From positions 1-10,984 of IMG/VR virus record IMGVR_UViG_2778261151_000017: a DNA stretch of 10,984 bases; one strand, given 5' to 3'. How positions within the stretch are numbered: the stretch's first letter is position 1; each line of letters begins with the position of its first letter. Below are positions 1-10,984 of this stretch, one piece after another. This DNA comes from a virus. Its lineage: Duplodnaviria > Heunggongvirae > Uroviricota > Caudoviricetes. A program made the position numbers and the translations under genes. Under the pieces are notes generated by a model that searched no databases, had not been told where the DNA came from, and saw only the letters and a program-made list of their open reading frames with translations.

Positions 1-648
1 ATGGCAGCGACGCACACACTCCCTCTGGCGTCACCGGGCATGGCACGCATCTGCCTTTACGGGGATTTACAACGATTTGGCCGCCGCATCGACCTTCGAG
101 TGAAAACGGGGTCTGAAGCCATCCGGGCGCTGGCCATGCAGATCCCGGCGTTTCGTCAGAAACTGAGCGACGGCTGGTACCAGGTACGCATTGCCGGGCG
201 TGATGCAGGTGAAACCGAATTGTCTGCCCGTCTTAATGAGCCGCTGGCAAATGGTGCCGTGATCCACATCGTGCCGCGTCTGGCGGGAGCTAAAAGTGGC
301 GGTGTGTTTCAGGTGGTGCTGGGGGCGGCGCTGATTGCGGTGGCATGGTGGAACCCTGTGGGCTGGCTGGGTGCCGCGGCTGTATCGGGCATGTATGCGG
401 CAGGGGCCAGTATGATCCTGGGCGGAGTGGCGCAGATGCTGGCACCGAAAGCCAGGACGCCCACGGCAGCAAGTACAGATAACGGCAAACAGAACACCTA
501 TTTCTCCTCACTGGATAACATGGTTGCCCAGGGCAATGTTCTGCCGGTTCTGTACGGTGAAATGCGCGTGGGGTCACGCGTGGTTTCTCAGGAAATCAGC
601 ACGGCAGACGAAGGGGATGGTGGGCAGGTTGTGGTGATTGGTCGCTGA
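1..648 (+). CDS. I: Tail tip assembly protein I (lambda gpI-like), 215 aa
   Basis: ORF of 215 aa starting with ATG at position 1. The N-terminus (MAATHTLPLASPGMARICLYGDLQRFGRRIDLRVKTG...) and C-terminus (...KQNTYFSSLDNMVAQGNVLPVLYGEMRVGSRVVSQEISTADEGDGGQVVVIGR) match my recollection of lambda gpI; the middle is Gly/Ala-rich and hydrophobic. It lies immediately upstream of J, as in lambda. The identification is from memory. Confidence 0.88.
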   Translation: MAATHTLPLASPGMARICLYGDLQRFGRRIDLRVKTGSEAIRALAMQIPAFRQKLSDGWYQVRIAGRDAGETELSARLNEPLANGAVIHIVPRLAGAKSGGVFQVVLGAALIAVAWWNPVGWLGAAAVSGMYAAGASMILGGVAQMLAPKARTPTAASTDNGKQNTYFSSLDNMVAQGNVLPVLYGEMRVGSRVVSQEISTADEGDGGQVVVIGR

Positions 649-666
649 TGCAAAATGTTTTATGTG

Positions 667-687
667 AAACCGCCTCCGGGCGGTTTT
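667..687 (+). other. GC-rich hairpin in the I-J intergenic spacer (possible attenuator or RNA stability element)
   Basis: aaaccgcc (667-674), loop tccg, ggcggttt (679-686) form an 8-bp stem, followed by a T-rich stretch (tttt a tcg ttt). It sits between the I stop (646-648) and the J ribosome-binding site GGAG (697-700). Confidence 0.3.
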
Positions 688-708
688 ATCGTTTATGGAG
701 CATGACGA

Positions 709-3700
709 ATGGGTAAAGGCAGCAGTAAGGGGCATACCCCGCGCGAAGCGAAGGACAACCTGAAGTCCACGCAGTTGCTGAGTGTGATCGATGCCATCAG
801 CGAAGGGCCGGTTGAAGGTCCGGTGGATGGATTAAAAAGCGTGCTGCTGAACAGTACGCCGGTGCTGGACACTGAGGGGAATACCAACATCTCCGGTGTC
901 ACGGTGGTGTTCCGTGCCGGTGAGCAGGAGCAGACACCGCCGGAGGGGTTTGAATCCTCCGGCTCCGAGACGGTGCTGGGTACGGAAGTGAAATATGACA
1001 CGCCGATCACCCGCACCATTACGTCTGCAAACATCGACCGTCTGCGCTTTACCTTCGGTGTGCAGGCACTGGTGGAAACCACCTCAAAGGGGGACCGGAA
1101 TCCATCGGAAGTCCGCCTGCTGGTTCAGATACAACGTAACGGTGGCTGGGTGACGGAAAAGGACATCACCATTAAGGGCAAAACCACCTCGCAGTATCTG
1201 GCCTCGGTGGTGGTGGATAACCTGCCGCCGCGCCCGTTCAGTATCCGGATGCGCAGAATGACGCCGGACAGCACCACAGACCAGTTGCAGAACAAAACGC
1301 TCTGGTCGTCATACACCGAAATTATCGATGTGAAACAGGGCTACCCGAACACGGCACTGGTCGGCGTACAGGTGGATTCGGAGCAGTTCGGCAGCCAGCA
1401 GGTGAGCCGTAATTATCATCTTCGCGGGCGCATTCTGCAGGTGCCGTCGAACTATAACCCGCAGACGCGACAATACAGCGGTATCTGGGACGGAACGTTA
1501 AAACCAGCATACAGCAACAACATGGCCTGGTGTCTGTGGGATATGCTGACCCACCCGCGCTACGGCATGGGAAAACGTCTTGGTGCGGCGGATGTGGACA
1601 AATGGGCGCTGTATGTCATCGGCCAGTACTGCGACCAGTCAGTGCCGGACGGCTTTGGCGGCACGGAGCCGCGCATCACCTGTAATGCGTACCTGACCAC
1701 ACAGCGCAAGGCGTGGGATGTGCTCAGTGATTTCTGCTCGGCGATGCGCTGTATGCCGGTATGGAACGGGCAGACGCTGACGTTCGTGCAGGACCGACCG
1801 TCGGATAAGGTGTGGGCCTATAACCGCAGTAATGTGGTGATGCCGGATGATGGTGCGCCGTTCCGCTACAGTTTCAGCGCCCTGAAAGACCGCCATAATG
1901 CCGTTGAGGTGAACTGGATTGACCCGGATAACGGCTGGGAGACGGCGACAGAGCTTGTTGAAGATACGCAGGCCATTGCCCGTTACGGTCGTAACGTCAC
2001 GAAGATGGATGCCTTTGGCTGTACCAGCCGGGGGCAGGCGCACCGCGCCGGGCTGTGGCTGATTAAAACGGAACTGCTGGAAACGCAGACCGTGGACTTC
2101 AGCGTGGGTGCGGAAGGGCTTCGCCATGTACCGGGGGATGTCATTGAAATCTGCGATGATGACTATGCGGGTATCAGCACCGGCGGGCGCGTGCTGGCGG
2201 TGAACAGCCAGACCCGGACGCTGACGCTCGACCGTGAAATCACGCTGCCATCCTCCGGTACCACGCTGATAAGCCTGGTTGACGGTCAGGGTAATCCGGT
2301 CAGCGTGGAGGTCCAGTCCGTCACCGACGGCGTGAAGGTGAAAGTGAGCCGTGTTCCTGACGGCGTTGCAGAATACAGCGTGTGGGGGCTGAAGCTGCCG
2401 ACGCTGCGCCAGCGCCTGTTCCGCTGCGTGAGTATCCGTGAGAACGACGACGGCACGTATGCCATCACCGCCGTGCAGCATGTACCGGAAAAAGAGGCCA
2501 TCGTGGATAACGGGGCGCACTTTGACGGCGACCAGAGCGGCACGGTAAATGGTGTCACGCCGCCAGCGGTGCAGCACCTGACTGCCGAAGTCACCGCAGA
2601 CAGCGGGGAATATCAGGTGCTGGCGCGCTGGGACACGCCGAAGGTGGTGAAGGGCGTGAGTTTCCTGCTTCGCCTGACCGTGGCAGCGGATGACGGCAGT
2701 GAGCGGCTGGTCAGCACGGCCCGGACGGCGGAAACCACATACCGCTTCACGCAACTGGCGCTGGGGAACTACAGGCTGACAGTCCGGGCGGTAAATGCGT
2801 GGGGACAGCAGGGCGATCCGGCATCGGTATCGTTCCGGATTGCCGCACCGGCAGCGCCGTCTCGGATTGAGCTGACGCCGGGCTATTTTCAGATAACCGC
2901 CACGCCGCATCTTGCGGTTTATGATCCGACGGTACAGTTTGAGTTCTGGTTCTCGGAAAAGCGGATTGCGGATATCAGGCAGGTTGAAACCACAGCCCGC
3001 TATCTTGGTACGGCGCTGTACTGGATAGCCGCCAGTATCAATATCAAACCGGGCCATGATTATTACTTTTATATCCGCAGTGTGAACACCGTTGGCAAAT
3101 CGGTATTCGTGGAGGCTGTTGGTCAGCCGAGTGATGATGCATCCGGCTATCTGGATTTTTTCAAAGGCGAGATAGGGAAAACCCATCTGGCTCAGGAGCT
3201 GTGGACGCAGATTGATAACGGTCAGCTTGCGCCTGACCTGGCTGAAATCAGGACGTCCATTACGGATGTCAGCAATGAAATCACACAGACCGTCAATAAG
3301 AAACTGGAAGACCAGAGTGCAGCGATCCAGCAGATACAGAAGGTTCAGGTTGATACAAATAATAACCTGAACAGCATGTGGGCAGTGAAGCTGCAGCAGA
3401 TGCAGGACGGACGCCTTTATATTGCGGGTATCGGTGCCGGTATTGAGAACACCCCTGACGGCATGCAGAGTCAGGTGCTGCTGGCGGCGGACAGGATTGC
3501 GATGATTAATCCTGCAAATGGCAACACAAAACCGATGTTTGTTGGTCAGGGTGATCAGATATTCATGAATGACGTGTTCCTGAAACGCCTGACGGCTCCC
3601 ACCATTACCAGCGGTGGAAATCCGCCGGCATTTTCCCTGACACCGGACGGAAAGCTGACCGCTAAAAATGCGGATATCAGTGGCAGTGTGAATGCGAACG

Positions 3701-4206
3701 CCGGGACGCTCAACAATGTCACGGTAAATGAAAACTGTACGATTAAGGGCATGCTGGAGGCGACTCAGGTCAGAGGTGACTTCGTTAAAGCTGTATCCAA
3801 ATCATTCCCGAAACAGGCTGGTACGTGGGGTAATACGGAAACACCAAACGGGACGGTTACAGTCACCATCAGCGATGATCATAACTTTGACCGTCAAATC
3901 ATTATTCCGCCCATTATCTTTAACGGAATAGCGTATAGCGATCCGGGAAGTGGTAATAACCCGGGAGGTACAAGATACACGGGTTATGGTTTTGAAGTTC
4001 GCAAAAACGGCGTATTAATCGCATCCAGAGAAACTAAAGGGGCCATTCCCGGTAGTTACAGTGCAGTTATTGATATGCCGAGTGGCAGGGGAAGCGTCAC
4101 TCTGGAGTTTAAGATTTTCCAGAAAGGCAATCAGGGGGCAGGCAATATCACCGACTGTACGGTGATTGTGACCAAAAAAGCCGCTTCCGGCATCAGTATT
4201 CGTTGA
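709..4206 (+). CDS. J: Tail tip host-specificity protein / central tail fibre J (lambda gpJ-like), 1165 aa
   Basis: ORF of 1165 aa with GGAG 8 nt upstream of the ATG. The N-terminal and central sequence ([34 protein letters not shown]..., [37 protein letters not shown]...) matches my recollection of lambda J. The size is close to lambda J (about 1130 aa) and it follows I. The C-terminal part (after about nt 3200) is the region I am least able to match from memory. Confidence 0.92.
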
Positions 4207-4224
4207 AATATTTATAACCCCAAT

Positions 4225-4252
4225 AAAGGGCGTCAGGAATGACGCCTTTTTT
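4225..4252 (+). terminator. Rho-independent terminator-like hairpin downstream of J
   Basis: Stem ggcgtca (4229-4235), loop ggaa, tgacgcc (4240-4246), extendable by A:U pairs, followed by tttttt (4247-4252). It starts 19 nt after the J stop codon. Confidence 0.6.
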
Positions 4253-4276
4253 ATTGCAGAAAAGCGAGAGGTAATT

Positions 4277-4876
4277 ATGCGTAAAGTTTGTGCAGCAATT
4301 TTGTCCGCAGCCATTTGTCTGGCCGTATCCGGTGCGCCTGCATGGGCGTCTGAACATCAGTCCACGCTGAGCGCGGGGTATCTTCATGCCTCGACGAACG
4401 TCCCCGGCAGTGATGATCTGAACGGGATTAACGTGAAATACCGTTATGAGTTTACGGACACACTGGGGCTGGTGACGTCATTCAGCTATGCAGGAGACAA
4501 GAATCGCCAGCTGACCCGTTACAGCGATACCCGCTGGCATGAAGATTCCGTTCGTAACCGCTGGTTCAGCGTAATGGCGGGGCCGTCTGTGCGCGTGAAT
4601 GAATGGTTCAGCGCGTATGCGATGGCGGGTGTGGCTTACAGCCGTGTGTCGACTTTCTCCGGGGATTATCTTCGCGTAACTGACAACAAGGGGAAAAAGC
4701 ACGATGTGCTGACCGGAAGTGATGACGGTCGCCACAGCAACACGTCTCTGGCGTGGGGGGCTGGCGTGCAGTTTAACCCGACCGAATCCGTGGCCATTGA
4801 TATTGCTTATGAAGGCTCCGGCAGTGGTGACTGGCGCACTGACGGTTTCATCGTGGGTGTCGGTTATAAATTCTGA
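4277..4876 (+). CDS. lom: Lom outer-membrane protein (Ail/Lom family beta-barrel), 199 aa
   Basis: ORF of 199 aa with ribosome-binding site GAGAGG (4266-4271) 5 nt before the ATG. The N-terminus is signal-peptide-like (MRKVCAAILSAAICLAVSGAPAWA) and the protein ends in an aromatic residue (...GVGYKF), typical of outer-membrane beta-barrels. Sequence and position (between J and stf) match lambda lom as I recall it. Confidence 0.9.
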   Translation: MRKVCAAILSAAICLAVSGAPAWASEHQSTLSAGYLHASTNVPGSDDLNGINVKYRYEFTDTLGLVTSFSYAGDKNRQLTRYSDTRWHEDSVRNRWFSVMAGPSVRVNEWFSAYAMAGVAYSRVSTFSGDYLRVTDNKGKKHDVLTGSDDGRHSNTSLAWGAGVQFNPTESVAIDIAYEGSGSGDWRTDGFIVGVGYKF

Positions 4877-4902
4877 TTAGCCAGGTAACACAGTGTTATG
4901 AC

Positions 4903-4929
4903 AGCCCGCCGGTTCAGGCGGGCTTTTTT
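4903..4929 (+). terminator. Rho-independent terminator-like hairpin downstream of lom
   Basis: Stem agcccgcc (4903-4910), loop ggttca, ggcgggct (4917-4924) is a perfect 8-bp GC-rich stem followed by ttttt (4925-4929). It lies 27 nt after the lom stop and just before the stf start. Confidence 0.6.
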
Positions 4930-4940
4930 GTGGGGTGAAT

Positions 4941-7900
4941 ATGGCAGTAAAGATTTCAGGTGTACTGAAAGACGGCACAGGAAAACCGGTACAGAACTGC
5001 ACAATCCAGCTGAAAGCAAAACGTAACAGCACCACGGTGGTGGTGAACACGCTGGCCTCAGAAAATCCGGATGAAGCCGGGCGTTACAGCATGGACGTTG
5101 AGTACGGGCAGTACAGCGTTATTCTGTTGGTGGAAGGCTTCCCGCCGTCACATGCCGGGACCATCGCCGTGTATGAAGATTCCCGACCCGGTACGCTGAA
5201 TGATTTTCTCGGTGCCATGACGGAGGATGATGCCCGTCCTGAGGCACTGCGCCGTTTTGAACTGATGGTGGAAGAGGTGGCGCGTAACGCGTCCGCGGTG
5301 GCACAGAACACGGCAGCCGCGAAGAAGTCAGCCAGCGATGCCGGCACATCAGCCCGTGAGGCGGCAACCCATGCGACTGATGCTGCAGGCTCAGCACGCG
5401 CAGCCAGCACGTCAGCCGGACAGGCCGCTTCGTCGGCTCAGTCAGCGTCTTCCAGCGCAGGAACGGCATCAACAAAGGCCACTGAAGCGGAAAAAAGTGC
5501 TGCCGCTGCAGAGTCCTCAAAAAGCGCGGCGGTCACCAGTGCCGCTGCGGCGAAAACGTCAGAAACGAATGCGGCAGCGTCACAACAATCAGCAGCCACT
5601 TCTGCATCCGCCGCGACCACGAAGGCGTCAGAAGCAGCCACCTCAGCCCGGGATGCGGCGGCCTCAAAAGAGGCAGCGAAATCATCAGAAACGAACGCAT
5701 CATCAAGCGCCAGTAGTGCCGCTTCCTCGGCAACGGCGGCAGGAAATTCCGCGAAGGCGGCAAAAACGTCCGAGACGAACGCCAGGTCTTCTGAAACGGC
5801 AGCGGGACAGAGTGCCTCAGCTGCGGCAGGCTCAAAAACAGCGGCTGCATCATCTGCCAGTGCCGCATCAACAAGTGCCGGGCAGGCCTCAGCCAGTGCC
5901 ACCGCTGCCGGAAAGTCGGCAGAAAGTGCCGCATCGTCTGCTTCAACAGCCACAACGAAGGCTGGCGAAGCCACTGAACAGGCCAGCGCAGCAGCGAGGT
6001 CAGCTTCCGCAGCGAAGACATCCGAAACGAACGCGAAAGCGTCGGAAACCCGTGCAGAATCCTCAAAAACGGCTGCCGCATCGTCAGCCAGTTCGGCGGC
6101 GTCATCGGCATCATCGGCGTCTGCTTCAAAAGATGAGGCGACCATACAGGCGTCAGCAGCGAAGGGCAGCGCCACGACGGCATCCACGAAGGCGACAGAG
6201 GCTGCTGGTAGTGCGACGGCAGCAGCTCAGAGCAAAAGTACGGCGGAATCTGCAGCAACGCGCGCTGAGACAGCGGCAAAACGGGCAGAGGATATTGCAT
6301 CCGCCGTGGCGCTTGAGGATGCGAGCACGACGAAAAAGGGGATAGTACAGCTCAGTAGTGCGACTAACAGCACGTCTGAAACGCTGGCGGCAACGCCAAA
6401 GGCAGTAAAATCAGCCTATGACAATGCAGAGAAACGTCTGCAGAAAGACCAGAACGGCGCTGATATACCCGATAAGGGACGCTTCCTGAACAACATTAAC
6501 GCGGTCAGTAAAACAGACTTTGCTGATAAGCGTGGTATGCGTTATGTGCGGGTTAACGCTCCTGCAGGTGCAACATCTGGAAAATATTACCCTGTTGTTG
6601 TTATGCGTTCTGCTGGCTCAGTAAGCGAACTGGCATCAAGGGTCATTATCACCACGGCAACGCGAACCGCAGGCGATCCGATGAATAACTGCGAGTTTAA
6701 CGGATTTGTTATGCCTGGTGGCTGGACTGACAGGGGGCGTTATGCTTATGGAATGTTCTGGCAATATCAAAACAATGAACGAGCCATCCACTCAATAATG
6801 ATGAGTAATAAGGGCGATGATTTGCGCTCTGTGTTCTATGTTGATGGCGCTGCTTTCCCTGTTTTTGCGTTTATCGAAGATGGCCTGTCAATATCCGCAC
6901 CTGGTGCTGATCTCGTTGTTAATGATACGACCTATAAGTTTGGGGCAACAAATCCGGCGACTGAATGTATCGCGGCGGACGTTATCCTTGATTTTAAGAG
7001 TGGGCGTGGTTTTTATGAGTCTCATTCGTTAATCGTTAACGATAACTTGTCGTGCAAAAAACTTTTTGCCACAGACGAAATTGTAGCGCGTGGTGGTAAT
7101 CAGATTCGAATGATAGGTGGGGAGTATGGGGCATTATGGCGTAATGATGGCGCTAAAACTTACCTGCTGCTTACCAATCAAGGTGATGTTTATGGTGGCT
7201 GGAATACATTAAGACCGTTTGCTATTGATAACGCAACCGGCGAACTGGTTATTGGAACCAAACTGTCCGCAAGTCTGAACGGTAATGCATTAACAGCAAC
7301 AAAGCTGCAAACGCCAAGACGGGTTTCTGGTGTTGAGTTTGATGGTTCCAAAGATATTACTTTAACCGCCGCGCATGTGGCTGCTTTTGCCAGAAGGGCA
7401 ACGGATACATATGCCGATGCGGATGGTGGCGTTCCCTGGAATGCCGAATCAGGCGCTTATAATGTCACCCGCTCTGGCGACAGCTATATTCTGGTTAACT
7501 TCTATACCGGAGTCGGAAGTTGCCGGACCTTGCAGATGAAGGCGCATTACAGAAATGGTGGTCTGTTCTACCGTTCTTCAAGAGACGGTTATGGTTTTGA
7601 GGAAGACTGGGCAGAAGTTTATACCTCGAAAAATCTTCCACCAGAAAGCTACCCAGTCGGCGCACCAATCCCGTGGCCATCAGATACCGTTCCGTCTGGT
7701 TATGCCCTGATGCAGGGGCAGACTTTTGACAAATCTGCCTACCCGAAACTTGCAGCCGCTTATCCGTCAGGCGTGATCCCTGATATGCGTGGCTGGACGA
7801 TTAAGGGCAAGCCCGCCAGTGGTCGTGCCGTATTGTCTCAGGAACAGGACGGCATAAAATCGCATACCCACAGCGCCAGCGCATCCAGTACTGATTTGGG

Positions 7901-8342
7901 GACGAAAACCACATCGTCGTTTGATTACGGCACTAAATCCACGAATAACACTGGTGCGCATACCCATAGTATTAGCGGGACCGCAAATAGTGCCGGCGCG
8001 CACCAACACAAGAGTTCCGGTGCATTTGGTGGCACGAACACGAGCATTTTCCCTAATGGTTATACCGCGATTTCAAATCCAAGCGCGGGGATTATGAGCA
8101 CAACAAGCGGTAGTGGCCAGACTCGTAATGCAGGGAAGACATCATCAGATGGTGCTCATACCCACTCGCTGTCCGGCACTGCTGCAAGCGCAGGCGCACA
8201 TGCACATACTGTCGGTATTGGTGCTCATACGCACTCCGTTGCGATTGGCTCACATGGACACACCATCACCGTTAACGCTGCGGGTAACGCGGAAAACACC
8301 GTCAAAAACATCGCATTTAACTATATTGTGAGGCTTGCATAA
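4941..8342 (+). CDS. stf: Side tail fibre protein Stf (lambda Stf-like), intact, about 1133 aa
   Basis: One continuous ORF. The N-terminus [26 protein letters not shown] and the C-terminus ...[11 protein letters not shown] match lambda Stf as I recall it. It contains a long Ala/Ser/Thr-rich segment with repeated K(T/S)SETNA motifs, the tail-fibre motif [43 protein letters not shown], and C-terminal His-x-His repeats (GAHTHS, GAHAHT, GSHGHT). I place the start at ATG 4941; the ORF track starts at an in-frame GTG at 4935, which is less likely. Confidence 0.88.
5283..6336 (+). repeat. Low-complexity Ala/Ser/Thr-rich coding repeat region inside stf
   Basis: About 350 codons are dominated by GCN, TCN and ACN codons. 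At least four imperfect copies of a roughly 24-nt unit encoding AAK(T/S)SETNA occur near 5553-5575, 5677-5699, 5763-5785 and 6013-6035. This region generates long spurious ORFs in the other frames. Confidence 0.65.
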
Positions 8343-8926
8343 TGGCATTCAGAATGAGTGAACAAGCACGGACTATAAAAATTTATAATCTGCTGGCCGG
8401 AACTAATGAATTTATTGGTGAAGGTGACGCATATATTCCGCCTCATACAGGTCTGCCAGCAAACAGTACCGATATTGCACCACCAGATATTCCGGCAGGC
8501 TTCGTGGCTGTTTTCAACAGTGATGAGGCATCGTGGCATCTCGTTGAAGACCATCGGGGTAAAACGGTTTATGACGTGGCTTCCGGCGACGCGTTATTTA
8601 TTTCTGAACTTGGCTCGTTACCGGAAAATGTCACCTGGTTATCGCCGGAAGGGGAATATCAGAAGTGGAACGGCACAGCCTGGGTGAAGGATCCGGAAGC
8701 AGAAAAACTGTTCCGGATCCGGGAGGCGGAAGAAACAAAAAACAGCCTGATGCAGGTAGCCAGTGAGCATATAGCGCCACTTCAGGATGCTGTAGATCTG
8801 GAGATCGCAACGGAGGAAGAAACCTCATTGCTGGAAGCCTGGAAAAAATATCGGGTGTTGCTGAACCGTGTTAATACAACAACTGCACCTGATATTGAGT
8901 GGCCGGAAGAACCAGACACAATGTAA
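8342..8926 (+). CDS. tfa: Tail fibre assembly protein / chaperone Tfa (lambda Tfa-like), 194 aa
   Basis: ORF of 194 aa beginning [44 protein letters not shown]..., matching my recollection of lambda Tfa. Its ATG overlaps the stf stop by 1 nt (TAATG at 8340-8344), and GAGG (8330-8333) lies 8 nt upstream. Confidence 0.9.
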
Positions 8927-8940
8927 GCGAAAAAGAAAAA

Positions 8941-8973
8941 CCGCAGACACGACGTATGCAGGACGTGCTGCGG
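8941..8973. terminator. Candidate bidirectional terminator hairpin between convergent tfa (+) and the 252-aa gene (-)
   Basis: ccgcag(a)cacg (8941-8951), loop of about 12 nt, cgtgctgcgg (8964-8973) form a roughly 10-bp stem with one bulge. It is followed by ttt on the + strand and preceded by aaaagaaaaa (8931-8940), which reads TTTTTCTTTT on the - strand, so the - strand direction looks the more canonical. Confidence 0.4.
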
Positions 8974-9092
8974 TTTGGCTAGTAAACTTTTGATAGTGCG
9001 AGTATTGAATGATTTCCAGCCCATTACTCATTTTACGCTTTTCACGCGCAAGAGAAATTGAACTTTATTCCTCTGTCACCACATGACGGGGA

Positions 9093-9851
9093 TTAACATT
9101 CTGGATTTTTTATTTCTAAATCAGATAAAGCATTAATTCTTATTTTTTCTAAGGCTTTATCCATGGCCCCCTTGATTCTGTATCCATAATCATCCGGTTC
9201 TTCATATTCCTGTGGGGACGGATTTGTACCAATATTCTCAATTAATTCATTTAAAATAACTGTTACTTCTTTATTAAGAAGAACTGCTTTAGTTAACATC
9301 ATCTCTGTTAATGCTGTGAAGGCTAGGCTAAGTTTCTGTTGTAGCTCTTTATTTTTTAATTTAAGATCTTCATCGTTTAGTGCTTTATCACGGTCTTCGT
9401 GAGCCTGTTGTACTTCATCCCAAAACAGCTTTTCTTGTTCTTGATTAAAATATCCTTGATAACTATTGGCTACATATGTTGGCATCATGTGAATCTCAAT
9501 AATTTCAAATTCATTATCAGCCCATTTTTTTATACTAAGTAACTGAGTGTAAATGTACTCATACATATCGTACTTTTTTTGCCAGATTTGTTGAGAAATC
9601 CACAACTCAGAAGTAATCTTTTTTTCTATATCTTTGATAGTTGTTGTATTTAATGCTAACTGCTTTCTGAGTATTTCATAGTTAGCGTTGGTAGCAGAAA
9701 TTTTTGCTTTTTCAGTTATAAAAGAAACAATAAAGTTCACTATGAGAGCTGCAATAATAATAGCGAAGCTCAACCCTAAAATCTCTGTGGTTGAGAAATT
9801 AGATGACTGTAATGCTTTGATAAGTTCAAAAAACTGTTTTTCTGTGAGCAT
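9093..9851 (-). CDS. Hypothetical single-pass membrane protein, 252 aa, function unknown (accessory / candidate defence gene)
   Basis: An uninterrupted 252-codon ORF in DNA of about 22-40% GC, where stop codons are frequent by chance, so it is very likely real. A possible ribosome-binding site AAGG lies 4 nt before the ATG (9849-9851) on the - strand. It has one hydrophobic helix near the N-terminus (ILGLSFAIIIAALIVNFIVSFI, about residues 24-45), then a K/E/Q-rich, Trp/Tyr-containing region with coiled-coil character and an acidic C-terminal end. I see no Walker A, HEXXH, HNH or other catalytic motif. Confidence 0.78.
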   Translation of the reverse strand: MLTEKQFFELIKALQSSNFSTTEILGLSFAIIIAALIVNFIVSFITEKAKISATNANYEILRKQLALNTTTIKDIEKKITSELWISQQIWQKKYDMYEYIYTQLLSIKKWADNEFEIIEIHMMPTYVANSYQGYFNQEQEKLFWDEVQQAHEDRDKALNDEDLKLKNKELQQKLSLAFTALTEMMLTKAVLLNKEVTVILNELIENIGTNPSPQEYEEPDDYGYRIKGAMDKALEKIRINALSDLEIKNPEC

Positions 9852-9922
9852 GGTACCTTACCAAAAATTAAGACTGTTATCTATATAAAAATGTTACCCA
9901 AGAGGGATTGTAATGAAATAAC

Positions 9923-9944
9923 AAACCGGCACATTGGCCGGTTT
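9923..9944 (-). other. Intergenic hairpin between the two - strand genes (possible partial terminator, attenuator or processing site)
   Basis: aaaccggc (9923-9930), loop acattg, gccggttt (9937-9944) form an 8-bp stem. On the - strand it is followed by GTTATTTCATTA, which is T-rich but interrupted. I found no convincing sigma70 -35/-10 pair in the 97-nt spacer (9852-9948). Confidence 0.3.
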
Positions 9945-9949
9945 GAAGT

Positions 9950-10984
9950 TCAAGGGGGTGAGATTGTAGAGGCGTTACCTTGTTCTATCACACCAGACCT
10001 AATCTTATAACTACCAAGGATGTTGACCGTTTTATTATTTTTCATCGCGTCAAAAATTAAGCCTATTTCATCAGGATCATTGATAAAACTGGTATCAACA
10101 TAGATCGGGAATGAATCATCACCTGTTGGCTCATGGCAGCTTAACGTTAGCTTATCGGCTGAGCGTTTTATACTATCAATGACAACTTCCAATGTTTGCT
10201 GCTCTGACTTAGCCTTTTCAATTGGGTTCTTGATGATTTCTTGAACCTGACCTTGCGAAAGCTCAATATTGCTGGCCCCGCGGATCGTCACTTTGTCTGC
10301 ATCAGATGCACCTTTAAGAACTCCAGTGTATGCCTTAGCTGTGTGCTCTTGGATACCTTCGGCGCGCTCTATCGTATCAATACCTTCATGTGCTTTTATT
10401 GCAGACAGCATACCATCGCGTAGAATTGTCATCCGCTCGGATTCTGCTCGCTGTTTTGCTTCTTCCAGTTGTAACTCAATAGTTTTGGTTTCGACTTGTG
10501 TCTGATGATCTAAGTAGGACGTACCGACCCATGCGCCGCCTAAAACTAAGACAGCAAACAGGAAACACATTGTTTTCTGTCTTGGGCTCATACCTTGCGT
10601 TACCTTCTCAAATGCGTTACCAAAGGAATCAATAAGTTCTTTAACTGAGGTGATAATTTCTGTGCAGCCAGGATTGATAGTAAAAACCAACTCTGCAGCT
10701 TCTCGATCCTCAGCAGTGAGCTTCTGTAAGTTAGAGGTTTTGTACTTGATTAGAGTAAAAACCTTGTACATCTCAGTTTGAAATTCACAGATACCCTGTG
10801 CCAAACTTGCAGGCAGAGTACCATTATACTTATCTTCATCACCAAAAAATTTGAAATCAATACTTTCTAAGAAGTTTAACTTCAAATTTTCAATGTGGAT
10901 TTCTTCGCCTGAAATAACTCGTCCGAAAATATTTTCTATATCATCAATATCATTGATTTCATAGGCCTGAATTGCATCTTCCAT
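9950..10984 (-). CDS. Hypothetical membrane-anchored protein, 344 aa, function unknown (accessory / candidate defence gene)
   Basis: A 344-codon ORF on the - strand whose ATG is the last three bases of the window (10982-10984), so its promoter and ribosome-binding site are not visible. It has a highly acidic N-terminal region (MEDAIQAYEINDIDDIENIF...), one central hydrophobic helix (MCFLFAVLVLGGAWVGTSYL, about residues 138-157) preceded by basic residues (SPRQKT), then a charged segment with coiled-coil character (IELQLEEAKQRAESERMTILRDG...) and a C-terminal region (...GDDSFPIYVDTSFINDPDEIGLIFDAMKNNKTVNILGSYKIRSG...). I recognise no catalytic motif. Confidence 0.75.
   Translation of the reverse strand: MEDAIQAYEINDIDDIENIFGRVISGEEIHIENLKLNFLESIDFKFFGDEDKYNGTLPASLAQGICEFQTEMYKVFTLIKYKTSNLQKLTAEDREAAELVFTINPGCTEIITSVKELIDSFGNAFEKVTQGMSPRQKTMCFLFAVLVLGGAWVGTSYLDHQTQVETKTIELQLEEAKQRAESERMTILRDGMLSAIKAHEGIDTIERAEGIQEHTAKAYTGVLKGASDADKVTIRGASNIELSQGQVQEIIKNPIEKAKSEQQTLEVVIDSIKRSADKLTLSCHEPTGDDSFPIYVDTSFINDPDEIGLIFDAMKNNKTVNILGSYKIRSGVIEQGNASTISPP

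Follow-up and report, generated by a model that had tools for sequence, protein, structure and literature searches.

A lambda-like tail tip protein J with a phi21-type shaft and a 434-type receptor-binding domain, probably directed at OmpC

The distal tail genes and the departure of J from lambda

The window, that is, the whole stretch of 10,984 nucleotides of a tailed phage record (IMGVR_UViG_2778261151_000017) that was analysed, carries its distal tail genes in the lambda order I, J, lom, stf and tfa. In the list of open reading frames gene I occupies positions 1-648, upstream of J, and J itself, the tail tip attachment or central tail fibre protein, is encoded on the plus strand at 709..4206, with a translation of 1165 amino acids followed by a stop. 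Directly 3' of J lies a gene for an Ail/Lom outer-membrane protein (lom, plus strand, 4277..4876; Pfam Ail_Lom, E = 1e-122), then an intact, full-length side tail fibre gene (stf, plus strand, 4941-8342; Pfam phage_tail_N, Gp34_trimer and Collar) and a tail fibre assembly gene (tfa, plus strand, 8342-8926; Pfam Caudo_TAP). The Pfam search identifies the gene after J as lom and not as cor, the latter being a gene associated with FhuA, and the same J-lom order is found in Ayreon, mEp460, 434 and WGPS6. The stf/tfa pair is a second host-range determinant besides J; here Stf shares 69% identity with the C-terminus of lambda Stf over its last 250 amino acids, and tfa has 93.6% nucleotide identity to that of lambda. 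The window also holds two low-GC open reading frames on the minus strand, and for these downstream frames Pfam, PADLOC and PHROGs searches returned no functional assignment.

Six J-specific Pfam models were matched in J above cut-off and in the expected order, the models being FNIII-A_GpJ, Phage-tail_3, Ig_J, Ig_J_second, Phage_Tail_Tip and Ig_GpJ_C. Both this domain set and the genomic position are those of the lambda-like tip attachment protein J (gpJ) family, and over its full length the gene has 96-97% nucleotide identity to J of phi458, cdtI, ev099 and Ayreon.

Lambda J has 1132 residues (NC_001416), as against 1165 here. Pairwise alignment with lambda and with lambdoid J homologues (BLASTP, MAFFT) showed residues 1-805 to be about 98% identical to lambda J and set the point of divergence at residue 806, nucleotide 3124; at the DNA level identity to lambda is 91.8% over nucleotides 1-3205. 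Residues 806-895 (nucleotides 3124-3393) are 32% identical to lambda and include 28 additional residues within amino acids 836-870, residues 896-950 (nucleotides 3394-3558) are 58% identical, residues 951-1010 (nucleotides 3559-3738) form an island of near-identity at 93%, with 92-98% nucleotide identity to lambda over nucleotides 3529-3708, and residues 1011-1165 (nucleotides 3739-4203) are 37% identical, with small indels. The 33-residue excess over lambda is made up of 28 residues in the shaft and a net five in the receptor-binding domain (RBD), the latter number following from 434 J, which joins a lambda-type shaft to the same type of RBD and has 1137 amino acids. Over the swapped part of J the GC content drops from about 0.62 to 0.47-0.51. 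The pattern of divergence, the length and the GC shift cannot be the product of chance.

A previous sequence-only reading of this DNA had matched the first 800 or so residues to lambda J and contrasted the 1165 amino acids with about 1130 in lambda; both statements were borne out by the alignment, and the excess length is now fully accounted for. It had also proposed that the C-terminal part is a non-lambda allele, and this holds: near-identity to lambda J across the whole C-terminal region, which would have spoken against that proposal, was not seen, and the RBD aligns without gaps and at 94% identity with that of 434. Two details needed revision. The divergent region, placed by that reading at 3200-4206, does comprise a divergent C-terminus but begins about 75 nucleotides earlier, and what had been taken for one divergent tail is in fact two separately swapped modules, shaft and RBD, on either side of a conserved island.

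Segments of J and their closest relatives

J was aligned with the J proteins of lambda, 434, 434B, phi21, Ayreon, mEp460, Stx2a_WGPS6, YYZ-2008 and PhiR5_1, with BP-4795 included in a separate alignment only, and identity to this J was scored over the body (residues 1-805), shaft (806-895), upper fibre (896-950), island (951-1010) and RBD (1011-1165). Cryo-EM of lambda gpJ has revealed a succession of hub, two FNIII domains, alpha-helical shaft, beta-sheet prism and Ig-like RBD, in which the prism forms the central straight fibre and four bottom loops of the RBD insert into LamB (PMC11101478). The insertion of 28 residues is flanked by the Pfam matches to Ig_J_second (716-818) and Phage_Tail_Tip (872-1000), and since this position corresponds to that of the alpha-helical shaft of lambda gpJ (PMC11101478), the region containing it was taken as the shaft; the limits of the shaft segment as used here are points of divergence and not structural boundaries.

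The body, encoded at 709..3123 on the plus strand as are all the segments that follow, comprises the hub domains and two FNIII/Ig domains and is common to lambda, 434 and phi21, being 98% identical to this J in each of the three as well as in mEp460 and Ayreon. The shaft (3124..3393) is of the phi21 long type, with both the 28 extra residues and a phi21-like sequence (88 of 90 positions identical to phi21), and the upper beta-prism fibre (3394..3558) is likewise of phi21 type, with 54 of 55 positions identical. Thus phi21 is 98% identical in shaft and upper fibre, but only 85% in the island and 39% in the RBD. The reverse holds for 434, with 33% in the shaft, 58% in the upper fibre, 90% in the island and 94% in the RBD (146 of 155 residues, gap-free), and for mEp460, with 31, 56, 95 and 96% over the same four segments. 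Ayreon matches throughout (shaft 100%, upper fibre 100%, island 93%, RBD 98%), and WGPS6 does so in all segments except the body (body 76%, shaft 99%, upper fibre 100%, island 88%, RBD 97%). More distant are YYZ-2008 (body 73%, shaft 60%, upper fibre 60%, island 85%, RBD 42%) and PhiR5_1 (body 74%, shaft 57%, upper fibre 60%, island 80%, RBD 38%). In the phage collection the shaft was found at 95% identity or more in 65 records and at 60-80% in a further 56, while about 130 records carry the short lambda-type shaft at about 32%.

This J is therefore a natural three-part mosaic, in which a shared body is combined with a shaft and upper fibre of phi21 type and with a 434-type RBD (3739..4203) that forms an Ig-like beta-sandwich. 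Because shaft types and RBD types combine freely among lambda, 434, mEp460, phi21, Ayreon, WGPS6, YYZ-2008 and PhiR5_1, the two modules are exchanged independently, and the view that lambdoid phages exchange the C-terminal segment of J, advanced earlier from the sequence, is well supported by this independent assortment across eight phages. The lower-fibre island (3559..3738) is the sole segment conserved throughout, at 80-95% identity to each of the eight J types compared, and is likely a natural crossover site for RBD exchange. The same island has been used by engineers to swap gpJ RBDs, as in the chimeras A8 and 1A2 (PMC11338833, PMC12502783).

The receptor-binding domain and its probable porin

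The RBD is 37% identical to that of lambda, 39% to that of phi21, 42% to that of YYZ-2008 and A8, and 38% to that of PhiR5_1 and 1A2, and its high gap-free identity to 434, set well apart from these other classes, assigns it to the 434 type (h434). It does not belong with the lambda-type, LamB-binding domains, given its low identity to them and the indels at both specificity loops, namely two residues inserted at the counterpart of the lambda loop around residue 1012 and six residues missing at that of the loop around residue 1107. Sites 1012 and 1107 of lambda J are universally required in switching to OmpF, and natural J proteins show lineage-defining indels at these sites as well (PMC6646904).

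Pfam Ig_GpJ_C was matched at residues 1029-1164, and an AlphaFold2 (AF2) model was built of residues 1000-1165, with a mean pLDDT of 77.4. The best Foldseek matches of the RBD model were 8xcj, 9wcb, 8xck and 9wca, with E about 1e-13 and TM 0.69, and further matches appeared only at E of 1e-4 or higher. Of these entries, 8xck and 8xcj are the lambda gpJ RBD in closed and LamB-bound form, and 9wca and 9wcb the A8 gpJ RBD in closed and OmpC-bound form. Together, the Pfam match and the predicted model confirm the gpJ RBD fold, an Ig-like beta-sandwich, for this J.

Three domains known to bind OmpC were considered as possible counterparts and were set aside. The A8 chimera is of YYZ-2008 type and 42% identical to this RBD, and the 1A2 chimera is of PhiR5_1 type and 38% identical; the A8 sequence was taken from PDB 9wca ("A8 gpJ 713") and that of 1A2 from a machine-read supplement of PMC11338833. 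Phage phi330, an Stx phage whose need for OmpC was demonstrated by knockout and complementation (PMC12502783), had been expected to share the present RBD on account of this need and because WGPS6, its closest relative, has the domain, but phi330 proved to have an A8-type RBD with 43% identity. It follows that at least three distinct classes of J RBD bind OmpC, i.e., the 434 type, the A8/YYZ-2008 type and the 1A2/PhiR5_1 type.

As to the 434 type, OmpC is given as the receptor of phage 434, and lambda with 434 J is said to bind OmpC and not LamB, in three papers that are secondary sources on this point (PMC3509688, PMC11101478, PMC12502783). In the lambda h434 imm21 hybrid (OM418627) the sequence switches from lambda to 434 at about J residue 705-711. 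The J proteins of lambda and 434 differ at 125 positions, of which 107 lie after residue 951 and only 8 between 711 and 951, so that within J the h434 host-range difference is essentially that of the RBD. The hybrid carries the lom and stf of 434 as well, and thus the classical h434 genetics does not isolate the RBD alone. K-12 is recorded as a host of Ayreon (RBD 98% identical), PhiR26_1 (99.4%) and PhiR34_1, and the receptor of this type of RBD is therefore one expressed by K-12. In the literature searched, no adsorption or knockout data were found for long-shaft phages with this RBD, and no usable receptor data for Ayreon, cdtI, phi458, ev099, WGPS6, mEp332, mEp460 or the PhiR series. Since the RBD is of 434 type, sequence comparison makes it quite probable that this mosaic J, with its RBD joined at the island, is directed at a porin, most likely OmpC and not LamB.

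By analogy with lambda, a similar signalling mechanism is inferred for this J. The central fibre would end in the three Ig-like RBDs of a J trimer, as in lambda gpJ, and loops of the RBD would insert into a trimeric porin; binding would then pass up the fibre and shaft and lead to opening of the tail. The RBD itself would be joined to the remainder of the protein through residues 951-1010 by a homologous-recombination crossover.

Substitutions in the domain bear on whether its specificity is quite that of 434. In the last 165 residues there are 11 changes from 434 to this J: V1006I, E1008Q, S1032A, Q1036K, A1037V, N1047D, S1077D, R1127G, I1136V, Q1138H and G1143R. The group Q1036K, A1037V and N1047D flanks the counterpart of the lambda loop at 1012, G1143R is positioned within that of the loop at 1107, and R1127G and S1077D are at loop ends in the AF2 model; several of the changes border loops that may contact the receptor. 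The domain could accordingly be thought of as retuned, recognizing another set of OmpC alleles, or a different trimeric porin such as OmpF, instead of or besides OmpC of K-12. There is precedent for such behavior, in that A8 and 1A2, both of them OmpC-binding classes, are selective as to the OmpC allele (PMC11338833), and by analogy the substitutions could tune which OmpC alleles are recognized here; further, phi21 uses LamB and acquires OmpC use by a single J mutation, then OmpF with few J mutations in all, so that small changes can alter specificity (PMC11336670). Against this stand the 94% identity to 434 without indels, the near-identical RBDs of PhiR26_1 and Ayreon in phages with K-12 hosts, and the recurrence of most of the 11 substitutions in mEp460, WGPS6 or Ayreon, which gives them the look of ordinary within-class polymorphism. 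A retuned domain is thus an unlikely reading, and the specific proposition that the 11 substitutions, four of them by the loops of receptor choice in lambda, have shifted the RBD to a subset of OmpC alleles or to a second porin is likewise doubtful. Were it true, the phage, with its intact lambda-like side fibre, would have an unusual dual-fibre receptor strategy.

That the domain still uses LamB, as do those of lambda and phi21, is very improbable. The fold and trimeric architecture are indeed held in common, and phi21, with the same type of shaft, is a LamB phage (PMC11336670), but it is the RBD of the OmpC phage 434 that this one resembles, and indels are found at both of the sites that determine specificity in lambda. 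Scarcely to be credited is a J that is the decaying remnant of a defective prophage, with a C-terminus that no longer binds. Many E. coli prophages are defective, and of the complete E. coli genomes in the collection none matches the window in full at high identity, the best covering 86% of it; yet the 1165-codon frame is uninterrupted, I, lom, stf and tfa around it are intact, several genomes contain the RBD DNA at 100% identity, and in plaque-forming Ayreon J is equally long, its shaft being 100% and its RBD 98% identical. A functional 434-type RBD, probably for OmpC, remains the preferred reading.

Distribution of the allele and comparison with known J proteins

The 434-type RBD is a discrete class in the phage collection, with 74 records at 90% identity or more and the next class at 45% or less; its members include cdtI, Ayreon, mEp460, mEp332, ev099 and many Stx1a and Stx2c phages. 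Clusters in the protein database at 92-99% identity to the RBD have thousands of members, from E. coli, E. albertii and Shigella sonnei. Of 5,426 complete E. coli genomes, 2,112 carry the 467-nucleotide RBD block, several copies being 100% identical, as against 98 that carry the lambda RBD block, all at 99% identity or more; the genomes with the lambda type among the matches listed (three) are those of laboratory strains. The 434 type is therefore the common natural allele, and that of lambda the rare one. In lambda genetics h434 is a classic allele, and sequenced phages already contain the two modules, singly and joined as here; the allele is long known and opens no new question. What the locus does provide is a textbook example of how modules are exchanged inside a single gene, in which body, shaft and RBD differ in their closest relatives and the RBD joint sits in the same conserved island as in the engineered gpJ chimeras. 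For annotation, it is predicted that this phage or prophage adsorbs via OmpC rather than LamB.

Among characterized proteins, 434 J (OL657226, UMO75286) is like this J in its RBD, in its body and in having lom 3' of J, but differs from it in the short lambda-type shaft, with 1137 amino acids in all, and in the 11 substitutions of the last 165 residues. The J of phi21 (OL657228) shares the body, the long shaft with its 28 additional residues and the upper fibre, but not the RBD, its receptor being LamB (PMC11336670). Lambda gpJ (P03749; PDB 8iyk, 8xck, 8xcj) has the same domain order, fold, body and island, and departs from this J in its short shaft, in an RBD with indels at 1012 and 1107, and in its receptor, LamB. 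The same combination of long shaft and 434-type RBD is found in J of Ayreon, cdtI, phi458, ev099 and Stx2a_WGPS6, of which the first four have point differences only, whereas WGPS6 has a different body. Finally, A8 (PDB 9wca, 9wcb), 1A2 and phi330 have the same fold and an OmpC-binding, non-lambda RBD joined at the same island (PMC11338833, PMC12502783), but their domains, with 42-43% identity to the present RBD for A8, YYZ-2008 and phi330 and 38% for 1A2 and PhiR5_1, belong to other classes.

Divergence and base composition along J

When window positions 1-3205 are aligned with lambda 14773-18002, no more than 91.8% of the DNA is identical, whereas the J body (residues 1-805 of this tail tip attachment protein) retains 98% protein identity with lambda, and the differences between the window and lambda are therefore mostly synonymous. 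This preponderance of synonymous change indicates long divergence, with strong purifying selection acting on the J body. Further along the gene, GC content is 0.47-0.51 over 3250-4250, the swapped 3' third of J, compared to approximately 0.62 at nt 2000-3000, a fall that would fit modules derived from different sources.

Extent of the h434 allele and the J residue Phe952

In the sequenced hybrid lambda h434 imm21 (L012, OM418627), lambda sequence switches to 434 sequence at J residues ~705-711 (locus 3620-3638), and 434 sequence then continues across lom, stf and further; the "h434 allele" thus comprises more than the J receptor domain alone. Lambda J Phe924 determines triggering of the Gifsy-1 HepS abortive-infection nuclease by J, and Gifsy phages have Ile at the equivalent site (PMC13043305). 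The counterpart in the window J, Phe952 (3562-3564, motif QIFMND), keeps the Phe, and from this sequence the protein would be predicted to trigger HepS.

Minus-strand ORFs and side tail fibre genes

Two minus-strand ORFs in a stretch of 31-45% GC, located where lambda has its b region, may be accessory or moron genes. The ORF at 9093-9851 (252 aa) had no matches in Pfam, PADLOC or PHROG, and that at 9950-10984 (344 aa) matched in these only phrog_6191, a function-unknown family.

Ur-lambda Stf binds OmpC (PMC11338833), and therefore both fibres of the window, J and Stf, might target this same porin. The plus-strand genes stf (side tail fibre, 1133 aa) and then tfa span 4941-8926. The window stf is intact, whereas that of laboratory lambda is frameshifted; the C-terminal 250 aa of Stf, including His-rich repeats, show 69% identity with the corresponding end of lambda Stf, and tfa shares 93.6% nucleotide identity with lambda tfa.

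Follow-up and report, generated by a model that had tools for sequence, protein, structure and literature searches.

The GC step behind tfa in a lambda-like Escherichia coli prophage as the probable left edge of an accessory insert composed of two separate gene modules

What does the abrupt fall in GC content behind the last tail gene of this viral genome mark, and how was the DNA beyond it joined to the tail genes? The window, i.e. the whole stretch of DNA analysed (10,984 nt, positions 1 to 10,984 of IMG/VR record IMGVR_UViG_2778261151_000017), comprises the right arm of a lambda-like prophage, encoded on the plus strand, and then two minus-strand ORFs, here called ORF-A and ORF-B. An earlier sequence-only reading had interpreted the step as a mosaic junction at which foreign DNA was joined to the conserved tail module, and composition, synteny and flanking repeats all speak in favour of this. 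The step very probably marks the start, on the left, of an AT-rich accessory insert of 2.3 kb in a variable slot between tfa and a dinI-like gene, where a lambda-like prophage integrated beside prfC in E. coli has its right end. The slot holds two independently mobile AT-rich single-gene modules coding for uncharacterised membrane-anchored proteins and bracketed by diverged copies of a short element, R. The DNA beyond the junction is thus foreign as had been supposed, but it consists of two separately acquired single-gene modules and not of one block.

The plus-strand genes are I (1-648), J (709-4206), lom (4277-4876), stf (4935-8342) and tfa (8342-8926), the latter coding for a tail-fibre assembly protein (Pfam Caudo_TAP, E = 1.7e-44) and being the last gene of the conserved tail module. 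The tfa region was matched in 4987 of 5426 genomes, and the 3′-terminal ~120-150 nt of the gene (from ~8774-8807) represent a widely common block; orphan 3′ fragments of tfa are present after unrelated fibre genes in UTI89, EDL933, CFT073 and ETEC1721. Rfam has a single match in the window, that of IS009 over its full length (RF02111; 224 bits, plus strand). It covers positions 8685-8883 wholly within the tfa reading frame and was rejected as an explanation of the region; this “RNA family” may be simply the conserved 3′ part of tail-fibre assembly genes. An odd RefSeq name, “nucleocapsid protein” or “capsid protein”, is also met at the 3′ end of tfa, where the feature so named overlaps the end of the gene and the spacer in several K-12-type genomes (H83-H87; matches to 8750-8904).

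The GC step is real and lies inside the 8927-9092 spacer between tfa and ORF-A. In sliding windows the GC content amounts to 0.47-0.52 over tfa and to 0.30-0.36 from ~9000 on. A maximum-likelihood fit of a single change point to the whole window places it at base 8980 (log-likelihood ratio 106; 2-unit support 8816-9003), with support at 8963-9106 for sub-ranges beginning at 6400 or 8342, and the ratio of 106 was unmatched by shuffles of either single bases (maximum 8.6) or 300-nt blocks (maximum 65). The GC content of the genes is 0.603 for I, 0.562 for J, 0.553 for lom, 0.536 for stf and 0.480 for tfa (GC3 0.441), compared to 0.315 for ORF-A (9093-9851, minus strand; GC3 0.269) and 0.404 for ORF-B (9950-10984, minus strand; GC3 0.368), so the cargo is unlike the flanking phage genes (0.48-0.60) in total GC as well as in GC3 (0.27 and 0.37 vs 0.44-0.66 in the surrounding phage genes). 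The codon-adaptation index, calculated with nine adjacent host genes as the reference, changes at the spacer too: it is 0.58-0.79 in the host genes, 0.64-0.66 in I, J and lom, 0.545 in tfa and lowest in the cargo (0.46 in ORF-A and 0.50 in ORF-B). Lines of 60 nt have a mean GC content of 54.7% (sd 7.5) left of 8926 and of 36.8% right of 9093, where they range from 21.7 to 51.7%, in agreement with the values counted by hand in the sequence-only reading for the minus-strand genes. The 63% given there for the tail genes holds for the GC-rich parts of J and stf only and not for the adjoining tfa (48%), so that the local drop, to 31.5% in ORF-A, is about 16 points.

Ranked with 300-nt half-windows, the step in the spacer (0.163) comes after one in J at 2884 (0.173) and before one in stf at 6332 (0.133). 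GC falls from 0.60 to 0.50 around the former position and from 0.61 to 0.49 around the latter, and both steps look like further mosaic junctions preceding the receptor-binding C-terminal parts of the proteins. The Ala/Ser/Thr-rich, low-complexity region of stf at 5251-6400 has 61% GC with a strongly positive AT skew (0.35-0.44) and produces long ORFs that are spurious, in frames other than that of stf and on the other strand too.

About 100 complete E. coli genomes have the tail module from I to tfa as one block, with an identity of 96-98%, and in these it ends at 8904, 9020 or 9037; a finer search gave the same end points, 9035-9038 being the furthest. Positions 1-9037 are the conserved tail module together with R, and homology with most related prophages ends past R. 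Only 28 of the 5426 genomes possess the DNA that follows, from 9038 up to the end of the window, each of them in one copy and in the chromosome, while no genome of the 5426 contains the whole window in one piece. In all five cargo-bearing genomes inspected (Ec-U11, UTI89, LS4, A17 and SCU-306) the cargo is located at prfC beside a dinI-like gene, and at 8342-10984 Ec-U11 has 99.9% identity with the window. The junction zone can be placed at 9038-9062 (no strand): megablast homology with cargo-free or other-cargo prophages stops at 9037, about 25 bases past this point are still loosely common to the prophages carrying Avs2 and sit genes, and the homology of the Klebsiella ORF-A module begins at 9051. 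The join had been expected in the spacer immediately after tfa; it is indeed in the spacer, but 110-135 nt past the tfa stop, at the distal edge of the post-tfa element. At the other side, homology to the window begins at 8300, 8542, 8807 or 8867 in different genomes. The upstream tail-fibre module has been swapped as well in the cargo-bearing lineages, with breakpoints inside tfa at 8542, 8807 and 8867, so that exchange has occurred on both sides of the junction.

The homology break coincides with the distal edge of the left copy of element R (R_L, 8938-9037, no strand), a conserved post-tfa sequence of ~100 bp revealed by BLAST of the spacer against the fetched loci. In the uninterrupted arrangement R is single-copy and has the tfa stop on one side and, on the other, the stop codon of a dinI-like gene in convergent orientation, as in EDL933 (O157:H7), which was taken as the uninterrupted reference since the tfa 3′ fragment, R and the dinI-like stop codon are contiguous there. 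Only in cargo-bearing prophages is R duplicated: in Ec-U11, UTI89, LS4, A17 and SCU-306 one copy follows tfa and the other precedes the dinI-like gene, after which comes prfC. The right copy (15031-15129 in locus L002) begins 2392 bp (2.39 kb) from the start of the left one, and the two make up a direct repeat with 87% identity (88 of 101 aligned positions, longest exact run 28 nt). A search for repeats flanking the junction, as proposed along with the original interpretation, has therefore found one, with its second copy past the window end. The window stops exactly at the ORF-B start codon, so the right R copy, the right junction and the ORF-B promoter lie outside it, the first two being known from the closest genomes only. 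A ~135-bp segment directly left of the right R copy (L002 14895-15030) is common to the prfC-site prophage L005 and is also found near ssrA in CFT073 (L020 4618-4756, 81% identity). R or its hairpin part alone also occurs once or twice per genome in many E. coli (e.g. H115-H124, H155-H173), at sites where nothing is annotated, and K-12 strains retain only a 41-46-bp piece of R.

The hairpin in R_L (8930-8976, minus strand) has a GC core with 8941-8946 paired with 8968-8973, followed by TTTTTCTTTTT (8940-8930). Folding confirmed the hairpin noticed previously at 8941-8973 (z = -3.2 on the minus strand and -2.6 on the plus strand), which is conserved in 12 R copies from different prophages: all 12 of them keep all 12 stem pairs, with one compensatory double change from C-G to A-U. 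Due to the minus-strand TTTTTCTTTTT after the stem, it looks like a terminator of a leftward transcript, and it is likely to serve as the intrinsic terminator of the cargo transcript, namely that of ORF-A in the window and that of the dinI-like gene in uninterrupted prophages. On the plus strand, with just three T after the stem, it is weakly terminator-like. The right R copy has no T-run, so read-through from dinI into ORF-B is conceivable. Just upstream of the dinI-like gene (L002 15397-15418) there is a LexA-box-like palindrome, ACACTGTGTTTGTATACAGTGT (CTGT-N8-ACAG), which suggests SOS control of this gene.

The slot between tfa and the dinI-like gene is occupied differently in other prophages. 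The same tail module is followed directly after R by the anti-phage gene avs2 (AVAST type 2) in ATCC 43886 (L033 1482-5936; tail module 97.4% identical to that of the window) and by the sitABCD iron/manganese transporter genes in MS15047. The slot contains pinR-ydfK-ynaM in ETEC1721 (prfC) and likewise in CFT073 (ssrA), and several hypothetical genes in WCHEC035125 and ET729 (both prfC prophages). R thus precedes the cargo in ATCC 43886 and MS15047, while in ETEC1721, WCHEC035125 and ET729 it follows the cargo. In N96 (prfC) there is nothing past the spacer, a DUF4376 tfa-like gene being followed directly by dinI, and EDL933 has no cargo between the tfa 3′ end, R and dinI; espW and espM2 were seen in the cargo region of the EDL933 prophage. 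ET729 was considered as an exact empty site and rejected, as the alignment shows other cargo between its tfa and R. With the tail module in ~100 genomes and the cargo in 28, the locus shows the presence/absence pattern at one position expected of an accessory insert (moron). Since the cargo of the slot is sometimes non-defensive (sitABCD, or the type III secretion effectors nearby in EDL933), position alone is no proof of an anti-phage role.

The ORF-A module (9051-9897, minus strand) contains the gene at 9093-9851 coding for a 252-aa protein, whose model consists of helices only: a single membrane helix near the N-terminus (~24-46) continues into a very long one. It has no match in Pfam or NCBIfam and no PADLOC or PHROGs family, and structure comparison of the model gave no informative match. 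The family has 32-35% GC wherever it was found, well below the flanks in the hosts examined. Relatives of ORF-A without ORF-B are present in Klebsiella, where tail-tip and tail-fibre genes adjoin them in what is a degenerate prophage or an island region; at a Citrobacter prophage end among dinI, umuDC, SRAP and RnlAB genes; and in a lambdoid viral contig, in convergent orientation downstream of stf and a tfa-like gene. In Citrobacter and the lambdoid contig the gene lies downstream of tail-fibre genes, as in the window. Several relatives from Klebsiella and Citrobacter (L007-L009, L011, L012) are repeatedly followed by an SRAP (YedK-like) gene and lie at prophage ends among umuDC, dinI, RnlAB and EMARD-type genes.

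The ORF-B module (9916-10984, minus strand) contains the gene at 9950-10984 for a 344-aa protein. Its AlphaFold2 model (pLDDT 82) predicts an alpha/beta domain (1-130), a membrane helix (~134-154), a coiled-coil hairpin (169-225) and a C-terminal OB-fold, and the charge around the membrane helix suggests a cytoplasmic N-terminus and a periplasmic OB-fold. The protein belongs to phrog_6191, a PHROGs family with no assigned function. Searches against Pfam and NCBIfam gave weak sub-threshold matches only, profile searches of PDB sequences gave nothing at E <= 1, and for both cargo proteins the best matches in PADLOC-DB 2.0 (E 0.019-0.052) are partial ones to unrelated models (Csx16, a type I specificity subunit, LeoBC). 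In these searches neither protein matched a toxin, exclusion or defence family that is already known. Foldseek comparison with viral structures returned two uncharacterised proteins and OB-fold matches. With the ORF-B alignment profile, 66 proteins were retrieved from a set of 5.8 billion, all of them annotated as “hypothetical”; the relatives of the cargo proteins in this large set are all hypothetical and belong to Enterobacterales, apart from one in Aeromonas. A literature search on the RefSeq protein accessions and on phage PhiR12 found nothing relevant. The family has 40-42% GC in enterics and 34% in Proteus; relatives of either cargo gene are well below the GC content of their flanks everywhere except at the Proteus locus, whose flanks are AT-rich themselves. 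Relatives at host-like composition, which would have spoken against foreign origin, were thus not encountered, both gene families being AT-rich in every host examined.

Relatives of ORF-B without ORF-A are found in PhiR12, Citrobacter, Rac-like prophages, Yersinia and Proteus. In PhiR12 the gene sits between cI and N, in Citrobacter-type prophages directly after a cI-type repressor gene, and in Rac-like prophages after a RacR-like repressor gene, whereas in Yersinia ruckeri it lies past tail-fibre and invertase genes at a prophage end, as in the window. Of the 52 IMG/VR loci with ORF-B relatives 44 have upstream DNA, and in 28 of these a co-oriented HTH and Peptidase_S24 protein gene, representing 17 distinct S24 repressors overall, ends 38-302 nt before the relative; one further locus has a RacR-like protein with HTH_3 only, bringing the number to 29 of 44. 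The repressor-linked position is thus shared by these 29 viral-contig relatives (L043-L079) and by PhiR12 and the Citrobacter and Rac-like loci (L003 6040-7065; L021-L023; L027-L029), with the relatives standing directly downstream of, and co-oriented with, many different repressor genes, but it is not shared by the window copy. The corresponding slot, that of rexAB in lambda and bstA in BTP1, has been described as a mosaic hotspot of abortive-infection genes, which in the lysogen are transcribed from the strong promoter of the repressor gene (PMC8585504). The positions of its relatives suggest that ORF-B is an accessory gene expressed in the lysogen, most plausibly for phage exclusion or abortive infection, and judging by position ORF-B most probably acts in the exclusion of, or defence against, other phages. 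A further-reaching proposal is that ORF-B founds a hitherto undescribed family of prophage proteins, membrane-anchored and encoded by single genes, which exclude or abort other phages and reside in repressor or tail-fibre lysogenic-conversion slots, with ORF-A being a second, unrelated exclusion or membrane-acting moron; we put this forward tentatively, as something rather more apt to fail than to hold.

Between the two cargo genes there is an intrinsic-terminator-like hairpin following ORF-B (9922-9945, minus strand), CAAACCGGCCAATGTGCCGGTTTG and then a T-rich tail, which was found by a scan of the identical L002 sequence (13646-13623). It travels with the ORF-B module in PhiR12, where homology starts from 9916, and is predicted from its sequence to split ORF-A and ORF-B into two transcription units. 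Each cargo gene would then have a terminator of its own, as is usual for morons: the hairpin at 9945-9922 after ORF-B and the R hairpin with its T-run after ORF-A. In a promoter scan, consensus matches (8) did not exceed those in shuffles (8.7 expected), and the region upstream of ORF-B lies outside the window.

How, then, could the junction have arisen? The joins would go back to lambdoid phages, either resident together or infecting, and to homologous recombination of prophages that have their cargo on opposite sides of R, not to transposition: a crossover of the cargo-before-R and cargo-after-R architectures would leave the cargo between two diverged R copies, exactly as seen. The R copies and the conserved 3′ end of tfa would offer shared homology for shuffling cargo and fibre modules, and the R copies could also allow deletion of the insert. 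The varied breakpoints in tfa (8542, 8807, 8867) and at R (8904, 8976, 9020, 9037) suggest repeated exchange rather than one event. ORF-A and ORF-B would presumably both be expressed in the lysogen, and the hairpin with the T-run in R_L would keep the leftward transcript of the cargo from continuing into tfa in antisense.

As several fibre modules precede the same cargo-dinI-prfC end, the latest exchange may have brought the tail module and not the cargo. That the cargo (ORF-A, ORF-B and dinI) is long resident in a prfC lineage, and stf-tfa a newcomer that entered through the tfa 3′ end or R, is a serious possibility, to which we give somewhat less than an even chance. The five inspected cargo genomes share their right end (cargo, dinI-like gene, prfC) while at least three fibre modules lie upstream of it, namely a full stf with tfa, a “tail fiber domain” gene with a 120-nt tfa remnant and a DUF4376 gene with a 384-nt tfa remnant; the starts of homology to the window differ by genome (8300, 8542, 8807, 8867), the tail module of the window is closest to those of prophages lacking this cargo, and no genome has the whole window in one piece. 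Even so, an earlier acquisition of the cargo would still be needed, given that both genes are uncommon and AT-rich and that other genera have them as separate modules, and other prophages at the prfC site (ETEC1721, WCHEC035125, N96, ET729) lack ORF-A and ORF-B. It is improbable, on the other hand, that ORF-A and ORF-B were acquired together as one two-gene system, such as a toxin-antitoxin or sensor-effector operon. They are adjacent, co-oriented and both membrane-anchored in 28 of 28 E. coli genomes, but outside the E. coli prophage all relatives examined stand without the partner gene, the DNA similarity to other elements is interrupted between the genes at 9897 and 9916 (the Klebsiella loci match 9051-9897 with ORF-A only, and PhiR12 matches 9916-10909 with ORF-B and its terminator only), and a terminator hairpin separates them. 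An obligate operon or toxin-antitoxin pair was rejected since the two were never found together in the contexts examined outside E. coli, though they might interact functionally in this one prophage.

Direct repeats on both sides of the insert might also call to mind a self-inserting mobile element (an IS, a transposon or an integrative cassette) with R as its target-site duplication or terminal repeats. This is very unlikely: the 2.3 kb contain two ORFs, neither with a recombinase domain, and no transposase, integrase or recombinase gene, the repeats measure 100 bp and have an identity of no more than 87%, R is already present in a single copy at uninterrupted sites and beside other cargo, and the insert is made of two modules with separate histories. 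As a target-site duplication the R copies are too long, too diverged and pre-existing at other sites, and this candidate was discarded. We give hardly any credence to the idea that the fall in GC reflects the needs of the proteins (Lys/Ile/Asn/Glu-rich, helical, membrane-bound) or strand effects, with no foreign origin or mosaic junction involved. Helix and coiled coil do abound in both proteins, and their genes have a low GC2 (0.26 and 0.35), but GC3 and the codon index fall too, the DNA is polymorphic for presence and absence with a sharp homology break, and other cargo lies at the same point in other prophages, so that the idea is contradicted by the synteny data.

The locus can be compared with known systems. 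Morons are extra genes with their own signals located between conserved genes, according to the work of Juhala and Hendrix (2000) and Cumby et al. (2012) summarised in PMC3573123 and PMC8585504. The junction is of this moron or cargo-slot kind, long known in lambdoid phages (PMC3573123, PMC8585504), while the cargo genes are undescribed. Like lambdoid morons, the cargo is present in some and missing from other, otherwise near-identical prophages, differs from its neighbours in composition, is oriented against the flanking late genes, has a terminator-like hairpin after each gene and occupies an insertion-tolerant position; unlike the usual morons, there are two side by side and a duplicated 100-bp spacer element brackets the insert. 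The slot downstream of the tail-fibre genes is in the lambda b-region position. It resembles the “exchangeable effector loci” of EHEC prophages, reportedly described by Tobe et al. in 2006, in lying between stf/tfa and the attachment-site end and in having cargo that differs by prophage (espW/espM2, sitABCD, Avs2), whereas the cargo of the window is neither an effector, nor a transporter, nor a recognised defence gene. With the defence hotspots of P2/P4-like elements and prophages, which Rousset et al. are said to have reported in 2022, it shares conserved flanks, high-turnover AT-rich genes and some proven defence (Avs2 in the tfa-dinI slot), but it belongs to another phage family, has tfa and a dinI-like gene as flanks and accepts non-defence cargo as well. 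As for rexAB and bstA, ORF-B relatives are likewise directly downstream of, and co-oriented with, 17 different cI-type repressor genes, and ORF-B is, like RexB, predicted to be a membrane protein; in contrast, the window copy follows tfa at the prophage tail end and is not beside a repressor gene, and, unlike rexAB, ORF-B is one gene only, whose product has a single predicted membrane helix and a predicted OB-fold. Judged by families and fold only, there is no likeness of ORF-B to RexA, RexB or BstA (KilA-N), with no Pfam or PADLOC family and no PDB profile match.

As a compositional boundary the step is ordinary, being textbook prophage mosaicism, and matters little. Its value is that of a clean, delimited case in which the tail module, the spacer with its hairpin, the variable slot, the two cargo genes and the diverged spacer duplication can all be told apart, and the diverged R duplication records how the pieces were joined. 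ORF-B represents an Enterobacterales-wide unannotated family, two thirds of whose viral contigs have it in the rexAB/bstA slot. Going by this position, it may be a new exclusion or defence gene of prophages, a candidate that is both specific and cheap to pursue, and one that is carried by UTI89, a standard uropathogenic strain.

Follow-up and report, generated by a model that had tools for sequence, protein, structure and literature searches.

In the 10,984-nucleotide stretch of viral DNA analyzed here (the window), the two genes that lie beyond the tail fiber genes on the opposite strand are most likely, judging from their sequences and genomic contexts, two independent single-gene cargo cassettes arranged head-to-tail, and not an obligate two-gene system. 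Taking the interpretation as a whole, we find it reasonably probable that the locus consists of two such cassettes and that the first gene, referred to as gene A in the following, encodes a membrane-anchored phage-exclusion or abortive-infection protein expressed in lysogens. The pair formed by gene A and its neighbor, gene B, is not to be treated as one system.

Gene A (9950–10984, minus strand; 344 aa; UTI89_C5141/UTI89_RS24940; WP_001555707) and gene B (9093–9851, minus strand; 252 aa; UTI89_C5140/UTI89_RS24935; WP_001399675) both appear in the ORF list with an ATG start. They are separated by a spacer of 98 nt (9852–9949, minus strand) and are convergent to the tail fiber assembly gene tfa (8342–8926, plus strand), which is annotated in a 100%-identical Ec-U11 record and delimits the cargo slot on its left side. 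This layout, which had already been described in the initial annotation, is borne out by RefSeq, where the same two coding sequences with identical starts are found in 28 complete E. coli genomes; an AAGGA ribosome-binding site is located 7 nt upstream of the gene A start codon, just beyond the end of the window. Compared with the Enterobacter copies, gene A has a dN/dS of 0.049 and gene B one of 0.055, and this strong purifying selection on each of them demonstrates that both are real genes. Many carriers of the two-gene locus are human urinary isolates. With GC contents of 31.5% (gene B) and 40.4% (gene A), they differ from the tail genes (positions 1–8926; 54.7%), and 100-nt windows within the two-gene module range from 27 to 53%. 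The contrast reported in the initial annotation is thus real, although the values given there (22–40% against 55–63%) overstated it, and the view that the genes are horizontally acquired accessory cargo of a prophage in a b-region-like slot stands. The same is true for the statement that neither product can be assigned to a characterized family: searches of Pfam, NCBIfam, PADLOC and PDB sequences yielded no significant match for either protein, sequence profile searches of the PDB yielded nothing significant, and the best matches in PADLOC-DB v2.0.0 were short and partial (E 0.019–0.052). In the literature, we found no functional study of the locus genes under mEp332, PhiR12, the locus tags or the accessions. 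Of the genes at this locus, only UTI89_C5139 has been tested in published work, and this one is probably an antisense ORF called in error, which overlaps the terminator of gene B.

Each of the two genes is followed by a terminator-like hairpin. The one after the gene A stop codon (9922–9945, minus strand; hairpin and U-run; ΔG −14.6 kcal/mol, z −5.3) accompanies gene A in other contexts and has its counterpart in the terminator Timm of phage mEp332, while the one downstream of gene B (8930–8976, minus strand) combines a hairpin with UUUUUCUUUUU (ΔG −20 kcal/mol, z −3.5). The junction between the two cassettes falls into the spacer, at about 9897–9916: the homology of the gene A cassette at other loci stops at window positions 9909–9920, and that of a Klebsiella gene B cassette begins at 9897. 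Because these borders differ, the block is best described as two cassettes, and their independence is further indicated by the hairpin after each gene and by the fact that the two families mostly occur apart.

The slot that holds them is located at the attR (prfC) end of a lambdoid E. coli prophage, between tfa and a dinI-like gene. A direct repeat of about 100 bp is present in one copy in the window (8938–9037; 87% identity to positions 10378–10476 of locus L027), and the other copy closely follows the 3′ end of the dinI-like gene outside the window, such that genes A and B are flanked by the repeat on both sides. The same repeat is widespread in E. coli and is probably the recombination anchor of the slot. 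In strain WL7562, the slot is occupied by the RT-TIR gene of a type XII retron (PADLOC E 2e-187), and in other strains it contains type III secretion system (T3SS) effectors (NleG, IpaH), other cargo, or nothing. These retron and effector morons share their tfa/dinI-like position in related lambdoid prophages with genes A and B, but are unrelated proteins. The slot is hence a cargo hotspot that takes any cargo, be it for defense or for virulence, and since T3SS effectors reside there in other strains, it cannot separate defense from lysogenic conversion.

Lysogenic conversion would imply that the two products are membrane proteins that alter the physiology of the host envelope or the interaction with host cells, for instance in uropathogenic strains. 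The effectors NleG and IpaH in the same slot and the many urinary carriers would be compatible with such a role, as would a DFI-seq study that reported up-regulation in bladder epithelial cells for a set of fragments, some of which map to UTI89_C5140 and UTI89_C5141 (PMC5404293). However, the list of up-regulated fragments in that study includes most of the prophage as well as its chromosomal neighbors, which suggests a regional effect to us, and the slot also holds a retron. Moreover, neither a secretion signal nor an effector-like domain was found, and relatives of gene A are part of immunity regions in phages propagated on K-12 and are also found in plant-, insect- and fish-associated genera. 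We therefore regard a role in lysogenic conversion as unlikely.

The relationship between the two genes was assessed in a census based on an HMM search of 61 fetched loci, with the respective partner being sought within 5–6 kb; for two members of the deep family, the contigs were too short to show the context. In this set, the A–B pair is restricted to an E. coli prfC type (L001, L002 and L027) and an Enterobacter type (L054–L057), and solitary contexts number about 17 for gene A and about seven for gene B. Likewise, the divergent alleles in complete E. coli genomes, five of gene A and seven of gene B, are never found together (0/12). The nearest relative of gene A outside the block (75% amino acid identity) stands alone after a Rac-like repressor, that of gene B (81%) stands alone in Klebsiella, and gene B is accompanied by a downstream SRAP gene more often than by an upstream gene A. 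The initial annotation had regarded the two genes as one functional module and had named a lack of co-inheritance as evidence against it; with a hairpin between the genes, families that mostly occur apart and solitary nearest relatives, co-inheritance is largely absent and the single module is not supported. Both families are also essentially absent from plasmids, and plasmid entry exclusion was rejected as a function on these grounds.

Nevertheless, the sequence comparisons reveal a shallow clade in which a 2-kb A–B block appears to move as a unit (prfC prophage, SCU-306 and Enterobacter smpB prophage). This block is found with 86% nucleotide identity and a spacer of 98–103 nt beside smpB in a prophage of Enterobacter hormaechei and in three further assemblies, and with about 90% nucleotide identity in E. 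coli SCU-306. Given its constant spacing in two prophage types and two genera, and the purifying selection on its genes, some functional coupling may be possible within this clade. Together with the shared strand and the predicted membrane anchors of both proteins, the conserved block is also what speaks for a two-component membrane system, acting in exclusion or abortive infection and requiring both proteins. We consider such a system rather improbable, as a terminator-like hairpin separates the genes, the partner is absent in the many solitary contexts listed above, the closest relatives outside the block lack it as well, gene B has an SRAP gene after it more often than gene A before it, and the gene A relatives of mEp332 and PhiR12 have no companion in the interval from cI to Timm.

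Gene A is an end-to-end member of the family phrog_6191 (E 2.2e-92; residues 4–342 aligned to profile positions 4–332 of 338), whose profile is also matched by all of 60 diverse gene A relatives. The family comprises 795 clusters at 50% identity, with proteins of about 310–360 aa; it is not covered by a Pfam or PADLOC model, and no recurrent PADLOC match was obtained among the 60 relatives. The protein starts with an α/β domain (residues 1–133; 10586–10984, minus strand; AF2 pLDDT about 88–95), which the flanking charge bias predicts to be cytoplasmic. Per-domain conservation within the wide family is highest here, with invariant columns forming the motifs YNG..LAQG.CEFQ.E and NLQ.L. It is followed by a single hydrophobic helix (residues 138–158, CFLFAVLVLGGAWVGTSYL; 10511–10573, minus strand), which is a probable membrane anchor and which the AF2 model places at residues 134–151 with a pLDDT of about 90. 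Its hydrophobicity is marginal, with a 19-residue Kyte–Doolittle (KD19) maximum of 1.82, and KD19 is below 1.6 in 20 of the 60 diverse family members. The flanking charges are +1.4 (N-terminal) and −2.1 (C-terminal) in the close family and more weakly biased in the wide one, and together the marginal hydrophobicity and this weak bias render both membrane anchoring and topology uncertain.

The next segment is a charged helical hairpin or stalk in the AF2 model (residues 169–225; 10310–10480, minus strand), the least conserved part of the protein, with weak and non-significant PDB sequence matches to proteins that combine a transmembrane helix with a stalk, such as ATP synthase subunit b. The C-terminal β domain (residues 231–342; 9959–10294, minus strand) is, in the predicted model, an OB fold, i.e. 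a five-stranded β-barrel that can be superposed on known OB domains; a structure search of BFVD returned only OB-type matches and two weak full-length matches to uncharacterized phage proteins. If gene A were a cytoplasmic protein, this domain could bind nucleic acid. The single-pass topology that the initial annotation had predicted for both products is thus clear for gene B (KD19 2.79) and marginal for gene A, and the coiled-coil-like soluble regions correspond to a helical bundle in gene B, whereas in gene A the hairpin is accompanied by two globular domains that had not been foreseen. Relatives of gene A carry the label ‘GspM’ in some phage records (PV340541, PV340549–54), and the protein does resemble this type II secretion system (T2SS) component in its generic bitopic layout of a membrane helix followed by a soluble domain. 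We rejected this label, since neither gene A nor 31 close or 60 distant relatives match the Pfam T2SS M family, the C-terminal domain is an OB fold, and all contexts are prophages or islands, never a secretion operon.

At least 10 different prophages have a gene A relative as the next gene after a repressor of the cI or HTH type. Such arrangements are found in Citrobacter and two further assemblies, where they come with three cI alleles, and in E. coli MDK9L1 and M15, Pantoea, Raoultella, GCA_001640365, phi458 and Rac-like prophages. In mEp332, the relative, mEp33204, stands alone within an annotated pRM–cI–gene–Timm arrangement, and in PhiR12_1–5 it directly follows the repressor, again alone; in PhiR12_2, no terminator-like site was seen between cI and the gene, and one is located directly after it. 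A gene on the left of cI is expected to be cotranscribed with it, as is the case for rexA (PMC12315714). Not all relatives have a repressor in their vicinity: others reside in Mu-like prophages, at the termini of prophages, or in islands where Abi genes are their neighbors. The settings next to Abi_2 and near AbiEi/AbiEii are suggestive of defense. The window copy, between tfa and dinI, is likewise not adjacent to cI.

An independent clue comes from the machine-learning tool DefensePredictor, whose Table S5 lists WP_042199492.1 as a ‘Predicted novel defense gene’ with a mean log-odds of 5.04 at a cut-off of 4 (PMC13092281). This protein is the cI-adjacent allele of E. coli M15 (L031), it occupies a different genomic slot from the window allele, and it is not among the units tested in that study (tables S6–S8; PMC13092281). 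The PhiR12 alleles, which are phage-borne and belong to its subgroup, are 67% identical to gene A. A motif search of the table of validated DefensePredictor proteins, which is an imperfect test, found no relative of gene A or gene B. With relatives in the rexAB position of at least 10 prophages and a computational prediction for a 67%-identical relative, a defense role is plausible for gene A; the defense system proposed in the initial annotation thus survives for this gene, but not as a two-gene module.

The same position would also be compatible with gene A serving the life cycle of its own prophage, either in tuning the switch from lysogeny to lysis, as proposed for RexAB, or in membrane events at induction. 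For this, there is the precedent of RexA and RexB, which were reported to assist the prophage in entering lytic growth (Thomason et al. 2021, as cited in PMC12315714), and the presence of relatives in the repressor operon of at least 10 prophages. Yet the family is also found far from repressors, and the window copy is detached from the immunity region, which makes this role quite improbable in our view.

We thus favor gene A as an exclusion or abortive-infection protein. Its family is usually found immediately after the prophage repressor, in the position of lambda rexAB, presumably as part of the repressor transcript that ends at the immunity terminator, such that the protein would be made in lysogens. 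It would be anchored in the inner membrane with its N-terminus inside and, following the positive-inside rule, its stalk and OB fold would face the periplasm. From there, it could exclude or abort superinfecting phages, most likely by interfering with genome entry or the membrane machinery involved in it. In the window, the gene A cassette, consisting of ORF and terminator, would have been relocated from the immunity region to the tail-fiber-distal slot, where it must rely on another promoter. Gene B is unrelated to gene A and occupies this type of variable slot independently.

Compared with known systems, this proposal is closest to RexA/RexB of lambda. As with these proteins, gene A relatives are found downstream of cI and before Timm, presumably on the pRM transcript, and they would provide a lysogen-expressed component of the inner membrane. 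RexB is a four-helix protein and RexA is cytoplasmic, in contrast to the one hydrophobic helix and the OB fold of gene A. Unlike the Rex pair, gene A is a single protein that stands alone in immunity regions and has a single hydrophobic segment, and the window copy lies outside the immunity region; up to an E of 1, no Rex match was obtained with PADLOC or Pfam for genes A and B or for the 60 gene A relatives, although PADLOC v2 may lack Rex models. P22 SieA, SieB of the lambda family, T4 Imm and Sp, and HK97 gp15, which is also a moron, are phage- or prophage-encoded inner-membrane proteins that act at or after DNA entry. Gene A differs from them in being much larger and in having two globular domains, and it gave no Pfam match to SieB or Imm and no match to a PHROG exclusion family. 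Finally, BstA is likewise described as a single gene beside the repressor in prophages of diverse Gram-negative bacteria (PMC8585504). Gene A differs from BstA in its predicted membrane anchor and OB fold, and no homology was detected between them.

More tentatively, phrog_6191 as a whole might represent a new and widespread form of single-protein prophage immunity, an inner-membrane protein of the repressor operon whose variable periplasmic stalk and OB fold block the genome-delivery apparatus or the DNA of superinfecting phages. If true, this would be a mechanistically new exclusion system in the rex slot, with about 800 sequence clusters, and gene A could extend the range of single-gene defenses to a membrane-anchored OB-fold protein. 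Prophage genes in repressor operons and in tail-fiber-distal positions are a proven source of phage-exclusion systems, and this large family, for which neither Pfam nor PADLOC has a model, occurs in K-12 phages that can be cultivated (mEp332, PhiR12) and has been flagged by an independent predictor.

The gene B family is narrow, being found in Enterobacterales and Aeromonas, and carries no annotation anywhere. Other cargo close to its members includes HicAB and RnlAB. This cargo and the adjacency of two same-strand genes in a mobile element would be in line with a toxin–partner pair, an option raised in the initial annotation, but the two genes are large, lie 98 nt and a terminator apart, have no homology to toxin or antitoxin families and are each stably maintained alone in many genomes, so that we regard this option as very improbable and without support. 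The spacer upstream of gene B contains no good sigma-70 match, and only about 50 nt of the upstream alignment are weakly conserved. As T3SS effectors occupy the same slot in other strains, position alone does not imply a defense function for gene B, and our best guess is that it is another independent accessory or defense-type gene. Its N-terminal transmembrane helix (residues about 21–45; 9717–9791, minus strand), which was delineated from KD19, charge counts and the AF2 model, is strongly hydrophobic (KD19 maximum 2.79, residues 24–42) and forms part of a long modeled helix (residues 21–113), and the soluble part is modeled as an all-helical bundle. In 29 of 31 family members, the C-terminal flank of the transmembrane helix is the more positive one, which predicts an N-out/C-in orientation and hence a helical bundle that is probably cytoplasmic.

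The two same-strand genes opposing tfa that the initial annotation described are borne out by ORFs, coordinates and RefSeq CDS alike. Gene A (9950-10984, minus strand; UTI89_C5141) is a 344-aa ORF and gene B (9093-9851, minus strand; UTI89_C5140) a 252-aa ORF; they are separated by a 98-nt spacer and are convergent to tfa (8342-8926, plus strand). Both are annotated with identical start codons in 28 complete genomes of E. coli, UTI89, NU14 and strain 1303 among them. The final codon of the window is the ATG of gene A; the family alignment begins at this same methionine, and in Ec-U11, which is 100% identical to the window over the two-gene region, an AAGGA ribosome-binding site precedes it by 7 nt. 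The genes are under strong purifying selection, with dN/dS values of 0.049 and 0.055 for gene A and gene B against their Enterobacter copies (dS 0.68-0.91). The reported contrast in base composition with the tail genes is real, but the figures first given were too extreme: GC content is 31.5% in gene B and 40.4% in gene A, compared with 54.7% in the tail genes. Sequence searches against Pfam, NCBIfam, PADLOC and the PDB returned no significant match for either protein, in agreement with the initial view that neither can be placed in a characterised family.

Whether the two genes form one module is a different matter, and the answer is mostly no. Each has a terminator-like signal of its own: a hairpin with a U-run follows gene A (9945-9922, minus strand; dG -14.6 kcal/mol, z -5.3), and a hairpin with UUUUUCUUUUU follows gene B (about 8976-8938, minus strand; dG -20 kcal/mol, z -3.5). 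Their cassettes also have differing boundaries. Homology to gene A cassettes found elsewhere stops at window 9909-9920, so that the gene A terminator is part of the cassette, while the match to the Klebsiella cassette of gene B starts at window 9897. In a census of all 61 fetched loci, in which one HMM per family was run against six-frame ORFs, the pair was confined to the prfC type of E. coli (L001, L002, L027) and an Enterobacter hormaechei type (L054-57). Relatives of gene A were found without gene B in about 17 contexts, namely mEp332 and PhiR12, Citrobacter, E. coli MDK9L1 and M15, Pantoea, Raoultella, GCA_001640365, phi458, Rac-like prophages, Proteus, Yersinia ruckeri, Serratia, Xenorhabdus, a Pasteurellaceae bacterium, Pasteurella phage Pmp14 and an island near AbiE. 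Conversely, relatives of gene B stood without gene A in about 7 contexts: Klebsiella, two Citrobacter arrangements, two E. coli prophage ends, a lone gene amid formate-dehydrogenase genes in Aeromonas, and a Pantoea megaplasmid, where it adjoins a DUF262 gene.

Co-inheritance thus holds within the E. coli prfC/Enterobacter clade and fails in these solo contexts. The Enterobacter block is an A-terminator-B unit with 86% nucleotide identity to that of the window (93.9% and 89.3% protein identity for gene A and gene B; spacer 98-103 nt), located in a different prophage and adjoining smpB. The 2-kb block therefore moves as a unit inside one shallow clade. The next-nearest relatives outside the block are both solo: that of gene A (75% aa identity) follows a Rac-like repressor, and that of gene B (81%) is found in Klebsiella. 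Among complete E. coli genomes, gene A is present in 33, gene B in 35 and the near-identical pair in 28, and no genome carries divergent alleles of both (five for gene A, seven for gene B). Physical linkage in a cargo region accounts for the A-B block, whereas an obligate partnership fails to fit the rest. Given the separate terminator-like signals, the differing cassette boundaries and the solo relatives, the idea of an undescribed two-gene system is best abandoned; we consider it highly probable that the two genes are independent and that the architecture is as described here.

The cargo region lies at the right-hand (attR) end of a lambdoid prophage inserted next to prfC, with the gene order J, lom, stf, tfa, gene B and gene A (both leftward), a dinI-like gene and prfC. 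The stretch between tfa and dinI is a hotspot for cargo. Among related prophages at prfC or yecD (L047-L053), it contains a pin-type recombinase with ydfK and ynaM, a 410-aa hypothetical protein in strain EC24 that matched nothing in Pfam or PADLOC, a retron type XII RT-TIR gene in strain WL7562 (PADLOC, E 2e-187), three NleG-type T3SS effectors in O121 RM8352, or IpaH in RMDEC332; in GABEEC132 it is empty. The prfC-dinI junction occurs in 565 genomes, only 28 of which carry the A-B pair. A direct repeat of ~100 bp with 87% identity brackets the two-gene block, one copy lying just 3' of gene B (window 8938-9037) and the other just 3' of the dinI-like gene, past the window end (10378-10476 of locus L027, of the E. 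coli prfC type). The gene B terminator sits within the first copy, and its U-run is lost from the second. Since these 100 bp are dispersed, unannotated, in thousands of E. coli genomes, the repeat probably serves as an anchor for recombination when cargo is exchanged. The non-coding DNA 5' of gene A is likewise partly common to other prophage ends, and the slot's contents look as if they were swapped by recombination between conserved flanks. Gene A lies ~450 bp downstream of the dinI-like gene on the same strand. The latter is preceded by a LexA-box-like CTGTATACAAACACAG (L027 10731-10790, past the window end), so that the last gene of the prophage appears to be SOS-controlled.

This arrangement bears on a published phenotype. 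In a DFI-seq study of UTI89, both UTI89_C5140 and UTI89_C5141 were among the fragments up-regulated in bladder cells, and deletion of UTI89_C5139 raised adhesion and invasion by 25% (PMC5404293). UTI89_C5139 matches a 154-aa ORF (14675-15139, minus strand, of L001, another prfC-type locus; about window 8570-9040) that starts 52 nt below the gene B stop codon. As this ORF is antisense to the plus-strand tail-fibre-side genes, overlaps the gene B terminator region, which the deletion would have taken out, and does not appear in the RefSeq annotation given for the stretch, the phenotype is not attributable to a real C5139 protein.

For gene A, a word-indexed search gave 48 clusters, none outside Enterobacterales, while an exhaustive profile search yielded 795 clusters (50% identity) at E ≤ 0.001 and 330 at E ≤ 1e-10; among the matches listed, most are 310-360 aa long and aligned over most of their length. 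All 60 diverse relatives sampled match phrog_6191 ('unknown function'), and none of the Pfam or PADLOC models matched them consistently. In recent phage records (L003, L004; PV340541, PV340549-54), the homologues are labelled 'T2SS GspM containing protein', but none of the family members matches a Pfam T2SS M model, so the label is apparently an artefact of annotation and may spread. In the AlphaFold model (pLDDT 81.6, pTM 0.69), residues 1-130 form an alpha/beta N-domain, 134-151 a hydrophobic helix followed by a disordered linker, 169-225 a helical hairpin and 231-342 a beta domain. The hydrophobic segment is marginal (19-residue Kyte-Doolittle maximum 1.82). In the close family, the net charge is +1.4 in its N-terminal flank and -2.1 in its C-terminal one, a bias that weakens in the wide family; from this bias, gene A is probably an N-in/C-out bitopic protein with a periplasmic stalk and OB fold.

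The most informative fact on gene A is its position next to repressors. At least 10 independent prophages, whose repressors differ and are either cI-type (HTH plus S24) or short HTH, have a relative 22-120 nt 3' of the repressor in the same orientation, with a terminator and then the pL/N region behind it. The depositors' annotation of the mEp332 immunity region runs pRM, cI, gene A homologue, Timm (the immunity-region terminator); in PhiR12_2, a terminator-like site directly follows the homologue and none lies between it and cI. These relatives share the slot of lambda rexAB; the repressor transcript is expected to carry the genes at this position (PMC12315714). Other relatives are found at a Mu-like prophage end beside a Gin-type invertase, beside Abi_2, and near AbiEi/AbiEii. 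The Pasteurellaceae bacterium Macca has three copies in one genome (L036-L038), one of them disrupted; in place of a repressor, each has a DUF4760 membrane protein upstream.

The family has already been flagged computationally by others. DefensePredictor lists WP_042199492.1, the cI-adjacent allele of E. coli M15, in 'uncharacterized clusters' as 'Predicted novel defense gene', with a mean log-odds of 5.04 against a stringent cut-off of 4; it is absent from the tables of tested or validated units, and the validation rate was 45% overall and higher with score (Science 2026, PMC13092281). We regard an anti-phage role as a tentative possibility, approaching an even chance. Gene A would be expressed in the lysogen, anchored in the inner membrane and shield its host from other phages, most likely through a periplasm-facing stalk and OB domain acting at genome entry; a role as an abortive-infection trigger would be less likely still than such an entry block, which as a specific model is itself of low probability. 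In the window, the ORF-plus-terminator cassette has probably moved from an immunity region into the tail-fibre-distal slot and been stacked ahead of the unrelated gene B cassette. Prophage exclusion genes are already known both at the rexAB position and in moron slots. The gene A family shows no detectable kinship with any of those described, and a membrane anchor plus OB fold is an unusual domain make-up among them. Gene A is a good and cheap experimental lead, if not surprising in itself.

The gene B family comprises 58 clusters at 90% identity, with a lowest identity to the query of about 47%, and is confined to Enterobacterales plus Aeromonas. Its anchor is strong (Kyte-Doolittle maximum 2.79), and in 29 of 31 members its C-flank carries the more positive charge, from which the bundle is predicted to be cytoplasmic. 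Neighbours vary (SRAP, UmuDC, DinI, RnlAB, HicAB, T5orf172, DUF262), a setting typical of accessory and defence-rich cargo, yet not diagnostic, and a defence-type role is doubtful. A SRAP (YedK-like) gene lies 240-315 nt 3' of several relatives on the same strand (L006-8, L013-14, L054), with UmuDC, DinI, RnlAB and HicAB nearby; it follows gene B relatives in more contexts than gene A precedes them. At two unrelated E. coli prophage ends (L028 and L029, 5284-5925), a divergent allele of gene B and one and the same 213-aa hypothetical protein are encoded convergently; the latter has no Pfam match and only a weak PADLOC match to PDC-S50 (E 6e-4). Finally, on the Aeromonas bestiarum chromosome (L010, 6001-6759), a relative with 70% aa identity is a lone insertion between DUF3305 and fdhD, with ~450-500 bp of non-coding DNA on either side and no prophage nearby, indicating that the single-gene cassette can move by itself.

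Follow-up and report, generated by a model that had tools for sequence, protein, structure and literature searches.

PdpSau of Staphylococcus aureus prophages and AbiP of Lactococcus are membrane-anchored, single-protein abortive-infection factors of ~250-280 amino acids, in which one N-terminal membrane helix precedes a cytoplasmic, OB-fold-like C-terminal domain that binds nucleic acid (PMC10127798). PdpSau action is accompanied by loss of membrane potential (PMC10127798). The gene described here lies on a 10,984-nt stretch of a Caudoviricetes virus record (IMG/VR IMGVR_UViG_2778261151_000017; hereafter the window) and encodes a 252-residue protein. Its family resembles PdpSau and AbiP in being a single gene carried as mobile accessory cargo, in size, and in lacking an enzymatic motif; it too is predicted to have its only membrane helix near the N-terminus and its C-terminal domain in the cytoplasm. 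The likeness does not extend to sequence, in which there is no similarity, or to fold, which is OB-fold-like in PdpSau and AbiP and is modeled in the 252-aa family as an all-helical stalk joined to a four-helix bundle. PdpSau is predicted to be N-in, whereas the 252-aa family is predicted to be N-out/C-in.

A second point of comparison is provided by the classical morons and exclusion genes of lambdoid phages, such as lambda rexAB and sieB, HK97 gp15, and lom/bor. Like these, the 252-aa gene is an autonomous insert that departs in GC content from the phage backbone, runs against the late operon and is bracketed by terminators. It also encodes a membrane protein and, we infer, is placed for expression in the lysogen. 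Its slot, however, is between Tfa and DinI/attR and not in the immunity region. The 252-aa protein does not match SieB (PF14163), and its family matches neither SieB nor any PHROG family. The structural and genomic description that follows is one in which we have considerable confidence; the function we propose is a more tentative matter.

The 252-aa ORF is a real and well-conserved gene. The sequence-only reading placed it at 9093-9851 with an ATG start and 252 codons, exactly as in the ORF list, where it is on the minus strand with its ATG at 9851-9849 and its TAA stop at 9095-9093. Close homologues form ~56 clusters of constant length (~252 aa), and the chance of 252 open codons at ~32% GC is ~1e-9, an estimate from composition in which a stop is expected every ~13 codons. 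Substitution patterns, independent of this open-frame estimate, indicate strong purifying selection. A Klebsiella copy differs from the 252-aa gene by a dN of 0.106 and a dS of 0.755 (dN/dS ~0.14), and more distant copies give pN of 0.16-0.32 with pS saturated. The short spacing of 4 nt between AAGG (9859-9856) and the ATG is indeed present and had raised doubt about the true start, a concern that proves unfounded. An in-frame TAA at 9860-9858, 9 nt upstream of the start, makes a longer ORF impossible. The start position is kept in all homologues, with ATG and GTG exchanging, and codons 2-23 show the tightest constraint in the gene (pN 0.02-0.08 versus pS 0.56-0.78). Together, the upstream stop and the constrained codons fix the start.

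Hydropathy and composition uphold the layout first proposed for the protein: a short stretch at the N-terminus, a single membrane helix, then a long soluble part (coordinates of protein features are all on the minus strand). Residues 1-23 (9783-9851) carry an amphipathic helix (H4-16) and, on the evidence of pN/pS, are the most constrained part of the protein within the enterobacterial subfamily; L2, E4, K5, Q6, L10, I11, L14, Q15 and S17 are each at least 90% conserved in the close-family alignment. We predict that this segment lies outside the cytoplasmic membrane; among remote members it varies or is missing. The single transmembrane helix, residues 24-45 (9717-9782), has a Kyte-Doolittle 19-residue mean of 2.79, and the same hydropathy scan finds no second membrane-level hydrophobic segment in the 252-aa protein. 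A hydrophobic helix is present in 32/32 aligned family members. The ~205 residues that follow the helix in the 252-aa protein are hydrophilic (E 11.7%, K 10.7%, L 10.7%, Q 6.3%), with a pI of 4.9.

Lysine and arginine average 3.2 in the C-terminal flank of this helix versus 0.7 in the N-terminal flank across the family, a bias that holds in 31 of the 32 members and leads us to predict an N-out/C-in topology. The reverse orientation would make the protein an N-in/C-out exclusion factor whose periplasmic helical domain blocks phage DNA entry or a receptor, as in Sie/Imm/Sp-type proteins. The envelope is where many prophage superinfection-exclusion proteins act, chemoreceptor four-helix bundles are periplasmic, and the close enterobacterial subfamily shows little K/R bias (1-2 versus 2). 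We nonetheless judge this orientation improbable, given the family-wide charge distribution and the N-termini of remote members, which are short, acidic and devoid of a positively charged signal-anchor n-region.

Beyond the membrane, residues 47-110 (9522-9713) form the conserved core, recognized in both alignments (A1, A2), in the structural model and in a heptad-like periodicity. Its pattern is EKxK..N.NY..L..QL..NT...K.IE......W[IV].QQ.W.KK...Y, within which T69, W84, Q87, W90 and Y97 are invariant family-wide; the aromatic cluster remarked on earlier is present as WISQQIWQKKYDMYEYIYTQLLSIKKW, residues 84-110. The AF2 model of the protein is all-helical (pLDDT 90.9) and places the core on a continuous helix spanning residues 21-129. 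The heptad-like pattern reaches significance when residues 46-129 are taken together (z = 3.7) but not for the exposed stalk, residues 46-85, by itself (z = 1.4), so periodicity cannot separate intramolecular packing from oligomerization. Four C-terminal helices, residues 137-244 (9120-9443), are predicted by the model to pack with the distal part of the long helix as an antiparallel four-helix-bundle domain. The motif EYEEPDDYGY was originally taken for an acidic end. It is there, at residues 215-224, but ~30 residues short of the C-terminus, in an acidic/aromatic loop (P.P..YEEPDDYG.R; residues 211-225, 9177-9221) that the alignment and model place between the last two helices. This loop is non-helical in the model, and the close family never varies at P211, E217, D220, Y222 or R225.

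The initial impression that no enzymatic motif is visible agrees with our searches: the model is all-helical, and no catalytic family was matched in Pfam, NCBIfam, PADLOC or PHROGs. Scans of these four libraries with the 252-aa protein and 32 family members returned only noise. The best PADLOC matches of family members are to unrelated models at E ~3e-4, and a PspC profile matches the 252-aa protein at E 0.12, scoring 12 bits where the cut-off is 136. When PDB sequences were searched with the family profile, nothing fell below E 0.039, and Foldseek against PDB and BFVD gave no match at E <= 0.001. Every family member is named 'hypothetical protein' at its source, and the family's RefSeq accessions are mentioned neither in the literature searched nor in the DefensePredictor supplements. 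No domain fusions occur among the most remote family matches, which have the same architecture throughout. By these comparisons, the 252-aa protein represents a previously undescribed small family found mostly in Gammaproteobacteria.

Fold searches with the AF2 model recovered only generic helical bundles and, because four-helix bundles are generic, the model gives nothing specific on activity. Four-helix-bundle sensor domains (PDB 6db1, 6s18, TorS 3i9w, NarQ 5iji) share 4-10% identity with the 252-aa protein. Since talin rods and de novo designed bundles score just as well as these sensor domains of chemoreceptors and histidine kinases, the likeness is one of fold class and no evidence of homology. 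Sensor bundles are periplasmic, flanked by two membrane helices and coupled to an output domain; the 252-aa protein, in contrast, has one membrane helix, a bundle predicted to be cytoplasmic, and no output domain. Pfam 4HB_MCP matches neither the 252-aa protein nor any family member.

In the genome, the 252-aa gene lies between Tfa and DinI, in a terminal cargo slot of low GC content in a lambdoid prophage of E. coli integrated at prfC. GC is 31-34% across the gene versus 47-62% in the tail genes, and the gene is on the strand opposite to the late genes. The DinI-prfC junction occurs in ~638 genomes, only 28 of which contain the cassette. In another E. coli strain the Tfa-DinI slot holds a TIR-domain anti-phage reverse transcriptase, and the slot also bears non-defense cargo (NleG7; an invertase with small genes). 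Lom is found near the 252-aa gene. The position of the gene after the tail genes led us to consider Tai (tail assembly inhibition). This identity was set aside on indirect grounds: the description of Tai gives no membrane anchor, and a tblastn search of phage records, which include phi80 sequence, yielded no relative of the 252-aa protein.

The gene also has a conserved 5' region of its own. This region (9852-9912, minus strand) contains the AAGG, the in-frame TAA, a T-run and the conserved motif GGGTAACAT, and ~60 nt upstream of the start are conserved among homologues in unrelated genomic contexts. A candidate -10 element, TAACAT, lies at 9896-9891 on the minus strand. A relaxed scan found TAAC[AC]T in several lineages, with its end 39 nt upstream of the start, which suggests that this conserved hexamer may be the -10 element of the gene; transcription is predicted to begin ~30 nt ahead of the ATG. 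A consensus scan of the 98-nt intergenic region identified no clear sigma-70 promoter. Immediately after the stop codon of the upstream 344-aa gene, a terminator scan located an intrinsic-terminator-like hairpin (9912-9945, minus strand) with a 9-bp stem, 6 G-C pairs and a T-rich tail, which divides the 344-aa and 252-aa genes. Its predicted fold has a free energy of -20.6 kcal/mol (z = -4.3), a value matched by 0 of 200 shuffles. On the other side, the minimum-free-energy fold of 8925-9100 contains a hairpin followed by UUUUUCUUUUU (8927-8976, minus strand), the likely terminator of the 252-aa gene. This second hairpin sits in backbone common to other lambdoid phages, and the segment 8900-9037 matches mEp460, HK97 and others. 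Because terminator hairpins stand on both sides, the 5' region travels with the gene and its GC content is distinct, we conclude that the 252-aa gene is an autonomous accessory unit, or 'moron', of the lambdoid prophage.

The adjacent 344-aa gene (9950-10984, minus strand) belongs to phrog_6191 (PHROG match 2.2e-92) and encodes a predicted membrane protein. Its product had been cast as the upstream partner of the 252-aa protein, and the two genes could on this view form a module, with the 252-aa protein as regulator, anchor or effector of the 344-aa protein. The genes are adjacent on the same strand, both are low in GC, both encode predicted membrane proteins, and they are found together in each of the 28 complete E. 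coli genomes as well as in viral contigs bearing the E. coli-type copy. This pairing, however, is confined to E. coli-type copies of at least 93% identity and is thus one recent arrangement: no diverged 252-aa homologue has a 344-aa gene within 8-10 kb. Conversely, 21 viral contigs and 10 sequenced phages contain relatives of the 344-aa protein but no member of the 252-aa family, even where those relatives are 93-95% identical. The two proteins show no profile similarity by hhalign, and a terminator hairpin and the conserved 5' region of the 252-aa gene lie between the coding sequences. The reciprocal distribution and the intergenic terminator speak strongly against the partnership, and we regard a functional module of the two as very unlikely; nothing observed calls for the two proteins to interact physically in E. 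coli. Independent phylogenetic distribution, one of the findings against which the sequence-only reading had staked its partner idea, holds in both directions. The 344-aa gene is an independent cargo gene, a unit separate from the 252-aa gene. Of the activities first suggested for the 252-aa protein, a structural, pore-forming or regulatory role is still reasonable; action toward the 344-aa protein is not supported.

We surveyed the neighbors of the family by all-against-all clustering of 532 ORFs around 94 loci (41 lineages). Phage integrase is the sole neighbor that recurs in more than 4 of the 41 lineages, and the 252-aa family is solitary cargo without a conserved partner across these lineages, which are mostly Gammaproteobacteria. 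In six lineages a homologue lies 4-6 nt after Xis-Int; in an ICE a family member follows TraC, and in a cassette array one is found with Imm50, DUF3892 and DUF3024. Elsewhere the adjoining genes encode GajB (8.5e-125), an OLD/AriA-type ATPase (2e-26), a SIR2 protein (2.5e-27), a Cap4/SduA-type nuclease (5e-27) or an SMC/LmuB-like ATPase (5.7e-26). GmrSD, RnlAB and a type IIG restriction-modification enzyme are also found near family members. The family thus associates with mobile elements and defense islands, though the number of lineages with defense genes nearby (~9-11/41) is a raw neighborhood count not set against a formal background rate, and the contigs of many lineages are too short for their context to be judged. 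The Aeromonas copy stands alone, inserted next to formate-dehydrogenase accessory genes, and its context shows no mobile or defense signature. The family occurs in only 2 of ~185,000 species-representative genomes, and tblastn against 50,697 sequenced phage records found no member, so that no sequenced, cultured phage carries the gene.

This distribution bears on whether the protein could be a component of the phage life cycle, such as a spanin, a holin or another lysis or assembly factor. A single membrane helix followed by a long helical region would suit an Rz-like i-spanin, and there is a very weak PHROG match to one (phrog_739, E 0.98). That match is at noise level, however, and the gene is outside the lysis cassette on the strand opposite to the late genes, is missing from the sequenced phages, and has relatives in settings free of phage genes (ICEs, cassette arrays, chromosomal islands). 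We consider a life-cycle role extremely improbable.

Two divergent family members lie immediately downstream of LmuB of Lamassu, the ABC-3C system of LmuA, LmuC and LmuB. In one lineage (L056) a complete LmuA-LmuC-LmuB set (E 1.9e-90 and 8e-119) directly precedes the family member on the same strand; in the other (L087) only LmuB (8.5e-100) does so, also on the same strand. The gaps between LmuB and the family gene in these independent lineages are 47 nt and 175 nt. The 252-aa protein could on this basis be an accessory membrane component (tether, effector or regulator) of Lamassu-like systems, with the enterobacterial copies orphaned or acting in trans. Members that follow an OLD-type ATPase or SIR2 gene on the same strand, and one that precedes the SMC/LmuB-like ATPase, fit the same idea. 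Yet the upstream systems are of different families, each arrangement is seen in one or two lineages, and the L056 set is complete without the family member. Most members, including all close relatives of the 252-aa gene, are solitary and without nearby Lamassu genes. The family has no homology to LmuA, LmuB or LmuC. A relationship to LmuA, raised by weak PADLOC matches and by the LmuB-adjacent members, was rejected: the LmuA profile does not match the 252-aa protein and reaches only E ~5e-4 in two remote members, and hhalign against bona fide LmuA returns a probability of 0.6%. We consider such an accessory role unlikely. ABC-3C is not discussed in the conflict-systems paper of Kaur et al.

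Given the mobile and defense-gene contexts of the family and the precedent of PdpSau and AbiP, we favor an anti-phage function for the 252-aa protein, either superinfection exclusion or abortive infection, and give it slightly less than an even chance; against it stand the non-defense cargo of the same slot, the contexts free of defense genes and the generic nature of the fold, and searches found no homology of the family to any defense protein. The alternative to which we give most weight, while still thinking it unlikely, is a lysogenic-conversion or fitness factor that modulates host envelope or signaling (stress response, adhesion or virulence-related physiology) and has no part in phage defense. 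Such a role would be consistent with NleG7 in the same prophage slot and Lom nearby, with the fold class that the bundle shares with chemoreceptor and histidine kinase sensor domains, with contexts free of defense genes such as that in Aeromonas, and with the presence of the E. coli-type gene in UPEC strains, e.g. UTI89 and NU14. It accords less well with the neighbors in distant lineages, which are mainly integrases and defense genes and not virulence or envelope genes, or with a protein that has no output domain and no similarity to signaling families. The sporadic, highly mobile spread of the gene is likewise typical of conflict genes.

If the protein is anti-phage, the lysogen would make it as a single-protein, membrane-anchored factor, bitopic in the inner membrane, with ~23 residues outside and a membrane helix leading through the stalk to a cytoplasmic four-helix bundle. 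The bundle and one conserved face of the stalk (W84, Q87, Q88, W90, K93, Y97) could bind some part of the phage, or could detect a change brought about by infection. The response would be delivered at the membrane through oligomerized stalk and membrane helices, and the outcome might be a permeabilized or depolarized membrane or a block to a membrane step of infection. A more specific and more tentative version of the anti-phage reading is a self-sufficient immunity protein: the stalk and bundle would directly sense a phage product, the membrane helices would form a lethal or exclusion oligomer, and the gene would move alone between prophage ends, ICEs and integron-like cassettes, serving occasionally as a fourth Lamassu gene.

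Were the anti-phage reading correct, the Enterobacterales anti-phage repertoire would gain a compact (~250 aa), single-gene, membrane-anchored immunity protein from a fold family unrecognized so far, carried by prophages of uropathogenic and other E. coli. It would then be a tractable case for how infection is detected at the membrane by a helical protein that is not an enzyme, and for how single-gene cargo shuttles among prophage ends, ICEs and cassette arrays. The family is absent from current defense-finding libraries. Even without a defense function, the proper annotation for the gene is that of a membrane protein from a new family, independent of its neighbor, and not that of half a two-gene system. 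Split and truncated copies occur in E. coli, so the gene can be lost.

Our searches firmly support the assignment of the 252-aa protein (window 9093-9851, minus strand) to an undescribed family. No family member was matched above noise by Pfam, NCBIfam, PHROGs or PADLOC, a comparison of the family profile with PDB sequences found nothing, and the papers searched contain no mention of the family accessions. Among close relatives (47-99% identity), a word-indexed search recovered 56 clusters, which belong to Enterobacterales and Aeromonas and are all named 'hypothetical protein'; almost all have a length of exactly 249-252 aa. Scanning 1.84 billion representatives exhaustively with HMMER gave just 55 proteins at E <= 1e-3. 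The remote members, at 19-35% identity and about 210-260 aa, keep the same architecture; where a source name is given, they are from Vibrio, Alteromonas, Pseudomonas, Endozoicomonas, Serratia, Yersinia, Proteus and others. The family is present in 2 of ~185,000 species-representative genomes, on one plasmid, and in 0 of 50,697 phage records.

The open reading frame is not a chance product: the probability of 252 open codons at ~32% GC, estimated from composition, is near 1e-9, and comparison with the Klebsiella copy indicates strong purifying selection (dN 0.106, dS 0.755). An AAGG does lie 4 nt ahead of the ATG, and the sequence-only reading had questioned the start. This doubt is not borne out. 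There is an in-frame TAA 9 nt upstream of the ATG, the start position is identical in all homologues (ATG and GTG interchange), and constraint within the gene peaks at codons 2-23 (pN 0.02-0.08 vs pS 0.56-0.78); the start codon is therefore secure. The N-terminal 23 residues (9783-9851, minus strand), predicted to lie outside, form the protein's most constrained stretch within the enterobacterial subfamily, with pN down to 0.02, and are variable or missing in remote members. At two loci (L017, 1134-1891; L079, 1543-2300) the E. coli-type gene is split into 121- and 131-aa ORFs, apparently by a frameshift, and one protein cluster (P0057) holds 25 sequences of 131-aa C-terminal fragments. The gene is thus decaying in some strains.

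A bitopic membrane protein with a predicted cytoplasmic helical-bundle domain is firmly supported. The single strong hydrophobic segment proposed earlier is found at residues 24-45 (Kyte-Doolittle mean 2.79), everything outside it is hydrophilic and E/K/Q-rich, and the aromatic cluster spans residues 84-110. The motif EYEEPDDYGY is also present (residues 215-224), but it forms a conserved loop and not the acidic C-terminal end it was taken for. AlphaFold2, run on an alignment of 32 family sequences, gave a confident model (mean pLDDT 90.9); in it, a short helix (residues 4-16) precedes a continuous helix (residues 21-129) that comprises the membrane segment and then a long stalk. Conservation is highest in the stalk, where T69, W84, Q87, W90 and Y97 are invariant and A53, Q64, L65, Q88 and K93 nearly invariant family-wide. 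Heptad-like hydrophobicity periodicity extends over residues 46-129 (z = 3.7) but was not seen in residues 46-85 alone, so oligomerisation through the stalk is only plausible on this sequence pattern. Lys and Arg are more frequent on the C-terminal flank of the membrane helix in 31 of 32 members (mean 3.2 vs 0.7), which by the positive-inside rule predicts a cytoplasmic soluble domain (N-out/C-in); N-termini in remote members are short and acidic. A less likely alternative, which runs against this charge bias, is the reverse topology, in which an exclusion domain would lie in the periplasm.

The neighbouring 344-aa gene (9950-10984, minus strand; phrog_6191) had been proposed to encode a functional partner. 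We reject this functional pairing on distribution, transcription signals and the lack of profile similarity between the two proteins. By tblastn, the 344-aa gene adjoins the 252-aa gene only in E. coli-type copies (at least 93% identity); none of the diverged homologues, among them those in Klebsiella, Citrobacter, Proteus, Pantoea, Aeromonas, Serratia and Rahnella, has it within 8-10 kb. Relatives of the 344-aa protein, some at 93-95% identity, lie on 21 viral contigs with no 252-aa family member within 6 kb, and 10 sequenced phages also have relatives, which in mEp332 sit in the immunity region. Independent distribution, named beforehand as refuting the pairing, is thus the outcome found. 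Directly after the 344-aa stop codon, between the genes, is a terminator-like 9-bp G+C-rich hairpin with a T-rich tail (-20.6 kcal/mol, z = -4.3), and a stretch of ~60 nt preceding the 252-aa gene is conserved across unrelated genomic contexts. It is firmly supported that the 252-aa gene has no conserved partner and is an autonomous, horizontally mobile accessory gene. The 344-aa gene is an independent cargo gene, and its product could be a candidate for exclusion or defence in its own right. A hydrophobic helix lies centrally in that protein (about residues 137-160), and its relatives in PhiR12 phages are annotated 'T2SS GspM containing protein'.

To survey genomic contexts, we grouped 94 loci at 85% identity, which gave 41 lineages, and clustered the 532 ORFs around them. 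Phage integrase is the only widely recurring neighbour (8 lineages). The order Xis, Int, family gene occurs in six lineages with a gap of 4-6 nt (L061-L063, L080, L093, L112-L114, around position 8000; integrase ~392 aa, same strand), which places the family gene at the very edge of the prophage and suggests that it is co-transcribed with int in six divergent lineages. Elsewhere the gene is ICE cargo after TraC (one context) or stands as a single insertion in a chromosomal or megaplasmid island. In one case a remote member is part of an array of small genes on the same strand (Imm50, DUF3892, DUF3024 and others; L065 6866-9472, L066, L067) with gaps of about 130 nt, which looks like an integron cassette array. 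Across these contexts, a role in lysis or assembly is very unlikely.

PADLOC and Pfam scans of 116 immediate neighbours identified several defence genes. At L056 (1134-5266), a complete Lamassu operon (LmuA, 1.9e-90; MC2/LmuC; LmuB, 8e-119) is followed after 47 nt by a remote member on the same strand, and at L087 (101-1825) LmuB (8.5e-100) is directly upstream of another, at 175 nt. These could be four-gene Lamassu variants, or simply adjacent genes within a defence island. Upstream neighbours elsewhere include an OLD/AriA/GajA-type ATPase (L094), a SIR2 protein (L064) and a Cap4/SduA-type nuclease (L086); an SMC/LmuB-like ATPase lies downstream at L093, GajB (8.5e-125) is an immediate neighbour at L081, and GmrSD, RnlAB and a type IIG restriction-modification enzyme are nearby in other loci. 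The defence-island and mobile-element signature is clear, if qualitative, with many lineages on short contigs.

The most likely role that we infer for the 252-aa protein is that of a single-protein anti-phage factor, which would be made by the lysogen and act at the membrane by exclusion or abortive infection. Precedents for such an architecture and lifestyle are PdpSau and AbiP (PMC10127798), whose OB-like cytoplasmic domains are, however, unrelated. Alternatively, the protein could serve neighbouring systems such as Lamassu in an accessory role, or provide a lysogenic-conversion function other than defence. In sequence and fold, the 252-aa protein represents a new family; the kind of element is a familiar one, the prophage moron and candidate membrane-anchored defence protein, of which many other candidates exist.

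The window corresponds to the right end of a lambdoid E. coli prophage; the plus-strand genes in it run from a tail assembly gene (1-648) through tip attachment gene J (709-4206), Lom (4277-4876; Pfam Ail_Lom, 1e-122) and the side tail fibre gene (4935-8342) to the tail fibre assembly gene (8342-8926; Caudo_TAP, 1.7e-44). GC content then drops from 0.47-0.62 to 0.31-0.37, and the two minus-strand genes follow. In UTI89 and other complete genomes, a DinI-like gene and then chromosomal prfC come next, so the cassette occupies the last slot before the attachment site. Among 5,426 complete E. coli genomes, 28 carry it; the DinI-prfC prophage junction itself is found in ~638 genomes. What fills the slot from the tail fibre assembly gene to DinI differs between strains: elsewhere it contains a TIR-domain anti-phage reverse transcriptase (L119, 5018-6622), the T3SS effector NleG7 (L120, 5859-6509) or an invertase with small genes ydfK/ynaM (L118, 5294-6679), and is thus a variable cargo site. 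A second hairpin with a U-run (8976-8927, minus strand) lies downstream of the 252-aa gene, within sequence (8900-9037) common to HK97, mEp460 and other lambdoid phages. Its orientation suits termination of minus-strand cargo transcripts, and it may therefore be a fixed 'docking' terminator for whatever fills the slot.

UTI89 (L001, 4846-9027) carries the same cassette beside a fibre region different from that of the window (4935-8926), in which the fibre ORFs are several and shorter and tail fibre assembly is represented only by a truncated pseudogene; different prophages thus link the cassette to different fibre modules. Within the window's side tail fibre gene, a long repetitive stretch rich in Ala, Ser and Thr (5250-6350; AT skew up to 0.39) yields several long spurious ORFs in other frames of the plus strand (such as 5338-6345) and on the minus strand (such as 5438-6187 and 5533-6300).

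Follow-up and report, generated by a model that had tools for sequence, protein, structure and literature searches.

A344, a 344-residue protein encoded at the end of the window (the whole 10,984-nucleotide stretch of viral DNA that was analysed), is predicted to be a bitopic inner-membrane protein whose relatives repeatedly sit directly behind prophage repressor genes. Our leading interpretation, to which we assign a probability of roughly 0.4, is that A344, as a membrane protein made in lysogens, excludes phages at the level of the membrane. The components of this interpretation differ in strength. An anti-phage or exclusion role, for which genomic position provides the basis, is moderately likely, and action at the membrane has approximately even odds. 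A specific block to phage genome entry is suggested by the architecture of the protein and is a doubtful proposition, whereas expression in lysogens is what we infer from the position of the gene. Should the protein prove not to be directed at phages, A344 would still be a widespread envelope protein and, judging from that same position, one made in lysogens.

The original prediction of a 344-codon open reading frame was confirmed, and the gene lies on the minus strand. Its stop codon occupies positions 9950-9952 and its ATG corresponds to the last three bases of the window. RefSeq annotations of Escherichia coli strains 1303 and UTI89 place the start and stop identically and describe the product as a hypothetical protein. 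An AAGGA Shine-Dalgarno sequence is located 6 nt 5′ of the ATG in E. coli 1303, just beyond the window, and a search of the 450 bp 5′ of the gene in that strain revealed no consensus promoter. The coding sequence and the protein segments that it specifies are as follows.

9950..10984, minus strand: complete A344 coding sequence, 344 aa, from ATG to stop; a member of phrog_6191.
10586..10984, minus strand: acidic α/β N-terminal domain, residues 1-133, predicted to be cytoplasmic.
10511..10573, minus strand: single predicted transmembrane (TM) helix, residues 138-158, TMCFLFAVLVLGGAWVGTSYL, based on hydropathy and on a position kept in 178 relatives.
10310..10510, minus strand: juxtamembrane linker (residues 159-168) and charged helical hairpin, predicted to be periplasmic, with secondary structure from the AlphaFold model.
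10211..10309, minus strand: small β-hairpin plus helix, residues 226-258, with a conserved SDADK motif, joining the helical hairpin to the OB domain.
9953..10210, minus strand: C-terminal OB-fold domain, residues 259-344, in the order β1-β3, helix, β4-β5, predicted to be periplasmic.

A344 matches the phrog_6191 HMM over its full length (E 2.2e-92; residues 4-342 on profile positions 4-332 of 338), and the same HMM is matched by 67 of 67 diverse A344 relatives. This PHROG family, whose function is listed as unknown, comprises approximately 780 clusters at 50% identity and is wide and mostly metagenomic, with members in a Leptospira phage and a Pasteurella phage. Among complete E. coli genomes the gene is a rare accessory element (33 of 5426), and a locus search requiring a close A344 alignment found only four species-representative genomes. 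Scans against Pfam, NCBIfam and PADLOC returned no match above noise for A344 or for the 67 diverse relatives. With PADLOC-DB v2, which includes PD-lambda-1/SNIPE, the hits to A344 were noise only (E ≥0.019), and those to the relatives were weak single-member matches to PDC-M32A (5e-4), Cmr5 and BrxB. Our literature search found no functional study naming A344, its homologues, phrog_6191 or the mEp332 copy.

Only four columns (G48, L89, G106 and M132) are conserved in 90% or more of the 67 diverse members, and no catalytic signature was seen among the conserved columns, a pattern that fits a binding or structural mode of action. Among the close relatives, the conserved motifs comprise G48, Y53/G55, F68-Q69-E71, D228-A229-D230, K273-R274, C283 and R329. 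Because M132 belongs to this small set, we considered it as an internal translation start; by inspection, the Shine-Dalgarno-like motifs upstream of it are poorly spaced (11 nt or 1 nt). The three short family members that were inspected begin at this conserved residue. We rejected such natural variants, seemingly composed of the TM helix and C-terminal domain only, as evidence on topology, and both of the short members that were traced to contigs are pseudogene remnants with N-domain fragments upstream.

The cI-N region is a classical home of prophage exclusion genes, and it is here that relatives of A344 are frequently found. Of 43 IMG/VR prophage loci, 25 have the homologue as the gene immediately 3′ of a CI-type repressor (HTH_3 plus Peptidase_S24) and on the same strand, with gaps between the two ranging from -4 to 219 bp. 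The next open reading frame downstream is an N antiterminator (PF25694), again on the same strand, in 11 of those 25 loci, and genes for Cro, CII and O are found upstream of cI in divergent orientation at loci carrying A344 homologues. The record for phage mEp332 gives the order pRM-cI-mEp33204-Timm-oL/pL-N and notes similarity to UTI89_C5141, which is the UTI89 copy of A344. The cultured phage PhiR12 shows the cI-adjacent layout too, as does the divergent phi458 (27% identity). The repressors encoded ahead of the gene belong to at least two unrelated CI clusters, and therefore the association of the gene with cI is not one inherited arrangement.

In phage lambda, the slot matching that of the A344 relatives is occupied by rexA-rexB. 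Owen et al. (2021) described the cI-N region as a hotspot containing rexAB and bstA, genes that are presumably co-transcribed with the repressor (PMC8585504). Recurrence of the gene in the rexAB slot behind the repressor makes A344 a good candidate for a new one-protein anti-phage defence. Thus the idea that A344 might interfere with infecting phages, which had been drawn from its architecture, gained strong but circumstantial support from relatives located directly behind cI, where lambda carries rexAB and BTP1 carries bstA.

Other relatives occupy different settings that are likewise those of cargo. They adjoin Abi_2 in Proteus islands, or lie at the end of a Mu-like prophage beside the tail-fibre invertase, or beside an integrase; close copies of A344 reside among NleG and SopA-like T3SS effector cargo. 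The copy in the window is likewise not behind cI. It is part of a low-GC cargo block that follows the tail-fibre genes and tfa, near the prophage end beside prfC, and its GC content is 40.4% versus 54-56% for the tail genes.

The single central hydrophobic helix of the original prediction was confirmed by hydropathy analysis, which places it at residues 138-158 (KD19 mean 1.82; Eisenberg <H> 0.68), well above the next-best window in the protein (1.01). The helix consists of 21 uncharged residues bounded by K137 and D159, and its hydrophobic moment of 0.05 indicates that it is hydrophobic on all faces. An uncharged stretch is present at the same place in 178 full-length relatives, with a median length of 21 aa, a median start at residue 133 and KD19 values that have a median of 1.72 and reach 3.1. 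Since identity in the TM columns is only approximately 18% among the relatives, retention of this stretch in position reflects more than chance. The A344 sequence thus carries one helix capable of spanning the bilayer, no other TM segment and no signal peptide, as is characteristic of a bitopic inner-membrane protein; a signal-peptide-like N-terminus was found in none of the 178 relatives.

The charge asymmetry that had been used to propose an N-in/C-out orientation holds for A344 itself, in which three K/R residues precede the helix and one follows it, but not across the family if K and R are counted on their own (79 versus 48 among the 178 relatives; p=0.2, not significant). In contrast, the bias in net charge between the flanks of these relatives is significant (N-flank minus C-flank +1.7; 132 versus 29), and the residue at the N-side boundary of the stretch is K or R in 159 of the 178 members (89%). 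These two features, together with an N-terminal domain of approximately 135 residues that lacks a signal peptide, are indirect indications that make N-in/C-out the better-supported orientation despite the K+R count. From sequence features of this kind, we infer both that A344 inserts into the membrane and that it adopts this topology.

The N-terminal region is acidic as predicted, with a net charge of -14 and a pI of 4.3 for residues 1-133, and acidity extends throughout the protein (net -22 overall; -5 in the OB domain). This domain is the best-conserved part of A344 across the wide family, and no known relative of its fold was detectable. In the full-length AlphaFold model (pTM 0.68), pLDDT values fall below 50 over residues 157-170, after which come helices at residues 169-199 and 202-225 that we read as a modelled antiparallel hairpin. 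A coiled coil had been predicted for this part of the protein and was not confirmed: the model gives two helices instead, and a heptad a/d test performed no better than shuffled sequences (p 0.24-0.95). Comparison of the A344 profile with PDB sequences yielded only weak matches, to the TM-plus-stalk proteins ATP synthase b and MotB (E 0.005-0.03), and these we judged to be compositional.

A separate C-terminal domain had also been anticipated, and in the model residues ~259-342 indeed form an OB-fold. The C-terminal 85 residues are arranged as a five-stranded closed β-barrel in which a helix separates strands 3 and 4, and this domain contains one invariant cysteine, C283. The modelled barrel, including the placement of its helix, resembles those of RPA32, STN1, SSB, PriB, CcmE and the B subunits of AB5 toxins, among which CcmE is an example of a membrane-anchored periplasmic OB-fold. 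A Foldseek search of BFVD returned two significant matches, a Leptospira phage LE1 protein and a protein from a Myoviridae contig, both of which are uncharacterised phage proteins aligned over essentially their full length.

Several known systems share features with A344. As with lambda RexA/RexB, the A344 relatives are located directly 3′ of cI on the same strand and before oL/pL and N, and the mEp332 homologue is followed by a Timm-like terminator. Both systems are prophage-borne, and RexB and A344 are each membrane components. However, Rex comprises a soluble sensor and a four-TM protein, whereas A344 is one polypeptide with one TM helix and a sizeable predicted periplasmic domain, and its copy in the window lies outside the cI operon. 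Homology to RexA (279 aa) or RexB (144 aa, four TM) was rejected on the basis of hhalign probabilities of 0.6% and 0.15%, respectively, for the 67-sequence profile. The BstA protein of Salmonella phage BTP1 is similarly encoded by a single gene 3′ of the prophage repressor and is found in diverse Gram-negative prophages (PMC8585504). BstA differs by its description, in that it localises to sites of phage DNA replication (Owen et al., PMC8585504), whereas A344 is predicted to have a TM helix and matches nothing in PADLOC.

The mechanism class that we propose for A344 is that of SieA, SieB and HK97 gp15-type proteins, which are prophage inner-membrane proteins that act in lysogens and stop superinfection at or just after DNA entry. 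Nevertheless, SieA and SieB are smaller (164 and 192 aa) and have neither a conserved 130-residue cytoplasmic domain nor an OB-fold. Homology to P22 SieA or SieB was also rejected (hhalign probability 0.1% and 2.5%, the SieB match covering the TM start only). To our knowledge, the injection blockers SieA, Imm, HK97 gp15 and Sie2009 are all small and without a cytoplasmic domain of this sort, and therefore a pure entry blocker is not an obvious fit for A344. A further parallel is SNIPE (PD-lambda-1), a single-pass inner-membrane defence protein at the genome entry site and a membrane-bound nuclease that cuts phage DNA during injection (PMC13190303). SNIPE is oriented N-out with cytoplasmic DUF4041 and GIY-YIG domains, whereas A344 has neither domain, carries no nuclease motif and is predicted to adopt the opposite orientation. 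Note that GenBank records (PV3405xx) label the PhiR12 and mEp332 homologues as the type II secretion protein GspM. This label is unsupported, as no T2SSM match was obtained for A344 (E up to 1) or for the 67 relatives (E up to 0.01), and a bitopic layout is the only feature shared with GspM.

We propose that A344 would be the product of a stand-alone prophage cargo gene (a 'moron') encoding a bitopic inner-membrane protein with an acidic cytoplasmic N-terminal domain, one TM helix and a periplasmic portion made of the helical hairpin and the OB-fold. The prophage would produce this protein during lysogeny, and the lysogen, hence also the prophage, would be protected from superinfecting phages. 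The periplasmic hairpin and OB module may engage the tape-measure or ejection proteins of an incoming phage, or the inner-membrane channel that these proteins use. A signal or block could then pass via the TM helix and the conserved cytoplasmic domain, which would cause genome entry, or the steps immediately following, to fail. SNIPE provides a precedent for a membrane-anchored defence active during genome entry (PMC13190303). A broader and more tentative proposal is that phrog_6191 might be a large family, so far overlooked, of transmembrane proteins in the rexAB slot that act singly as anti-phage sensors or effectors, in which a periplasmic OB module detecting entry or envelope breach is coupled to a cytoplasmic domain of new fold. 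If true, this would constitute a new way to read infection across the inner membrane with one polypeptide.

More than 60 years of work on the rexAB genes have not settled how they act. A large and unannotated family whose members recur in their place as single genes, and have a two-sided membrane architecture, is a tractable candidate that could help to show how superinfection is sensed or blocked by lysogens at the membrane. The family would also be an addition to defence-finder databases, which now miss it. The role of A344 is readily testable because the cultured phages mEp332 and PhiR12 carry a homologue behind cI.

The alternative that fares best, although we consider it unlikely, is that A344 serves as an abortive-infection effector, either a one-polypeptide functional analogue of RexA plus RexB or a holin-like killer. 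Under this scheme, the N-terminal domain or the OB module would sense a phage cue, the Gly-containing TM helices would oligomerise, and the membrane potential would collapse, killing the infected cell ahead of progeny production. A bitopic N-in/C-out layout with a globular periplasmic domain is also that of class III holins such as T4 T. Relatives of A344 share the slot behind cI with rexAB and bstA, which both encode abortive systems, and the Abi_2 neighbour in Proteus points the same way. A large conserved cytoplasmic domain suits a sensor better than a passive blocker, and the TM helix carries an invariant G150 and a GGxxxG-like motif within close relatives; however, a single modestly hydrophobic helix would be a weak pore former. 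Neither sequence nor profile comparison links A344 to RexA, RexB or SieB, and no self-immunity element is evident, though its carriers differ widely (lambdoid, Mu-like and island).

Less likely again is a role not directed against phages, with A344 as a membrane protein of lysogenic conversion or regulation. Such a protein could be a bitopic signal transducer of the ToxR, RodZ or anti-sigma kind, with effects on envelope physiology, host fitness or virulence, or it could tune the induction or lysis of its own prophage. Anti-sigma and ToxR-like transducers share the order of a cytoplasmic domain, one TM helix and a periplasmic domain, but the N-terminal domain of A344 is acidic and is neither DNA-binding nor a known anti-sigma fold. 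The close copies among T3SS effector cargo and the lack of a matching PADLOC defence model are consistent with this alternative. Also in its favour, a DFI-seq screen placed UTI89_C5141 among the loci enriched in bladder-cell-grown UTI89 (1.65-fold; PMC5404293), although this enrichment is modest and extended to neighbouring chromosomal genes. Placement of the gene between cI and N recurs in prophages of different immunity types and suggests instead a function of use to prophages generally, and the wide, mostly metagenomic distribution, extending to Leptospira and Pasteurella phages, argues against a host-specific virulence role.

It is improbable that A344 is not a membrane protein at all and that its helix is buried within a soluble cytoplasmic OB-fold protein, for example a binder of nucleic acids or proteins. 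The N-terminal domain is modelled with a pLDDT of ~90 in the full-length protein versus 71 in isolation, and so the N- and C-terminal parts could be packed together in the model; such packing, if real, would be impossible across a membrane and would count against a membrane-spanning A344. However, a non-amphipathic, uncharged helix of 21 residues kept in position throughout the 178 relatives is difficult to accommodate in this alternative, as is the disorder of the model just past the helix. The weak profile matches are to TM-plus-stalk proteins, and the strong acidity of both the OB domain and the whole protein makes A344 ill suited to nucleic-acid binding.

The remaining alternative involves the gene adjacent to A344, and three further features of the window bear on this part of the cargo block.

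9922..9945, minus strand: terminator-like GC-rich hairpin, CAAACCGGCCAATGTGCCGGTTTG then TTATTTCATT, between A344 and the next gene.
9093..9851, minus strand: B252, a neighbouring cargo gene for a 252-aa protein with an N-terminal TM segment at approximately residues 24-46.
8927..9037, plus strand: conserved non-coding segment just after the tail-fibre assembly gene, forming the left edge of the cargo slot.

B252 is an independent cargo gene and not a partner of A344, which stands alone. The notion of a two-gene membrane system can be set aside as highly improbable because, although the genes are same-strand neighbours 98 bp apart, each encodes a single predicted TM segment and at least 80% of the region 8900-10984 (both genes) is carried by 28 E. 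coli genomes, B252 accompanies A344 only in copies that are at least 98% identical, was not found in any examined locus with an A344 copy of 95% identity or less (more than 40 loci, including every cI-slot locus), has homologues that occur alone in Aeromonas and in Klebsiella prophage cargo, differs from A344 in GC content (31.5% versus 40.4%) and is separated from it by the terminator-like hairpin. This hairpin begins 5 nt past the A344 stop codon; it was detected at 13045-13022 in E. coli 1303, whose locus is identical, and these coordinates map to window positions 9945-9922. The non-coding segment at 8927..9037 is the sole part of 8900-10984 that is common to HK97, mEp460, HK106, cdtI and other phages (82-92% identity).

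The right arm of a lambdoid prophage makes up the window, and its features are as follows.

1–648, + strand, tail assembly gene
709–4206, + strand, gpJ
4277–4876, + strand, lom
4935–8342, + strand, side tail fibre gene
8342–8926, + strand, tail-fibre assembly gene (tfa)
8927–9037, conserved non-coding segment of ~110 bp just 3′ of tfa, with 82–92% identity in HK97, mEp460, HK106, cdtI, 2H10, and many Stx phages
9093–9851, − strand, ORF for a 252-aa protein (B252)
9922–9945, − strand, terminator-like GC-rich hairpin, then a T-rich tail, starting 5 nt past the A344 stop codon
9950–10,984, − strand, ORF for a 344-aa protein (A344)

The GC content falls from 54–56% in the tail genes to 40.4% in A344 and 31.5% in B252, and only ~110 bp after tfa is common to other lambdoid phages. 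Therefore, A344 and B252 are foreign cargo in a slot behind the tail-fibre genes. The shared segment resembles a recombination linker at the edge of this slot, and most of the matches that a 8900–10,984 query gives in 2920 of the 5426 E. coli genomes are probably due to it. A344 itself is rare, with a detectable copy in 33 of the 5426 complete genomes, always single and chromosomal. Both proteins are annotated as hypothetical in E. coli 1303 and UTI89, where the genes lie at the prophage end adjoining prfC, flanked by a tail-fibre assembly remnant on one side and a DinI-like gene on the other. Several E. coli genomes (e.g., NZ_CM192138.1 2819068–2821596) align with the 2085-bp stretch 8900–10,984 as two pieces spanning ~2527 bp, and thus hold a ~440-bp insertion somewhere in this interval; in one of these, Ec-U11, the A344 gene is 100% identical to that of the window.

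The 344-aa reading frame of the original prediction holds up, start included: RefSeq uses the same ATG, homologues begin within a few residues of it, and in E. coli 1303, whose locus is identical, an AAGGA Shine–Dalgarno sequence lies 6 nt 5′ of this ATG. The start codon forms the window end, and the promoter region therefore lies outside. In E. coli 1303, a 450-bp AT-rich spacer (positions 14085–14533 of the extracted locus, L001) separates A344 from the DinI-like gene, and a simple scan of this spacer found no consensus sigma-70 match.

A344 matches phrog_6191, a PHROG without assigned function, over its full length (E = 2e-92), and has no match in Pfam, NCBIfam, or PADLOC. A word-indexed search recovered only relatives from Enterobacterales with at least 44% identity. 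When 1.84 billion cluster representatives were searched with a profile, 780 clusters matched at E ≤1e-3, nearly all of them full length at 310–380 aa, and a Foldseek search against viral models gave two full-length uncharacterised relatives, one from Leptospira phage LE1. All 67 sampled family members match phrog_6191, with no consistent Pfam or PADLOC match among them. Conservation reaches 90% in these diverse relatives only at G48, L89, G106, and M132, and the family thus gives no sign of a catalytic site. We found no functional literature on the family; its sole mention is in a DFI-seq promoter screen (PMC5404293), in which UTI89_C5141, the UTI89 copy of A344 by position and annotation, was enriched 1.65-fold. 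Prophage exclusion genes in the cI–N hotspot and in tail-fibre-distal cargo are well known. This family is catalogued only as a PHROG without assigned function and is missed by PADLOC-DB v2.

For 63 homologue loci, we called the surrounding ORFs, clustered them, and annotated recurrent neighbours with Pfam. At 25 loci, the homologue is directly preceded by a same-strand gene for a CI-type repressor (HTH_3 plus Peptidase_S24, from two unrelated clusters), the two genes being −4 to 219 bp apart. In 11 of these, the next ORF 3′ on the same strand encodes the N antiterminator (PF25694; gap ~380–720 bp), and Cro, CII, YdaT, and replication protein O are divergent on the opposite side of cI. The mEp332 immunity-region record gives the order pRM, cI, mEp33204, Timm-like terminator, oL/pL, N, wherein mEp33204 is annotated “conserved hypothetical protein, similar to UTI89_C5141”. 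PhiR12_1 to PhiR12_5 likewise carry a homologue between cI and N, and in phi458 the CI gene is also followed by a homologue, a divergent one with 27% identity. Thus, relatives of A344 repeatedly occupy the slot that holds rexA–rexB in lambda. Owen et al. (PMC8585504) describe the cI–N interval as a mosaic hotspot with rexAB and bstA, whose genes are probably under the repressor's promoter. Phages carrying a homologue behind cI exist in culture, and the family is therefore directly testable. The mEp332 and PhiR12 proteins bear the product name “T2SS GspM containing protein” (GenBank PV340541, PV340549–54); this label is likely misleading and probably reflects only a shared bitopic layout, as neither A344 nor any of 67 relatives matches a GspM/T2SSM Pfam model.

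The remaining contexts are cargo positions too. Homologues adjoin Abi_2 in Proteus elements, lie beside a tail-fibre invertase at a Mu-like prophage end in Yersinia ruckeri, and occur beside an integrase and behind a P2-type CI-like HTH gene.

An AlphaFold2 model of A344, built on a 22-sequence alignment (mean pLDDT 80.5, pTM 0.68), predicts the following parts.

N-terminal region, alpha/beta domain (pLDDT ~90)
Residues 134–161, helix
Residues 157–170, disordered juxtamembrane stretch
Helices 169–199 and 202–225, helical hairpin
After the hairpin, small beta-hairpin plus helix
C-terminal region, OB-fold barrel in the order b1–b3, helix, b4–b5

The sequence agrees with the proposed acidic N-terminal region (residues 1–133, net charge −14, pI 4.3) and single central hydrophobic helix, residues 138–158 being the only strongly hydrophobic segment (KD19 1.82 versus 1.01 for the next-best stretch). 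The helical hairpin is a better description of the coiled coil proposed after it, whose heptad signal does not exceed that of shuffled sequences. With an Eisenberg <H> of 0.68 and a hydrophobic moment of 0.05, the central helix is hydrophobic all round rather than amphipathic. An uncharged stretch (median 21 residues) occupies the same relative position in 178 full-length relatives although its columns are only ~18% identical, and it is thus conserved for physical character rather than sequence. Pairwise identity across the wide family is highest in the N-domain (27%), followed by the OB domain (19%) and the hairpin (14%). The isolated N-domain loses model confidence and the pTM of the full model is relatively high; the full model may therefore pack the N- and C-terminal parts together.

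The positive-inside argument for an N-in/C-out orientation stands for A344 itself. Across the 178 relatives it stands for net charge, in which the N flank exceeds the C flank by 1.7 (difference positive in 132 relatives and negative in 29), and for the bounding residue, with K/R at the N-terminal side of the stretch in 159, but not for the K+R count alone, which shows no significant bias (p 0.2). None of these relatives has a signal-peptide-like N terminus, and a 130-residue N-terminal domain lacking a signal peptide is expected to be cytoplasmic. Together with the charge bias, this favours an N-in/C-out orientation as predicted from sequence.

A344 is thus a stand-alone cargo gene that is conserved and moves horizontally. 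In its product, a single hydrophobic helix separates the acidic N-domain from a C-terminal part made of the hairpin and the OB domain. We infer that the protein is made in lysogens, is inserted in the inner membrane with an N-in/C-out topology, and serves an anti-phage role in superinfection exclusion. Tentatively (probability roughly 0.3), its periplasmic module would engage the apparatus that an incoming phage uses for entry, such that genome entry or the first later steps fail. SNIPE (PD-lambda-1), a membrane-anchored defence acting at genome entry (PMC13190303), provides a precedent, but its orientation is opposite to that predicted for A344, which also lacks the SNIPE DUF4041 and GIY-YIG domains. 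The main rival, a RexAB-like abortive mechanism within one polypeptide, is only slightly less likely and is arguably a better match for the large, conserved cytoplasmic domain. Profile–profile comparison found no relationship of the family to RexA, RexB, or P22 SieA and SieB. The A344 architecture is unlike that of characterised exclusion proteins. Two IMG/VR prophage contigs (L029 and L055) hold copies 91–95% identical to A344 within cargo that encodes type III secretion effectors (NleG and a SopA-like E3 ligase with pentapeptide repeats), so the same cargo slot mixes virulence effectors with this membrane protein. We regard a non-defence envelope or regulatory role as rather unlikely. Given the central helix, that A344 is not a membrane protein at all is highly improbable.

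An internal start at M132 (codon 10589–10591), in the motif G-M-S/T-x-x-Q-K directly before the helix, is conceivable by analogy with P22 sieB/esc and would give an isoform with the helix and C-terminal domain. Three short database entries (P0127, P0142, and P0175) begin exactly there; two were traced to contigs and are pseudogene remnants, and the Shine–Dalgarno-like motifs 5′ of M132 are poorly spaced.

A two-gene system of A344 and B252 was considered and rejected, because B252 adjoins A344 only where the copies are ≥98% identical and is lacking at ≤95% identity (tblastn, 66 loci). The hairpin at 9922–9945 suggests separate transcription units, and the unequal GC contents of A344 and B252 likewise speak against a joint system. 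B252 has an N-terminal transmembrane helix (residues ~24–46), a helical C-terminal part, and no Pfam, PADLOC, or PHROG assignment. Its homologues in Enterobacterales and Aeromonas are independent cargo genes, one alone between formate-dehydrogenase-related genes in Aeromonas and another in Klebsiella prophage-end cargo beside SRAP, a SNIPE-family (PF13250) gene, and umuDC-like genes; B252, likewise uncharacterised, may offer a second candidate for defence or exclusion.

Within the tail genes, the side tail fibre protein has a long Ala/Ser/Thr-rich low-complexity region (5250–6350, roughly residues 110–470) that yields long spurious ORFs of 335, 255, and 249 aa in other frames on both strands.
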